Source of the DNA: Thermotogota bacterium | GTDB lineage: Bacteria > Thermotogota > Thermotogae > UBA12178 | Length of the DNA stretch: 64,000 nt | Direction: 5' to 3' | Assembly: GCA_003538775.1 (NCBI GenBank) | Contig: DPRG01000105.1 | Span: forward strand, 12,476 to 76,475 | In this document: in pieces, positions 1 to 64,000 of the stretch | How the letters are laid out: each line of letters begins with the position of its first letter | How positions within the stretch are numbered: the first letter of the stretch is position 1 | The notes under the pieces: generated by a model | Told to the model about the DNA's origin: nothing | Databases searched by the model: none | Seen by the model: the letters and a program-made list of their open reading frames with translations, nothing else | Translations under genes and position numbers: made by a program

Positions 1-342
1 CCATTCAAAGCCACTTTTCAGTATTCTCACCAGCTGTATCAGCAGAGACGCTCCGGCAGTGGAAGCGGCGAATGAGTAATAAGTGAATGAAAAGCGTTTC
101 GTTTGTTTCATGAAGGCGCCGAATTGAAAGAAGAGCCCGGCGAGCCCAAGGAAAATGACAGCTCCAAGTGCCCATTTGGCGTCGTAAACACTCACTTCAA
201 GAAGGTTTCTCAACACAGGGGATAAGAATCGTATGACGGCGTAAACGGCTACCGCCATAAATCCCAGCAGAAAGGTGATTTCACCAAGAATCAGATGTAA
301 AGAAGAAACGAGGGAGCTGGTTTCGCGCTCCCTCTTATTCAT
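1..342 (-). CDS. hypothetical membrane protein (5' end present, 3' end runs off window); start ATG overlaps fmdB stop (ATGAATAA)
   Basis: Manual translation of minus strand gives MNKRERETSSLVSSLHLILGEITFLLGFMAVAVYAVIRF...ASTAGASLLIQLVRILKSGFEW, hydrophobic TM-like segments, open to position 1; not in ORF track because truncated. Confidence 0.4.
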   Translation of the reverse strand, partial: MNKRERETSSLVSSLHLILGEITFLLGFMAVAVYAVIRFLSPVLRNLLEVSVYDAKWALGAVIFLGLAGLFFQFGAFMKQTKRFSFTYYSFAASTAGASLLIQLVRILKSGFEW

Positions 343-574
343 CGGATTTTTCACTCTTTCCATTGGATTTCGAACTTACCGTTTCACTATTGTTAGACTT
401 TCGACTGTCTGTCACATAAAAACCCGAGCCTTTGAAAACGACGCCCACGCTACCAATTGTTTTGAGGAGTTTTCCACCACAGTGAGGACAGTACTTCAAT
501 GGTTCATCGGACATCTTCTGAAGGACTTCCACTTCCCTTTCACACACTGTGCAGACGTATTTGTAGATAGGCAT
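335..574 (-). CDS. FmdB-family zinc-ribbon protein (putative regulatory protein)
   Basis: MPIYKYVCTVCEREVEVLQKMSDEPLKYCPHCGG motif (CxxC...CPxCG); start moved to internal ATG at 574 preceded by GGAGGTGA; ORF track 335..655. Confidence 0.7.
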   Translation of the reverse strand: MPIYKYVCTVCEREVEVLQKMSDEPLKYCPHCGGKLLKTIGSVGVVFKGSGFYVTDSRKSNNSETVSSKSNGKSEKSDE

Positions 575-593
575 TATGTCACCTCCATCCATT

Positions 594-1469
594 TTAGAGG
601 TTTCGGATAATTTCTCTGACAAAGTTTGGCAACGCGAACGCCGCTTTATGCACATCAGAATTATAATACTTCAATTCTTTCCTGAAGTTTTCAACCTTTT
701 GAGGGTCGAAGTCTTCGACTGGATCCGCACCTTTGGACGCAAAGGTGTACGACCAGCAGCCAGAGGGATAAGAGCTCATGAATCCAAGATAAAGTCTGGT
801 AACAGGAAAGACCTTCTTTATTCTTTTGTAGGCAAGCTTTACCCAGCTTGGATCGAGCACAGGGCTTTCGGTCTCGGCAGAGAAAACACCATTTTCCGTT
901 AGCGCTTCATAACATGCCTGATAAAATTTCTCCGTAAATAGATGTCCACCTTCTCCAGCTGTTGGATCCGTGGAATCCACAATTATAACGTCGAAGCTGT
1001 CTTTGAATTTCGCAACGAACTCTACACCGTTTTCATTGACGATCTTCGCCCTGGGGTTGTCGAATTCAACAGAGGTATTCAGGTATTTTCTGGCTGCTTC
1101 GATGACTTTAGGGTCTATTTCGCACAGTATGGCTTCTTCCACCGTGTCATGCTTGAGAACTTCCCTGAGCGATCCTCCATCTCCACCACCTATTATCAAC
1201 ACGCGTTTGGGATTGGGGTGTAAGAACATCGGTACATGGACAAGCATTTCGTGATACATGAACTCATCCAAGTCCGTCGTCATTATAATGCCGTCAAGAG
1301 CAAAAACCCTTCCGTACCTGTAGGTATCAAATATATCTATGCGCTGATATTGAGACCGCTCCGTGTGGAGGAAACGATCTACAAGCATAAAACGTCCGGC
1401 TGTATTCCCTGTGAAAAATTCTTTGAACCATATATGTGAACTTCTGTCGAGATCGTCCATTGCATTCAT
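594..1469 (-). CDS. speE: spermidine synthase (polyamine aminopropyltransferase)
   Basis: LWFKEFF..., VLIIGGGDGG, DVIIVDSTDP motifs typical of SpeE; start may be ATG at 1460. Confidence 0.9.
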   Translation of the reverse strand: MNAMDDLDRSSHIWFKEFFTGNTAGRFMLVDRFLHTERSQYQRIDIFDTYRYGRVFALDGIIMTTDLDEFMYHEMLVHVPMFLHPNPKRVLIIGGGDGGSLREVLKHDTVEEAILCEIDPKVIEAARKYLNTSVEFDNPRAKIVNENGVEFVAKFKDSFDVIIVDSTDPTAGEGGHLFTEKFYQACYEALTENGVFSAETESPVLDPSWVKLAYKRIKKVFPVTRLYLGFMSSYPSGCWSYTFASKGADPVEDFDPQKVENFRKELKYYNSDVHKAAFALPNFVREIIRNL

Positions 1470-1474
1470 TCATA

Positions 1475-1879
1475 TCACCCCGCGACTGGTGCGAATTTGT
1501 GTGGGGAGGATTCAGGGATACCTATCTCCTGGTATATACCCCTGAGATGTTCAGCAACGGAAGTGCGTTTCGCGCCGAGTTTTTCTTTCAGGTATTCGAA
1601 AGCCTTCCATGGATCAACGTCGTCCCCGCAGGTGAAGAGGTCCACTGCGGCATATCCGTACTCTGGCCATGTATGTATTGTCAGGTGTGATTCGGATATG
1701 ACGACGACTCCGCTAACGCCATAGGGTGCGAACTTATGAAATGTCGAGTTTACGATAGTTGCGCCAGCTTCGAGTGCTGCCTGGTTCATGTGCTTTTCGA
1801 TCTGTGCGACATTGTCGAGAGCGTTGGGTTCACAGTCGTAAAATTCCGCTATCAGGTGCCTGCCGAGTGCCTTCATCAT
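1475..1879 (-). CDS. speH: S-adenosylmethionine decarboxylase proenzyme (pyruvoyl-dependent)
   Basis: [15 protein letters not shown] self-cleavage motif (E|S), 134 aa; immediately upstream of speE. Confidence 0.85.
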
Positions 1880-1910
1880 ACATCCCTCCCCACGCAGAGT
1901 TTTTTGGTTT

Positions 1911-2444
1911 TCAATCTATCTCAATCCAGAGAATTACAGCCCTCTTCTTCTTATCCGGATTCTTTATCCTGTGCTTTTTATCCGCTTTGAAATAGAAACA
2001 ATCTCCAGCTTCCAGTTTATGCTTTGTGTCATCCAGCCAGAGTTCTATTTTGCCTTCAATCACGAATCCGAATTCTTCCCCTTCGTGGTACTCTTCTTCT
2101 TCCGTTTCGGCTTCCGGATCCAGAACAACATACAGAGGATCTATTTTCTTTGTTTCGACATCTGTCATCAATATCTGAGAGTGCACACCCTCCGGTTCGT
2201 CGTAGATGGGAACTCTTTCTTCTTTTTTAAAGACCACCTTTTCCTCTTTGAAGTCAGAAAAGAACTTTCTGAGATCACTTCCAAGGGCCCAGAGTATTTT
2301 TTCCAAAGTATCGAGTGACGGCGAAGTCTTGTTGGTTTCCAACTGGGAAATAAAACTTCTCGTCACATCCGCTCTTGTTGCGAGTTCCTCCTGAGTCAAA
2401 CCCCGCGATAAACGTAAACGGCGCAATTTTTCGCCTATCTGCAT
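1911..2444 (-). CDS. XRE-family HTH transcriptional regulator with C-terminal cupin domain
   Basis: N-terminal [33 protein letters not shown]_3; C-terminal cupin fold ([10 protein letters not shown]...LEAGDCFYF); heads the speH-speE operon. Confidence 0.8.
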
Positions 2445-2740
2445 TCGCTCACCGCCGCTTTCTTTTTAAGACCGATTTGTTCAGTATTTATTGACATGCC
2501 AAAACACGCATATCATGATATTTTGGGGATTGTCGATTCTTCCATAAAACCGAAAAATGACCCGAGTTTACGAGAAATAATGTTTGTAATACTGAACAAA
2601 CATGAAGAGTTTCATGAACATTATACCCCCCTCCCCCCTTCCTGTCAATCGTCGAAATCGATTGTTTTATTTTTGACATAAAAGTGTAATATTCGCAATC
2701 AAAAACCCGGTTTTTTGGAATTAGTTATTTTTGAAGCCGG

Positions 2741-2789
2741 ATGCAATAATATGCATGAATATGTTTGCACGAAGTGCATGATTTTGCAC
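2741..2789. promoter_or_regulatory. cluster of TGCA-containing palindromic boxes (ATGCAATAATATGCAT; TGCATGAATATGTTTGCAC; GTGCATGATTTTGCAC) in divergent intergenic region
   Basis: Inverted repeats GTGCA-N7-TGCAC and TGCA-N11-TGCA seen directly; ~100 nt upstream of aminotransferase start, in the intergenic region with the XRE-cupin regulator. Confidence 0.3.
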
Positions 2790-2895
2790 AGCGCGTTCCT
2801 ATGAAAAGGTTTTCACATCCGTTTTTTTCTCTTCGGTAATGTCTGGCACGATGTTGCTACAACTAATAACGGAAGATCCCGGAGGAGGTGCTCAT

Positions 2896-4128
2896 ATGGA
2901 TTTTGAATCCAAAGTGTCAGATCTCGCGAAGGGTATCAAATCTTCCATAATAAGAGAACTTTTAAAGTATGCCTCAGAGCCTGGCTTTATCTCTTTTGGC
3001 GGTGGCGTCCCAGATCCTGAAACCTTCCCAAGAAAGGAGCTTGCCGAAATAGCCAGAGAAGTCGTTGAAAAGGAATATCGGTTCGCCTTACAGTATGGTA
3101 CCACAGAGGGAGATCCCCTTTTGAAGGCTCAGTACATAAAGTACCTTGAAAGGTGGGAAGGGTTAAAGGATCTAAAAGAGAAGAACCTTTTGATAACAGT
3201 TGGATCACAGCAGGCACTCGATTTGATAGGTAGAACTTTTTTGGACAGCGAGAGCATCATCGCTATCAGTCAGCCAGCGTATCTGGGGGCTGTCTCGGCA
3301 TTTAAGATGAGAAACCCAAGATTCCTTACTATCCCTCTTTCTGATGACGGTATGGAAACGGAGATTCTTGAAAAGAAATTGAGGTCACTTACTGCGGCGG
3401 AGTTAAAGAAGTTTAAGTTCGTTTACACCGTTCCGAACTTCCATAACCCTGCTGGAGTGACTCTCACACTTGAAAGAAGAAAACATCTGCTTGAACTCGC
3501 AGAGAGATATGACTTTTTCGTAGTTGAAGACGATCCTTATGGCGCCTTGCGATTCGAGGGTGAACATATACCTTCTGTCTTCAAGCTCGGTGGTATGGAC
3601 AGAGTCGTGCTGCTTAACACCTTCAGTAAGGTTTTGAGCCCCGGATTGCGGATAGGCCTGGTGATCGCGCATGAAAGCGTCATATCAAAACTGGTGAAGG
3701 TGAAGCAAGGGGTTGATCTATGCTCTCCCAGTTTGACACAGAGGATCGCGGCGCGCTACATGGAGCGTTACGATATGCTTGAAAGACTCAGAAAGACTCT
3801 TGCCATATACAGGGAAAAGAAGGACGTTATGATGAAGGCTTTCGAGGAGCACCTCTCCGATTTAGACGCCCACTGGACGAGACCAAAAGGAGGACTCTTC
3901 AGCTGGGTGGTCTTGCCTGAGGGGTTTGACACTCTGGAAATGCTGGAACTTGGCAAGGAGTACAAAATTCTCTGGATCCCGGGTGCCGCTTTCCATGTAG
4001 ATGGAAGCGGTCAGAACACCATGAGGGTATCTTTCTGCCTCCCTTCCAAGGAAGAGATCGAAGAGGGTGTCAGACGAATCAGGAAAGTCGTAGAGGCTTA
4101 TAAATCTTCCAAAGTGATTTCGAGGTGA
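2896..4128 (+). CDS. PLP-dependent aminotransferase, class I/II fold (2-aminoadipate/aromatic/branched-chain type)
   Basis: Aminotransferase_1_2-like sequence (GGGVPDPETFP..., NPAGVT, FSKVLSPGLRIG with Lys); start moved to ATG 2896 after GGAGGAGG. Confidence 0.8.
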   Translation: MDFESKVSDLAKGIKSSIIRELLKYASEPGFISFGGGVPDPETFPRKELAEIAREVVEKEYRFALQYGTTEGDPLLKAQYIKYLERWEGLKDLKEKNLLITVGSQQALDLIGRTFLDSESIIAISQPAYLGAVSAFKMRNPRFLTIPLSDDGMETEILEKKLRSLTAAELKKFKFVYTVPNFHNPAGVTLTLERRKHLLELAERYDFFVVEDDPYGALRFEGEHIPSVFKLGGMDRVVLLNTFSKVLSPGLRIGLVIAHESVISKLVKVKQGVDLCSPSLTQRIAARYMERYDMLERLRKTLAIYREKKDVMMKAFEEHLSDLDAHWTRPKGGLFSWVVLPEGFDTLEMLELGKEYKILWIPGAAFHVDGSGQNTMRVSFCLPSKEEIEEGVRRIRKVVEAYKSSKVISR

Positions 4129-4132
4129 TGGT

Positions 4133-5220
4133 GTGTACAGGATACTCGTTATAAATCCCGGTTCTACGTCCACAAAAGTTGCGATCTTTGAAGATGAAAG
4201 AAAGGTAAGCGAAGAAAAGCTTACACACAGACCTGATGAGCTCGAAAAGTATGGAAGAATAGCCGATCAGGAACCTATGAGGCGCGCCGCTGTTGAAGCG
4301 TTTATAAGTTCTCAGGGATATCGTATCGAAGATTTCCATGCGATAGCAGCGCGCGGCGGTGTCTTAAAACCCATACCAAGCGGTACCTACAGGGTTGATG
4401 AATACATGGTGGATTATCTTCTGCATCGTGTTCCAGTGGAACACGCTTCCAATCTCGCGGCGGTAATTGGATACAGGCTTGGACATCCACACGGGATCCC
4501 CTGTTTTATAACCGATCCGGTCTCTGTGGATGAAATGTGGGATGAGGCGAGATTTTCGGGTATTCCCGATATCGAAAGAAAGAGTTACTCTCATGCCCTC
4601 AACACGAAAGCGGTTGCCAGAAAAGTGGCAGAGGAACTTGGCAAATCCTATGAAGAGTTAAAGATGGTCATAGTTCATCTTGGTTGTGGGATCTCAGTCA
4701 GCGCTCATATGAACGGTCGGATGGTGGATGTTAACAACGCCAACGATGAAGGGCCGTTCAGTCCGGAAAGGACAGGGGAACTTCCTGTAGGTGACGTTGT
4801 GAGAGAGGCTTATTCGGGAAAATACACAGCAAGAGAACACAAGAAACGGTTTGTAGGAAAAGGTGGGCTTGTAGCCTATCTCGGTACGAACGATCTTCGC
4901 GAGGCTTTTGAAAAGGCGGAGAGTTCGGAGAACGCCCGGCTTGTACTGGAAGCGATGGCCTATCAGATAGCCAAAGAAATTGGTGGAATGTGTGCAATCC
5001 TTGGATCGAATCCTGATGCGATTGTGATCACAGGTGGAATGGCACATAGTCAGCGGTTTGTTCAGATGATTTTACCTTATATATCAAGATTTGGATTGGT
5101 GACAGTGGTTCCAGGCGAATTCGAAATGGAGGCATTGGCACTGGGAGCCTTGAGAGTTCTCAGGGGTGAGGAATCTGCCAGGGACTATAAAGAAGCAGTG
5201 CAAGGGAGGGAGACGGAAGG

Positions 5221-5224
<4 letters not shown>
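4133..5224 (+). CDS. buk: butyrate (branched-chain fatty acid) kinase
   Basis: [22 protein letters not shown]-terminus, acetate/butyrate kinase family; GTG start after GGTGA. Confidence 0.9.
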
Positions 5225-7258
<2,034 letters not shown>

Positions 7259-7259
7259 G

Positions 7260-7928
7260 ATGATACATATACTTACTGGACCATTTGGCAGCGGAAAAAC
7301 GGAAATTTCTATAAACCTCGCTCTTCGTTTGAAAGAAGTGGCAGAAGATGTGAGTTTGCTGGATCTCGATGTTATAACACCTTATTTCAGGATAAGGGAC
7401 GTCGCTGATTTACTTGGTGAGATGGGTATCGATGTGGTAACAGTGAAAAGAGAGTTGAAATATATGGATTTGCCCATAATTCCGGGACGCCTTACAGAGC
7501 TTTTTTCTAAGGATAACGCACACATTGTGGTGGATCTTGGCGGAGACGATGACGGCGCAAGGGTCATAAGTTCTCTGAAATCCTTACTGGATGGCAAGCG
7601 TATTAGCGTGTATTTCGTGGTTAACGTTTTCAGGCCTTTCAATGAAACGGTAGATGAGATCTGCTATAACATCGAAAGGCTTTCTTCGAGATCGAGACTG
7701 AAGTTTGATGCCATAATCAACAACTCCAACCTCGGTGACTTAAGCACAGAAGAAGTTGTTTTGAAAGGTGAAGATGTAGTCACACGGGTTTCCGAGATCA
7801 CAGGCATTCCGGTAAAATGGACCGTTTTAGATGAAGCACTCGCAAAACACGCAGACATTTCAGGTTTTAAATATCCCGTCTTTTTGATAAAGAGATTCCT
7901 GGGGACACCATGGGAGGGCAGGAGGTGA
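7260..7928 (+). CDS. uncharacterized P-loop NTPase/kinase-like protein
   Basis: Walker A GPFGSGKT near N-terminus, VVDLGGDDDG Walker-B-like; translationally coupled between buk2 and the VOR ferredoxin gene. Confidence 0.55.
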   Translation: MIHILTGPFGSGKTEISINLALRLKEVAEDVSLLDLDVITPYFRIRDVADLLGEMGIDVVTVKRELKYMDLPIIPGRLTELFSKDNAHIVVDLGGDDDGARVISSLKSLLDGKRISVYFVVNVFRPFNETVDEICYNIERLSSRSRLKFDAIINNSNLGDLSTEEVVLKGEDVVTRVSEITGIPVKWTVLDEALAKHADISGFKYPVFLIKRFLGTPWEGRR

Positions 7929-7932
7929 GAGT

Positions 7933-8175
7933 ATGGCCAAGGTAGAGGGATATATCGAGATCGACGCCGAAAGGTGTAAGGGTTGTGGATTGTGTATCAA
8001 CGCATGTCCGGTGAACGTGATCGAGTTTTCCGAGGACTTCAATTCAAAGGGCTACCACCCCGCCAGGTACAAAGGTGAGGGCTGTATCGCCTGCGGTTTC
8101 TGCTATTTGAGTTGTCCGGACGTGTGTATAACGGTTTTCCGCGGCGCTCGAAAGAAGAGCCCTGTTAATGTGTAA
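7933..8175 (+). CDS. vorD: 2-oxoacid:ferredoxin oxidoreductase delta subunit (2x[4Fe-4S] ferredoxin)
   Basis: CKGCGLCINACP and CIACGFCYLSCP cysteine motifs, 80 aa. Confidence 0.8.
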   Translation: MAKVEGYIEIDAERCKGCGLCINACPVNVIEFSEDFNSKGYHPARYKGEGCIACGFCYLSCPDVCITVFRGARKKSPVNV

Positions 8176-8190
8176 GGAGAGAGAACGAGT

Positions 8191-9243
8191 ATGAAAAAGC
8201 TCATGATGAAAGGCAATGAGGCTATAGCAGAAGCCGCTATAAGGGCGGGGTGTAGACTTTATTTCGGCTATCCCATAACCCCCCAAAGTGAGATAGCGGA
8301 ATACATGTCCAGACGACTTCCCGAAGTTGGTGGAACCTTTCTTCAAACGGAAAGCGAAGTGGCAACGGTCAACATGGTCTATGGTGCCGCATGTACTGGA
8401 AAAAGAGTTATGACCTCAACTTCTTCTCCCGGTTTCAGTCTAATGCAGGAAGGTATCTCCTATATCGCCGGTGCAGAGCTTCCTTGCGTGTTTGTGAACG
8501 TCGTGCGTGGTGGTCCGGGGTTGGGTGATATACAGCCCGCCCAGAGCGATTATTTTCAAGCCACAAAGGGCGGAGGACATGGAGATTATCGTCTTCTTGT
8601 ACTCGCGCCTTCGACCCTTCAGGAAGCGATTGAGTTGACAATGCTGGCTTTTGATCTGGCGGATAAATACAGGAATCCAGCGCTGATTCTCGCTGATGGG
8701 ATGATAGGACAGATGATGGAACCCGTTGAACTACCTCCGATGAGGGATCTGTCAACACTACCCGATCATTCCAGCTGGGCATTAACCGGTGCTGAGGGAA
8801 GAGCGCCGCGTAAAGTAACGTCATTCAATATAGACCCGTACGGCCTGGAGGAGATGAACAAACGGTATCAGGAAAAATACAGGCGTGTGGAGCGCGAAGA
8901 ACAGCGATGGGAAGAGTACAAAACGGAGAATGCAGAGTATCTGCTTGTGGGTTATGGCACCATGGGAAGGATCTTGAAGAGCGTCGCTGACAGACTGGAA
9001 GAAGAAGGACTTGCGGTGGGAGTCTTCAGGCCAATCTCGCTATGGCCATTCCCTGATAGACGATTGAAGGAACTTTCAGAAAAAGTCCGGTTCGTTTTCA
9101 CCGTGGAAATGAGCAGCGGACAGATGGTGGAGGATGTCCGCCTTGCTGTTGACGGAAGGATTCCGGTACATTTCTACGGTCGCATGGGCGGAGTCGTTCC
9201 AACACCCGAAGAAGTTATCAGGGCTTTCAAGAAGCTCCTTTGA
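8191..9243 (+). CDS. vorA: 2-oxoacid (ketoisovalerate):ferredoxin oxidoreductase alpha subunit
   Basis: POR/VOR alpha family, 350 aa, follows delta subunit. Confidence 0.85.
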
Positions 9244-9255
9244 GGAGGCGATAAG

Positions 9256-10005
9256 GTGGAAGTACGTGTGGCTTTTAGCGGTCCAAAATCGTTGAGTGGA
9301 AAGGAATTTACTTACTGCCCTGGTTGTCATCATGGAATCATTCACCGTCTGGTTGCTGAGGTGATAGACGAGCTTGGCATACAGGAAAAGACAATAATGG
9401 TGGCTCCGGTGGGATGTTCCGTGTTCGCGTATGAGTTCTTCGATGTCGATGGCACTGTTGCACCTCATGGTAGAGCCCTTGCTGTGGCTACGGGAATGAA
9501 AAGAGCTCTTCCAGACAGGGTGGTTTTCACCTACCAGGGAGACGGTGATCTGGCGGCTATAGGAACGGCTGAGACTGTACATGCGGCAAATAGAGGAGAG
9601 AAGCTCACGACGATCTTCGTGAACAACGCGGTGTATGGTATGACAGGTGGACAGATGGCACCTACGACGCTTCTTGGTCAGAAAACAACAACCACACCTT
9701 ATGGCAGACGCGCCGAAAACGATGGTTATCCTATTCATATGTCCGAGATTCTGAGTACAATGCGGGGAGTTGCCTACCTCGAGCGTGTTACGGTGAGCAC
9801 TCCTCAGGATATAAGAAACGCCAAAAAAGCTATAAAAAAGGCCTTTCTTGCGCAGATAAAGAACATTGGATTCGGACTCGTTGAGGTGCTCAGCACCTGC
9901 CCCACGAACTGGGGTATGACCCCTGTAGAAGCTCAACAGTGGCTTCTTGAGAACATGACAAAGGAATTTCCTCCTAAGCTTTTCATTGACAGGGTGGGAG
10001 ATTGA
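9256..10005 (+). CDS. vorB: 2-oxoacid:ferredoxin oxidoreductase beta subunit (TPP-binding)
   Basis: CPGCHHG..., GDGD TPP motif; GTG start after GAGGAGG. Confidence 0.85.
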
Positions 10006-10553
10006 AGATGGCTTATCACGGCATAGTGATAGCGGGTTTTGGTGGACAGGGAGTTATGCTCATGGGGCAGATCATAGCCGAAGCGGCTGTGATTGAAGGT
10101 AAACATTCCACGTGGCTTCCTTCTTATGGCCCGGAAATGCGCGGTGGCACCGCGAATTGCACGGTGGTAGTTGATGAGAGACCGGTGGCTTCGCCTGTTA
10201 TCGATTCGCCGACTGAAGTGATTGCGATGAACTACCCTTCGATGGTAAAATTTGGCGGGAGGCTCCAGAGCGGGGGCATTCTTTTTGTGAATTCATCAGT
10301 GGTGGATAGAGATATCGAGCGGGATGATATTGAAATCATAAAGGTTCCCGTAAACGAGATAGCAGAAGAAGTGGGTAATCCAAGGGTATCGAACATGGTG
10401 ATGTTAGGAGCCTTCGTTGAAGTTACTGGTATTGTTGGCACTGAAGCGGTGAAGGAAGCATTGAAGCACAAACTCACCGGCTCAAAATCGGCTCTATTAG
10501 AGCTCAATTTTGAAGCGGTAAGAAGGGGAGCAGAATTCGTTAGAAGGAGGTGA
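10002..10553 (+). CDS. vorC: 2-oxoacid:ferredoxin oxidoreductase gamma subunit
   Basis: POR gamma family GFGGQGV motif; likely ATG 10008. Confidence 0.8.
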
Positions 10554-10577
10554 AGCCACCGTTTCGGTGGCGTATCC

Positions 10578-11822
10578 GTGAGCCTGTACGAAAACGCGTT
10601 GAAGCAGTTCAACAAAGCTGCTGATCTGATGAATCTTGATCCTGGCCTTAAAGAAGTTCTCTCATATCCAAAGAGAGAACTAACCGTGAACTTTCCTGTG
10701 AAGATGGATAACGGCGAAATACGTGTATTCACAGGCTACAGGGTTCAGCATAATCTCTCCAGAGGTCCAGCCAAAGGTGGTATCCGTTACCATCCGGATG
10801 TGACGCTCGATGAAGTCAAAGCCTTGGCGTTTTTGATGACCTGGAAGTGCGCAGTGGTGAACATTCCATACGGAGGTGCTAAAGGCGGTGTAAAGGTCGA
10901 TCCTTCAAAACTTTCAGAGGACGAGCTGGAGAGACTCAGTCGAAGGTACTTTTCAGAGATACGGATCATAGTCGGCCCTGACGAAGATATACCCGCTCCG
11001 GATGTGAACACGAATCCTAAAGTGATGGCGTGGTATATGGATACCTACAGCATGGATGTGGGACACACCGTGCTCAGCGTGGTAACTGGTAAGCCCCTCG
11101 ATATTGGTGGATCAGCGGGAAGGCTGGAGGCTACGGGAAGAGGGGTGAGAGTGGTCACCGAAGAGGCCGCGAATTATCTGGGGCTCGATACGAAGAATAT
11201 GACCGTGGCAGTTCAGGGGTTTGGAAATGTTGGATCACACGCTGCCCTCCTGATAAGCGAAGAACTTGGAAGCAAAGTTGTAGCTGTAAGCGATGTTAAC
11301 GGGGGTGTCTACAACCCTGAAGGTCTTGATATAGAAGAGTTGATAGCTTACAGGGATTCAAACGGAGGTACTATAAAGGGTTATCCTAAGGCTGAACCTA
11401 TTACCAACGAAGAACTGCTGACTATGGACGTTGACGTCTTGATTCCCGCTGCTCTGGAAAACGTGATAACTGCAGAAAACGCGGAAGAAATAAAAGCCAA
11501 ACTTGTGGTAGAAGGAGCTAACGGGCCGACCACACCGGAAGCCGATGAAATTTTACAAAAGAAAGGTATATTTGTTGTACCTGACATACTCGCAAACGCT
11601 GGCGGTGTAACGGTATCTTATTTCGAGTGGGTCCAGGGATTGCAGTGGTATTTCTGGGAGATCGACGACGTTAGAAAATCTCTTCACAAAGTCATGAAAA
11701 ACGCTTTTGCGGATGTTATGAAAGCACGCGCTCGTTTCAACTGCGATATGAGATCGGCAGCCTACACACTGGCCATAGAAAAAGTAGCTCTGGCCACAAA
11801 GCTCAGAGGGATATATCCATAA
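10578..11822 (+). CDS. gdhA: glutamate dehydrogenase (Glu/Leu/Phe/Val dehydrogenase family)
   Basis: GPAKGGIRYHP, GFGNVG motifs; GTG start. Confidence 0.9.
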   Translation: MSLYENALKQFNKAADLMNLDPGLKEVLSYPKRELTVNFPVKMDNGEIRVFTGYRVQHNLSRGPAKGGIRYHPDVTLDEVKALAFLMTWKCAVVNIPYGGAKGGVKVDPSKLSEDELERLSRRYFSEIRIIVGPDEDIPAPDVNTNPKVMAWYMDTYSMDVGHTVLSVVTGKPLDIGGSAGRLEATGRGVRVVTEEAANYLGLDTKNMTVAVQGFGNVGSHAALLISEELGSKVVAVSDVNGGVYNPEGLDIEELIAYRDSNGGTIKGYPKAEPITNEELLTMDVDVLIPAALENVITAENAEEIKAKLVVEGANGPTTPEADEILQKKGIFVVPDILANAGGVTVSYFEWVQGLQWYFWEIDDVRKSLHKVMKNAFADVMKARARFNCDMRSAAYTLAIEKVALATKLRGIYP

Positions 11823-11860
11823 TTTAAACTCTAAATACATCCAAAATACATCGAAGTGAG

Positions 11861-12943
11861 GTGTGGTCGGTGGATCTGTCTGTTGAAATCTGTGGACTTA
11901 AGTTCAGAAACCCGCTTCTTCCTGCTTCGGGTCCTCTTGTCGGCGACGCCGAGAAACTACTCTTTTTATACGAGCAGGGTGTTGGAGGCCTTGTTACAAA
12001 AACGATTTCAACGAAGGCAGCTGAGGTCCCACGGCCATGTATCTATGCTACCAGGGATCTTGTAATCAACGCAGAGTTGTGGTCTGAATATCCCCCAGAA
12101 TACTGGAAAAAAGAGGTTTTTCCAAAGATAAGAGATCTGGATATTCCCGTGATTGTCAGCCTTGGATACACGGAATCAGACGTGGATATTCTCGTACCCA
12201 TGTTCGACGAAAACGCTGATGCTTTCGAATTTTCGACGCATTATGTGGGGAAATCGCTTGATCCTATAGTTGCCGTGGTGAAAACCGCGAGGAAACACAC
12301 CAGAAAACCCATATTCATGAAACTGAGCCCTCACATGCCCGATCCCGTTGAATTTGCGAAGGTCGTTAAGGAAGCTGGTGCTGACGGGATAGTTGCGACC
12401 AACTCGCTTGGTCCGGTGTATGTGGCTGACAAAAAAACAGGAAAAAGCCCCCTTGGAAGCACGGGAGGTTATGGATGGATCTCAGGTCCGGTGTTGAAAC
12501 CCATCTCGCTGGCTATAGTCAGAAGAATAGCGGAAGAGGTGGATATCCCGATCATTGGCGTTGGTGGCGTGGCAAAAGCAGAGGATGTACTCGATTACCT
12601 GGAATCCGGAGCAAGCGCGGTCCAGATGCTTTCGGCAGCTTTGATATTTGGGAAGCAGCTTTATGGAAAGATAGTTTCCTCGCTTCCTCAGGTGCTCGAA
12701 AAGAAGGGTTATTCGAATGTCAAAGACGCAATAAAACGACCGATTCGATCCCAGGCAACCTACCAGAGGAATCTTCCAAGGGTCGATATGGAAAAATGCA
12801 CTCTATGTAGGCTATGTGAATACGTATGTCCATATTTCGCCATAACCGTTGCCGAAACCGTTATTGTCAACGAGGATGCCTGCTTTGGCTGTGGGTTGTG
12901 TCAATCGCGCTGCCCCGTTTCTGCTATTGAGGGAGTGTTCTAA
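11861..12943 (+). CDS. dihydroorotate dehydrogenase-family flavoprotein fused to C-terminal 2x[4Fe-4S] ferredoxin domain (PreA/DHOD-1B-like)
   Basis: N-term LKFRNPLLPASGPL DHOD fold; C-term CTLCRLCEYVCP...CFGCGLCQSRCP; GTG start. Confidence 0.7.
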   Translation: MWSVDLSVEICGLKFRNPLLPASGPLVGDAEKLLFLYEQGVGGLVTKTISTKAAEVPRPCIYATRDLVINAELWSEYPPEYWKKEVFPKIRDLDIPVIVSLGYTESDVDILVPMFDENADAFEFSTHYVGKSLDPIVAVVKTARKHTRKPIFMKLSPHMPDPVEFAKVVKEAGADGIVATNSLGPVYVADKKTGKSPLGSTGGYGWISGPVLKPISLAIVRRIAEEVDIPIIGVGGVAKAEDVLDYLESGASAVQMLSAALIFGKQLYGKIVSSLPQVLEKKGYSNVKDAIKRPIRSQATYQRNLPRVDMEKCTLCRLCEYVCPYFAITVAETVIVNEDACFGCGLCQSRCPVSAIEGVF

Positions 12944-12944
12944 A

Positions 12945-14183
12945 TTGAAGCATCTCCTTAAATGTGTAACCTGTGGAAGAGAGTTCGAGCCGGAGCCATC
13001 CCTTTACACCTGTCCCCATTGTGGGGACAGGTTTGGTACTTTGGAGGTTCTGTATGATTACGACAGAGCCCATTTCGACTCTCTTTCACCACACAGCGAA
13101 CTGGGCATTGGTCAGTTCCTTCCGCTTTTGCCGTTGGAGGGTCTTCCGGAACTTCCTTTTGTCGTGGGAAACACCCCTTTGATAAAACTCGAGAAGTTCG
13201 AAAGGCGTTATGGATTGAAGGCTTTCTATCTTAAAGACGACGGCAGAAATCCCACCGCCAGCTACAAGGATCGCGCCACGTACGTTGTCATAGGAAAGGC
13301 GCAGGAATGGGGTTTCAAAACGATCTTTGCCGCTTCCACAGGAAACGCTGCTACATCCCTTGCGGGCCTTACAGCGGCAGCTGGCCTGAAGGCCGTTGTT
13401 TTCGTCCCCGCGAGGATACCCGAAGGCAAACTCGCACAACTTCTCGTTTACGGCGCCACGGTTTTGATCGTCGACGGTTCGTACGATGATGCTTACGATC
13501 TCGCTGTGGAGGTGGGATTCAAGAAAGGATGGTACTGCAGGAATACCGCTATCAACCCCTATCTTCTGGAAGGCAAAAAGACAGGAGCTCTTGAACTTGC
13601 CTTGCAACTGAACTGGGACGTCCCGGATGTTGTTTTCGTTCCTGTGGGAGACGGCACGGTGATAAGCGGTATCTGTAAAGGTTTTATGGAGCTGAAAAAG
13701 ATAAGACGAATAGATACCATTCCAGCAGTTATTGGTGTGCAGGCAGAAGGCTCAGATATAGTCAAGCGTGTTTTCGAGCATTACATTGCAACAGGTGAGA
13801 TAGTTTTGATGGACAGAGAGGCTTCCACTATTGCAGACAGTATATCCGCTGGCAAGCCAAGGGATGTGGTTAAAGCCGTCAGGTATGTGAAGGAAACGGG
13901 CGGTACCTTTCTTTCCGTTAGTGACGAAGAGATTGGTACCGCGCTGGTGAGCCTGGCGAGGGAGACAGGCGTATTTGTGGAACCTGCCGCTGCTGCTTCA
14001 TATGCGGGATTTTTAAAGATGGCGGAGACAGGGGATTTGAAAAACAAAAGAGTTGCGGTTTTCGCGACAGGGAATGGTTTGAAGGATGTCAAAACCGCGC
14101 AGAGTTTTGTTGGGAAGGCTTTAAGGGTTTCCAACGATCCAGAAGAGGCCTTCCGCCTTTTGGATAAAATGGAGACTGTGTGA
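12945..14183 (+). CDS. thrC: threonine synthase with N-terminal zinc ribbon
   Basis: CVTCGREF...CPHCGD ribbon then PLP fold-type II with the PLP lysine in NPTASYKDRATY; TTG start 12945 after GAGGGAG (track 12849 overlaps upstream gene). Confidence 0.75.
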   Translation: MKHLLKCVTCGREFEPEPSLYTCPHCGDRFGTLEVLYDYDRAHFDSLSPHSELGIGQFLPLLPLEGLPELPFVVGNTPLIKLEKFERRYGLKAFYLKDDGRNPTASYKDRATYVVIGKAQEWGFKTIFAASTGNAATSLAGLTAAAGLKAVVFVPARIPEGKLAQLLVYGATVLIVDGSYDDAYDLAVEVGFKKGWYCRNTAINPYLLEGKKTGALELALQLNWDVPDVVFVPVGDGTVISGICKGFMELKKIRRIDTIPAVIGVQAEGSDIVKRVFEHYIATGEIVLMDREASTIADSISAGKPRDVVKAVRYVKETGGTFLSVSDEEIGTALVSLARETGVFVEPAAAASYAGFLKMAETGDLKNKRVAVFATGNGLKDVKTAQSFVGKALRVSNDPEEAFRLLDKMETV

Positions 14184-14186
14184 TGA

Positions 14187-14221
14187 GAATCGGGCGGATT
14201 AGCCGCCCGATTCTTTTGTTT
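14187..14221 (+). terminator. rho-independent terminator (11-bp GC-rich stem gaatcgggcgg/ccgcccgattc plus T-run)
   Basis: Perfect inverted repeat and TTTTGTTT tail immediately after thrC stop; convergent with E2 gene. Confidence 0.6.
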
Positions 14222-14266
14222 CAAGGATTGTCATTTGCCTTTTAAGATGAAAATGGGAGTGACTCT

Positions 14267-15514
14267 TTATAAAAGAGTTCTCAGGGGCATTTCGATCATA
14301 CGTTTGAGGTCTTGGAGGAACGCCGCACCTACAGCGCCATCTATCACTCTGTGATCGCAGGAAAGAGTCAGTCTGATAACGAGATGGATGTGTATCTCTC
14401 CATCTTCAACTATGGGTTCATCGTGGATCTTTCCAACAGCAAGAATCGCGGAAGCGGGAGGATTGATGATGGCTGTGAATTCTTCTATATCGAACATCCC
14501 GAGATTGCTTATCGTGAAGGTTGCACCTGTATATTCTTCTGGATTCAATCTACCTTGACGCGCTCTTTCAATCAGGTCTTTAAGTTCTTCGGATATTTTC
14601 AGTATGCCTTTGGACCCGCAATCACGTACCACTGGGGTGATCAGTCCATCTTCTTGAGCGACCGCGAGACCGATGTCTATGCGTTTATAAAGAAGGATTT
14701 TGTCTTCGCCCCATGAGGCGTTGATCCTTGGATGTTTTTTCAGCGCCTCCGCTACCAGCTTGATAAGGAATGCGTTAAAGGAAATCTTCATGCCTGTTTC
14801 TTCTTCGAGTATCCTTCTTGTCTTCATCAATTCATCCACTATCACCTTTGTTCTCAGGTAGTAATGTGGAGCGGAGAATTTAGATTCGGAGAGCCTTTTC
14901 GCAATGATCTTTCTCTTCTGGGTTATCGGTATCTCCTGTATTTCAGAGGTTTCAGCAGATGCTATCGCGGGTTTGATAATTCCAGCGGGCGGCGTCAAAG
15001 TGGTGGAACTGATTGCCGCCTCTATATCACGCTTTATTATCCTTCCTCCAGGGCCAGAACCTTTTATTTTGGAGACATCTATTCCGTGTTCTTCAGCCAG
15101 TTTTTTCGCCAGTGGGGATATCTTCAACCGTTTGGATTGTTCCTCAACGGTGGTTTCGTGAGCTTTCTCCGCTTTTTCTGGTGTTTTTTCAATGCTTGAT
15201 TTGGAGGCGCCTTCCACTTCAGCAGGTTGAGCTTCCACCTTTGGTTGTTCCTCTGTTTCTAAATCCAGGGTTTCACCTTCTTCACCCAGTATCGCGATTG
15301 GTTCACCCACTCGTGCGGTTTTTCCTTCGGGAACGAGAATTTTAAGGAGAACTCCCGAAGCAGGGGATTCGTATTCCATAGCGGCTTTATCCGTTTCGAC
15401 CTCACAGATCACTTCCCCCATTTCTACTTTTTCGCCTTCCTTTTTCTTCCAGCTGATTATGGTCCCTTCTTCCATGGTGGGAGAAAGGGCCAGCATGGGG
15501 AGCTTTTCGGCCAT
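14267..15514 (-). CDS. dihydrolipoamide acyltransferase E2 component of 2-oxoacid dehydrogenase complex
   Basis: Lipoyl domain (EVETDKA), peripheral subunit-binding domain, catalytic DHRVIDGA motif. Confidence 0.85.
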   Translation of the reverse strand: MAEKLPMLALSPTMEEGTIISWKKKEGEKVEMGEVICEVETDKAAMEYESPASGVLLKILVPEGKTARVGEPIAILGEEGETLDLETEEQPKVEAQPAEVEGASKSSIEKTPEKAEKAHETTVEEQSKRLKISPLAKKLAEEHGIDVSKIKGSGPGGRIIKRDIEAAISSTTLTPPAGIIKPAIASAETSEIQEIPITQKRKIIAKRLSESKFSAPHYYLRTKVIVDELMKTRRILEEETGMKISFNAFLIKLVAEALKKHPRINASWGEDKILLYKRIDIGLAVAQEDGLITPVVRDCGSKGILKISEELKDLIERARQGRLNPEEYTGATFTISNLGMFDIEEFTAIINPPASAILAVGKIHDEPIVEDGEIHIHLVIRLTLSCDHRVIDGAVGAAFLQDLKRMIEMPLRTLL

Positions 15515-15530
15515 GGTGTCACCTCCTTTC

Positions 15531-16508
15531 TCAAAGATATAGAACCTTCTTGATCGCAGACACTATCTTGTCTGTGGTTGGCTGAGCGGCAAGTTCCAGA
15601 GTGTGGTTGTAAGGCATGGGAACGTCTTCCATCGATACCAGTTCCACAGGTGCGTCGAGATAGTCAAACGTGTTTTTTGAGACGAGCCATCCCACGTAAG
15701 AGCCAAAGCTCGCCACCGGCCAGGCTTCTTCCACGATCACACATCTGTTGGTTTTTCTGACAGACCGGTATATCGTTTCTTCATCCAGGGGACGCAACGA
15801 TCTCAAATCGACTACCTCAACCTCTATACCTTCTTCTGATAAAGCGTCTACGGCTTCCATAACTGATTTTAATGGTTTGGAATAGGTGATTACCGTCACG
15901 TCCTTTCCTTCTCTTTTGATGTCAGCCTTTCCTATGGGGATGAGGTATTCCTCTTCAGGGACTTCTCCTTTCCACGAGTACATCAGTTCGGCTTCAAGAA
16001 AGATCACGGGGTTGTCGTCCCTTATAGCGGATTTTAAAAGACCCTTTGCATCGTAAGGCGTTGATGGTGCAACCACCTTCAAGCCAGGGACATGGGCGTA
16101 TATGCTCTGTAGGGCTTGTGAATGCTGAGCGGCAAGACATTCCGCTGGTCCGTTCGGCCCTCTGAAAACGATCGGTACATTGAACTGTCCGCCGGACATA
16201 TAAAGCATTTTGGCCGCGTTGTTTATCACCTGATCAATCGCCATAAGCGAGAAGTTGAATGTCATCCATTCGACTATGGGGCGCAAACCGGCTATAGCTG
16301 CTCCTACACCAATACCTGTGAAACCCTCTTCGGAAATGGGTGTATCTATAACCCTTTCGGGTCCGTATTTTTCGAGAAGCCCCTGGCTAACTTTGTAAGC
16401 GCCGTTGTATTCGCCAACTTCTTCGCCGATAAGTATCACACGTTCGTCCCTTGCCATCTCTTCGTCCATGGCCTGTCTCAGTGCTTCACGGAATGTTATC
16501 ATCGCCAT
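15531..16508 (-). CDS. 2-oxoacid dehydrogenase E1 beta subunit (transketolase-like)
   Basis: MAMITFREALRQAMDEEM... typical E1 beta. Confidence 0.9.
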   Translation of the reverse strand: MAMITFREALRQAMDEEMARDERVILIGEEVGEYNGAYKVSQGLLEKYGPERVIDTPISEEGFTGIGVGAAIAGLRPIVEWMTFNFSLMAIDQVINNAAKMLYMSGGQFNVPIVFRGPNGPAECLAAQHSQALQSIYAHVPGLKVVAPSTPYDAKGLLKSAIRDDNPVIFLEAELMYSWKGEVPEEEYLIPIGKADIKREGKDVTVITYSKPLKSVMEAVDALSEEGIEVEVVDLRSLRPLDEETIYRSVRKTNRCVIVEEAWPVASFGSYVGWLVSKNTFDYLDAPVELVSMEDVPMPYNHTLELAAQPTTDKIVSAIKKVLYL

Positions 16509-16512
16509 GTTC

Positions 16513-17487
16513 TCACCTCTCTTCTACCAGCACGTCTTTATAAAGTTCTTCAAGAGGTGGTTCGGGACTTTTCTCAGCGAATTGGACGGCTTCTTCAACC
16601 TGAGCGATCACACTCTTTTGAATCTGTTCGAATGCTTCTTGGGTTAAAACATTCCATTCGAGCATTTTGGATTTCAAACGTTCTATTGGATCGAGTTTGC
16701 GATACTCTTCTACCTCTTCTTTTGTGCGGTATTTCGCTGGATCGCTCATTGAGTGTCCTTTATAACGATAGGTTTTTATCTCGAAGAACATGGGGATCCT
16801 TTCTTTCCTGACGTTTTCCACCGCTGCCTTCATCTCCTCGTAAACGGTAAGAACATCCATCCCGTCGATAGTCTTTCCCGGAACATCGTAAGCCACGGTC
16901 ATCTTTGAAAACTCCGTGACGGCTGACACCCTTTTGTAAAAGGTACCCATGCCGTATTGGTTGTTCTCACAGATGTAGATGATTGGAAGGTTCCATATCC
17001 TTGCCATATTAAGGCTCTCGTGAAAGGCCCCCTGATGTATAGCGCCGTCGCCGAAAAAGCAGAGAACTACACCGTCTTCTTTCATGTTTCTTATCTTCAA
17101 TGCCACGCCAGTTGCCACGGGTATCTGACTTCCAACAATACCGTTTCCACCTAACATATGGTGCTCCGAGTCGAAGAAGTGCATGGAGCCACCTTTACCT
17201 TTGGAGCAGCCCGTTGCCTTTCCGAAAAGTTCAGCCATCGCGGCCTTTGGATCCATACCACATGCGAGGGCATGGCCGTGATCTCTGTAAGCTGCCACTA
17301 CGTAGTCCCTGGAGAGATCAAGGGCGGCAATAGAACCGACTGCCACTGCCTCCTGCCCGATGTAAAGGTGCAGAAAACCGCAGATTTTTCTCAGACCGTA
17401 CATCTGGGCAGCCTTTTCTTCGAAAAAGCGTATCAGCAACATCTTTTCGAGCAGGGTTTTCAGAAAAGAGGGTTCGTATTGGTTCAT
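16513..17487 (-). CDS. 2-oxoacid dehydrogenase E1 alpha subunit (TPP-dependent)
   Basis: YRDHGHA, GDGA...NN TPP motif region; E1 alpha family. Confidence 0.9.
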   Translation of the reverse strand: MNQYEPSFLKTLLEKMLLIRFFEEKAAQMYGLRKICGFLHLYIGQEAVAVGSIAALDLSRDYVVAAYRDHGHALACGMDPKAAMAELFGKATGCSKGKGGSMHFFDSEHHMLGGNGIVGSQIPVATGVALKIRNMKEDGVVLCFFGDGAIHQGAFHESLNMARIWNLPIIYICENNQYGMGTFYKRVSAVTEFSKMTVAYDVPGKTIDGMDVLTVYEEMKAAVENVRKERIPMFFEIKTYRYKGHSMSDPAKYRTKEEVEEYRKLDPIERLKSKMLEWNVLTQEAFEQIQKSVIAQVEEAVQFAEKSPEPPLEELYKDVLVEER

Positions 17488-17939
17488 TCCGATTCACCTC
17501 CATTAAAACGAGCGACCTTCAATTCACCTTTTAGTGGGATAAAGTAGGCCATCTCTTCTATGACTGTTTCGAGGACCAGCAGTTTTTGCAGATGGTCATG
17601 ACGTATCTTCCACAGTGTCGTCAACTTTCCACCTATAGATTCGAGAACCTCTGCACGAAGGGCCGGGTTATCGATAACGTTTACCTTGCCTCTCACGTTT
17701 ATTATCCGATCGAGGTTCCTGGACTGGAGTAACCATTCTACGTTTGGGTTTTCAGCTATCTGCTTCAGTTTGGGTGAGCTCTCGATAGTAACCGAAAAAA
17801 GAGCGCCAGGCCTTCCTTTTAGTATTCCCACCGTCATCCAACGAGCTCGCGGGTAACCGTTTTCTACGGTGGTCAATACGCCTACGTTTGTATCGTCAAC
17901 TATTTCCGAAAGCAGTCTCAACGCTTCTTCTCTCTTCAT
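17484..17939 (-). CDS. pyridoxamine 5'-phosphate oxidase-like FMN-binding protein
   Basis: PNPOx-like fold (general stress protein 26 family), 151 aa; ATGA-coupled to E1 alpha. Confidence 0.55.
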   Translation of the reverse strand: MKREEALRLLSEIVDDTNVGVLTTVENGYPRARWMTVGILKGRPGALFSVTIESSPKLKQIAENPNVEWLLQSRNLDRIINVRGKVNVIDNPALRAEVLESIGGKLTTLWKIRHDHLQKLLVLETVIEEMAYFIPLKGELKVARFNGGESE

Positions 17940-18840
17940 GATATCCCTCCTTTTTCGATATTTCCATTATATGTTTGAAAACGACGGGATCGAGCGTCAC
18001 ATCGAGAAAGTCCATGAAAGGGTTTTTATCACTGTCACTGAGAGGTTCTATTTGCCGTATGATTCCGTCAGCTATGGAGAAAACGAACCTTCCGATCATC
18101 AGTTTAAAATGAGGAGCATTACCGAAAATCCACTTTCTACTCGAAAACAACTTCAAGAGATCTTCCGTTTCATGAAACGTGTTTTTATCTATGTACATGA
18201 CTTCAGGGTCGCAATTCAGTGTTTTTGCGAGTGATCTCAAAAACGCTTCCAAAACATCAGATTCGTCTATGGGTATGAAGTCCGAAAGGTTGGCAACTTC
18301 AGAAGGGACGGATTTCACGGCACGGGAAACGACAAGATCGCTGAATACGGGCTTCAGGACCCTGCGGAGGCGATGAAGATCGCTCTTGATAAGCAACGTC
18401 CCGTGATGAATCGCCTTTTCTTTGGTGTATCGATAGGCGCTTCCGGATATTTTGTACCCGCCCACAATGATATCTTTTCGTTCATTTACACACGCTTCAA
18501 CTCCCAGCTTCCTCAACATTTGAATGAGGACGGAGAAGTTCTCTTCTATATTCAGATCGTTCTTCCAGTTTATGAAGCTGAAGTTCAGATTGCCGGGGTC
18601 ATGATACACCGCTCCGCCGCCAGAGGTTCTTCTCACGATATTGATTCCTTCTTCGTATGCCTTGAGTACATCAAATTCTGCCCATGGGATCTGGTGCTTT
18701 CCCATAACAACTGAGTCGGCGTTTGTCCATAAGAAGATGAACTGTCCCTTTGCGGAAAGGGTGTTGAAAAGTGTTTCTTCCAACGCTTGATTTAGATAGG
18801 GATCGCGTTCCTGTGATATGAAAACGGATACTTTTGACAT
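17896..18840 (-). CDS. lplA: lipoate-protein ligase A
   Basis: LplA/LipB family BPL_LplA_LipB domain (RRTSGGGAVYHD; lysine in GGYKISGSA); overlaps the downstream ORF by 44 nt. Confidence 0.8.
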   Translation of the reverse strand: MSKVSVFISQERDPYLNQALEETLFNTLSAKGQFIFLWTNADSVVMGKHQIPWAEFDVLKAYEEGINIVRRTSGGGAVYHDPGNLNFSFINWKNDLNIEENFSVLIQMLRKLGVEACVNERKDIIVGGYKISGSAYRYTKEKAIHHGTLLIKSDLHRLRRVLKPVFSDLVVSRAVKSVPSEVANLSDFIPIDESDVLEAFLRSLAKTLNCDPEVMYIDKNTFHETEDLLKLFSSRKWIFGNAPHFKLMIGRFVFSIADGIIRQIEPLSDSDKNPFMDFLDVTLDPVVFKHIMEISKKEGYHEERRSVETAFGNS

Positions 18841-18917
18841 AGTACAATTCTACCAGTTTTTGGACCGGGTGATGTAGAATTGAATTGTAAAGTTGAAGGT
18901 CGAAATGGGGGATACGA

Positions 18918-20261
18918 TTGGCTAAAAAACGCACGGTGTATGTCTGTGATAACTGCGGTTATGAATCGCCCAAATGGTTTGGTAGATGTCCCTCCTGCGG
19001 AGAATGGAATACGGCAAAGCAGTTTTCCGTTGAATCGGAGACCAAGAGCGAGCGCACCGGGGAGCTTTCACAACCTGTTTCCATTCTCGAGGTTCCAGAT
19101 ACAGAAAGTGAAAGGATCTCCACAGGATTCGTCGAGCTCGACAGGATACTCGGTGGTGGACTTGTCCCGGGGAGCGTTGTTCTCATTGGCGGTGAGCCTG
19201 GGATAGGAAAGAGTACTCTGATGATGCAGGTATCAGCTTCAATGGCCCTTCGAGGAAACGTTTACTATGTTTCTGGTGAGGAATCACCAGCTCAGTTGAA
19301 ATCGAGGGCGAGAAGGTTGAACGCGCTGAAGGAGAACATATACCTGAGCTCCGAGCCCGTGGTCGATAGGGTCACAAAGAGGTTTACATCCCCTGTTCTC
19401 GTTGTTTTTGATTCGCTTCAAACGTTGAGATTATCGACTCTCGAGACCTTTCCCGGAAGTGTTTCCCAGATCAGGGACAGCGTGATGAAAGTGATGGAGC
19501 TGGCGAAGGGTATGGGTGTGCCCGTTTTTCTTGTGGGCCACGTCACCAAAGAGGGCCAGATTGCTGGACCAAAACTCGTGGAGCATCTCGTTGACGTTGT
19601 GATCTATTTTGAGGGTGAAAGAAGAGAGGATTTGAGGATTCTCAGAACAACCAAAAATCGTTTCGGGCCGTCCGGTGAAGTGGCTTTGTTTGAGATGACT
19701 GATACTGGATTAAGAGAGATCACCAACCCTTCATTCATTCTTCCAGAAGGACTTTCAGGCGCGCCAGGAGCGGCGTTCGGCATCACCGTGGAGGGCACGA
19801 GGCCTATATGTATAGAAGTTCAGGCACTTGTGAGTAAGATGCAATTTGGCACACCAAGGAGAACAGCGCTTGGTCTTGATCCTATTCGCATGACAACATT
19901 GAGTGCGGTCCTTTCAAGACATCTGAAGTTACCCCTCGAATACAGGGATATCTATGCGAGCGTGATAGGTGGTTTGAGGGTTACGGATCCCGCGACGGAT
20001 CTCGCTATGGCCGGCGCAATGCTCAGTTCGCTTTTTGATATTCCTTTGCCTCCATCCACCGTTCTTGTGGGTGAGATAAGCCTCGATGGTAGTGTGAGAG
20101 CACCGTCAAACATCTTGAAACGCCTCAGGGCTGCCGAAGCTTCCGGCTTTGAAAGAGCGTGGTGCCCGGCAATGAAGGATAAATCCACCGGTATCGATGT
20201 GATCGAAATAAACAGTGTGAAAGATTTGGGAAGACTGGTAACGGAGCTAGCGAGGGGGTGA
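18918..20261 (+). CDS. radA: DNA repair protein RadA/Sms
   Basis: N-terminal C4 zinc finger (CDNCGYESPKWFGRCPSCGEWN), RecA-like Walker A GEPGIGKST, Lon-like C-terminus; TTG start after GGGGGA. Confidence 0.9.
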   Translation: MAKKRTVYVCDNCGYESPKWFGRCPSCGEWNTAKQFSVESETKSERTGELSQPVSILEVPDTESERISTGFVELDRILGGGLVPGSVVLIGGEPGIGKSTLMMQVSASMALRGNVYYVSGEESPAQLKSRARRLNALKENIYLSSEPVVDRVTKRFTSPVLVVFDSLQTLRLSTLETFPGSVSQIRDSVMKVMELAKGMGVPVFLVGHVTKEGQIAGPKLVEHLVDVVIYFEGERREDLRILRTTKNRFGPSGEVALFEMTDTGLREITNPSFILPEGLSGAPGAAFGITVEGTRPICIEVQALVSKMQFGTPRRTALGLDPIRMTTLSAVLSRHLKLPLEYRDIYASVIGGLRVTDPATDLAMAGAMLSSLFDIPLPPSTVLVGEISLDGSVRAPSNILKRLRAAEASGFERAWCPAMKDKSTGIDVIEINSVKDLGRLVTELARG

Positions 20262-21271
20262 AAAAGGTGCTCAGGGAGATTACTCTTGATCTGGTAAGGG
20301 TTACAGAAGCCGCGGCACTGGTCAGCAGCCTCCAACTTGGTAGAGGAGATAAGGAAGCGGTGGATCGGGCGGCTGTCGATGCTATGCGCGGCATGCTCGA
20401 TTACATTCCCATGAGGGCGACGGTGGTGATCGGTGAAGGTGAAAAGGATAAGGCCCCAATGTTGTATATTGGGGAAAAGGTAGGGACCTGGGAAGCTGAT
20501 TCTCCAGAATACGACATCGCTGTCGATCCGGTGGATGGGACGAGGTTGGTGGCCTATGGATTATCGAACGCGATAAGCGTACTCGCAGCAGCGGAAAAGG
20601 GTGCCATTACATACCTTCCAACTTTCTATAGCTGGAAGCTGGCCGTGGGGCCTGAACTGGCGGGAAAGCTCGATTTGAATTTGAGTATAACCGAAAATTT
20701 GAGAAGAGCCTCTGAAGTCCTTGGTGTTAAGATCTCGGAAATAACCGTTGTTGTCCTTAATCGAGATAGACACAGGGATATCATAGAGGAGATAAGAAGT
20801 GCCGGAGCCCGAATAAAGCTTATAAGCGATGGTGATGTAGCTGCTGCAATAGCCACAGCCATTCCAGAAAGCGGAGTGGATATTTATATGGGGATTGGCG
20901 GCTCTCCAGAGGCTATCCTTGCCGCAGCGGCCTTGAGATGCCTGGGTGGAGAGATGCAGTTGAGATTGTGGCCACACAGTCGAGAAGAAAAGGAAAAAGT
21001 TCTTTCGGATGGTTATGATCTCGAAAGGATTTACAGGACTGAGGAGCTTGTGAGCGGTGAAGACGTTGTTTTTGTGGCTACCGGGATTACATCAGGGGAT
21101 TTTTTGAAAGGTGTGAGGTACATGAGGGATAAGGTGATAACAGAATCCATTGCCATGAGAGCCAGAAGCCGCACGGTGAGGAAAATCACGGCGTATCATG
21201 ATGTGAAGCATAAACACGTACCTTTGAAATCTCGCGGAGGGGATGTGAGTTTCTTTGAACTTCAGCGTTGA
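20258..21271 (+). CDS. glpX: fructose-1,6-bisphosphatase class II
   Basis: GlpX family (LVRVTEAAAL, DPVDGT); GTG start overlapping radA stop. Confidence 0.85.
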   Translation: MKKVLREITLDLVRVTEAAALVSSLQLGRGDKEAVDRAAVDAMRGMLDYIPMRATVVIGEGEKDKAPMLYIGEKVGTWEADSPEYDIAVDPVDGTRLVAYGLSNAISVLAAAEKGAITYLPTFYSWKLAVGPELAGKLDLNLSITENLRRASEVLGVKISEITVVVLNRDRHRDIIEEIRSAGARIKLISDGDVAAAIATAIPESGVDIYMGIGGSPEAILAAAALRCLGGEMQLRLWPHSREEKEKVLSDGYDLERIYRTEELVSGEDVVFVATGITSGDFLKGVRYMRDKVITESIAMRARSRTVRKITAYHDVKHKHVPLKSRGGDVSFFELQR

Positions 21272-21306
21272 AAAATATGTCAAACTGATGGTAAGGGGTT
21301 CAAACC

Positions 21307-21867
21307 TTGAATGAGGAACGCCTTATTCAGGGATTGAAAAAAAGTGATAAAGAAGCGTTCGAGCGATTCTTTTACGAATATGCACCGAGGATAGGAAGCA
21401 TTGCAAAGTCTTATCTGGGCACCGACGATGTTGACGATATAGTTCAGGAAGTGTTCATTCATGTGCTGAAGGGTATAAAGCGCTTTAGAGGTGAATCGAA
21501 GCTTTCAACATGGCTGTACAGGATCATCATCAACGTGTGTAACGATTTTTTGAAAAAAAGGAAGAGGCACAGAGAGGAACTCGTTGACTTTGGGGATGAA
21601 GAAGAGCCACCCTACTTCGAGCCGGCATCAAACACAGACGTCGTGAAAGAGGTGTTGGAAGAACTGAGTATGGATGCTATGAATCGCATTATGAAAAAGC
21701 TTTCTCCCTCAGACAGACTACTTATAACGATGCGAGATGTTGATGGTCTCAGTTATGAAGAAATGGCGAATATACTGGGAGTTCCGATTGGAACGGTGAA
21801 GAGCCGACTCCACTACGCAAGAGGAAAATTGAGAAAGTTGTTACAGGGAAAGGATGGTGCAAAATGA
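21307..21867 (+). CDS. RNA polymerase sigma-70 factor, ECF subfamily
   Basis: Region 2 and region 4 motifs (DIVQEVFIHV..., SYEEMANILGVPIGTVKSRL); TTG start. Confidence 0.85.
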   Translation: MNEERLIQGLKKSDKEAFERFFYEYAPRIGSIAKSYLGTDDVDDIVQEVFIHVLKGIKRFRGESKLSTWLYRIIINVCNDFLKKRKRHREELVDFGDEEEPPYFEPASNTDVVKEVLEELSMDAMNRIMKKLSPSDRLLITMRDVDGLSYEEMANILGVPIGTVKSRLHYARGKLRKLLQGKDGAK

Positions 21868-22253
21868 AGGATTTATTCGATGAATACCTTGATGGTGATG
21901 CAATGGAAGTACCCTCGGAGCTCGAGGGTGAGGTTGAGCGATATAGAGCTTTTATAAAGATTTACGCCGCAAGGATCACTTACAGACCGAGCGAAAGATT
22001 ATACAGAAACGTGTTCAAAAGACGGAAATTCAAAACAAAGCTCGTTCTCGGTTTTGCGATTGCTATGGCGGCGCTGGTTGTGGGAATTTTTGGTTTCTGG
22101 AGGATCATGGACAGTTTGACCGTACAGAAAGAGTACGCACAGGTCGTTGAAAGCGCCATTGAGAAGTTTTCGAGTCAACCCATGGAGCTTCCGAAACCTG
22201 TTGCTGAAAAAGATTTTTTGAACATAATAGGTTTTGTGAGCGATGTTTATTGA
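21864..22253 (+). CDS. putative anti-sigma factor (single TM)
   Basis: ATGA overlap with the sigma gene; one hydrophobic helix (LVLGFAIAMAALVVGIFGFW). Confidence 0.5.
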   Translation: MKDLFDEYLDGDAMEVPSELEGEVERYRAFIKIYAARITYRPSERLYRNVFKRRKFKTKLVLGFAIAMAALVVGIFGFWRIMDSLTVQKEYAQVVESAIEKFSSQPMELPKPVAEKDFLNIIGFVSDVY

Positions 22254-22268
22254 TGGGAGGCCTTCCCT

Positions 22269-23135
22269 TTGAAAAATGTTATTTTGCTATCGTTCGTATT
22301 TTTAACTGTAATTTTGACGTTTGCAGCTCCTCTTGATGGAATACTCGAAAGGTATCAGAAAGCGTATTTTGAGGGAAGACGATTCCTTATAGACATGAAT
22401 TCGGGCAGTACTGTACGATACGAGCAGGTGGTAAAAGAGGGAAACGACAAGCTTGTCACGGTCATATCACCGGAGCGTATTGTCTGGTTGCGTTTTCAGG
22501 AGAGATATTACATACAAAAAGACACGGGACTCCTGGAGCTTTCGTTTCCCATATACGATCTGGAAGACTATTTGATGGACGTTCTAAAGCGTGGAGATTA
22601 CGAGCTCTTAGCACACAAACGTGATGGTTCAGGAGATGTTTATGTTTTGAAAAGTGGTGTTCAGGTTTTCACGATATGGGTAGGAGAAGATGGTTTCATT
22701 GACAAGATCGTGAGAGAGCTGCCGCCGGGCTACCGCAACGCTTTGATCTACGAATATCACCAGATAAAAGAACTGGGCGAAACTGTAAGAAGATACTGGC
22801 TTCAGCATCCAGTGGAAGGCAGGATAACATCGAGTCTTGCTCCAGTTCTCAGACGAATACCCAAGTACTTCGCATGGTCTGATCTGAGTTTTTTCAAGGT
22901 AAAAGATGAGAGCATTCCTGTTATTTATGGTATCACGAACGATGGTAACAAGGTGTCCATAATTGATCTGGACGGCTTAAGCGATTCGGTTGTCACACAG
23001 ATACTTCAGAGGTTTTCGGAAAAGGCGTTTTCTTTTTATGTCAGAAAGAATGAAGATGGATCGAAATTCCTGTTCGTGAGTGATTCGGATAGTGAGTATC
23101 TGGTAGAACTTGCCCGGAAGCTCTTTGAAGATTGA
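22269..23135 (+). CDS. secreted hypothetical protein (signal peptide) co-transcribed with ECF sigma/anti-sigma
   Basis: N-terminal signal peptide MKNVILLSFVFLTVILTFAAP; no recognisable catalytic motif. Confidence 0.5.
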   Translation: MKNVILLSFVFLTVILTFAAPLDGILERYQKAYFEGRRFLIDMNSGSTVRYEQVVKEGNDKLVTVISPERIVWLRFQERYYIQKDTGLLELSFPIYDLEDYLMDVLKRGDYELLAHKRDGSGDVYVLKSGVQVFTIWVGEDGFIDKIVRELPPGYRNALIYEYHQIKELGETVRRYWLQHPVEGRITSSLAPVLRRIPKYFAWSDLSFFKVKDESIPVIYGITNDGNKVSIIDLDGLSDSVVTQILQRFSEKAFSFYVRKNEDGSKFLFVSDSDSEYLVELARKLFED

Positions 23136-23144
23136 GCAGGTGGT

Positions 23145-23969
23145 TCAGCAGGGTTCATCGGTTTCGAAGTTTCGGAAAAGTGTATCTGGGATTCTACCAT
23201 TCAGCAACATTTTTATCGACTCGCTGGCTTCCTCCACGGCTTGTTCAAAAATCTCCAGGAAACTTTCATTCCTTTGCTTTTTAGTTACAGGATCTATCCA
23301 GGGTTTCTTTTCTTCGTTCAGTGGATCTTTGACCTTCTTCGGTGGAACAAGATGAGTGTAGTCTTTTCCTCCCAGAGAGAGTAGCCAGTAACGGAAGGCT
23401 CTTCTGCGCGTTTTTTCGATATCCTCGTACAACATTTTAAGAGTAGAGAAAGTCTTCGATATCGCGTATTCAAAGGTTTCACTTTTGAAGGATTTGTCGT
23501 TGAAAACGCGCCGGACCACCTTTGCGAACTCTGACGGGAGCTCTTTAAGCTCCACATCTTCAAAGAGCTTCCAGGGTTTGAGGTGATCATGACGTCGGTT
23601 CAGGAAACGCCGGATCATGCCGGCATCGATTGCCATCTCTTTGCGTTTATGTGCCTTGAAATCTTCGAAGTGGTTTATAAAACGATGGGCATATCTGTCC
23701 ATCACCTGATGACAGAGAAACCCGAAGGCATACTCTTTTGGCAGACGTTCGGAAGCAAAGAGTTCTTTCATGAATTGGCCGCACCTGCTTTGGTGGATCC
23801 GTGAGCCCCAGGCAACCACTTCGGGCCTGTCATAGGCGTAAAAGAAAATATCGGGGCCCTGTAATCCCATGAAAAAGAATCTGCGGTTTCTAAGCCAGGG
23901 TGTGTCTTTCAGGGTTTCCAGTACCTTCACACCATGTATTGTATGTGTCCAGAAATCAGCCATCGGCAT
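23145..23969 (-). CDS. hypothetical protein, possibly zinc-dependent phospholipase C / S1-P1 nuclease superfamily
   Basis: N-terminal DFWTHxxHG and later HQVMDRYAH histidine-rich motifs; weak resemblance only. Confidence 0.35.
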
Positions 23970-25368
23970 CCAGGGTGAACTGGGTACCCTGGGGGGTGTC
24001 CATCAGTTTTATTCCCAGTTTTTCCAGTTTATCTCTGATCTGATCGGCCAGCTCGTATTGTTTTTGTTTTCGAAGATGGTTTCTGGTATCCAGGATCACG
24101 TTCATCACGCTATCGAACAGGTTTTCTTCATCTGCTCTTTTCCTTTCTTCTTCCTGAAGGTCGAACAGGCCAAGCACCGGACCAAATCTTCTGACAATTA
24201 AATCGTACGCTCTGGCAGCCCTTTCTTCGTCGTTATTGTCGAGGGCTGTGTTAAGGATATTCACGAGCTCAAAGATCAGTGATACGGCTACAGGTGTGTT
24301 GAAGTCATCATCGAGTGCTTCTTCAAAACGGGACTCTACTTCCATTACCCAGGGGTCAGCCTTTACAAATTTTTCCGCGATTCCAGCGTTTTGAGCGCGT
24401 TTGAGGGTGTCTCTCACCCTTCGTGCGGCTTTTCGACTATCCTGAAGAAACTCTTCAGATAGATCTATAGGGCTGGTGTAGTGTTTCGATAGGAGAAAGA
24501 GTCTGACGGCATCTCTCCCGAACCTCATAACAGCTTCTCTGGCATTGAAAATATTTCCCACGGACTTAGCCATCTTTTCTCCTGAAAACCTGAGCATACC
24601 GTTGTGCATCCAGTATCTGGCGAAAGGTTTTCCGGTTAACGCTTCTGATTGGGCTTTTTCGTTTTCATGATGTGGAAACACCAAATCGTTCCCGCCAGCA
24701 TGAATATCAAAGCTTTCGCCCAGAAGGCTCATACTCATAGCAGAACATTCTATATGCCAGCCGGGTCTTCCATTTCCCCACGGACTTTCCCAGCTTGGTT
24801 CTCCAGGTTTTGCTGCCTTCCAAAGTGCGAAGTCCAGGGGAAATCTTTTGTTTTCTGAAGGATCGACGCGAGCACCTGAAAGCATCTCTTCGATTTTCCT
24901 GTTGGATAGTTCGCCGTATCTGGGAAAACTCTTAACGGAGAAATAAACGTCTCCATCTGCAACATAAGCGTGTCCTTTGACAATAAGGCGCTGGATGATA
25001 TCTATAATTTCGGGAAGGTAGTCAGTTGTTCTTGGATGAAAATTCGCCGCCCTCAATCCCAGAAGATGTGCGTCCACCCAGTATTCGGCGATAAATCTGT
25101 CCGCGTAACGTTTGTAGTCTACGCCGACAGCGTTGGCCGCGTTTATTATTTTGTCGTCTATATCCGTAAAATTCTGGACCATTGTGACTTTAAATCCTCT
25201 ATATTCAAGATAGCGTCTGAAGGCATCGAAAACCACAGCAGGTCTCGCGTTACCAAGATGTATTAGTCCGTAGACTGTTGGCCCGCAGACGTACATTCTA
25301 ACTTTGCCTTCTTCAAGAGGTATGAAGGGTTCCTTTTTCCCAGTATGAGTGTTGGTTATTCTCAGCAT
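23956..25368 (-). CDS. cysS: cysteinyl-tRNA synthetase
   Basis: HLGNARP (HIGH variant), KMAKSVGN (KMSKS) motifs. Confidence 0.9.
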
Positions 25369-25418
25369 CTTTCAACCTCCTGTATGCACAGCACCTGGCA
25401 GAATTCTACCATGGAGGT

Positions 25419-26666
25419 TTAAGTCGGAAGCTCCTTACCCCTCAGTGCAACTAAAAGCCCCACCGCTACAAGCAACGAAGATACCCCCACGCCGTAGTAG
25501 AGAAGGTGGACGGGAAATCTGTCAACTAAGTATCCGTAGATCACCGAACCCAACGGCATCATACCGTTGCTTACCATAATAAGAAAAGAGTAAGCTCTTG
25601 CCCTTACTTGAGAAGGTGTCATCTTTTGAAATGAGGTCTCCAGTGGCACGTTTACCAAAGGATTCAAAAAGCCCATCGCGAGGAAAAATGTGAAAAACAG
25701 TCCGAACATGATCAATTTTCCGAGCGCTGGAATGACCGAAGGCATCACCAATATCCCCATGAGTATTATTGGAATTTCCATCAGAAAGAGCGATACCTTT
25801 GCGATTTTCCAGGTGTTTTTTCTGGCAAAATAAACCACTATCATGAGGTTAGCAAAGAGCGCACCGAGTGTGAAGGCGGATTCGAGAATACCGAATGCCT
25901 GGGCGGAAAATCCCACAACCTCTCTGACGGTGTATGGATACACCACCATGAAGAGAGGCGAGACGAGGAAATTCAAGAACAGCGCAAAGATGAGAATAGT
26001 TCTTATCAAAGAATGATTCCACACGAACAAAAAGCCCTCTTTGAGATCTTCCAGAACCTGCGCAAGGCGAGATGATCTTTTTTTGATCTCCTGTTTGTAA
26101 ACAATGAAGATCTCACTCACCGCGGACAGGATGAAAGAAATGCCATTTGCAAGAAACACGACGGCGATTCCGTAGAATCCGTATAGCACACCGCCAATGG
26201 CGGGTCCAACTATTTGAGGAAATATCCTCACCATACCCATTATGGAATTTGCCCGCATCAGAAAATCTTTTGGAACGATGTCTGGGAACATCGCACCGGT
26301 TGGTATTTCAAAGAGGTTGTCCATGATCGCCATTGCTATCTGGGTGACGTAAAGGATGGGAAATGTTATCGAGTTTCTAAAGGCGAGAAGAGATAGAAAG
26401 CATACCATAAAACCACGTAGAAAGTCCATGGACACCATCAGAGATTTTCTCGACCATCTGTCTCCGATGATCCCTGCTATCGGCATGAAGAATACCCTTG
26501 GGATCATGTAAGCTATTGTCATCTTGGCTACAGCCGCTCCTGAATGTGTGAGATCGAGTACAAAAAGGGGAATCGCCACCGCCTGTATGGAGCTACCTAG
26601 TATGGAGACAAATCTTCCAAGTGCGAGCAGTACAAAGTTTCTTTTCCAGTACGTAGCCGACTCCAT
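25419..26666 (-). CDS. MFS transporter
   Basis: 12 predicted TM segments; motif GIIGDRWSRK (MFS loop 2-3). Confidence 0.8.
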   Translation of the reverse strand: MESATYWKRNFVLLALGRFVSILGSSIQAVAIPLFVLDLTHSGAAVAKMTIAYMIPRVFFMPIAGIIGDRWSRKSLMVSMDFLRGFMVCFLSLLAFRNSITFPILYVTQIAMAIMDNLFEIPTGAMFPDIVPKDFLMRANSIMGMVRIFPQIVGPAIGGVLYGFYGIAVVFLANGISFILSAVSEIFIVYKQEIKKRSSRLAQVLEDLKEGFLFVWNHSLIRTILIFALFLNFLVSPLFMVVYPYTVREVVGFSAQAFGILESAFTLGALFANLMIVVYFARKNTWKIAKVSLFLMEIPIILMGILVMPSVIPALGKLIMFGLFFTFFLAMGFLNPLVNVPLETSFQKMTPSQVRARAYSFLIMVSNGMMPLGSVIYGYLVDRFPVHLLYYGVGVSSLLVAVGLLVALRGKELPT

Positions 26667-26912
26667 TTGCTTTTCCCCCTCGTCAGGCTTTACAGCACTT
26701 TAGTGGAAACATCACCGAACACACAGAAACCTATTGCAAATATTCTAACATTAAACTCAAAATAGTCAAGTTTACATTTATATTTTATGATCTATAAATG
26801 AAAAAAATGTAAGATGCGGAGACTTTCTATTTTGGCAATCGGGAAATCTAATTTAAACGTTGGGAAGTATAATTGTCTTGTGTGATTTTCATGAAGAACA
26901 GGAGGAGACCAG

Positions 26913-27467
26913 ATGGCGGGGAAGATTACGGTCATAGTTGGTCCTATGTTTTCTGGGAAGACTTCTGAGCTACTTTCGTTTATTGAGATCTATCATCTGG
27001 GAAGGAAGGAGTATCTTGTCTTCAAACCCACGCTTGATACGCGGTATGGTATGGAGGCGGTGAAATCCCACTCTGGAAACGCCACAAAAGCGATCCCTAT
27101 ATCGAAACCGGAGGAAATATTGGCTTACATAAAGGATACGACAAAAGCGGTCTTTGTGGATGAGATTCAGTTTCTTGACAAATCGCTGGTTGAGGTGGCT
27201 CGAGGACTTTCAGATAGTGGTATAGATGTTTTCTGTGCAGGTCTTGATATGAGCTATCTTCGCAACCCTTTTGAGACCTCCGCGATGATGATGGCGATCG
27301 CAAACGAGGTGATAAAAAAGAGGGCGGTTTGCCACGTTTGCGGCGAGTATAATGCGACATTATCATACAAAACCAGAGGCGATGGTAGTGAAATCGATGT
27401 CGGAGGTAGTGAAAAATACATCGCCGTTTGTCCGGAATGTTATAAGCACTTGAAAGGCGAAGGTTAA
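26913..27467 (+). CDS. tdk: thymidine kinase
   Basis: GPMFSGKTSELL Walker A, C-terminal CxxC...CxxC zinc ribbon. Confidence 0.9.
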   Translation: MAGKITVIVGPMFSGKTSELLSFIEIYHLGRKEYLVFKPTLDTRYGMEAVKSHSGNATKAIPISKPEEILAYIKDTTKAVFVDEIQFLDKSLVEVARGLSDSGIDVFCAGLDMSYLRNPFETSAMMMAIANEVIKKRAVCHVCGEYNATLSYKTRGDGSEIDVGGSEKYIAVCPECYKHLKGEG

Positions 27468-27632
27468 TGTCTCGCATAAAGGATTTTCTTTTTCACGAGA
27501 AGCTGATGACCTCCTTGTAGCTTCCTGACACCACTTTTTGGAATGTTTAAAAACCTCTTATAAATAGCACTTTTAGAGAATTGCGGAAAAATCAATATCA
27601 TGTGCTTACCACCGAAGAGGAGGTAACGCTTT

Positions 27633-28121
27633 ATGGTCCCAGAACGCTTTGTTAAAGTCATAAAGATGATTCATGGTAAGCTAACGGGCAGTGATATCGT
27701 ATGGGCACTCACAGGCAGCACCAGTTTTGCCATCCAGGGTATTGACGTAGTGCCCAAGGATATCGACATCCAGACAGACAAAGAAGGAGCTTATAGAATA
27801 GAGGAGTTGTTCTCTGAATACGTTGTCGAAAGAGTCAAGTTCAAAGAGAGCGAACTCATTCGATCTCACTTTGGAAAGCTGGTGATCGATGGTATCGATG
27901 TCGAAATCATGGGAGACATCCAGAAGAAAGTGGACGGTAATTGGGAACCGCCTGTGAATCTACCGCAGTATATCCTTTTCGTTGATTTTCAAGGCCTTAA
28001 ACTGCCCGTACTTTCACTGGAATACGAAGCAGAGGCTTACAGGAAGCTGCATAGGTATGACAGAGCCAGGGTGCTGAGTGAATTCACTTCACGCTCTCAA
28101 CGCACCCAGTTTTCTCATTAA
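27633..28121 (+). CDS. nucleotidyltransferase-fold protein (pol-beta-like)
   Basis: hG[GS]-x10-DhDh signature: ALTGSTSFAIQGIDVVPKDIDIQ; 3' end overlaps the convergent FGGY kinase. Confidence 0.45.
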   Translation: MVPERFVKVIKMIHGKLTGSDIVWALTGSTSFAIQGIDVVPKDIDIQTDKEGAYRIEELFSEYVVERVKFKESELIRSHFGKLVIDGIDVEIMGDIQKKVDGNWEPPVNLPQYILFVDFQGLKLPVLSLEYEAEAYRKLHRYDRARVLSEFTSRSQRTQFSH

Positions 28122-29576
28122 CTCCACATAATTCTGATACACTCGCTCATATTCGGAAATGAGTTTGGAATCAGGTTCTACAGTCTTCCATTCAATCCAG
28201 TTCTTTATGGAGTCGGGTTCCCCGACCTCGCCCACTGCAAGTGCCGCCAAAAAGGCGTCGCCGTAGGGAGCATCCAAAGATGTAGGAAGTATCAGTAATT
28301 TTCGATTTACCACAGCTGCGGTTATTTTCAGCCAGAGCGGGTTGCGCGTTAATCCTCCTACCACTCGGAGTTCGGGTTCTAACTTGATTCCAATGTTTCC
28401 TGCCACATCCATGGAACTCCGCAATGAAAAGGCTATGGCTTCCAGCACAGCACGGAAAAGGTGAGCTGGACCATGGGACAAGCTCAATCCATGAAGGGTG
28501 GCCCTGGCTTCGGGCTTCCAGATCGGTGCCCGCTCTCCCATAAAGAAAGGAAGAAGAATTAGTCCGTCTGAGCCTACCGAGATCTTCTCAGCATGTTGGG
28601 TGATCTCTGAAAGATCACCAACACCCGTCAGCTTCTTGAACCATTCGATTATCGCGCCAGATGTTGTTGCTCCTCCAAATGAGTAAGTCACTTTCCTTCC
28701 ATTTGTGACATATGGAAAGTTGACAAGTCGCCAATCGATTCGATATCCCGTGTGGATTGAACCCCAGCACATGGAAGTGCCAACCATAGCCGCGTGTTCA
28801 CCGGGTTTTGTGACACCGGCAGCCAGTGTGGCCACCGCTGCATCTATGCCTCCTGCCACTATGGGAAGGCCTTCTTTCAAGCTCAATTTATTTGCCCAGA
28901 TAGAATTCAGCCTTCCCACTATTTCACTGGAATCGACCACGTGTTCCGGGAATTTTGAAAGTTCTATACCTAAAAGTTCTGCGGCCTCTTCGGACCATTT
29001 TTTCTTCCTAACGTCAAAAATTCCTCCTATGTTTCCCGCCGAAGATAGGTCGATAACAACTTCTCCAGTCAGAAGATAGATAACGTAGTCTTTGGGTGTG
29101 AGAAAAAGATGAGTTTTCTTCCAAACGTCAGGCTCGTGCTTTTTCAACCAGAGTAGTTTTGTATATCCAAAGTAAGGATCCGTGTAATTTCCCGTTAGTT
29201 CAAAAATTTTTTCCCATCCCAGATGTTCTTTCACCCACAGGGTTTCTTCCACAGCGCGTTTATCCATCCAGATTAACGCAGGATACAAGGGTTCAAAGTT
29301 TTCATCTACCGGTACACCTGTTCCGCCGTACAAACCGCTAATGCACATCGCTGTTATATTTTTCGAGGGAGTGTTCAGTTTTCCAAGAGCTCTCGTGACC
29401 GCTTCTTTAAATCCTTTCACCCACACTTCGGCATTTTGCTGAGCCCAGGCGGGTTTTGGCATCTCCACAATGTAAGTGTCGGATAGACCCTCGGCCAGGA
29501 TTTTCCCTTTTTCATTTACCACAACGGCCTTGGTTGAACTGGTTCCAATATCCACACCCAAAAAAAGCACCCTCAT
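28089..29576 (-). CDS. FGGY-family carbohydrate kinase (xylulokinase/glycerol kinase-like)
   Basis: N-term LGVDIGTSSTKAVV, FGGY_N/FGGY_C architecture, 495 aa; co-oriented immediately downstream of lacI-type regulator. Confidence 0.8.
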   Translation of the reverse strand: MRVLFLGVDIGTSSTKAVVVNEKGKILAEGLSDTYIVEMPKPAWAQQNAEVWVKGFKEAVTRALGKLNTPSKNITAMCISGLYGGTGVPVDENFEPLYPALIWMDKRAVEETLWVKEHLGWEKIFELTGNYTDPYFGYTKLLWLKKHEPDVWKKTHLFLTPKDYVIYLLTGEVVIDLSSAGNIGGIFDVRKKKWSEEAAELLGIELSKFPEHVVDSSEIVGRLNSIWANKLSLKEGLPIVAGGIDAAVATLAAGVTKPGEHAAMVGTSMCWGSIHTGYRIDWRLVNFPYVTNGRKVTYSFGGATTSGAIIEWFKKLTGVGDLSEITQHAEKISVGSDGLILLPFFMGERAPIWKPEARATLHGLSLSHGPAHLFRAVLEAIAFSLRSSMDVAGNIGIKLEPELRVVGGLTRNPLWLKITAAVVNRKLLILPTSLDAPYGDAFLAALAVGEVGEPDSIKNWIEWKTVEPDSKLISEYERVYQNYVELMRKLGALRA

Positions 29577-30595
29577 CCCCTCGCTTTCGTAAGATCTTTT
29601 ACCGAAGCCCTTTCAATGAAGCGCGTCTTCAAGACTACACCTTCAAGTTTCTTTTCGGGATAGCGTATCCTGTTCAACATCATGGTCGCTGCGATCATGC
29701 CAAGCTGCTCGGGATCCTGTGCAACACACGTGACAGGGGGCTCAAAAATCTGATTCCAGAAAGAATCATCAAAGGTTACGAGCGACATGTCTTCTGGTAC
29801 TTTCACTTTCAACTCTTTCAAAGCTCTTAAAACTCCCAGTGCCATAACGTTGTTACACACGAATAGCGCGGTTGGTAATTCAGAGCCTTTGAACAGCTCA
29901 AGCGCAGCTTTATAGGCCCCTGTTTCAGTTGACATGCCGTCTTTTATCCAGTCTGGTTTGATTTCAATTTTCAATTCCTTCGCCCTTTCAATTGCTGCTT
30001 CAAGTCGTTCCATGCCAGTGTACGATTCTCTGTGCAGGGTTATGACTCCAAGTGTTCGATGTCCCTTTTTCCAGAGATAATCAACAATGGTTGTAACAGC
30101 ACCTCTGTTATCGATGACGGCGTAGGGAGTCTCAATTGTCACCAATCTTCTGTCAAAAAATATCACTGGGATTCCCCGCTTCTGTACTTCTTTGTAAAGT
30201 TTCGTGTTTTTCACTCTGTCCACTGGAGCTGCAAGAATGCCATCCACCTTATAAGAGACAAGGTTTTCAAGGAGGACCTTTTCCTTCTCGCTATCTTCTT
30301 CGGTCACACACAGAAAGAAGCTGTATTCCAGGGGAAATAACACTTTTTCCATAGCGGAAACAGCCTGAGAAAAGAAAGGGTTTCCCATATCCGGTATGAC
30401 AATACCGATTATCTTTGTATGTCCCTGTCTAAGTGAGCGAGCTCGGGAATCCGGAAGATACCCCATTTCCTGTGCAAGGCTTATAATTTTTGCCCTCATC
30501 TCTTCACTCACACCCGGTTTACCACTTAGCGCTCTAGATACGGTGGAAGGATGAACTCCCAACGCTTGGGCTATCATTTTCAAAGTTGCTTTCAT
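29573..30595 (-). CDS. LacI-family transcriptional regulator
   Basis: N-term HTH IAQALGVHPSTVSRALSG and periplasmic-binding-like effector domain. Confidence 0.85.
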   Translation of the reverse strand: MKATLKMIAQALGVHPSTVSRALSGKPGVSEEMRAKIISLAQEMGYLPDSRARSLRQGHTKIIGIVIPDMGNPFFSQAVSAMEKVLFPLEYSFFLCVTEEDSEKEKVLLENLVSYKVDGILAAPVDRVKNTKLYKEVQKRGIPVIFFDRRLVTIETPYAVIDNRGAVTTIVDYLWKKGHRTLGVITLHRESYTGMERLEAAIERAKELKIEIKPDWIKDGMSTETGAYKAALELFKGSELPTALFVCNNVMALGVLRALKELKVKVPEDMSLVTFDDSFWNQIFEPPVTCVAQDPEQLGMIAATMMLNRIRYPEKKLEGVVLKTRFIERASVKDLTKARG

Positions 30596-30606
30596 TTCTC
30601 GACCTC

Positions 30607-30621
30607 CTCAAACGATTGCAT
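30607..30621. promoter_or_regulatory. putative LacI-type operator (CTCAAACGATTGCAT) overlapping the lacI RBS
   Basis: Shares the core CAAACGATTG with the two sites upstream of the TRAP operons; imperfect palindrome CAAaCG/CGaTTG. Confidence 0.45.
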
Positions 30622-30784
30622 AACCTTACTCTAAACGCGAATTCGTAAACGTTGAGGAGATTGTTAAGTAACGCTGGGCGTGTACACATTTAGTTATACC
30701 ACGAAATGCCGTCCGTACATTTCGTTTCTATTATATCTCACACTTGACAAATCTGCAAATCGATGATACTACAAAAGTAAAATC

Positions 30785-30803
30785 CGCAAACGATTGAGTT
30801 CAT
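30785..30803. promoter_or_regulatory. putative LacI-type operator CGCAAACGATTGAGTTCAT upstream of TRAP operon 1
   Basis: 19-nt identity with the site at 33903..33921. Confidence 0.5.
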
Positions 30804-30870
30804 GCTTCTTCGAATGAAAGGATACTATTTTCTATTCTTGGAGGTGGAAGATGAGAGGCGCAAAGCATTC

Positions 30871-31905
30871 AAAATGTTGGTAGTTACCTTGGTCTTGCTT
30901 GCTGCGATCATAGTTGTGGCCAAGGAGAAAGTCTACGTGCTGAAGTACAGCTGGATTTCTCCCCTTGAGCCCTTTGAACAGTGTTCAGGTGCTTACGCGA
31001 CAGTTTTCAAAAACGAGCTCGAGAGGCTTTCCGGCGGCAAAATCAAGGTTGAGCTCTATCCGTCGGCTCAACTTGGTGATCAGCGGGCTAGTATTGAGTT
31101 GCTAGTTCAGGGGATGATTCAAGGAGCAGATGTTGCATCCGGAGTGTTTGCGTCCTTGATGTATCCTCCACTTGAAATCGTGGATATGCCCTTCTTGTTC
31201 TCTTCCTACGAAGTAGCTTACCTCGCGCTTGGCCCGTACACAAATCCGTTTATGAAGAAGCTGGTAGAAGATTGCGCGAAAAAGACAGGGGTTCGGATTC
31301 TCAATATCTTGCCGTTCGGATTTCGACACATTTTGAATAGCAAAAGACCTATCAGAACTCCCGACGACCTCAAAGGTTTGAAGATAAGGACCATGGAGAT
31401 AGTACCGCACATAAAAATGATGGAAGCTCTCGGAGCCACCCCTGTTCCAATACCTTGGACGGAACTGTACACCAGCTTGCAGACAGGGGTCGTCGATGGA
31501 TTTGAGAATACCCCCCAAAACATTTTGCAGGGCAAGTTCTACCAAATCCAGAAATACTTGACACTTACTGGCCATGTAATGGGTGTAGGTGCAATTCTAA
31601 TCAGCGAGAAATGGTTCCAGTCCCTTCCCGATGAATTGAAGGTTGCGGTAATTGACGCAGGTAGGGCCGCTGCTAAAGCATACGTCGGGATAACTTTGAT
31701 TCAAGATGCCCTGGGTATTCAAGAGCTGAAAGCCAAGGGCATGAATGTTTACGCGCCTACACCAGGCGAACTGAAGCAGTTCAAAGATAGAGCAGTTCCG
31801 GCTGTGAAGGCGTATATGGAAGAAAGATTGGGTAGCGATTTTGTGAATGAATTCCTGAACTCCATTGAAGAAATCAAACAAAAAATGGCAGAGCTAGCCA
31901 AGTAG
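30871..31905 (+). CDS. TRAP transporter substrate-binding protein (DctP family)
   Basis: DctP-family SBP; start set to ATG 30871 (signal peptide MLVVTLVLLAAIIVVA); track start 30802 overlaps the operator; GTG 30844 is an alternative. Confidence 0.75.
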   Translation, partial: KMLVVTLVLLAAIIVVAKEKVYVLKYSWISPLEPFEQCSGAYATVFKNELERLSGGKIKVELYPSAQLGDQRASIELLVQGMIQGADVASGVFASLMYPPLEIVDMPFLFSSYEVAYLALGPYTNPFMKKLVEDCAKKTGVRILNILPFGFRHILNSKRPIRTPDDLKGLKIRTMEIVPHIKMMEALGATPVPIPWTELYTSLQTGVVDGFENTPQNILQGKFYQIQKYLTLTGHVMGVGAILISEKWFQSLPDELKVAVIDAGRAAAKAYVGITLIQDALGIQELKAKGMNVYAPTPGELKQFKDRAVPAVKAYMEERLGSDFVNEFLNSIEEIKQKMAELAK

Positions 31906-32056
31906 ACGGTTATTAGAAAAGGGAGGGAGCACTCCCTCCCTTTTAACTTCTTTTGGAATCATTGGCAAGATCCCTCATACACGAGAATGCAGTATGTAAT
32001 CTCCAAACATGATAGAGGAACACTCCATCGTTGGTTTACATCGAGGTGAGCAAAAC

Positions 32057-32527
32057 ATGTTGTCAAAATACGTGAAAGTTGTTGGGGTCTTAACAGGTAT
32101 GTGTCTGTTGTTGATGTTCGTAATAGTGACAGTAGCCGTAATAGCTCGTTACGTGTTTTCTTCTCCCATTTTCTGGGCTGGAGAATTTTCCAGATATCTC
32201 ATGTTTTACATGGTAATGTTAGGCAGTGGTTTGGCAATAAGAGATGACAAACATCCTTCTTTAACGTTCATAATAGAAAGATTTCCGCAGCGCTTGAAGA
32301 GGGTCTGGACCTATGTCGTTTACTTCTCTGTTCTCTTCGTTTCGGTGATAATACTCTGGCAGGGTTTCATAATGATGTCAAAATCTACCTTTTTGAGGAC
32401 TCCAGCGTTGAGAATCCCCTTTTCTTGGGTTTATGCAGGCCTTCCAATAGGAGGTGCCCTAATAAGCCTAGAAGCGGTACTCAAGGTTGCTTATACTTAC
32501 CTTTCCAGCAGGAGGAAAAGCTCATGA
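32057..32527 (+). CDS. TRAP transporter small permease (DctQ family)
   Basis: 4 TM helices, start ATG 32057 after GAGGTGA. Confidence 0.7.
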   Translation: MLSKYVKVVGVLTGMCLLLMFVIVTVAVIARYVFSSPIFWAGEFSRYLMFYMVMLGSGLAIRDDKHPSLTFIIERFPQRLKRVWTYVVYFSVLFVSVIILWQGFIMMSKSTFLRTPALRIPFSWVYAGLPIGGALISLEAVLKVAYTYLSSRRKSS

Positions 32528-33813
32528 ATGAAGGGCTAATTGTTGCTCTGATAACCTTTGGATTCATAATGTTCCTTGGAATTCCTCTGTCCTTTTCGAT
32601 GATCCTGAGTACGCTCATTTACCTCTTAACCAACGGTTTCTCTCTCTTCATCGTACCCCACAAGATATTCACAGGTATTGATACCTTTACGTTGATGGCG
32701 ATCCCGTTCTTCATGCTTGCAGGTGAATTGATGGTCATCTCCGGAGCTGCTGAAAGGATTTTAGAGTTCTCAAACGTTTTGGTTGGACGCTACAGAGGAG
32801 GACTGGCTTACGTCAACATATTGGCGAGCATGCTTTTTGGTGGGTGTTCTGGTTCAGCACTTGCAGACGTTGCAGGGCTTGGCAGACTCGAAATTTCCAT
32901 GATGGAAAAGGGAGGTTATACACGCTCTTTCAGTACTGCACTGACAATAACATCATCTGTCCAAGGCCCTATAATTCCACCCAGTATAATAATGGTCCTG
33001 ATTGGAGCGGCAACTAACACGTCTGTTGGTGCACTCTTATTGGGTGGAGCAATACCAGGAGTTCTGGTGGGATTAGCCCAATCTCTGGTGGTCTTCTTGA
33101 ATAGGAAGAAATTTCCACGATCACCGGTAGAGCTTCCTCTGAGGAAAAAGGTAATTGTCTTACTTTCCGCTTTGCCATTTTTGGCAATGCCCGTCATAAT
33201 CCTTGGAGGTATAATAAGCGGCGTTTTTACTCCCACAGAAGCTTCTGCTATTGCAGTTTTATACGGTTTCATACTGATATTCGTTTATCGAAAAGGAAAG
33301 GTGAATCTGTCGGAACTTGGAGGGTTGTTCAAAAGAGTGGGTATCACAACAGCGACTATTTTGATGTTGTCTGGAGGGTCAAATCTCTTTGGTTGGATGC
33401 TGGCCAATGAAAAGCTACCCCAAACCCTTGCGAATTTCCTTCTTTCCTTCACTGGCGACAAATATGTGTTTTTGATTATCATGAATATATTCCTCTTGCT
33501 GTGGGGAATGTTTATGGACGCTCTGCCAGCCATCTTGATACTCGCTCCCATATTCTTCCCAATAGCAAAACAAATGGGAGTTGATTCGATCCACTTCGGC
33601 GTCGTGATGGGATTCAACCTTGCTATAGGTCTTATCACACCGCCTTATGGCGCTGCGATATTCACAGGTGTGGTAGTCAGTGGACTTCCCATGGAAAAAT
33701 TGGTAAAGGAAATGGTTCCCTTCATTCTCGCTTCTATTGGAATTCTGATACTGGTTACCTATTTCCCAGAAGTAGTTTTGTATATTCCATCCTTGTTCGG
33801 TTTGTTGGACTAA
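32524..33813 (+). CDS. TRAP transporter large permease (DctM family)
   Basis: MNEGLIVALITFGFIMFLGIPL... DctM family; ATGA overlap with dctQ. Confidence 0.85.
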   Translation: MNEGLIVALITFGFIMFLGIPLSFSMILSTLIYLLTNGFSLFIVPHKIFTGIDTFTLMAIPFFMLAGELMVISGAAERILEFSNVLVGRYRGGLAYVNILASMLFGGCSGSALADVAGLGRLEISMMEKGGYTRSFSTALTITSSVQGPIIPPSIIMVLIGAATNTSVGALLLGGAIPGVLVGLAQSLVVFLNRKKFPRSPVELPLRKKVIVLLSALPFLAMPVIILGGIISGVFTPTEASAIAVLYGFILIFVYRKGKVNLSELGGLFKRVGITTATILMLSGGSNLFGWMLANEKLPQTLANFLLSFTGDKYVFLIIMNIFLLLWGMFMDALPAILILAPIFFPIAKQMGVDSIHFGVVMGFNLAIGLITPPYGAAIFTGVVVSGLPMEKLVKEMVPFILASIGILILVTYFPEVVLYIPSLFGLLD

Positions 33814-33902
33814 GCTGAACATACGGTAGTACGGTAATGCAAGGTAGTAGTGAGTGGCGCTTGACAAAAAATACGGTTGGTGGTAATATAATTTTGTTAT
33901 GA

Positions 33903-33921
33903 CGCAAACGATTGAGTTCAT
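33903..33921. promoter_or_regulatory. putative LacI-type operator CGCAAACGATTGAGTTCAT upstream of TRAP operon 2
   Basis: Identical 19-mer to 30785..30803; 22 nt upstream of dctP2 start. Confidence 0.5.
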
Positions 33922-33942
33922 TCCAAAGGGGAGGTGTTCGTC

Positions 33943-34941
33943 ATGAAAAAGTGGGCTGTGGTTTTATCGATTCTATTGTTAGTGAGTATTTTCGCATTTG
34001 CCGAGGTCAAGCCAGACTACGTGCTTCGATTCAACACAGTTGCCGCGCCCACCCAGCCTCAGGTGTTAGCCATGCAAAAGTTTGCGGAAATCGTGGAGGA
34101 GCTCAGCGGTGGCAAGATTAAGGTAGAGGTATACCATTCGGGACAGCTTGGAGATCAAAAGACTGCGCTGCTCGCGGTGATGAGGGGAGACCTTGAAATG
34201 ACCAGTGATGCTGCTCCGTCGTGGTTCGCCGATCTCGCAGCAATGCCAGAATTCGGTGTCTTCGAGGCTGCATACGTTTTCAAGGACTTGGATCATCTCT
34301 ATAGGGTTATGACCAGTAAGATGGTGCAGGAACTCTTCGATAAGATGGCAGCCAAGACAGGCTTGAGGGTGCTCGATATCTGGTACCTGGGCACCAGAGA
34401 GCTAAATCTCACTGCGAAAGTAGGCCCTGTAAGAAGACCGGAGGATCTCAAAGGCGTCAAGTTGAGGATGCCTAACAACAAGACCTTCTTGGATATGGGA
34501 AGAGCGCTCGGAGCAACGCCAACTCCCATGGGTTTCGGCGAAGTCTACCTCGCTCTCAAGACGGGGACTGTGGACGGTCAGGACAATCCACTTCCAACTG
34601 ACTTGGCAGCCAAGTTTGTTGAGGTGACTAAGTACATCGTTCTCACAGACCACCAGATTGGCATGCTGTGCCCTGTGATCAATGAAAAACTCTGGCAGAG
34701 TATGCCTGAAGAGTATAAAGTTTATATCAAAAAGGCCATGGAAGTAGCGCGATATTACATGAACGAAATGGTATTGGAGCAGGAAGCCAAGTTGCTCAAG
34801 TTATTCAAAGAGAAATACGGAATGGAGATCATCGTTCCCGACAAAGAAGCTTTCATGAAACACGCTCGTGAATACTACAGTCAGCCTGAGTTTGACAAGC
34901 TCTGGGGTAAAGGCATGTACGAAAAGATTCAAAACATGTGA
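33943..34941 (+). CDS. TRAP transporter substrate-binding protein (DctP family), second system
   Basis: MKKWAVVLSILLLVSIFAFA signal peptide; ATG 33943 after GGAGGTG. Confidence 0.8.
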   Translation: MKKWAVVLSILLLVSIFAFAEVKPDYVLRFNTVAAPTQPQVLAMQKFAEIVEELSGGKIKVEVYHSGQLGDQKTALLAVMRGDLEMTSDAAPSWFADLAAMPEFGVFEAAYVFKDLDHLYRVMTSKMVQELFDKMAAKTGLRVLDIWYLGTRELNLTAKVGPVRRPEDLKGVKLRMPNNKTFLDMGRALGATPTPMGFGEVYLALKTGTVDGQDNPLPTDLAAKFVEVTKYIVLTDHQIGMLCPVINEKLWQSMPEEYKVYIKKAMEVARYYMNEMVLEQEAKLLKLFKEKYGMEIIVPDKEAFMKHAREYYSQPEFDKLWGKGMYEKIQNM

Positions 34942-35021
34942 TGAGGAATGGAAAATGAGAAACGAACGAGGTGGGGCTTCCCCACCTCGTTTTAAATTCT
35001 ATGACCGGAGTGAGTGTGAAA

Positions 35022-35540
35022 ATGAAGGTGGCAAAGAAAATTCTGAAGACAGTTGTCGATATTGTAGAACAACACCTTTCGTCGATATTTTTGTTCTCTG
35101 TTTTCATCAGTATGTTTTTCCAGGTGTGGCTGAGGTACATCTTTAAGATGCCGTCACCGGAGCTTTACGAGATCACTCTGTATTCCTTCGCCTGGGCTGT
35201 TTTGCTCGGCGCTGCTTATGCCCACAGATATCGTGATCATATACGGTTTAACATCATTTATGAGAAACTGCCCAGAAAGGCACAACTGGTGATCGACATA
35301 GTTTTTGACGCTTTGCTAACGATTCTCTTTACGATTTCCCTTCGCCCAGTATTCCGACAGGCATTTTGGTACCATATGATCCGTTCCGAAGTGCTGGGAA
35401 TTCCCTGGACTTATCTCGTGTTCTGTTTGCCTCTTTTCATTATCCTTGTGATAGGTCACAATGTGGTCTTTCTTTACTACGAAATCCGCGAGTTGTTTAC
35501 GGGTAAACCCATGAATCTGGAGGAGAAACCGTGGCTTTGA
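35022..35540 (+). CDS. TRAP transporter small permease (DctQ family), second system
   Basis: start ATG 35022 after GGAGTGAGTG. Confidence 0.7.
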   Translation: MKVAKKILKTVVDIVEQHLSSIFLFSVFISMFFQVWLRYIFKMPSPELYEITLYSFAWAVLLGAAYAHRYRDHIRFNIIYEKLPRKAQLVIDIVFDALLTILFTISLRPVFRQAFWYHMIRSEVLGIPWTYLVFCLPLFIILVIGHNVVFLYYEIRELFTGKPMNLEEKPWL

Positions 35541-36826
35541 CAGTCTTTTTCCTCACCTTTGGTTTGATGTTCGTTTTGGGTTATCCAATTGTTTTTGCGA
35601 TGATAGCAGGTGGAATTCTGTACTTTCTGGTTACAGGCCTTGATCTTTCAAACCTCATAGATATCCTCGTGATTCACTTTTCGGCACAGGATGTGCTGAT
35701 CGCCGTCCCGCTGTTTATATTCACTGCCAACGTCATGAACGATTGTGATATCACCCACAAACTCTTCGACTTCATCCAAAAGGCCATGGGGAGAATCCGT
35801 GGAGGCCTCGGCTATGCGAACATAGTAGCCAGTATCATCTTTGCCGGGATGAGTGGCTCGGAGATCGCCGATGTTTCGGGTATAGGAAACATCGAAATAA
35901 AAGCGATGATGGATGCGGGGTATGATGGAAAATTCGCATGTGCTGTGACCGCTGCGTCGGCTACCATAGGACCCATCATTCCACCAAGCATTCCCATGGT
36001 CATATACTCCATGCTCACAGGGGCTTCGCTTGGATATCTCTTTCTTGCAGGTTTTTTGCCAGGACTTCTTTTGGGAATATTTGAAATGATCATGGTCTAC
36101 ATTCTCTCACGCGTGCGTAACTATCCTCGAGGGGAAAAAGTACCCTTTCCGATGCTGCTCAGAGCCTTTTGGAGTTCACTGCCTGCGCTTTTGGCACCTG
36201 CGATTCTGTTGATAGGTATTTACGGTGGTGTTTTCACTGCAACAGAAGCCGCTGCTGTAGTGGCAGGATATGTGATAATCATCAGTTTTTTGATTTATAG
36301 AAGCCTTGGATGGAAGAAGCTTTACAGGATATTGATGAAGAGTGCTGAATCTGTAGGATACATCAGCTTCATAGTGGCGTCGGCTTATATCGTAACCTAC
36401 GTGGTGGCCAGAGAACATGTGGCCCAACAGATTACAGAAGCGTTCATAGAATCTGGACTGCTTTCGAACAAGATTCTTCTCCTTTTGAGTATAAATTTAC
36501 TCTACTTCATTTTGGGCATGTTCATCGACGTTTCCATCATACAGCTTGTGGTGATCCCCATGGTATTTCCTTTGGTACAGGCGGCGGGGATCGACCCCGT
36601 GCATTTTGGAATCATCACCACGGTTAATTTGATGATGGCCTTAGACACCCCGCCTTATGGTCAGACCGGTTACATCACCAGCGCTTTGAGTGGTACGCCA
36701 CTTCGGGAGGTTTTCAAAGAAATGTTGAAGTACTGGATACCGACAGAGGTCGCTGCTTTGATGGTAATAACCTTCTGGCCGGACTTCGTGCTCTTCTTAC
36801 CTCATTTGTTTGGCTACTCTGGCTGA
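35531..36826 (+). CDS. TRAP transporter large permease (DctM family), second system
   Basis: DctM family; GTG start after GGAGGAG. Confidence 0.85.
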   Translation: MALTVFFLTFGLMFVLGYPIVFAMIAGGILYFLVTGLDLSNLIDILVIHFSAQDVLIAVPLFIFTANVMNDCDITHKLFDFIQKAMGRIRGGLGYANIVASIIFAGMSGSEIADVSGIGNIEIKAMMDAGYDGKFACAVTAASATIGPIIPPSIPMVIYSMLTGASLGYLFLAGFLPGLLLGIFEMIMVYILSRVRNYPRGEKVPFPMLLRAFWSSLPALLAPAILLIGIYGGVFTATEAAAVVAGYVIIISFLIYRSLGWKKLYRILMKSAESVGYISFIVASAYIVTYVVAREHVAQQITEAFIESGLLSNKILLLLSINLLYFILGMFIDVSIIQLVVIPMVFPLVQAAGIDPVHFGIITTVNLMMALDTPPYGQTGYITSALSGTPLREVFKEMLKYWIPTEVAALMVITFWPDFVLFLPHLFGYSG

Positions 36827-36847
36827 TAGTGGAAAGGAGGAAAAAGT

Positions 36848-38275
36848 ATGAAAAAGTACAGAGTTGGTGTTATTACCTTCTCCGACGGCCGTGAATTCGT
36901 ACACAGGGACTTGCTGGAAACCAACAAGAAGTTCGAAGATAGGTTGGTGAAAACTCTTGAAGATACCGGAGAAATAGAGGTGGTGAGGGCATCTGAAATT
37001 GTGTGGAAGCCATCGCTGGCTAAGAAAGCAGGCAAAGAGCTCATGAAAGCGGAAGTGGAAGTGACCGTATTCAATTACGCCATATGGTGCTGGCCTCATC
37101 TCTCGGTATTAGCTTCGCTCTTCGCACCGGGGCCGTTTCTACTCTACGGTCAAGTCAATCCCAGATATCCCGGCATGGTGGGACTTTTGGCAGCATCTGG
37201 AGCTTTAGAACAGGTGGGAATTTTCCATGAAAAGATCTGGGGCGAGCCCGAATCAGATGAAGTGAGAGAGAAGATCCTCACATTCGTGAGAGCTGCTGCA
37301 GCTACGAGCAGGTTGAAGGGAGAAAGATATGGGATGTTCGGCGGGCGCCCTATGGGTATGTACACTGCCGCAGCCAACGGAGATCAGTGGATGAAAGAGT
37401 TCGGAATTGATGTGGAGCAGATAGATCAGTATGAGCTGGTTCTCAGGGCTGAAAAGGTACCGAAGGAAAAGAAAGAAAGGGCACGTAAATGGCTTGAAGA
37501 GCTGGCTACAGTTGCTTACGATGGGAAACTCCTAACTCCCGAAATACTGGAGCGTCAGATAGCGCTTTACTACGCTGCGCGGGAGATCATCGAAGAGTAC
37601 GAACTTGACTTCGTTGGTTTCAAAGGCCAGCCAGAGATGACCAACAACTACGCTACCATGGACGTAGTGGAAGCTTTTTTGAACGACCCATATGATTGGG
37701 ATGGGCCGAAAGAACCTGTCGTCGCAGCCACAGAGACGGATATGGACGGAGCTTTAACAATGGAGATTTTCAAACACATAGCAAGGCAGCCAGTGCTCTT
37801 TGCCGATGTGCGCCACTATTTTGAAAGAGAGAACCTGCTCGATTTGTGTAACAGTGGAACACACGCCACCTATTTCGCCGCTCGTTCCTATGATCCAAGG
37901 GAAAACCTGAAGCACGTAACGTTTTACCCAGAAACGTTCTACTTCCCCGCAGGTGGCGCGGCGGTGAAACACGTAGCAGCGCCGGGCGAAGTCACATTGG
38001 CGAGGCTTACCAGAAAAAACGGAAAATACCACATGACCATCGTTCCCGCAGAATTCGTGCGTTTGTCAAAAGAAGAAGAGGAAAGGCTTATGAAAGAAGT
38101 ACAGGAGGAATGGCCTCATGCTTACGCAAGGCTCAAAACAGACATGGAGACATTCTTGAAGCATTATCCCTGTAACCACATCCACGGAGTTTACGGCAAC
38201 TATGTGAACGAACTCATCACCTTCTGCAAGATCAAAGGAATCAATTACACACTTCTCGATAAGGAGGGAATCTGA
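36848..38275 (+). CDS. L-fucose/L-arabinose isomerase-family protein (putative sugar isomerase)
   Basis: 475 aa, resemblance to COG2407 fucose-isomerase-like proteins; tentative assignment. Confidence 0.45.
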   Translation: MKKYRVGVITFSDGREFVHRDLLETNKKFEDRLVKTLEDTGEIEVVRASEIVWKPSLAKKAGKELMKAEVEVTVFNYAIWCWPHLSVLASLFAPGPFLLYGQVNPRYPGMVGLLAASGALEQVGIFHEKIWGEPESDEVREKILTFVRAAAATSRLKGERYGMFGGRPMGMYTAAANGDQWMKEFGIDVEQIDQYELVLRAEKVPKEKKERARKWLEELATVAYDGKLLTPEILERQIALYYAAREIIEEYELDFVGFKGQPEMTNNYATMDVVEAFLNDPYDWDGPKEPVVAATETDMDGALTMEIFKHIARQPVLFADVRHYFERENLLDLCNSGTHATYFAARSYDPRENLKHVTFYPETFYFPAGGAAVKHVAAPGEVTLARLTRKNGKYHMTIVPAEFVRLSKEEEERLMKEVQEEWPHAYARLKTDMETFLKHYPCNHIHGVYGNYVNELITFCKIKGINYTLLDKEGI

Positions 38276-39196
38276 ATGAAGATGGATGTTGTCGGTAAGT
38301 TCGGTCGAGTTCTTCTTCCATTGATCACGGTTTTCAAAGAGGACCAATCGGTGGACTACGCCATGACAAGAAAAGTGGCCAGATTCGTCGTCGACAAGGG
38401 ATACTGTGACTCTGTCATCGTGAGCGGCACCACAGGCGAATTCTATGTTATGAGCAAAGAAGAACGCATAAAGCTCTTTGAAGAGATCAAGGACGAATTG
38501 GGAGATTCCGTGCCTTTAATAGCTGGTACCGGAGCGGCCTTCGTTGGAGAAGCTATTGAACTCACTAAGGCTGCTGAAAGATTAGGTTACGACGCCGTCA
38601 TGGTTGTTGTACCCTACTACTGCCATCCTGAACAGGAAGGCATTTATCAACACTTCAAGAGAGTTGCAAAGAGTACTTCGCTGCCCGTTATGATCTACAA
38701 TATACCTCTTTTTGTTGGTGTGAATATTTCTCCGGATACGGTTGCGCGTTTGGCTGAGATAGACAACATCGTGGCAGTCAAGGACGAGGCAGGACTCCAT
38801 CCGTTGCAGACCACGGCGTTCATAAAAAAGACCAGAGGGCAACTCGCGGTGTATTCCGGAGACGATACCATGGTTCTCCAGGTATTGACACAGGGTGGTG
38901 TCGGTGTTGTCAGCGGAGGTGCCCACGTGGTGGGAGACATTATAAAAAAGATGATCGACGACTTCCTTTCAGGGAGAAATGACGACGCTACGGAAAAATT
39001 CCATACCTTGATGGATCTATATTCGGCCTTCCATGGGGTAGATGGGAAAAGAACAAATCCGACACCCTTGGTGAAAGCGGCTTTCGAAATGATTTCCGAT
39101 CTGCCAACTTCTCTTCCGAGGCTTCCACTGACGCCAGCCACTGAAGAAGAAAAGGAACGGTTGAAAGCGGCACTGAAACGCGTCGGGAAGCTTTGA
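38276..39196 (+). CDS. DapA/NAL-family lyase (dihydrodipicolinate synthase-like aldolase/dehydratase)
   Basis: VSGTTGEF, MIYNIP (Tyr), IVAVKDEAG (Schiff-base Lys) motifs. Confidence 0.75.
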   Translation: MKMDVVGKFGRVLLPLITVFKEDQSVDYAMTRKVARFVVDKGYCDSVIVSGTTGEFYVMSKEERIKLFEEIKDELGDSVPLIAGTGAAFVGEAIELTKAAERLGYDAVMVVVPYYCHPEQEGIYQHFKRVAKSTSLPVMIYNIPLFVGVNISPDTVARLAEIDNIVAVKDEAGLHPLQTTAFIKKTRGQLAVYSGDDTMVLQVLTQGGVGVVSGGAHVVGDIIKKMIDDFLSGRNDDATEKFHTLMDLYSAFHGVDGKRTNPTPLVKAAFEMISDLPTSLPRLPLTPATEEEKERLKAALKRVGKL

Positions 39197-39212
39197 GGAG
39201 GCAGACCAAGGG

Positions 39213-40172
39213 ATGCTCACGAGGGAAGAAGTCAAAGAGATTTACGTTCTGGTGCCCACACCCTTGGATTCAAAAGGACGGTTCGATGAGCACACTTTCC
39301 GAGAAAACATCAGAAAACTTTGCAAAAGCGGTGTGCACGGGATAGCCACTACGGGGACTGTTGGTGAATTTTACACACTATCCTGGGAAGATCACAAGCG
39401 GTTGATCGATGCATTGGTGGACGAAGCTTCCAAGTGTCGGCAAAGACTTGCGACTATTGTTGGATGCAGTGCTCTCAACACCAGAGAAACCATAGAAAAG
39501 ACATCCTATGCTGAAGAACGAGGTGTAGATGCGGTTATGAACGTGGTGCCTTTTTATCAAAAGCTGTTGGAATGGGAAGTTGTGGAATTTTGGAGTGATC
39601 TTGCGAAAGCTTGTCCAAATATTGGGATCTTCATCTACAACAATCCCATCACTGGACGGATTCTCCACACTCGAGAACTCTACAAAAAACTCGCAAAGTA
39701 TCCCAACATCCTTGGAAGCAAAGAAGTGGTAACCAACTTCGATCACTGGCTATCCCTGCGAGATACAGGTCTTGTTCATATGCACATAGACATTCTCTTC
39801 GTTCCCACCATGATGTGGGGAGCAAAAGGATGCTTTTCTGGTGGAGCTTGCATCCGTCCTGATTTGTTGCTCAAAACGTACGAGTTATGCAAGCAAGGTG
39901 AATGGGAAAAAGCGAAGGAATTGCAGTATCTCATAAACGATCTCATGGCTTGCCATGATCGCCATGATTATCCCATAACTCCAGGGGGTTCAGCTGCAGT
40001 TTATAAGGCCTTTGTTGAAGCGGGCGGTTTTTTGAGGTGTGGCGATCCAGGAAAACCGTATCTTCCAGTTGGAGAAAGTGTGAAGTTGAAGATCAAGAAG
40101 GAGTTGGAGAAGGTTCAAAAAAGAATCGATGAGGCATTATCCCGCTTGAGTGATTCTCAGGAGGTGAAATAA
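39213..40172 (+). CDS. DapA/NAL-family lyase, second paralog
   Basis: TTGTVGEF, IYNNP, ILGSKEV (Lys) motifs. Confidence 0.75.
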   Translation: MLTREEVKEIYVLVPTPLDSKGRFDEHTFRENIRKLCKSGVHGIATTGTVGEFYTLSWEDHKRLIDALVDEASKCRQRLATIVGCSALNTRETIEKTSYAEERGVDAVMNVVPFYQKLLEWEVVEFWSDLAKACPNIGIFIYNNPITGRILHTRELYKKLAKYPNILGSKEVVTNFDHWLSLRDTGLVHMHIDILFVPTMMWGAKGCFSGGACIRPDLLLKTYELCKQGEWEKAKELQYLINDLMACHDRHDYPITPGGSAAVYKAFVEAGGFLRCGDPGKPYLPVGESVKLKIKKELEKVQKRIDEALSRLSDSQEVK

Positions 40173-40177
40173 CGTTC

Positions 40178-41290
40178 ATGGAACTCAGAGAACTTTCAGA
40201 CGCGTATTTAAAAGCGGTAAATTTTCAGAATCCTCCGTGGATTCCAGGTAAGGTGGCATTTCTTCCAGCAACATGGAAAACGTATGGTAAGGAGTTGGAA
40301 AAGATTGTACTGACGTACAGAAAGCTCTTTCCAGAGTATCAACCAGGAGATTACAAACGTCTCGCTAAACCCCCACATCCTAGATACATGCCTGGAAAGT
40401 TTACTGACGCGTGGGGATGTGTCTGGAGCAACGATTACGAGGGACTTGCTGGGGTTGTAACGGAGAGCCCGCTCAAAAACTGGGGAAAACTCGAGAAGTT
40501 TTCGCCACCTGATCCCGAGGAGATGGACGACTACGGCGATCCCGTGGATTGGGAACATCGAAAAAGACAGGTGGAACGCATACACGAGCTTGGGGGGCTT
40601 GCGTTCGGCTATTTCATACACGGTTTTTTCTTCATGCGTCTCTTCTATCTTCGAGGATTTGAAGAGCTGATGCTCGATATGGCGATGGGTGAAGAAAAGG
40701 TTTGGACGCTCATAAAAATGGTCAGAGAATACAATCTTAAACTGGCAGAACTATGGCTGAAAACAGGGATCGATGTTATCTGGTTTGGTGATGATCTGGG
40801 AACCCAGGAATCGTTGATGATAAGCCCCAAAATGTTTCGTGAATACATTAAACCCTTCTACAAGGAGATTTTTGGATTGTTCAAAGATGCGGGAGTTTAC
40901 GTGTACTTTCACAGCGACGGTCGGATTGTCGATATTTTGGAAGATTTGATCGAATGCGGAGCCAGCATCGTCAATCCACAAATCGGGCCAAACACAGTGG
41001 AAGAACTTGAAAGATTCAAAGGACGTGTCTGTATGGACGTGGACCTTGACAGGCAGCTCTTTTCTACAGGTACACCAGATCAGATAAGAAAACATATCCA
41101 TACCGTCATAGAAACTTTGAAACAGGAAGAGGGAGGGCTCATGGCTTACGCAGAGTGCAGTCCAGAGGTACCTTTGGAAAATATCAAGGCTGTCTGTGCC
41201 ACCATGGCAGAACTTTGCGGTCCAACGGCGATGAAAGACTTTGTGCAGCTGCAGACAAGTCACATATCCTCAAAGCATGGAGGTGACTAA
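40178..41290 (+). CDS. uroporphyrinogen decarboxylase (URO-D) family protein, MtaA/CmuA-like methylcobamide methyltransferase candidate
   Basis: URO-D fold length and composition; not HemE-like at N-terminus; lacks the HxC zinc motif of methanogen MtaA (has HSDG). Confidence 0.65.
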   Translation: MELRELSDAYLKAVNFQNPPWIPGKVAFLPATWKTYGKELEKIVLTYRKLFPEYQPGDYKRLAKPPHPRYMPGKFTDAWGCVWSNDYEGLAGVVTESPLKNWGKLEKFSPPDPEEMDDYGDPVDWEHRKRQVERIHELGGLAFGYFIHGFFFMRLFYLRGFEELMLDMAMGEEKVWTLIKMVREYNLKLAELWLKTGIDVIWFGDDLGTQESLMISPKMFREYIKPFYKEIFGLFKDAGVYVYFHSDGRIVDILEDLIECGASIVNPQIGPNTVEELERFKGRVCMDVDLDRQLFSTGTPDQIRKHIHTVIETLKQEEGGLMAYAECSPEVPLENIKAVCATMAELCGPTAMKDFVQLQTSHISSKHGGD

Positions 41291-41291
41291 A

Positions 41292-41927
41292 GTGGAAACA
41301 CTAAGGAAATTACGAGATTCACTCATAGAAGGTGAAGTGGAAGAGGTGAAGCGTTACACGCGGCAAGCGTTAGATGAAGGTATACCCGCAAAAACAATAT
41401 TAGATCAAGGGTTGGTCGCGGGTATGGATGTAGTAGGCGTTAAGTTCAGGGAAGGTGAATACTTCTTGCCAGAAGTCTTGCTATGTGCGAAGGCGATGCA
41501 CGCTGGGCTTGATATACTCAAGCCACTTCTTGCTGGAGAAGGCGAGAAAAGCGTCGGTACCATTGTGCTGGGAACCGTCAAAGGTGATCTCCACGATATA
41601 GGAAAGCGCATAGTCAAGGCTATGTTAGAAGGTGCTGGATATGAGGTAATTGACATAGGTGTGGACGTGGATGCAGAAAAGTTTGTGGAAAGTGTCAAGA
41701 AATATAAACCGCTCGTACTGGGGATGTCGGCTCTTTTGACAACCACGATGCGTTATATGAAGACAGTAATAGATGCCTTGCAAGATGAAGGCATCAGAGA
41801 TAAGGTCAAAATTATCGTGGGCGGAGCACCTGTCAACGAGGAGTTTGCGAAGCTTATAGGAGCCGACGGTTACGCACCCAATGCCAGCGAAGCTGTAGAT
41901 CTTGTAAGGCGTTTGATAGCAGCATAG
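41292..41927 (+). CDS. corrinoid (cobalamin B12-binding) protein, MtaC/MtmC-like
   Basis: N-terminal four-helix cap plus Rossmann B12-binding domain with DxHxxG motif (GDLHDIGK) and GMSALLTTT; GTG 41292 after GGAGGTGA. Confidence 0.8.
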   Translation: METLRKLRDSLIEGEVEEVKRYTRQALDEGIPAKTILDQGLVAGMDVVGVKFREGEYFLPEVLLCAKAMHAGLDILKPLLAGEGEKSVGTIVLGTVKGDLHDIGKRIVKAMLEGAGYEVIDIGVDVDAEKFVESVKKYKPLVLGMSALLTTTMRYMKTVIDALQDEGIRDKVKIIVGGAPVNEEFAKLIGADGYAPNASEAVDLVRRLIAA

Positions 41928-41938
41928 GAGGCTTGAAA

Positions 41939-43306
41939 ATGGGAGAAATGGCGTACAGTAGTGCTCGGGAGATGATCTTTGGATTTGCCAAAAAGCCGGT
42001 GAACGTGGGAAACGAGCTTATCATCGGAAATGGGAGAGTGATTCCAGAGGTCAATTTCACCCTTCCATCTGTGAATCTGGATGAAGAGAATGTTCCAGAA
42101 ATCAGAGAAAGATTCAAAGATATTGCGAACCGAATCATGAAAAGATGTGTGGAGTTACAACAGGAGGAAGTGGTAATTGAGTTCGAGCATTTGTTTGATA
42201 TGACCGAAAGACCGGATTTTGGTGCACAGCTCACGAAGGATCTCAAAGAAGTCATTGAGAAGTACTATCAATCACACGGCATCAAAGCTGCTCTGAGAGT
42301 TACCATAGCTGATATTCGTGACAGAGTCCGACCGCCCAGGATGAGAAGTGGCAGAGAGATTGAGACGATGCTACGTTCATTCGAGCTCTGCGCTGATGCG
42401 GGCGCCGATATACTGTCCATCGAAAGTACCGGCGGAAAAGAGATTTCCGATAACGCTTTGATGATGGGGGACGTGGAAGGAGTGTTGTTCGCACTCGGTG
42501 TTTTGGGACCAAGAGATATGGAGTTCTTGTGGAACGAGATAGTTTCGATAGCTCATCGTTATGACGCTGTCCCAGGAGGAGATACGGCATGCGGTTTTGC
42601 CAACACTGCCATGCAATTGGCACATCAGGGGTTGTTACCGAAGGTGCTGGCCGCCGTTGTGCGTCTTATGAGCGCTCCGCGGTCTTTGGTGGCAGTGGAA
42701 GTGGGAGCAGTTGGCCCGCTCAAAGACTGTGGGTATGAGAACCCGGTAATCAAGGCTATCACAGGGGTTCCCATTAGCATGGAAGGTAAGACAAGCGCGT
42801 GCGCTCATTCGTCGCCCTTAGGAAACATCGCGGCTGCGGTGTGCGATCTTTGGAGCAACGAGTCTGTCCAGGATGTAAAACTTCTAAGCGGCAATACACC
42901 CGAAGTCTTCACCGAGATGCTCATCTACGACTGCAGGCTGATGAACACAGCCATAAAAGCGGGCAAGGCCGAATCTTTGCGAGACCTTATGGTGGATTCT
43001 GATCGTTTTCTCGATCCACAGGCCCTGGTTCTCGATCCAGAAATCATGTATGAAGCGGCTCATGTGGTCGTCAGAGTGGGGGAAGATAAATACAAACAAA
43101 CAGTTGCCGTTTCAAGATATGCCTATGAAGTTGTGAAAGAAGCTGAAACGACCGGCAAGGTAAAACTACGCGATGTTGAAAAGAAATGGCTTGAGAAAGT
43201 AGGAAAAATCCTGGAACACCTACCTGAAGAAGAGGAAGAGTTCTATGCTAAGGTAAAGGCAAGATATGAAGGACATTTTGTCCCCGAAGAGTACGGACTG
43301 AAGTGA
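41939..43306 (+). CDS. MtaB-family methanol:corrinoid methyltransferase-like protein (MT1)
   Basis: N-term MAYSSAREMIFGFAKKPV...IPEVNF and internal SAPRSLVAVEVGAVGPLKDCGYEN, MEGKTSACAHS motifs characteristic of MtaB TIM-barrel zinc enzymes. Confidence 0.7.
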   Translation: MGEMAYSSAREMIFGFAKKPVNVGNELIIGNGRVIPEVNFTLPSVNLDEENVPEIRERFKDIANRIMKRCVELQQEEVVIEFEHLFDMTERPDFGAQLTKDLKEVIEKYYQSHGIKAALRVTIADIRDRVRPPRMRSGREIETMLRSFELCADAGADILSIESTGGKEISDNALMMGDVEGVLFALGVLGPRDMEFLWNEIVSIAHRYDAVPGGDTACGFANTAMQLAHQGLLPKVLAAVVRLMSAPRSLVAVEVGAVGPLKDCGYENPVIKAITGVPISMEGKTSACAHSSPLGNIAAAVCDLWSNESVQDVKLLSGNTPEVFTEMLIYDCRLMNTAIKAGKAESLRDLMVDSDRFLDPQALVLDPEIMYEAAHVVVRVGEDKYKQTVAVSRYAYEVVKEAETTGKVKLRDVEKKWLEKVGKILEHLPEEEEEFYAKVKARYEGHFVPEEYGLK

Positions 43307-43328
43307 TAGGTCAATCGAGGTGCTGAGC

Positions 43329-45140
43329 TTGAATAAGATCAAGGTAAAGATCGCTGAAACGAATAGAGAGGTCTTTTGTGATAAGAATTCAAACCTTTTA
43401 CACTGTCTTCAGAATGCGGGATTTGCTCTACCTGGTGAGTGTGGAGGCCATGGAGTTTGTGGAAAATGTAAGGTTAAGGTATTATCTCCCCAGTCTCTAA
43501 CACCACCCAGCGACGCCGAAAAACGTTTATTAACACAAGAAGTGCTTAAAAGCGGTGTTCGTCTTGCTTGTCAGGTAAGATTGATTCGAGATACCAAAAT
43601 CGCTGTGTCCACCTCTGTAAAAATCGATAATACCATTCGCTTGACAGGGGAAACCCAACGCTGTGAACAGGATCCAACGTTGATCGCGAAGGCGTTTGTC
43701 ATATCTCCTGAATCTTTTGGAACTTCAAAAAGCATGCTTGAAGATTTAGAAAACACTTTGAAGGCTCGAGCCGGATCTCTGCTTGTGATAAAAACTCTTC
43801 CCCTACTTTTGGGGAAAAACGAACATCATGGCAAAGCGATAATTTACAACGACGAAATCCTGGATTTGTTACCAGCAGATTCGTCTCGTAGGCTACTCGG
43901 CCTCGCTATAGATCTTGGAACAACGACTATCGTTGGGTATTTGGACAACCTCGAAAATGGTGAGAACCTCGCGGCTTCAGTGCGGTTGAACCCGCAGCGT
44001 GCTTGGGGAGCCGATATCATTTCACGTATCTCGATCGTGATGGAAAAAACCAAACATCTGGGAAAAATGCAAAAGGCAGTTGTAAACGCCATCAATGAAA
44101 TGGCCAAAGAGTTGTGTTACAAAGCCAACGTCTCTTGTAAGGATATCTATCGCATAGTCGTGGTTGGTAATCCCACGATGGTACACATTTTGGCTGGTGT
44201 AAACCCATCCAGCATTGCAATGGCGCCATTTACCCCAGTGTTTTTGAGATATTTAGAATTTCCTGCCAAAGAACTCGGTATTTCACAGGTAAACCCTGCT
44301 TGCAAAGTTTCACTCATGCCACATGCGTCATCATACATTGGATCGGATATACTTGCGGGGCTTATCAGCTCGGAATTCTTAGAAGAAACGACAGCGCTTT
44401 ATATAGATCTTGGCACAAATGGTGAAATCGTTCTCAAAGCCGACAAACAGATTTTCGCTACTTCTACAGCAGCAGGCCCTGCTTTCGAAGGTGCGACCAT
44501 AAAGCGAGGATCTGTAGCCTGGCCAGGAGCGGTAGATCATGTCTGGATTGAGAACGACAAGCTAGGATATTCTGTGATAGGAGAACGTGAAGCCGAAACC
44601 ATTTGCGGTTCTGGTATTGTGGACTTGATCGCTATAGCTCTTAAATTAGGACTGATAGATCCCCAGGGGAAAATCGCTTCATCTCCACAAGACGAATTTG
44701 AAGGGTTCGTATGCGAAGTTGATGGGGAACGAGCTATTAGATTGTCGGAGAAGGTGTATTTAACGCAGTCTGATATTCGACAGATACAGTTAGCGAAAGC
44801 AGCCATAAGCGCTGGCGCAAGTATTCTTGTTAAAGAAAGTGGTGTTTCATTGGATGCACTCAAGATATACATTACTGGCACTTTTGGTGCCAGGCTAAAC
44901 ATCAAAAATGCGTTCAAAATAGGCTTGTTGCCCTTAGTTTCGGAGAAAAATGTTGTTCAACTTGGAAACGCTGCGGGTCTGGGTGCAAGGATGATACTTC
45001 ATAGTCGAACTCGCGAGAAACAAATCAACGAGCTCAGATCGTGTATAACAATCCTGGAACTGTCGACCGATCCTCGTTTTTCAGATGCGTTTATCGAGCA
45101 TATGCCCTTTCCCAGCGAGGACATTCAGAATAGTTTGTAA
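43329..45140 (+). CDS. RamA/RACo-type reductive activator of corrinoid proteins (N-terminal 2Fe-2S ferredoxin + ASKHA ATPase domain)
   Basis: CGGHGVCGKCKV...C plant-type ferredoxin motif followed by DUF4445/ASKHA domain (LAIDLGTTT, DLGTNGE); ~600 aa; likely TTG 43329 (track GTG 43320). Confidence 0.75.
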   Translation: MNKIKVKIAETNREVFCDKNSNLLHCLQNAGFALPGECGGHGVCGKCKVKVLSPQSLTPPSDAEKRLLTQEVLKSGVRLACQVRLIRDTKIAVSTSVKIDNTIRLTGETQRCEQDPTLIAKAFVISPESFGTSKSMLEDLENTLKARAGSLLVIKTLPLLLGKNEHHGKAIIYNDEILDLLPADSSRRLLGLAIDLGTTTIVGYLDNLENGENLAASVRLNPQRAWGADIISRISIVMEKTKHLGKMQKAVVNAINEMAKELCYKANVSCKDIYRIVVVGNPTMVHILAGVNPSSIAMAPFTPVFLRYLEFPAKELGISQVNPACKVSLMPHASSYIGSDILAGLISSEFLEETTALYIDLGTNGEIVLKADKQIFATSTAAGPAFEGATIKRGSVAWPGAVDHVWIENDKLGYSVIGEREAETICGSGIVDLIAIALKLGLIDPQGKIASSPQDEFEGFVCEVDGERAIRLSEKVYLTQSDIRQIQLAKAAISAGASILVKESGVSLDALKIYITGTFGARLNIKNAFKIGLLPLVSEKNVVQLGNAAGLGARMILHSRTREKQINELRSCITILELSTDPRFSDAFIEHMPFPSEDIQNSL

Positions 45141-45394
45141 TGTTTTCTTACCGGTTTTTTCACCTTCCACACGCACTTAAGACCTTTGGGAAAGGTGGCA
45201 AGGTCTCCTGCCTGTATGTGATATGTCTTCCCGTCAGGGGTTTCCACCTCGACTTCGCCTTCGAGAAAGTAACATGTTTCGTTGGTGTCGTAGTACCAGT
45301 CAAAAGTGGAGACTTCCTTGGTCCAGATAGGCCACTCCTTGACTTTCAGCTCCTCGAGTTTTTCTTGTGTGGGTTTTTCGATCTTCACTTCCAT
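45125..45394 (-). CDS. small cupin-domain protein
   Basis: 89 aa, cupin_3/DUF861-like beta-barrel signature (CYFLEGEVEVETPDG...AGD); overlaps activase 3' end by 16 nt. Confidence 0.55.
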   Translation of the reverse strand: MEVKIEKPTQEKLEELKVKEWPIWTKEVSTFDWYYDTNETCYFLEGEVEVETPDGKTYHIQAGDLATFPKGLKCVWKVKKPVRKHYKLF

Positions 45395-45510
45395 ATTTTC
45401 ACCTCCAGGTTTTCAGATGTTCATTTCAATGATAACACTGGTTTTCAAAAGTGTTTTGAACCACTTTTCGTTTTTCAACGTCTTACATTTTGGCAGGGAG
45501 GTGGATAAAA

Positions 45511-46704
45511 ATGCGTTCCAGGATATTGGTGTTAGGATTCTTTTTGTTGATTTTGACGAATTCACTGGTTTTTGCTGTTAAGGAAGATATTTCGCTTGAG
45601 AAAATCATAATAGTACCGAAACCCTCGGAGTTCAAGGTGGATTTGTGGTTCGACAAGAAGGAAGGTGCCACCTATAAACCTGGCGAAGATTTTACAGTCT
45701 TTGTGAAGCCTTCTCATAGCTCTTACATATATGTATTCGATATAACCCCTGATGGTGAGGTACGTCTGCTGTTTCCCAACAAGTACGAATCGAATAATTT
45801 TGTTTCCGCCAATACGATTAAGAGAATCCCAGATCCACAGTCTCAATATTCTTTGAAGGTTTCAGGAAAGCCCGGAAAAGAGATCGTGCAGGTGATAGCT
45901 GTTAAGAGTAAGCTCCGACTTGTACCGATCCCCTTGATTGAAGAGATTCCGATTCTTTCCAGGGAACCCCTGAAGTTTTTCACCGATGTGATTAAAAAAC
46001 AACTTCTGGAGGATTGGACCTCTGCAACTTCTTATTTTTACGTGGGAATTGTTCCAACCCAGGGAACGGTGGTTCTCGAATCCGAACCCCGTGGAGCATA
46101 TGTATACGTTGATGGAAGATATAGAGGCACAACCCCATTGAGGATCACACTTGACTCCGGTGATCATTTTGCTGTCTTCTATCTTGAAGGTTATGAGCCA
46201 ATAGTTCGTGATTTTGAGGTTAAATCCAACAGAGTGACGACAGTGGAAGCCATCTTCGAGAAACCCAAACGGACGGGACGGATCACAATTCGTTCGGAGC
46301 CTTTGGGGGCCCAGGTATATGTAAACGGTGTTTACAGAGGTACCACTCCTTTAGAGATTACACTGGAAGAAGGTGAGTATGAACTGAGGGTAGTCCATCC
46401 AGACTACGTGGAAGAGTATAAGCTGAATTTCGGCATTTCTCAAGGATCAAACGTGGTGTACACGTTTCCTTTCTATCAAAAAAAGCAAAAGTTAGGTACG
46501 CTTGAGATTTACAGCAATCCTCTGGGTGCGAAGGTCTTCTTAAACGGAAAGTACTATGGCGATACACCGCTAACCGTACAGATCAACGAGGGTGAATACG
46601 AGCTTGTCCTTATAAAGGAAGGTTACAGGGCTTATGTTACTCAAATAGAAGTCGATGCCAACATCCGCCAGGTAGTTTCGGTCAATTTGACAAGGATAGA
46701 ATAA
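45511..46704 (+). CDS. secreted PEGA-domain protein (DUF4384-like N-terminal domain + 3 PEGA repeats)
   Basis: Signal peptide; three repeats of Y-V-x-V/L-N/D-G-x-Y-x-G-x-TPL-x-I-x-L-x-x-G-x-Y/H (PEGA); start ATG 45511 after GGGAGGTGG. Confidence 0.7.
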   Translation: MRSRILVLGFFLLILTNSLVFAVKEDISLEKIIIVPKPSEFKVDLWFDKKEGATYKPGEDFTVFVKPSHSSYIYVFDITPDGEVRLLFPNKYESNNFVSANTIKRIPDPQSQYSLKVSGKPGKEIVQVIAVKSKLRLVPIPLIEEIPILSREPLKFFTDVIKKQLLEDWTSATSYFYVGIVPTQGTVVLESEPRGAYVYVDGRYRGTTPLRITLDSGDHFAVFYLEGYEPIVRDFEVKSNRVTTVEAIFEKPKRTGRITIRSEPLGAQVYVNGVYRGTTPLEITLEEGEYELRVVHPDYVEEYKLNFGISQGSNVVYTFPFYQKKQKLGTLEIYSNPLGAKVFLNGKYYGDTPLTVQINEGEYELVLIKEGYRAYVTQIEVDANIRQVVSVNLTRIE

Positions 46705-46750
46705 CGCCTGGGTTCAACCTTTCCCTTTATAAATAAAAACACCCTATTAA

Positions 46751-46773
46751 GCCCCCAGAATGGGGGCTTTTTT
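46751..46773 (+). terminator. rho-independent terminator (GCCCCC-agaat-GGGGGC + T6)
   Basis: Seen directly downstream of PEGA gene. Confidence 0.7.
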
Positions 46774-46780
46774 AGTTTGT

Positions 46781-46810
46781 TTGGGTAAGGTGGTGCTACA
46801 CTGGTATAAT
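46781..46810 (+). promoter_or_regulatory. candidate sigma-70 promoter (TTGGGT-N18-TG-n-TATAAT) for amino-acid ABC operon
   Basis: Extended -10 TGgTATAAT at 46802..46810. Confidence 0.45.
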
Positions 46811-46850
46811 TAAAACATGGTAACTCTCACTAAAACGGGAGGTGGCGAGT

Positions 46851-47591
46851 ATGAAAAAGTGGCTTGCGGTTTTGTTGGTAACGGTGATAGGAGTATCCCT
46901 GATGGCTGGCATCCTTGAGGAGATCAAAGCTCGCGGGTACATAGTTATGGGGACTGAAGCAACCTTTCCACCGTTTGAGTTTCGGAATGAGAAAAACGAA
47001 GTTGTTGGATTTGACATCGACATTGGTAAGAAGATCGCAGAAGCGCTTGGTGTTGAACTCAGAATCGTTGACATGCCGTTTGATAGTTTGATTCCCTCCC
47101 TTATCACTAAGAAGATCGATATAGCCATTGCAGCCATGACAATCACCGAAGAGCGCAAGAAGTCAGTGAACTTTTCAGATCCTTATTTCAAGGCAGGACA
47201 GGTAATAGTGGTTAGGAGAGGAGCACCGGCTATCAAAACCCTTGAGGAACTCAAGGGCAAAAAGGTGGCAGTGCAGCAGGGCACAACAGGTGATCTGATA
47301 GTTTCAGAGATCGAGGGAGTAAAGATAAGCCGCTTTGCTCGATTCACAGATGCCTTTCTTGAACTCATGAACGGACGTGTGGATGCCGTGGTCCTTGATT
47401 TTGCGCCGGCGAGAGCGTATGTGGCCATGTATCCTCAGCTTGTGATAACCAGCGATGTGCTTTCGGAAGAAGAGTACGGAATTGCGGTTAGAAAGGAAGA
47501 CACGGATCTCCTTGAGTTCATAAACAGTGTACTGCGAAACATGAAGAAGAGTCCTTACGATCTTCTGGTTGAAAAGTGGTTCTCGGAATGA
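46851..47591 (+). CDS. polar amino-acid ABC transporter substrate-binding protein
   Basis: SBP_bac_3 family; signal peptide; ATG 46851 after GGGAGGTGG. Confidence 0.8.
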   Translation: MKKWLAVLLVTVIGVSLMAGILEEIKARGYIVMGTEATFPPFEFRNEKNEVVGFDIDIGKKIAEALGVELRIVDMPFDSLIPSLITKKIDIAIAAMTITEERKKSVNFSDPYFKAGQVIVVRRGAPAIKTLEELKGKKVAVQQGTTGDLIVSEIEGVKISRFARFTDAFLELMNGRVDAVVLDFAPARAYVAMYPQLVITSDVLSEEEYGIAVRKEDTDLLEFINSVLRNMKKSPYDLLVEKWFSE

Positions 47592-47619
47592 ACAAGAATT
47601 GTCGGGGTTGATGAATTGA

Positions 47620-48273
47620 ATGCCGTACTGGCTGGAAGCGGTAATCGATTCGTTTCCTTATCTTCTTTCTGGAGCATTGATAACCCTTGAAATAACAGCT
47701 CTGGCCATCCTTCTTGGATTGCTTATAGGAACCTTTGTTGGAATGGCTCGTTTATCGAAAAAACGCTGGATAAATGCCCCTGCAACCGTTTATGTTGAGT
47801 TTATCCGAGGTACACCGCTTCTCGTACAGATATTCATCATATACTTCGGTCTTCCATCGCTGGGCATTTACATCGACCGATTCCCTGCGGGGGTGCTGGC
47901 ACTGGGTATCAACAGCGGGGCATATGTGGCAGAGATCGTCCGAGCGGGCATACAGTCGGTCAGCAAGGGGCAGTACGAAGCAGCTCGCTCTCTGGGCCTG
48001 AGCCATTGGCAGGCTATGAGATATGTCGTGCTGCCCCAGGCCTTTCGTAATATTCTTCCTGCCCTGGGTAACGAGTTCATAACATTGACAAAAGACAGCT
48101 CTCTCGTGTCGGTCATCGCGATAGAAGAGCTTTTGAGAAGGGGAACAATAGTAATAAGCAGAACCTTTCAATCTTTTTCGGTTTATTCCGCGGTTGCTTT
48201 GCTGTATTTTGTCATGACCTTTTCACTCTCGAGGTTAACGAGATGGGTGGAAAAGAGGCTGGCGATACCATGA
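47620..48273 (+). CDS. amino-acid ABC transporter permease (HisM/GlnP family)
   Basis: EAA loop region ...[21 protein letters not shown]. Confidence 0.85.
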
Positions 48274-49004
48274 GCGTACTTCTGGAAGTGGAGGATCTGT
48301 GGAAGTCTTTTGGCGATCTCCAGGTGCTTAAGGGAGTGAATATGAGTTTAAAACCGGGAGAGGTGCTCGTTGTAATTGGCCCGAGTGGAGGAGGGAAGAG
48401 CACTTTTTTGCGCTGTATTAACCACCTGGAGGTTCCCGATAGAGGTCGTGTGGTTTTCGATGGCATAGAGGTAAAAGAAGGGAAAAACATAAATCTTATA
48501 AGATCAAAGATTGGAATGGTTTTCCAGCAGTTCAACCTTTTCCCTCACTTGACTGTTCTTGAAAATCTGATACTGGCACCTGTGAAAGTGAAGGGCATGG
48601 ATGAGGTCGAAGCAAAAGATAAGGCGAAGAAACTCTTGAAAAGAGTGGGACTTCTTGAAAAAGCAGACGCTTATCCTTCACAGCTTTCTGGTGGTCAGCA
48701 GCAGCGTGTGGCCATTGCGAGAGCGTTGATGATGGATCCCAAACTGATGCTTTTCGATGAGCCCACGTCGGCGCTCGATCCTGAGCTGGTGGCTGAGGTG
48801 CTTGAAGTCATGAAGACACTCGCAATGGATGGAATGACGATGATCGTGGTGACGCATGAAATGGGATTTGCAAAAGAGGTAGCCGATAGAGTATGCTTCA
48901 TGGACGGTGGGGTGATTGTTGAAGAGGCTCCTCCTGAAGTTTTTTTCACCAGTCCAAGGAACCCAAGAACCAGAGAATTTCTTTCGAAGATTCTGGGTGT
49001 GTGA
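48270..49004 (+). CDS. amino-acid ABC transporter ATP-binding protein
   Basis: GPSGGGKST Walker [16 protein letters not shown] signature, [12 protein letters not shown] Walker B. Confidence 0.9.
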
Positions 49005-49136
49005 TTATACTGGGAAGCTGCTTGCGAGAGTTTTGATTTTTTTATAGTTTGCCAGGATGATACCCACACCTCACACTATTTATCACTGACAATGGAATGG
49101 TCTCCTGTAATAACCTGAAATTCTCCAATGTATAAC

Positions 49137-49164
49137 AGCGGCTCATTAGAGCCGCTTTTTCTTT
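49137..49164 (+). terminator. rho-independent terminator (AGCGGCTC-atta-GAGCCGCT + TTTTTCTTT)
   Basis: Seen directly after ABC ATPase gene. Confidence 0.65.
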
Positions 49165-49237
49165 ATATCAAATTTTTCGGTTCGTGTATAATAGATGTGT
49201 AGTTTTTTCGTGTTTTGAAAAAAAGGGGGAGATGCGA

Positions 49238-50449
49238 ATGGTCAGACGATTGGAAGATTACCGGCAGATCGTGGGAGATGAAGTGGTGTCGAGGATCTTG
49301 AGAAAAATGAGGCAGTTGTATGGAAAGAGCGTTCAGCACATCAATTCGACCTTTCAGGGCGGTGGTGTCGCAGAAATGCTTTGGTCCCTCATACCCTTAA
49401 AGAATGATGTCGGACTTCGTGCGGACTGGAGAATAATACACGCGAGTCCTGCCTTTTTTGAGGTTACAAAGAGTTTTCATAACGGTCTTCAAGGAGAAGA
49501 GATAAAACTCAGTGAGGATAGAAAATCTCTGTATTTGGCCACTAATGAGGAATTTTCGCGTTTTGCTCACATCGATGACAGGGATTTCATTGTCGTGCAC
49601 GACCCTCAGCCACTGGCAATGGTTTCAAATTACAGAAAGAAACAGCCGTGGATCTGGCGATGCCATATCGATCTTTCCCACCCCAACCCTATGTTGTGGA
49701 ACTTTTTGAAACCTTTCATCCTGCGTTATGATGTCGTGATAGTCTCACACGAAAGATATAAAAAAGAGGATCTTCCGGTTGAGTACAGAATAATCCATCC
49801 GGCTATAGATCCTTTAACGCCGAAGAATTCACCTCTTCCAAAAGATGAATCCAGAACTATCCTTGAACGTTACGGTGTGCGGCTTGACAAACCTTTGCTT
49901 GTTCAGATCTCGAGGTTTGACAAGTGGAAGGATCCCTTAGGAGTGCTCGAAGTGTACAAAAGGGTACGTTCAGAAGAGGACTGCAGACTGGTGCTTTGTG
50001 GTAGCATGGCGCCAGATGACCCAGAGGGTCTGCAGATTTACAACGAAGTACTGGAAAACGCAAAAGATTTGATCGAAAAAGGCGACGTGGTAACCATCAC
50101 AGCTCAGGACGATCTTCTGGTTAACGCCCTTCAGAGTCTTGCGGATGTGGTTATCCAGAAGTCCACAAGGGAAGGGTTCGGACTGACCGTGACCGAAGCT
50201 CTCTGGAAGGGGACACCTGTAGTTGCTTCGAACGTAGGAGGGATTCCGCTGCAGATTGACGATGGAATCAACGGTTTCTTGCACGAACCGAAGGATTACG
50301 ATGGTTTTGCGGATACGATCTTGAAGCTGCTGAGAGATAGAAAACTTGCAGAAAAAGTGGGTAGGGCAGGACGTGAGAAGGTTAGAGAAAAGTTTTTAAT
50401 AACAAGATTGCTTGAGGATTACATCACCCTGTTGAACGAACTGAGTTAA
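49238..50449 (+). CDS. treT: trehalose synthase, glycosyl-transferring (TreT, GT4)
   Basis: Strong collinear similarity to archaeal/Thermotoga TreT (LEDYRQIVG, HINSTFQGGGVAEML, PWIWRCHIDLS, REGFGLTVTEALWKG); ATG 49238 after GGGGGAG. Confidence 0.8.
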   Translation: MVRRLEDYRQIVGDEVVSRILRKMRQLYGKSVQHINSTFQGGGVAEMLWSLIPLKNDVGLRADWRIIHASPAFFEVTKSFHNGLQGEEIKLSEDRKSLYLATNEEFSRFAHIDDRDFIVVHDPQPLAMVSNYRKKQPWIWRCHIDLSHPNPMLWNFLKPFILRYDVVIVSHERYKKEDLPVEYRIIHPAIDPLTPKNSPLPKDESRTILERYGVRLDKPLLVQISRFDKWKDPLGVLEVYKRVRSEEDCRLVLCGSMAPDDPEGLQIYNEVLENAKDLIEKGDVVTITAQDDLLVNALQSLADVVIQKSTREGFGLTVTEALWKGTPVVASNVGGIPLQIDDGINGFLHEPKDYDGFADTILKLLRDRKLAEKVGRAGREKVREKFLITRLLEDYITLLNELS

Positions 50450-50569
50450 GGTTTGTGTGGTTGTTGTATTATGGTTCTTTTACTAACTGTGACATCAGAT
50501 GTGATTTCATAGCTGCAAAATTCTGGTAGAATACTCCAGAAGGATTGAACTCGAACTGGAGGTAGAAGC

Positions 50570-51775
50570 ATGGAAAAGTACTGTTCTTTTTGTGGCAAAA
50601 GCGCATCACATGTGGAAAGATTGATCGCTGGTCCTGGTGTGTACATATGTAACGAGTGTGTGGAGCTATTTCATGAACTCCTTGAAGAGTCGCATCAAGT
50701 CAGGTACGTTTCACAAAAGCTTCCCACGCCGAAGGAAATAAAACAGGAACTCGACAAGTATGTCATAGGCCAGGAACAGGCCAAGAAGGTTATATCTGTG
50801 GCTGTGTACAATCATTACAAGCGTATCGCCAATCACCGTAACTCGGATGTACCGATAGAGAAGTCGAACATCCTCATGATCGGCCCTACTGGATGCGGTA
50901 AAACCCTTATTGCAAGAGTCCTCGCCAAGATCCTTGACGTTCCCTTTGCCATAGCGGACGCAACACCCCTCACCGAGGCGGGGTATGTGGGTGAAGATGT
51001 TGAAAATGTGATTCTCAGGCTCTTGCAGGCTTGTAACTACGATGTGGAGAGAGCAGAGAGAGGAATTATATACATAGATGAGATTGACAAACTCGCCAAG
51101 AAGAGTCCGAACGTTTCCATAACCCGCGATGTTTCAGGAGAAGGTGTTCAGCAGGCGTTGCTTAAACTCCTTGAGGGAACCGTTGCGAATGTTCCGCCGC
51201 AGGGAGGTAGGAAGCACCCGTATCAGGAATTCATACGCGTTGATACGACCAACATACTTTTCATAGCTGGTGGAGCTTTCGATGGTCTGGAAGATATCAT
51301 AAAACAAAGGATACAGAGTACCACCATGGGTTTTGGCTCAGAGGTTAAGAGTAAAAAGGATTTCAAGATTGGTGAGGTTCTCTCTCATGTGACTCCTGAC
51401 GACCTGATACAGTACGGTTTCATTCCTGAATTTGTGGGAAGATTTCCTGTATTCACCACGCTTCATGAACTTGACGAAGAAGCTCTGGTGCGGATTCTTG
51501 TGGAACCGACTAACTCTATCGTGAAGCAGTACACGCATCTTCTGGAACTCGATGGTGTTGAGCTCGAAGTGACCGAAGATGCACTGCGCGCCTTTGCAAG
51601 AAAGGCGTTGAGCAGAGGGACAGGAGCACGGGCTTTGAAATCGGTTTTTGAGGAAACGATGATCGATATCATGTTTGAACTACCTTCTATGAAGGACGTT
51701 GAGAAGGTTGTTATAACCGCAGATGTAGTGGAACGGGGAGTTAAGCCTGTAGTGGTGAAGCGTGAATCAGCATGA
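50570..51775 (+). CDS. clpX: ATP-dependent Clp protease ATP-binding subunit ClpX
   Basis: N-terminal C4 zinc finger CSFCGK...CNEC, Walker [12 protein letters not shown]+. Confidence 0.95.
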
Positions 51776-52772
51776 ATCTTCTCCTGTGATAGTGGGGATA
51801 GAAACTTCCTGTGATGAAACGGCTGTTGGCGTGCTGGAAGGACCCAAAAGGGTCCTTTCTAATGTTGTTGTTTCTCAGATTCTGGAGCATGCCAGATACG
51901 GCGGAGTGGTACCGGAAATAGCCTCTCGCCAGCATGCGAAACTCATAGATGAGGTTTTCCAGAAAGCGATTGCTGATGCTGGTATTGGTTTAGAGGATAT
52001 TTCGGCTGTGGCAGTTACGGAAGGGCCTGGGCTTGTAGGGGCATTGCTTGTCGGTATATCCTTTGCGAAGGCGCTGGCATACGCTATAAACAAACCTATC
52101 ATAGCTGTAAACCATCTCATGGCGCATATTTACGTTAACTTTCTTTTCTTCGAAGAGCTTTCTCCTCCCTTTCTGGTTCTTCTGGTTTCCGGTGGTCACA
52201 CTGAACTTCTGGAGTTTCGTAGTTATGGTGATATAGTTCTTCTGGGTAGGACGCGTGACGATGCAGCTGGAGAGGCTTTCGATAAGGTGGCGAGATTGCT
52301 CAATCTTGGCTATCCTGGCGGTCCAGCGATCGAAAAAGCGGCGGAGAGCGGTGAAGCCGTGTATCGTTTTCCCAGAGCTCTGCTAGATGAGGATACTTTT
52401 GACTTTAGTTTCAGCGGTTTGAAGACATCGGTCCTGTATTTTTTGAAGGAACATCCCGAGGCGAAGATAGAAGACGTTGCAGCCTCGTTTCAGGAAGCCG
52501 TTGTTGATACGCTTATATCGAAGCTGGAACATGCAATCAGAAAACGAGGTTCGAAGAAAGTAGTCCTTGCTGGTGGTGTCGCGGCAAATAAACTCTTGAG
52601 AAAAAGAGTAGAGCAACTTTCGAATAAGTATGGTTTCCAGTCCTTCTTCCCACCTGTATCCCTGTGTACTGACAACGGCATAATGGTCGCAAGGGCGGGT
52701 TTTGAAAAATATCTGAGAAAAGAGTTTTCCGATCTTAGCTTGAGCGCTTCTCCCTCTCTCTTGCTTTTTTGA
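51762..52772 (+). CDS. tsaD: tRNA N6-adenosine threonylcarbamoyltransferase
   Basis: [13 protein letters not shown], Kae1/TsaD family; start ATG 51762 (overlaps clpX) or GTG 51786. Confidence 0.9.
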
Positions 52773-54135
52773 TACCACTTTGAACTGCCTGACCGGCGTA
52801 GCGGGGCACTGCGATCATCTTTCGACCAACTGCTGCGAGCACTGCTTGTACGACTATCCGTGGTTTTTCGTATTTTCTCACTTTAACCTTTCTAAGCACA
52901 AACAGAGAGGCAATACGCAAAGTTCCTGAAGTTAGAAACATCAGTTTGATACCTTCGAAGTCGAAGCCTATGAACGAGAAATGCTTGTCTACGAAGATCT
53001 CTCCTAAATATCCTCCTGCTAAAGATCCCGCTATTGACCCGAAAGCCACGCTGGAAAAAAAGAGGGAGAAGTAAGCAGAGGAATGAAATCCTGCGACTTC
53101 AAATGCCAGTGAGAATACTGCAAGGTTAACTGCAGCCCAGCCAATGCCGGCGGTGATGGCGTCTATAGGAAGGAGGGATCTCATAGTTGATTCGGCCATG
53201 AAAAGCCATAAAAATGGTAGCCATGATACGGTGAAAATCCCTATCTGTGCAACGACTTTACTGCCGTATTTGTCCACCGTGGTTCCCCAAATGTAGTAAG
53301 CGGGTAAGGCAACGGCACCAGAAAGAATGGAATAGAAGCCTATAATTGAGTAGCTTAGCTTCAGAAAGCGTATCTGGTAGAGAGTGAAATACGGTGCTGA
53401 TACGTAGATCGCGAAGTTCCAGAGGAAGGCGTAAAACATGAATTTTCGAAAGTTTGCATCTTTCAAACAGGCTTTGAGCCCCGCAAGTGCACCGAACACG
53501 CGCGATGGTGGTTCGTACTGTATTGTCAGCAACCCAAGAGAAAGAAATCCAAAGATCAGACCTATCGATATAACAAGTAGATAATTGTAAGGTTCAACGA
53601 CAGCGTCTAAGATATTCGAATAAAGAAGAGTGGCAAAGATGGTTACAAGGGAACTCCCAAGATTTCTGATTCCGAAGAACCTTCCTCTGAGATTTTCAGG
53701 TACAAGGCCTCTTATCCAGGAATTCCAGGCGTTGCCGGCAAATGTCAACGCGACTTGAGAGATCATGAACATGTATAAAAAGAGCTTTGCATCCCTAAGA
53801 CCTATGGAAACCGCGACTGCCAGAACAATCCATGGAAGGCGTGATATCAGGGACGAAACAACCACAATTTTCTTGCGACTTTTTATCCTGTCCAAGATAA
53901 ACGGGGTGAAGAGCTGGAAAAACTGGAAGGCTACTGGTAGTGCAAAAGCCAGACTGAGAATTAACTCTGAGGCGTTGAAATAAAGACCAAGGGACGTGAG
54001 TAAGAATCCCTGAGAAAGCAGGAAAAACCCGGTGTAGAAAGCGCCTTCAAATATAGAAACGTTTATAGCTTTTCTGATTTGTGGATCTAAGGGAGTTTCT
54101 TCCAGTTCGCCGTTATTCGTTTCAAAGTCAGCCAT
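52735..54135 (-). CDS. MFS transporter
   Basis: 12-14 TM segments, 466 aa. Confidence 0.7.
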   Translation of the reverse strand: MADFETNNGELEETPLDPQIRKAINVSIFEGAFYTGFFLLSQGFLLTSLGLYFNASELILSLAFALPVAFQFFQLFTPFILDRIKSRKKIVVVSSLISRLPWIVLAVAVSIGLRDAKLFLYMFMISQVALTFAGNAWNSWIRGLVPENLRGRFFGIRNLGSSLVTIFATLLYSNILDAVVEPYNYLLVISIGLIFGFLSLGLLTIQYEPPSRVFGALAGLKACLKDANFRKFMFYAFLWNFAIYVSAPYFTLYQIRFLKLSYSIIGFYSILSGAVALPAYYIWGTTVDKYGSKVVAQIGIFTVSWLPFLWLFMAESTMRSLLPIDAITAGIGWAAVNLAVFSLAFEVAGFHSSAYFSLFFSSVAFGSIAGSLAGGYLGEIFVDKHFSFIGFDFEGIKLMFLTSGTLRIASLFVLRKVKVRKYEKPRIVVQAVLAAVGRKMIAVPRYAGQAVQSGIKKAREREKRSS

Positions 54136-54691
54136 TGTAGTCCATATCTTTCACAATGTCAGGATCTTCAATTGGGACCCTGTGCAAAAGCTCCGGCCTA
54201 TTCTTTATGAGTTGTTTGATACCTTCATCCCCTCTTAAAGAGAGTATGTATGGAAAAGCCGGCGATTTTACAACAGTGGGAAAGCCTTTCGTGTCGTGGA
54301 AATAAGCTGAAACAATTGGCTTTTCCGAGTTTTGAGCTTCTTCTATCACTTTTTTTATCACTTCAGTTTTCACCAGGGGCATATCGCCAAGGAGAAACAT
54401 CACTGTATCGCAGTTCTCAGCGGCTCCCGCAGAAACGGCTGCTCTCACCGAGGAGGCTATTCCTTCCTCGTAGTTTAAGTTATAAACCACCTCAAGATCG
54501 AAAAGTGTGAATCTATCTCTGATTTCTTTCCATAAAGGATTGACAATGATGATCTTTCTTCGTGCGTCCAGAGGTGCGACGTTATCGATTATCCATTGGA
54601 GCATCGGTTTGCCGTTGAAGTCGGCGACGAGTTTATGGGAACCAAAACGTTCCGATTTGCCCGCGGCGAGAATGGCAACGCAGAGATTCAA
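54128..54691 (-). CDS. MobA/MocA-like nucleotidyltransferase (molybdenum cofactor cytidylyl/guanylyltransferase family)
   Basis: LAAGKSERFG NTP_transf_3 motif; TTG start after AAGGAGGG. Confidence 0.6.
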   Translation of the reverse strand: MNLCVAILAAGKSERFGSHKLVADFNGKPMLQWIIDNVAPLDARRKIIIVNPLWKEIRDRFTLFDLEVVYNLNYEEGIASSVRAAVSAGAAENCDTVMFLLGDMPLVKTEVIKKVIEEAQNSEKPIVSAYFHDTKGFPTVVKSPAFPYILSLRGDEGIKQLIKNRPELLHRVPIEDPDIVKDMDYNG

Positions 54692-54693
54692 CT

Positions 54694-55155
54694 TTATCCC
54701 TCCTTGGTGATAAGGTTTTCCACCGCTTCAAGTATTTTAACGTAGCCTGTGCAACGGCAAAGGTTTCCCTCTAATGCTTTGTATATTTCTTCTCTGGAAG
54801 GTCGGGGGTTTTTCATTAAAAGGGCTTTTGTTGACATCACAAAACCGGGTGTGCAGAATCCACACTGGACAGCTCCGGCATCGACGAAGGCTTTCTGTAT
54901 TGGGTCGGGTTCGTCGTCTTTTGAGAGTCCTTCTATGGTGATGACGTCACGGCCGTCAAGCTCTGGCGCGAGCATCAGGCAGGAATTCACAGCTCTGCCG
55001 TCAACGATGATAGTGCACGCACCACACTCTCCCTCTCCGCAGCCTTCTTTCGTACCTGTGAGTCCCAGCTCTTCTCGAAGAAGGTCCAGAACCCTTTGAT
55101 CTTCTCTAACATCCATTTCTAAACGCTCACCATTCAGTGTGAATCTTATCTTCAT
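54694..55155 (-). CDS. (2Fe-2S)-binding small subunit of a xanthine dehydrogenase/aldehyde oxidoreductase-family molybdoenzyme
   Basis: CGEGECGACT and ...C.C.GY..I cysteine motifs; start at internal ATG 55155 after GGAGG. Confidence 0.8.
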   Translation of the reverse strand: MKIRFTLNGERLEMDVREDQRVLDLLREELGLTGTKEGCGEGECGACTIIVDGRAVNSCLMLAPELDGRDVITIEGLSKDDEPDPIQKAFVDAGAVQCGFCTPGFVMSTKALLMKNPRPSREEIYKALEGNLCRCTGYVKILEAVENLITKEG

Positions 55156-55171
55156 TTTCCTGGGCCTCCTT

Positions 55172-55933
55172 TTATACGAGCAGGCGTTTAACAACCTCCT
55201 CAACGGGAATGTCCTGCACGTTTATATTTTCACCCAGCTCCACCTTCAGTGCATGTATGGTGGGTTCATCCGCTACGAGTGCGTTGATTCCAAGATGTGT
55301 TCTATTTATGGAGAAAAGGCGGAACCTTTCAAGCCCTTTCACATCGGTGGGTAGTGAAATTTGACGAAAGTTCGAGAGCAGGTCTATTGGACCATTGAAA
55401 AGCACCTTTCTACCCTTGAAAATCACCAGTCGATCACATAATTTCAACAAGGAAAAGGGGTTCGTTGAAGATACAAAAAAACCAGAAGCGCTTTCTTTTT
55501 TCTCCTTAATAAGGGGCAAAAAACGTTCTTTGAAAGCCGATCCCATGGTATCGATTATGGAGTCTAAAATCAAGAGATCAATCTTCATGGCCATACCTAA
55601 AACTCCGTATAAGAACGCAATCATTTCGTCTGAAAGTTCTTCAAGGGGAGTTTTCATAGAAACACCGAGATGAGAAATTTCGTGGAAGAAGAGGGCTTCG
55701 TCGAGTTTACCCATTCGCCTGAAGAACTTGAAGATCTTTTCCAGATTCCATTTTGGATTAAGATCTTCGGGATTTTTAAGATATAGCTTTCTCACACCTT
55801 TCCCCGATTTAACTTTCAGACCTTCGATCGATCCAAGTTCAGCAGCGCATTTCAATATACCCGACGCCAGATCGCCGCGATCTGCAAGAACAAGCATTTC
55901 ACCTTTGGAGATTTCAAGATTCAATTCTCCCAA
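55172..55933 (-). CDS. degenerate ABC-ATPase-like protein (all nucleotide-binding motifs lost)
   Basis: Collinear with ABC NBD, but Walker A is ADRGDLASG, signature is LSDEMIAFLYG, Walker B is LLILDSIID and the H-loop is absent; possible N-terminal extension to CTG 55984. Confidence 0.5.
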   Translation of the reverse strand: MGELNLEISKGEMLVLADRGDLASGILKCAAELGSIEGLKVKSGKGVRKLYLKNPEDLNPKWNLEKIFKFFRRMGKLDEALFFHEISHLGVSMKTPLEELSDEMIAFLYGVLGMAMKIDLLILDSIIDTMGSAFKERFLPLIKEKKESASGFFVSSTNPFSLLKLCDRLVIFKGRKVLFNGPIDLLSNFRQISLPTDVKGLERFRLFSINRTHLGINALVADEPTIHALKVELGENINVQDIPVEEVVKRLLV

Positions 55934-55980
55934 ACCTTCGACAGGGAGGTTTTCGATTTTTAAAAGAACGTTCGACTTGC

Positions 55981-56880
55981 TCAGTCGAGGTCACTCCTCA
56001 ATCCAAAGGTTGAGAGGATGATACTGTCGCGGTTTCTCCACTTCTCTTTTGTTTTCACTCTCAATTCGAGAAATACTCTTCGCCCAAGAAGAAATTCAAT
56101 ATCTTTTCTCGAAAGTGTACCGATCTCTTTAATCATTCGACCTCCTTTGCCAATTATAATGCCCTTTTGTGAATCTCGTTCCACGTATATAGTGGCGAGA
56201 ATGTAAACCACACCGTTCTCTCTTTCTTCTAAAGCATCCACGCTAACACCGGTTGAATGCGGAACCTCCTGAGACGTTAAATTGAAGATCTTTTCACGGA
56301 TGAGCTCTGCTATCATGAATTCCAGCGGCCTGTCTGTGACCATATCCTCCGGATAATACTGGGGTCCTTCAGGAAGCCTATCCAGGATTTTCTGCAAAAG
56401 AACGTCCAGGTTTTCACCGGTGATGGAAGAACAACAAACTGCATCCACTATTTGAGTGGTATACGTTTTTGCCATGTTCTCTATTCTTTGACAGACTTCT
56501 CTATCTTTGACGAGGTCGATCTTGTTTATTACGAGTATGGTATCGACTTTCGCTTCTTCTATGTACCTGGCAACATAGGCTTCCGGTTTGCCAAAGCCTT
56601 CAGAAGCGTCCACAACGAACAGGATTAAATCGACCCCCTGCATTGCCCTCACTGCTATTTTAACCATGTATTCGCCAAGTTTATGTAGTGGTTTGTGAAT
56701 ACCGGGTGTGTCAGTGAATACTATCTGAAAATCTTTCCCCGTTAATATGCAGTTGATCCTGTTGCGTGTGGTTTGGGGTTTGTCAGAAACGATAACCACC
56801 TTTCGCTTCATGAGTGCGTTTATAAGTGTGGATTTTCCAACATTGGGTTTTCCCGCGACCGCAACAAACCCGCTCTTCAA
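55981..56880 (-). CDS. era: GTPase Era
   Basis: G1 [11 protein letters not shown]3 DTPG, G4 NKID, C-terminal KH domain; TTG start 56880 after AGAGGTGA (track 56931). Confidence 0.9.
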
Positions 56881-56962
56881 ATTATCACCTCTGTCCGTAC
56901 TGTATATTTGTATAAAAGTGATATACTTCAAACGAGATTATAACATCGAAAGGGGTCTTTCA

Positions 56963-57676
56963 ATGGGTAAAAGAACGCTGAGATTGTCGTTAACATTGAT
57001 GATAGAAGCACTGATTTTCTTCCTGCTTTTGAATTTTCACGCTCGCTTGGTTGGATTTTTAGACCTCATACCGCGGAACGTTCTGGAATTTCTTCTTGGC
57101 CTGAAGCAACAATGGCTGGGTTCGCTGAAGTATGATCTTCAAGTTTTTATGTGGTTCACATGGTTTTCCGTACTTCTACCCTTGATTGTTTTGATAACCG
57201 CTTCTATAACTTCGCAGCGTTATTTAAGGGAACCTCAAAGTACTTTAGATAAGGCATATCTTTCGAAACGTACCAGATTTGGCTTTTACACTCTGGGATG
57301 GTACAAAATGATCGTGGATGTGGGGCTTGTGTCGTTGGCTGGAGGCTTTTTGAACTTTTTTGTATCAACGCCCATGGAAATTCGTTATCCTGCTTTGATT
57401 TCCATCGTTATTGGAAGTTGGTTCATTGCAGCCATTTCGGCTTTGATTGTGGTTATCATGGGAACTCGAGCGGTGGGAGTGGTCCTCGCTGTGCTTGCGG
57501 GTATGGGAATGGTATTTGTTTTGCCTGATTTCCTCCCTATTGGTCTGCTTCGCTATGGTTGTCTTCAATCTGCCTTGAATATACCCGAATATCTCCTCAC
57601 CTATGCCATGGTGGAAGGAATTCATTTAATTGTGATATTGCTTAAACAAAGATTACCGAGAATAGTCATCGATTGA
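56963..57676 (+). CDS. hypothetical integral membrane protein
   Basis: 6-7 hydrophobic segments; start ATG 56963 (track ORF extends antisense through era). Confidence 0.45.
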   Translation: MGKRTLRLSLTLMIEALIFFLLLNFHARLVGFLDLIPRNVLEFLLGLKQQWLGSLKYDLQVFMWFTWFSVLLPLIVLITASITSQRYLREPQSTLDKAYLSKRTRFGFYTLGWYKMIVDVGLVSLAGGFLNFFVSTPMEIRYPALISIVIGSWFIAAISALIVVIMGTRAVGVVLAVLAGMGMVFVLPDFLPIGLLRYGCLQSALNIPEYLLTYAMVEGIHLIVILLKQRLPRIVID

Positions 57677-58208
57677 CAGCATTGCGAAATACCTGGCCGG
57701 AGGCGTCTATCCAGACAAATAGAGGAAGATCGCGGACTTCGATAAGTCTGATCGCTTCGGGGCCCAGTTCTTCGAAAGCCAGAATATCGCTTTTCACTAC
57801 ACACGAGGCAAGCAGAGCGGCTACTCCAGAGGGTGTGACAAAATAAACCCTTCTGTATCTTTTGTTAAGCTCTTTTACGTATTCTGAACGATCACCTTTT
57901 CCTATGGTAGCGAGGACGCCCTGAAGGTAAAGAAATTCCAGATATTTGTCCATTCTCTTACTTGTAGTAGGGCCTATAGCTCCAGCAGGCATTGTGGGAA
58001 TGGGTTTTGCGGGTCCCGCGTAAAAAACGACGGTGTTGCTCAGGTCGATCGGGAGATTCTCACCTTTTTCTTTCATGTCAAAAAGTTTTTTCTGTGCCTG
58101 ATCACGCATGACCAGCACGTGTCCGCATAAAAGAACATGCTCACCCGCGTGTAAGTTTTTAAAAGATTCCAGACTGTAAGGTGGCAAAATGCGAGTGACC
58201 TCCCTCAT
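57666..58208 (-). CDS. fumB: class-I fumarate hydratase (Fe-S hydro-lyase) beta subunit
   Basis: TtdB/FumA_C family, 180 aa, overlaps alpha subunit by 4 nt. Confidence 0.8.
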   Translation of the reverse strand: MREVTRILPPYSLESFKNLHAGEHVLLCGHVLVMRDQAQKKLFDMKEKGENLPIDLSNTVVFYAGPAKPIPTMPAGAIGPTTSKRMDKYLEFLYLQGVLATIGKGDRSEYVKELNKRYRRVYFVTPSGVAALLASCVVKSDILAFEELGPEAIRLIEVRDLPLFVWIDASGQVFRNAVNR

Positions 58209-59047
58209 AGTGAAATCCTCCCCACTCGACAGAGAAAGCAGTCTACGGCAAGTGCAATGGGTAATACGGCTATGTGTCTTGGAAGTGTCAAGATATGCAC
58301 ATCCAGAACACTTGGACCCTCCCCAAATCCCTGGACACCTATCTTCAGTTCGTTAAGACGCGAAACTAATGTTCTTTCCAATCTCGCTATAGCCGGATCA
58401 TCGTTTCTTTTACCCAATTTTATCGTCAGCGCCTTTTTCGCTAATAACACCGCTGTATCGGCACTACCACCGATTCCTACACCTACGTGTAAGGGCGGAC
58501 AGGATTGACCCCCTCTGGCCTGTATGTGTTTGGTCACCAGCTCTATGATCTCTTCAACAGAAGTAGTTGGAAGGAGCATCCAGAGGGCGCTCAGGTTTTC
58601 AGATCCTCCACCTTTAACATGCGCGGTGATCACGAGATCTTGACCATCCCGTTGTTCGATATGTACAAAAGCAGGGGTATTATCTTTGGTGTTTGCTGAC
58701 TCGCCGATTGGAGGATTAACCATAGAGGTCCTGAAGGGTAGGGTAGAATAGGTTTTTGAAACAGCTCTATTGAGTGTTTTATCAATGGGTTCCTCCAGAA
58801 CAACACTAGTACCCAGTTCGACAAAGAATTCAACAAAACCTGTGTCCTGACACAGTGGTAACCCTTTCTTTTCAGCTATTTCGGCGTTTTCTTTAAACAG
58901 TTCGCACAGGTATCTGTTGTATTCGCCCGTTATGTTGCCGCAGCTTATTTTGAAAACGTCATTGTTGAAATGGGTATTCAGTTTTTTTAAAAGTTCAAAC
59001 GTTCTTTTCTCGATTTCCGTGGAACTAATCAGTTTCATCTTCGTCAC
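58205..59047 (-). CDS. fumA: class-I fumarate hydratase alpha subunit
   Basis: Fumerase N-terminal catalytic domain with conserved Cys (PLCQDTG, GVGIGGSAD). Confidence 0.8.
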   Translation of the reverse strand: MTKMKLISSTEIEKRTFELLKKLNTHFNNDVFKISCGNITGEYNRYLCELFKENAEIAEKKGLPLCQDTGFVEFFVELGTSVVLEEPIDKTLNRAVSKTYSTLPFRTSMVNPPIGESANTKDNTPAFVHIEQRDGQDLVITAHVKGGGSENLSALWMLLPTTSVEEIIELVTKHIQARGGQSCPPLHVGVGIGGSADTAVLLAKKALTIKLGKRNDDPAIARLERTLVSRLNELKIGVQGFGEGPSVLDVHILTLPRHIAVLPIALAVDCFLCRVGRISL

Positions 59048-59528
59048 TCCTGTAACGAGAACATATTTTATTCGAACATTCAGGTTTTATGGATTTCAAA
59101 ATATCTTCTCCAATTGGGTTTGGAATGCCTGCAAGGTAGCTTGCGACGTGCAGATGCAAACATTTAACGTTGAGAGGGTTCCTTACGCCTCCTATACCAA
59201 GTTCTTCGATCCAGGCGGTTTCACCTTGTAGTGTTTTGGATAGCTCTTTTTTCCTTTTTCTATCTGCTTCCACAGCCTCAAGAAAAAGCCGGCGAAAAAC
59301 GGGGGATACTTTCAGTATTTCCTGGTAGCGCTTTATATGTCCCTCGGCTTCCAGACGTGAAATCTCCTTGCGTAAATGCGGACATGTCAGCCAGTGAAGT
59401 GTGGGAAAAGGTTTGCCATCGACCAATGGAGATGTTTCTATGACCACGGGGTATCCAAAGCTGCAACGTTTTACTATTGTGAACGTTCCTCGTGGAGTTC
59501 TTCCCAATTGCCATGCGATGATGTTCAT
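59025..59528 (-). CDS. conserved hypothetical protein (Cys/His-rich, TLHWLTCP motif)
   Basis: No assignable function; start probably ATG 59528 forming ATGA with prmA stop (track GTG 59549). Confidence 0.45.
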   Translation of the reverse strand: MNIIAWQLGRTPRGTFTIVKRCSFGYPVVIETSPLVDGKPFPTLHWLTCPHLRKEISRLEAEGHIKRYQEILKVSPVFRRLFLEAVEADRKRKKELSKTLQGETAWIEELGIGGVRNPLNVKCLHLHVASYLAGIPNPIGEDILKSIKPECSNKICSRYRSDEDETD

Positions 59529-60352
59529 TTCTTCAGAAGCAGAGCGCACCAGTCTTCTTCCTCCAGTTCCTTTATTACATGTAATCTTTTTTCGGAAGCC
59601 TTAGCACTTATCTGATCAAGTTTTTCTTTCACTATGCCTGAAAGTACCACTCTTCCGTTTTCTTTTAAATGAGAATCTATTTGATCTAAAAGCTTCAAAA
59701 GCACTTCAGCGTATATGTTGGCAATTATAAGATCGAATGTTTCACTCACATTGTCAAGTAAATTGTTTTCAATAACCTCAATGTCTGCGTCGTTCTCTTT
59801 GGCTGTTTCCTTTGCCTTCAAAACAGCAACCGGGTCGTTGTCTATTGCAACAACTTTGGAAGCACCCAGCTTTTTTGCCAGCACAGCCAGTATTCCTGAG
59901 CCGCATCCGACATCCGCTACTGAGTCACCTGAATGCAGTGTTTCTTTCATCAACATTGCGGTCATCCTTGTTGTAGGATGAAGACCTGTTCCAAAAGCGG
60001 CACCTGGGGTTAATTTTATCAGTATACGATCGTTTGCTGCTTTGTAGTCGGTATATTGTTGAACGTTTGGGATTACAACAACGCCCGGTATCATCTCAAA
60101 CGGTTTAAAAGTATCCAGAAATTTCTTGAGCCAGTCATCTGGTTTTACCACTTTTCTGCTGACTTCTCTTAGTTCTCTCAGTGGCGGAGGTATATCTTCG
60201 TTCTCATGGAGGTAGACTCTGAGAAAAGTTTTCCCTGATACCCATTCTACAAAGAATCTGTTGAATCCTTCAATACCCAGGGATTCTTCGATTTGGCTTA
60301 CCTCAACATTTTCCAGATCGAAAGTGATCTCAACAAATTTCAACATTTTCAC
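59525..60352 (-). CDS. prmA: ribosomal protein L11 methyltransferase
   Basis: GTGLHPTTRM and DVGCGSGILA SAM-binding motifs. Confidence 0.85.
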   Translation of the reverse strand: MKMLKFVEITFDLENVEVSQIEESLGIEGFNRFFVEWVSGKTFLRVYLHENEDIPPPLRELREVSRKVVKPDDWLKKFLDTFKPFEMIPGVVVIPNVQQYTDYKAANDRILIKLTPGAAFGTGLHPTTRMTAMLMKETLHSGDSVADVGCGSGILAVLAKKLGASKVVAIDNDPVAVLKAKETAKENDADIEVIENNLLDNVSETFDLIIANIYAEVLLKLLDQIDSHLKENGRVVLSGIVKEKLDQISAKASEKRLHVIKELEEEDWCALLLKK

Positions 60353-60364
60353 CTCTTTGAAATT

Positions 60365-61636
60365 TCACTTCAATTCTTTACTTAAGGCCATCATGTTCTT
60401 TTGAAGGACACTCACATCTTTGGCGAAATAGAAAGCCAGGATAAAGAGCAGAATCGCACATATGATCCAGAAATAAGCTGAAACCTTAAGGGCAGCTCCA
60501 AGGGAACCTAAGCTCAACGAAAGCGCGCCCCCTACGAACTTTCCAAATCCACTGCCAAGTGAGTCGGTTAAGTTGAAAATCGAAAAGATTCTTCCTCTGT
60601 CCTGAGGTTCGTTCACGTTCAGCAGCATAAATTTCACGTTTGGACCGGTAAGACTTGCCATGAATGATGCAAGGAATCCCATTAAGCTGAGAGATGTTAG
60701 TGGTCCAATGAAGTCAAGCGTTAATACCGTGAACAGAACTCCTGCAGCAGTGGTCAAAGAACAAAAGATGGGGACGTAAACCCGTGACTTTTCATAGAGT
60801 CTTGCACCCATCCATCCACCAAAAACTATTCCAACAATGTTTCCTAAACCAAAAACAATAAATACAAGCGTCGCGCTTTCAACTGAAAGGTTTCTTTCTC
60901 TTCTAAAGAATTCGACAAGGAAGTAAGGAATCGCACCCCAAGGCACCGTACCCGCTATGCCCTGGAAGAAAAGGAGAAGGTTCGTTTTAACCTTTATGAG
61001 TTTTGCGTAATCTGAAAGTCTGGGGACCTTTGGATAAGTATAGCCTGATCTTATGAGTTCACCTATTCCTTTTTCAAAGGCTCCTCTTTTTGGCTCTTTC
61101 AGTATGAATATGGAAACGATGGCTAAAATCACGTTGGGCAGAGAGACCAAGATGAAGGGGATTCGCCAGCCAAAATTCGGCCCTGCAAAACCACCTATTA
61201 CCATTCCGAGTATTCCACCAACAGAAATGGCAGAAGAAAGAAGCGCTACCACTTTTCCTCTTGAAACCTCGTCAAACATGTCTCCTACCATGGAGTAAAC
61301 GATGGGAAAGGAGGCACCAATTCCGATTCCTGTGAGAGCCCTCCAGAAAAAGAGTTCACCATACGAACTTGAAAACGCGGTCATAAAGCACGGAATTTCT
61401 CCTATTAGGACTGAATAAATCAGAAGATTTTTCCGACTGTACTTGTCTGCAAGATATCCCCACAGGAGACTTATAAGGGCACCAATGATGGTGAAAGAAG
61501 AAGCCACCACTCCAATATGCGCATCCGTTATACCTAACTCTTCTTCGATAGCTCCTATGTTTGGTGACATGACCATTTGATCGGCGTTCAACAAAACCAA
61601 CAGCAAAAACAGGAATGCAATAGCGAGGTTTTTCAT
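60365..61636 (-). CDS. MFS transporter
   Basis: 12 TM, motif ...GYLADKYSRK. Confidence 0.8.
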   Translation of the reverse strand: MKNLAIAFLFLLLVLLNADQMVMSPNIGAIEEELGITDAHIGVVASSFTIIGALISLLWGYLADKYSRKNLLIYSVLIGEIPCFMTAFSSSYGELFFWRALTGIGIGASFPIVYSMVGDMFDEVSRGKVVALLSSAISVGGILGMVIGGFAGPNFGWRIPFILVSLPNVILAIVSIFILKEPKRGAFEKGIGELIRSGYTYPKVPRLSDYAKLIKVKTNLLLFFQGIAGTVPWGAIPYFLVEFFRRERNLSVESATLVFIVFGLGNIVGIVFGGWMGARLYEKSRVYVPIFCSLTTAAGVLFTVLTLDFIGPLTSLSLMGFLASFMASLTGPNVKFMLLNVNEPQDRGRIFSIFNLTDSLGSGFGKFVGGALSLSLGSLGAALKVSAYFWIICAILLFILAFYFAKDVSVLQKNMMALSKELK

Positions 61637-61990
61637 GATTTGTCCTCCTCACGTCTGTGCCTTTCACAATTCTAACAAAAATTTTGGACTTAAGCATAGG
61701 ATATGAGTGAGTTCGAAAAGTCGTCGAAATGTAGAATGCTTATTTCGAGAAATAAAGCAAGGCTCGAAATGATTTGATCAACGGTTGATTATTCGCTTTT
61801 TTCCGACTTCGAACCAATAAAGTGGTTCGCGTGAGGATTTAACGTCCTGTTTCAGCCTCGCTTTTCGTCGCATCCTGCGACTTCAGGGTCATTTTATTTG
61901 GATTCTCAGTCGGCGCTCGTGAATGCCGTTGATCAGATCGGTTCGAACTTCATCTACCTTTCGGTGATTTTTCAAACACACCATAGGGTA

Positions 61991-62019
61991 TTGACATTTG
62001 GTGATATATCATATATCAT
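61991..62019 (+). promoter_or_regulatory. candidate sigma-70 promoter TTGACA-N17-TATCAT overlapping tandem ATATATCAT repeats
   Basis: Consensus -35 and 5/6 -10 with 17-nt spacer, seen directly. Confidence 0.5.
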
Positions 62020-62058
62020 ATATTATGCAGGACCATTTGGTTATGGAGGTGTAGTTTT

Positions 62059-62721
62059 CTGGTAACTAAGCAAACCCTCACGGAGCAGGTCTACCAGTAT
62101 TTGAAGAATGAAATCACAAACTTGTCTCTACCACCTGGAACAAAGATTGAGATAAATAAAATTACTAAGAAATTGGGTGTTAGTCCCACTCCTGTACGTG
62201 AAGCTATTCACAAGTTGATCCAGCGAGGGCTTGTGGTGGCCAGACCTTATACTGGCTTTTTCGTTGTAAGGCTTTCACCTAAAGACGTTGAAGAGCTTTT
62301 TGATTTGCGTAAGGCTCTTGAGCTGTTGGCTATGCGTTATGTAATGCAAGACCTTGATGAACAAAAGGTTGAGCATCTCCTTTACAAAATAGATCGACTC
62401 ATAGAAAAAGCGAGTAACGAGGAGCTCATAGAGGGTGTCAGGGAATTCGATGAGGAGTTCCATCTGAAATTTCTCATAGGGACTTCTGGAAATAGATGGT
62501 TGACCAAGATGGCAAATGGTGTGATCGATCTGGTGAAAATGACAACTCGAATGACTTTGAATCCTCATGTTGCTTGTAAAGAACACAAAGATATTTTAGA
62601 GGCAATGAGAGCAAAAAAACCCGAACTCGCTGGTTCACTTCTTGAAAAACACTTGGATAGGTCGAAACAGGACGCTGTTGAAGCAATTAAAAAGGCAATG
62701 CTGGAGGGACTTCATTTATGA
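62059..62721 (+). CDS. GntR-family (FadR/VanR-type) transcriptional regulator
   Basis: HTH ITKKLGVSPTPVREAIHKL and FCD C-terminal domain; N-terminus (QTLTEQVYQYLKNEI) requires a start upstream of the track TTG 62101; only CTG 62059 after GGAGGTG is available in frame. Confidence 0.7.
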   Translation: MVTKQTLTEQVYQYLKNEITNLSLPPGTKIEINKITKKLGVSPTPVREAIHKLIQRGLVVARPYTGFFVVRLSPKDVEELFDLRKALELLAMRYVMQDLDEQKVEHLLYKIDRLIEKASNEELIEGVREFDEEFHLKFLIGTSGNRWLTKMANGVIDLVKMTTRMTLNPHVACKEHKDILEAMRAKKPELAGSLLEKHLDRSKQDAVEAIKKAMLEGLHL

Positions 62722-63977
62722 AAGCGGGTGCTTCATCTGTTTGTATAACTCCTCCTTCGGGGGTGGTACTTGAGGGTTATGCGTCGCGTAGGGGTGTAGC
62801 GTACGGTGTCCACGATGACCTTTACGTGTCATCTCTTTGGCTTGAAGTGGGCGGCAAAACGTTTGTTTTTTCATCACTTGATGTGCTAGGGATTCCGAAT
62901 ACCTTGGATTCTGTAGTTCGCTCGAGAGTTTTGGAAGAATTTGGAGTTTCTCCTGACAATCTAATGTTGACGGCAACACATACTCACTCTGGACCAGCTT
63001 TGCTTGGACTGCAAGAAGGGAACCAGTTGAACGAATTCTGGCTGAAGTTGCTTCCAGAGCATATTTTAGGAAGTATCAGAATGGCAAAGCATGCAGCCGA
63101 GAGTTGTTTCATGACGACAGGAACAACAAGTGAACCAGAGATTGGAAAAAACAGAAGAAAGCCAGGAGGACCTACCGATCCTACTTTGACTGCAGTGGCA
63201 TTTTGGAAAAAAGGAACAAAAGATTGCATAGCTGTGCTGATCAATTATGCATGCCATGCTACGGTGTTGGATCACAATAACTTGCTAATATCTTCTGATT
63301 TTGTCGGACCGCTAAGGGAAACAATACTAAATATGAAGGAATTCAAAGGCAGTGTTGTGTTGTTTTTCAACGGAGCAGAAGGTGATGTGAACATAGGCTA
63401 TTCTGCTGAAAAAAGTGCTTTAGGAAAGTCTGTGGAAGTCCGGAGAGACTTTGAAACAGCGGTGAGGATCGGAAAAGTTCTCGCCTTAGATGCGCTCCTG
63501 GCTTTGGAAAAAGGGACAAAAGTGGATGGAGAATTTCCTGTTTTCTCCTTATACAGGAGAATTCGAGTGCCAGCAAGAAAACCAAGAGATGTGGAAGAAA
63601 TTAAAAGAGATCTCACGTCCACTACCGACGAATTAGAAAAATTCTTCCTTAGCGAAGAATTGAAAGTTAGCGGATCTCTTCCACAGGAGGTCGATCTTCC
63701 GCTTCATTTAATAAGATTGCCAAATTTGACCATCTTTGCTCTTCCGGTTGAACCGTTTTCCGAGATTGGATTGCGTTTGAGAGCGTTGGTGAAAAACGGC
63801 AACGTTATGATCGTAAGCATGGCAAATGGATGGTATGGTTATCTACCAACCAAAGAGGCTTTCCAAGAGGGGGGTTACGAAACTCGTTTGGGACGATGGT
63901 CGTATCTTTCTGAAGATGCTGCCAATGAGATTGTCAATAAGCTCAAAACTATGTTGGAAGGGAGAGTGAACGTGTGA
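62718..63977 (+). CDS. neutral/alkaline ceramidase N-terminal-domain family hydrolase
   Basis: AGASSVCITPP...LEGY..R, HDDL, TATHTHSGP motifs of the neutral ceramidase family; ATGA overlap with gntR. Confidence 0.55.
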   Translation: MKAGASSVCITPPSGVVLEGYASRRGVAYGVHDDLYVSSLWLEVGGKTFVFSSLDVLGIPNTLDSVVRSRVLEEFGVSPDNLMLTATHTHSGPALLGLQEGNQLNEFWLKLLPEHILGSIRMAKHAAESCFMTTGTTSEPEIGKNRRKPGGPTDPTLTAVAFWKKGTKDCIAVLINYACHATVLDHNNLLISSDFVGPLRETILNMKEFKGSVVLFFNGAEGDVNIGYSAEKSALGKSVEVRRDFETAVRIGKVLALDALLALEKGTKVDGEFPVFSLYRRIRVPARKPRDVEEIKRDLTSTTDELEKFFLSEELKVSGSLPQEVDLPLHLIRLPNLTIFALPVEPFSEIGLRLRALVKNGNVMIVSMANGWYGYLPTKEAFQEGGYETRLGRWSYLSEDAANEIVNKLKTMLEGRVNV

Positions 63978-64000
63978 AGCTCAATCTGTGTTGGTTGTAC

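Follow-up and report, generated by a model that had tools for sequence, protein, structure and literature searches.

A conserved ABC-ATPase descendant with degenerate catalytic motifs, encoded directly downstream of era in uncultured Thermotogota

By analyzing a 64-kb stretch of Thermotogota DNA as a whole (hereafter the window), we found that the gene lying between era and a [2Fe-2S] subunit gene, here called X, encodes a real protein under purifying selection equal to that acting on neighboring housekeeping genes. The ancestor of X was the nucleotide-binding subunit of an ABC-2 (type V exporter-like) transporter, and X has retained the C-terminal domain of that subunit. As judged from the aligned sequences, the loss of its catalytic motifs is real and ancestral to its family, and X is strongly predicted to be unable either to bind ATP in the canonical way or to hydrolyze it. 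We give the explanation as a whole, in which X is a maintained and catalytically dead descendant of an ABC-2 nucleotide-binding domain (NBD), is translated from a CTG start and acts as a nucleotide-independent subunit, a probability of roughly 0.55. The positions of all features are collected in Table 1.

Table 1. Gene X, its parts and its neighbors in the window
Feature	Position	Strand	Basis or remark
era (GTPase Era)	55981..56880	-	NCBIfam PRK00089, E 3.6e-108; 299 aa on sister contigs
Gene X, ABC-NBD-derived predicted pseudo-ATPase	55172..55984	-	proposed CTG 55984 to TAA 55174-55172
XDH-family [2Fe-2S] small subunit	54694..55155	-	Pfam Fer2, Fer2_2; NCBIfam XdhC/PucE-like
MocA-like NTP transferase	54128..54691	-	PF12804, E 1.7e-34; TIGR03310, E 2.3e-36, below curated cutoff
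MFS transporter, last in string	52735..54135	-	PF07690; 8-nt overlap with the end of the MocA-like gene
Orphan membrane protein	56960..57676	+	about 6 TM read from sequence; divergent from era
Shine-Dalgarno-like GAGGAG	55994..55999	-	9 nt upstream of CTG, within last era codons
Proposed initiator CTG	55982..55984	-	overlaps era stop TGA (55981-55983) as CTGA
TCG codon in window, TTG in sister strain L016	55973..55975	-	sequence comparison
Homologous core of X, LLKIENL...RLLV, 264 aa	55175-55966	-	collinear with ABC nucleotide-binding domains
N-terminal beta-strand codons, LLKIENLPVEG	55934..55966	-	upstream of the first canonical start of the species
Downstream in-frame TTGs, 55933-55931 and 55924-55922	55922..55933	-	alternative X starts
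Walker A equivalent ADRGDLASG, without Lys and without Gly-rich loop	55859..55885	-	alignments
Family-specific HExxH (HEISH)	55670..55684	-	helix preceding signature loop
Signature (C-loop) equivalent LSDEM	55622..55636	-	alignments
Walker B equivalent DLLILDS	55559..55579	-	alignments
H-loop equivalent SSTN	55460..55471	-	alignments
X linker and C-terminal domain, residues about 200-264	55175..55369	-	PmtA profile match and Foldseek

The frame of X is open on the minus strand from window position 55990 to the TAA, with an in-frame TGA stop just upstream (55993-55991), and its 264 codons are uninterrupted in every lineage, as expected from the intact reading frame originally described. By searching NCBIfam, we found matches to ABC ATP-binding models only, the best one being PmtA (E 1.4e-6), with X residues 77-267 aligned to profile positions 85-276 of 282. 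A 3-sequence profile of the X family matched Wzt, TM0544 and CbiO in the PDB (best E 1.1e-4, for Wzt), and an exhaustive HMMER search against 1.84 billion representatives returned 189 matches at E<=1e-3 (best 1.1e-8), all those inspected being ABC ATPases. These three sets of matches confirm the collinear alignment with ABC NBDs that the first-pass annotation had proposed. The relatives are NBDs of the ABC-2/Wzt/TagH/PmtA/NosF kind, C-terminal domain included. No Pfam family, PF00005 (ABC_tran) included, matched X of the window or either orthologue at E<=10; the canonical relatives P0004, P0006, P0007 and P0032 all pass PF00005.

Structure prediction, suggested at first pass as a check of the ABC fold, returned that fold: the AF2 model of X has a pLDDT of 94.7 and matches ABC folds only, and Foldseek aligned it over 266-296 columns to NosF, PmtCD and TM_1403, each with its C-terminal domain. 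Since the alignment behind this confident model is dominated by canonical ABC ATPases, the fold evidence is not independent of the sequence homology; the 3 family sequences alone gave a poor model (pLDDT 48). PADLOC, searched for anti-phage defense ABC/AAA_21-type proteins, gave no match to X at E<=1, and a weak phmmer match between X and the secreted-looking product of ORF 22269-23135 (12 bits over 70 residues) was treated as noise.

Both in sequence and in structure, the closest matches of X are the NBDs of ABC-2/type V exporters (Wzt, TagH/TarH, PmtA/PmtC, NosF, Thermotoga maritima TM_1403 and TM0544). Like them, X is built of a RecA-like core, a helical subdomain and a C-terminal domain of about 65 residues, belongs to the same length class, and retains the context of the [YLF]SxGM-type signature as well as the Walker B Asp. 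Unlike them, X lacks the nucleotide-binding and catalytic residues, has a shortened A-loop region, fails PF00005, and is found without an adjacent ABC-2 permease, in an era operon rather than in a transporter operon.

The motif columns were read from two alignments, one of them a MAFFT alignment of 129 sequences. Where relatives carry the Walker A motif GxNGxGK[ST], with Lys in 122 of the 129 sequences, X and its orthologues have Ala, the orthologous segments reading GDRGEVASC and GDRGGLASR. The Q-loop Gln is absent as well (the KLYLKNP segment of X holds no Gln). At the signature, [YLF]SxGM in relatives with Gly in 120/129, X has Glu (LSDEM or LSEEM). The Asp column of Walker B is invariant and retained in X; the catalytic Glu that follows (119/129) is replaced by Ser, and by Ser or Ala in orthologues. 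Finally, the H-loop His, present in 116/129, is Thr in X and Ala in orthologues (SSTN or ASAN in place of SH). The description of X as degenerate in all its catalytic motifs is thus upheld for the Walker A Lys, the Q-loop Gln, the signature Gly, the catalytic Glu and the H-loop His, and the same losses are found in the sister strain P0278 and in orthologues at 57-58% identity. Orthologues with intact motifs, which at first pass would have implied a sequencing error, were not found, and an identical X protein is encoded on 20 independently assembled contigs from independent samples. With these contigs and the orthologues, sequencing error is ruled out as the source of the motif loss.

By comparing L001 with L003, we measured a dN/dS of 0.126 for X, level with era (0.112), fer2 (0.184), mocA (0.089) and fumA (0.120), as a maintained gene rather than the decaying pseudogene weighed at first pass. 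Between the window and L001, pS of X is 0.78 (saturated) and pN is 0.25. The absence of any Pfam match, the lack of a canonical start codon in the window species and the loss of every catalytic motif could still be taken to mean that X is decaying into a pseudogene, arose from faulty sequencing or assembly, or is an ORF present by chance. However, a 264-codon frame kept intact across lineages despite saturated synonymous sites, a dN/dS like that of the neighbors, the identical sequence on the 20 contigs and the 189 significant ABC matches make such an origin exceedingly improbable. The family forms one cluster among the 1.84 billion representatives. Across word-indexed collections, GTDB genomes, JGI metagenomes and HMMER searches, its members were found in the window species, its sister strain and two related lineages only, all of them uncultured Thermotogota whose DNA came from oil-field and hydrothermal samples.

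The order era-X-[2Fe-2S]-MocA-like-MFS is conserved in all X loci, including L001, L015 and L005-L010, so that the position between era and the 2Fe-2S subunit gene reported at first pass is a constant of the family. The genes of the string are separated by -4 (with the CTG start), 16, 2 and -8 nt, and the [2Fe-2S] gene, beginning 16 nt past the X stop, has its own AAGGAGG. By scanning positions 52500-57800 for promoters and terminators, we obtained counts no higher than expected from shuffled sequence; the 6-bp hairpin located at the stop of era lacks conservation. In Mesotoga, Kosmotoga and two other outgroup lineages, the 2Fe-2S/MocA-like pair lies inside an XDH/purine-catabolism cluster. 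We rejected X as a general companion of this pair, which occurs without X in all four. Because X sits before a 2Fe-2S gene, we also considered that it might be a disguised CoxM-like FAD medium subunit (XDH/CODH family); this was rejected too, with no FAD_binding_5 or CO_deh_flav_C match in Pfam and fold matches that are all ABC. Genuine FAD subunits were recognized in the Mesotoga and Kosmotoga clusters.

The first-pass annotation had stated that X has no partner permease. This holds for permeases of the ABC type: there is no adjacent co-directional ABC-2 permease gene, the neighbors of X being era, Fer2, MocA-like and MFS genes, and neither a canonical ABC-2 NBD nor its permease occurs in the 64-kb window or in the sister-contig flanks seen, where the sole ABC system is a complete amino-acid-type importer. 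It has to be narrowed by the MFS transporter within the same string and by the 6-TM protein encoded beyond era. The latter is encoded on the strand opposite to X and has no detectable similarity to ABC-2 permeases. It shares the narrow phyletic distribution of X, with no more than 3 clusters among 5.8 billion proteins. No match to it was found in Pfam (E<=10), NCBIfam or PDB profiles, and hhalign gave no link to two unannotated proteins encoded downstream of the canonical relative P0032, in the place usual for a permease. Since ABC-2 permeases diverge fast, the orphan may still be one despite these null matches. We regard it as a candidate partner of X.

The codons of the N-terminal beta-strand lie upstream of TTG 55933 and had been read as part of the homologous protein. 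Between the window and L001, they show 12 nucleotide differences, 8 of them at third positions, and 6 of the 8 changed codons are synonymous; the SNPs found within the species in this segment are synonymous as well. The strand is also the best conserved segment of X (0.70 identity) and is modeled as strand E2-10, the first of the sheet. This conservation through synonymous changes bears out the coding nature of the segment and, on the substitution pattern, shows the strand to be translated. In the window species, no ATG, GTG or TTG occurs between the upstream stop and TTG 55933. The CTG at 55984, preceded by GAGGAG at a spacing of 9 nt as originally described, is kept in frame, 6 codons from the LLK strand, in all five lineages (the window, L007, L016, L001 and L003). 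GAGGAG or AAGGAG stands at the upstream site in all lineages; this is not independent evidence, since era codes through the site and constrains it too. We are moderately confident that translation of X in the window species begins at the CTG overlapping the era stop and served by GAGGAG. With few lineages at hand (three deep ones and close strains), the CTG would be kept in frame by chance about 1 time in 3 per independent comparison. If this start is used, synthesis of X would be coupled to that of Era. An Era-X fusion by -1 frameshift was rejected, since only three codons lie between the stop of the X frame and that of era, with no slippery heptamer among them.

Two claims on initiation stood in part only. 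The CTG had been called the sole in-frame initiator; it is conserved, but ATC 55957 is also an allowed initiator under table 11. Similarly, TTG 55933 is present and conserved in all lineages, yet it is not the only canonical start, a second in-frame TTG following at 55924, and NCBI records start X there (250 aa). In the sister strain L016, the TTG found in place of the TCG codon gives a 267-aa X beginning with MNVLLKIEK. This difference indicates that canonical start codons turn over among lineages, whose TTG starts occupy three different codons where they exist at all. In the window species, X might instead start at one of the internal TTGs and lack its first beta-strand, the upstream codons being a recently orphaned remnant. 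Such a start could be argued from the fact that 55933 and 55924 are the only canonical starts and from the NCBI choice of the latter. It could also be argued from the position of the conserved TTG 55933 within the longest exact nucleotide match, GTCGAAGGTTTGGGA, which holds the Shine-Dalgarno-like GAAGG and GGGAG. This 15-nt invariant run is the longest in the gene, and chance alone would yield one of its length about once in four. Against an internal start, the GAAGG abuts TTG 55933 and leaves no spacer, a TTG precedes the strand in L016, and the 11 upstream codons show a coding substitution pattern against L001, carry only synonymous SNPs within the species, and encode strand 1 of the modeled sheet, where conservation of X is highest. 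We consider an internal start a minor possibility.

Since evolution has kept X intact despite the loss of the residues for ATP binding and splitting, X must now have a different job. The data weakly support a structural or regulatory subunit that works without nucleotide. The C-terminal domain that X retains would serve for pairing, and its helical subdomain would dock on a partner. This partner may be membrane-bound, in which case the clade-specific 6-TM protein and the MFS transporter come into question, or it may be a soluble complex. Going by sequence, non-canonical nucleotide binding by X may also be conceived.

Degenerate NBDs are well known from asymmetric ABC transporters (TM287/288, TAP1, CFTR NBD1, EcfA/A'), where one composite site only is degenerate, the degenerate NBD keeps Walker A and binds ATP, and the NBDs are fused to or encoded with the transporter; the degenerate domain is retained there for its structural or regulatory role. 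X resembles these NBDs as an ABC domain with its consensus catalytic residues replaced. In contrast to them, it has lost Walker A, signature, Q-loop, catalytic base and H-loop together, and it stands alone. X could make up the degenerate half of an ABC-2 ATPase heterodimer, paired with a canonical NBD and an ABC-2 permease encoded elsewhere in the genome, and modulating a working exporter. Its nearest relatives, NBDs of the ABC-2/Wzt/TagH/PmtA type, do dimerize, often via C-terminal domains such as the one that X retains, and some relatives (P0020, P0032, P0071 and P0117) are partly degenerate, with Walker A intact and the signature or the H-loop altered. However, with Walker A and signature both lost, both composite sites of any X dimer would be damaged, which departs from the ATP-binding degenerate subunits of known asymmetric dimers, and the lack of a canonical ABC-2 NBD and permease in the window and the flanks also speaks against a heterodimer, which we find unlikely.

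The preferred reading of X as a subunit working without nucleotide differs from another, decidedly unlikely one, in which X, perhaps with the P0063 family, whose degeneration would be independent, represents an unrecognized class of stand-alone ABC-fold pseudo-ATPases recruited from transport into housekeeping operons, co-translated with Era and partner-binding. Binding would then occur through a nucleotide-independent ABC dimer, or through the new HExxH and an acidic surface. P0063, a metagenomic family (locus L019), is stand-alone like X. It is degenerate in Walker A, signature, Walker B Glu and H-loop, without Pfam match or permease neighbor, and S-x-x-NP replaces the H-loop in both; hhalign relates the C-terminal NBD halves of the two (probability 96%, E 1.3e-9). 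P0063 differs from X in sequence (~27% identity over 107 columns), in lacking the C-terminal domain and the HExxH, and in its neighbors (TP_methylase, PfkB, CBS and MiaB-like). Other ABC proteins acting outside transport, such as PhnK/PhnL on C-P lyase, SufC/SmsC, MCR component A2, ABCE1 and ABC-F, are active ATPases with intact motifs, unlike X.

The HExxH motif of X, which led us to consider zincin-type metallopeptidases, is invariant in all X lineages (HEISH or HEMNH) and lies on a predicted helix (residues 90-100 of the model). It is absent at these columns in the 126 canonical relatives and occurs anywhere in only 3 of 149 matches. Together with the conserved acidic residues of the former P-loop (DRGD) and signature (SDEM), this motif could indicate that X has gained a metal-dependent activity or a metal- or redox-binding role. 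A connection of such a role with the [2Fe-2S] protein is conceivable, X always preceding the gene of the latter by about 16 nt. Yet HExxH is a short motif, and neither a zincin fold nor a third metal ligand is evident in X, whose fold is that of an ABC NBD and which matched no peptidase family. X also has a single conserved Cys, and the 2Fe-2S/MocA-like pair works without X in the outgroups. A metal role therefore seems quite improbable to us.

Few ATPases have been studied as much as ABC NBDs, whose catalytic motifs are regarded as their defining feature. By searching the literature on pseudo-ATPase ABC proteins, we found nothing relevant. The immediate impact of our finding is modest, because the X family is limited to a few uncultured Thermotogota. 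It does expose a blind spot of annotation: gene callers restricted to ATG, GTG and TTG would shorten X by about 20 residues, and Pfam misses it. If the CTG start is true, the public annotations starting at TTG 55924 would be short by the same length. X also adds a bacterial case to the catalogue of pseudoenzymes. If X did belong to a class of recruited pseudo-ATPases, expression of a ribosome-assembly GTPase would be linked to a redox or molybdoenzyme module, represented by the [2Fe-2S] and MocA-like proteins, or to a membrane protein confined to the clade. Finally, X offers a natural experiment on what the ABC fold does without nucleotide, which may be, for example, constitutive dimerization or docking.

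The sequence comparisons show that the minus-strand gene adjoining era (X) is a protein-coding gene under purifying selection of ordinary strength. Between the loci L001 and L003 of two other lineages, dS was 0.37 and dN 0.047, giving a dN/dS of 0.126 that is similar to those of the neighbouring genes (era 0.112, 2Fe-2S 0.184, MocA-like 0.089, fumarase alpha 0.120 and MFS 0.123). The comparison of the window with L001 is saturated at synonymous sites (pS 0.78) and gives a pN of 0.25, close to fumarase (0.22-0.24) and below the neighbouring membrane protein (0.34). The 264-codon orthologues show no indels between them, and an identical X protein is called on 20 contigs whose samples are independent of one another (an oil-production-facility metagenome, several Logan runs and GCA_029982715.1), which excludes a sequencing error. 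These conservation and dN/dS data agree with the first-pass annotation, which saw an intact and probably maintained frame; the chance that X is a pseudogene or an artefact is practically negligible.

Coordinates of the features discussed (in the window unless another locus is named)
Feature	Coordinates	Strand	Remark
X, from the putative CTG start	55172-55984	minus	frame open from 55990
X stop (TAA)	55174-55172	minus	
In-frame stop upstream of X (TGA)	55993-55991	minus	
First Leu codon of LLKIENL	55966	minus	residue 1 of X in our numbering
ATC codon	55957	minus	
First internal TTG	55933	minus	first codon of mechanical 253-aa ORF
Second internal TTG	55924	minus	start in NCBI records
CTG to second internal TTG	55922-55984	minus	
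Hairpin	55972-55988	minus	TCGACT-GAGCA-AGTCGA
GTCGAAGGTTTGGGA	55928-55942	minus	
HExxH	55670-55684	minus	
era	55981-56931	minus	mechanical ORF of 316 aa from TTG 56931
era stop (TGA)	55983-55981	minus	
era start on sister contigs	~56880	minus	299-aa call
Membrane protein	56960-57676	plus	mechanical ORF runs upstream to 56747, into era
2Fe-2S/MocA-like pair	54128-55155	minus	
ABC importer	46842-49004		complete SBP/permease/ATPase
P0063	L019 1962-2702		

Pfam gave no match to X or its orthologues, even at E<=10, and the NCBIfam matches of X were ABC ATP-binding proteins only, the best being PmtA (E 1.4e-6), with residues 77-267 collinear with profile positions 85-276 of 282. By searching the PDB with a 3-member X-family profile, we retrieved Wzt (6m96, 6amx, 7k2t and 8dku; best E 1.1e-4), and also TM0544, CbiO and TagH. 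An exhaustive HMMER search of 1.84 billion 50%-identity representatives returned a single match below 1e-10, the X family itself, and 189 below 1e-3; the top matches carry a textbook Walker A and four of them pass Pfam ABC_tran. The homology to ABC nucleotide-binding domains (NBDs) noticed earlier is supported by the NCBIfam, PDB and HMMER searches. The structure prediction suggested as a check of the ABC fold gave a pLDDT of 94.7 and a pTM of 0.89 when AlphaFold2 was provided with an alignment of the HMMER-matched ABC homologues. With the three family sequences only, the model was poor (pLDDT 48), so that the predicted fold leans on sequence homology and is not an independent confirmation.

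Motif columns were read from alignments of 47 and 129 sequences with unambiguous equivalences, and both indicate, as had been proposed, that all catalytic motifs of X are degenerate; the A-loop-aromatic segment is also shorter than normal.

Catalytic motifs of X compared with those of the canonical matches
Motif	Canonical	X	Column in the 129-sequence alignment
Walker A	G[RPK]NG[AS]GK[ST]T	ADRGDLASG	Lys: K in 122/129, A in X
Q-loop	with Gln	without Gln	
Signature	[YLF]SxGM	LSDEM	Gly: G in 120/129, E in X
Walker B	hhhhDE	DLLILDS	Asp invariant; Glu: E in 119/129, S in X
D-loop	LD or GD	MG	
H-loop	SH	ST	His: H in 116/129

None of the orthologues P0002, P0003 and that of L003 (57-58% identity) has intact Walker motifs: they read GDRGEVASC or GDRGGLASR at the Walker A position, LSEEM at the signature, LILADS or LILTDA at Walker B and ASAN at the H-loop. 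The common ancestor of the family therefore already had these losses. Although X descends from ABC-2-type NBDs and resembles them, it differs from ABC ATPases in Walker A, signature, catalytic Glu, H-loop, Pfam score below threshold and absence of an adjacent permease. By these features, X is an ABC ATPase homologue rather than a functional member, and we infer that it would be unable to use ATP. The X family also has an invariant HExxH (HEISH in X, HEMNH in orthologues) on predicted helix 90-100. Canonical ABC relatives lack it at those columns, and only 3 of 149 matches have one at any position.

In a literature search of incomplete coverage, no account of a stand-alone ABC NBD with full degeneration came up, a weak negative. 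Among the matches there is one other such relative, P0063, which lies in a different gene neighbourhood (TP_methylase, PfkB, CBS and a MiaB-like radical SAM gene, no permease). It is a second, independent ABC-like protein, has all catalytic motifs degenerate and no Pfam match, and aligns with X by hhalign at 96% probability. Fully degenerate stand-alone ABC proteins may thus not be limited to a single instance.

The segment LLKIENLPVEG, encoded by the 11 codons upstream of the first internal TTG, differs between the window and L001 by 12 nt, eight of them at third positions, and six of the eight altered codons are synonymous; strains of the window species show synonymous CTT/CTC changes only. 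It is the best conserved segment of X (0.70 identity) and forms strand 1 in the AlphaFold2 model. This pattern shows that the 11 codons are translated, in line with the earlier placement of the N-terminal strand upstream of that TTG. The position of the canonical start shifts by lineage: the two Leu codons read TTG TTG in L001 and CTG TTG in L003 and L002, and the sister strain L016 has a TTG three codons further upstream, its product P0278 beginning MNVLLKIEK. In the window species the Leu codons are CTT/CTC-TTA and the position of the L016 TTG is occupied by TCG, so that there is no canonical start there. Common to all five lineages, of which few are independent as regards this frame agreement, is a CTG exactly six codons ahead of LLK. 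Its C completes the final Asp codon of era, and it overlaps the era stop as CTGA. GAGGAG or AAGGAG lies 9 nt upstream, a Shine-Dalgarno-like sequence that doubles as era coding sequence. This CTG is most likely the initiator of X, which would be translationally coupled to era; the ATC or the conserved first internal TTG may serve instead. The first-pass annotation had named that TTG as the sole canonical start and the CTG after GAGGAG as the sole upstream initiator: the TTG is indeed in frame and the CTG conserved, but the second internal TTG is also in frame and the ATC is also a candidate.

Public records (HCZ07006.1, MDI3517289.1 and MDK2864958.1) begin X at the second internal TTG, as a 250-aa 'hypothetical protein' of a Thermotogota bacterium MAG, which leaves off some 20 residues, the conserved first beta-strand among them. 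Probably the gene callers used ignored CTG as a start, leading to these short annotations. A truncated product from an internal TTG, which concerns the start question only, would use a canonical codon and forgo that strand; we regard it as unlikely. An Era-X frameshift fusion is also unlikely, the X-frame and era stops being three non-slippery codons apart. A hairpin with a perfect 6-bp stem extends across the era stop and the CTG, and T-rich sequence comes after it. Its 3' arm holds the TCG codon (TTG in the sister strain), and the hairpin is not present in L001 and L003. At 15 nt, GTCGAAGGTTTGGGA is the longest stretch over which the nucleotide sequence of X in the window agrees exactly with that of L001 or L003, despite saturated synonymous divergence; such a match is expected by chance in about 1 case in 4. 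It includes the first internal TTG and the SD-like GAAGG and GGGAG. Calls of era differ between the window and sister contigs and are 300 or 351 aa long in relatives, which makes its start uncertain as well.

All loci share one gene order: fumarase alpha and beta, then an unannotated membrane protein encoded on the other strand, then era, X, a [2Fe-2S] gene (Fer2 + Fer2_2), a MocA-like NTP transferase and an MFS transporter, with TsaD and ClpX next on the opposite strand. This order includes the reported position of X between era and the 2Fe-2S subunit. In the window, era and X (from the CTG) overlap by 4 nt, X and 2Fe-2S are 16 nt apart, 2Fe-2S and MocA-like 2 nt, and MocA-like and MFS overlap by 8 nt; the 2Fe-2S gene has an AAGGAGG of its own. 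The nearest homologues of the 2Fe-2S/MocA-like pair (68-75% identity; Mesotoga, Kosmotoga and two further lineages) lie in large XDH/purine-catabolism-type clusters (M20 peptidase, OTCase-like, amidohydrolases, PreA-like and PALP enzyme before the pair; XdhC, two FAD subunits, another 2Fe-2S subunit and a Mo subunit after it), from which the window pair is detached. X is not present in these clusters, which indicates that era-X-pair-MFS is a clade-specific rearrangement and that the pair does not generally come with X. The 64 kb window holds no Mo or FAD subunit gene, and no tRNA gene or Rfam family at gathering score.

No ABC-type permease lies near X, in agreement with the earlier claim that X has no partner permease; the sole ABC system of the window is a complete importer. 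The membrane protein divergent from era has about six hydrophobic segments, as read from its sequence, and its distribution is restricted to the clade just like that of X (3 clusters in 5.8 billion proteins). Searches of Pfam, NCBIfam and the PDB gave no match to it, and it does not match the proteins at the permease position next to a canonical X relative. Its co-distribution makes it a candidate partner of X, no more.

X has lost all catalytic and nucleotide-contacting consensus residues of its ABC ancestors, and has retained the helical subdomain and the C-terminal domain; it is under purifying selection and in fixed linkage with era. It could still supply the protein-protein surfaces of an NBD: the helical-subdomain groove that normally receives a coupling helix, the C-terminal domain, and the former ATP-sandwich face, which is now acidic (DRGD for the P-loop, SDEM for the signature). 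In PmtCD, NosF and TM_1403-type proteins the C-terminal domain touches the partner NBD. Since these surfaces are what X would be left with, we rank first, at roughly 55%, a structural or regulatory subunit independent of nucleotide. X might otherwise be the degenerate subunit in an ABC-2 ATPase heterodimer, which its descent would accommodate and which would place the remaining parts elsewhere; we hold this improbable. That the family-specific HExxH gives X a new role linked to metal is more doubtful still. We are much surer of the descent, inactivity and maintenance of X than of what kind of partner it has.

Together, these data confirm and extend the earlier observation and its main interpretation: X is a clear and well-supported case of a pseudo-ATPase in bacteria. 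Its start-codon situation is unusual, and it occurs only in one small clade of uncultured organisms.
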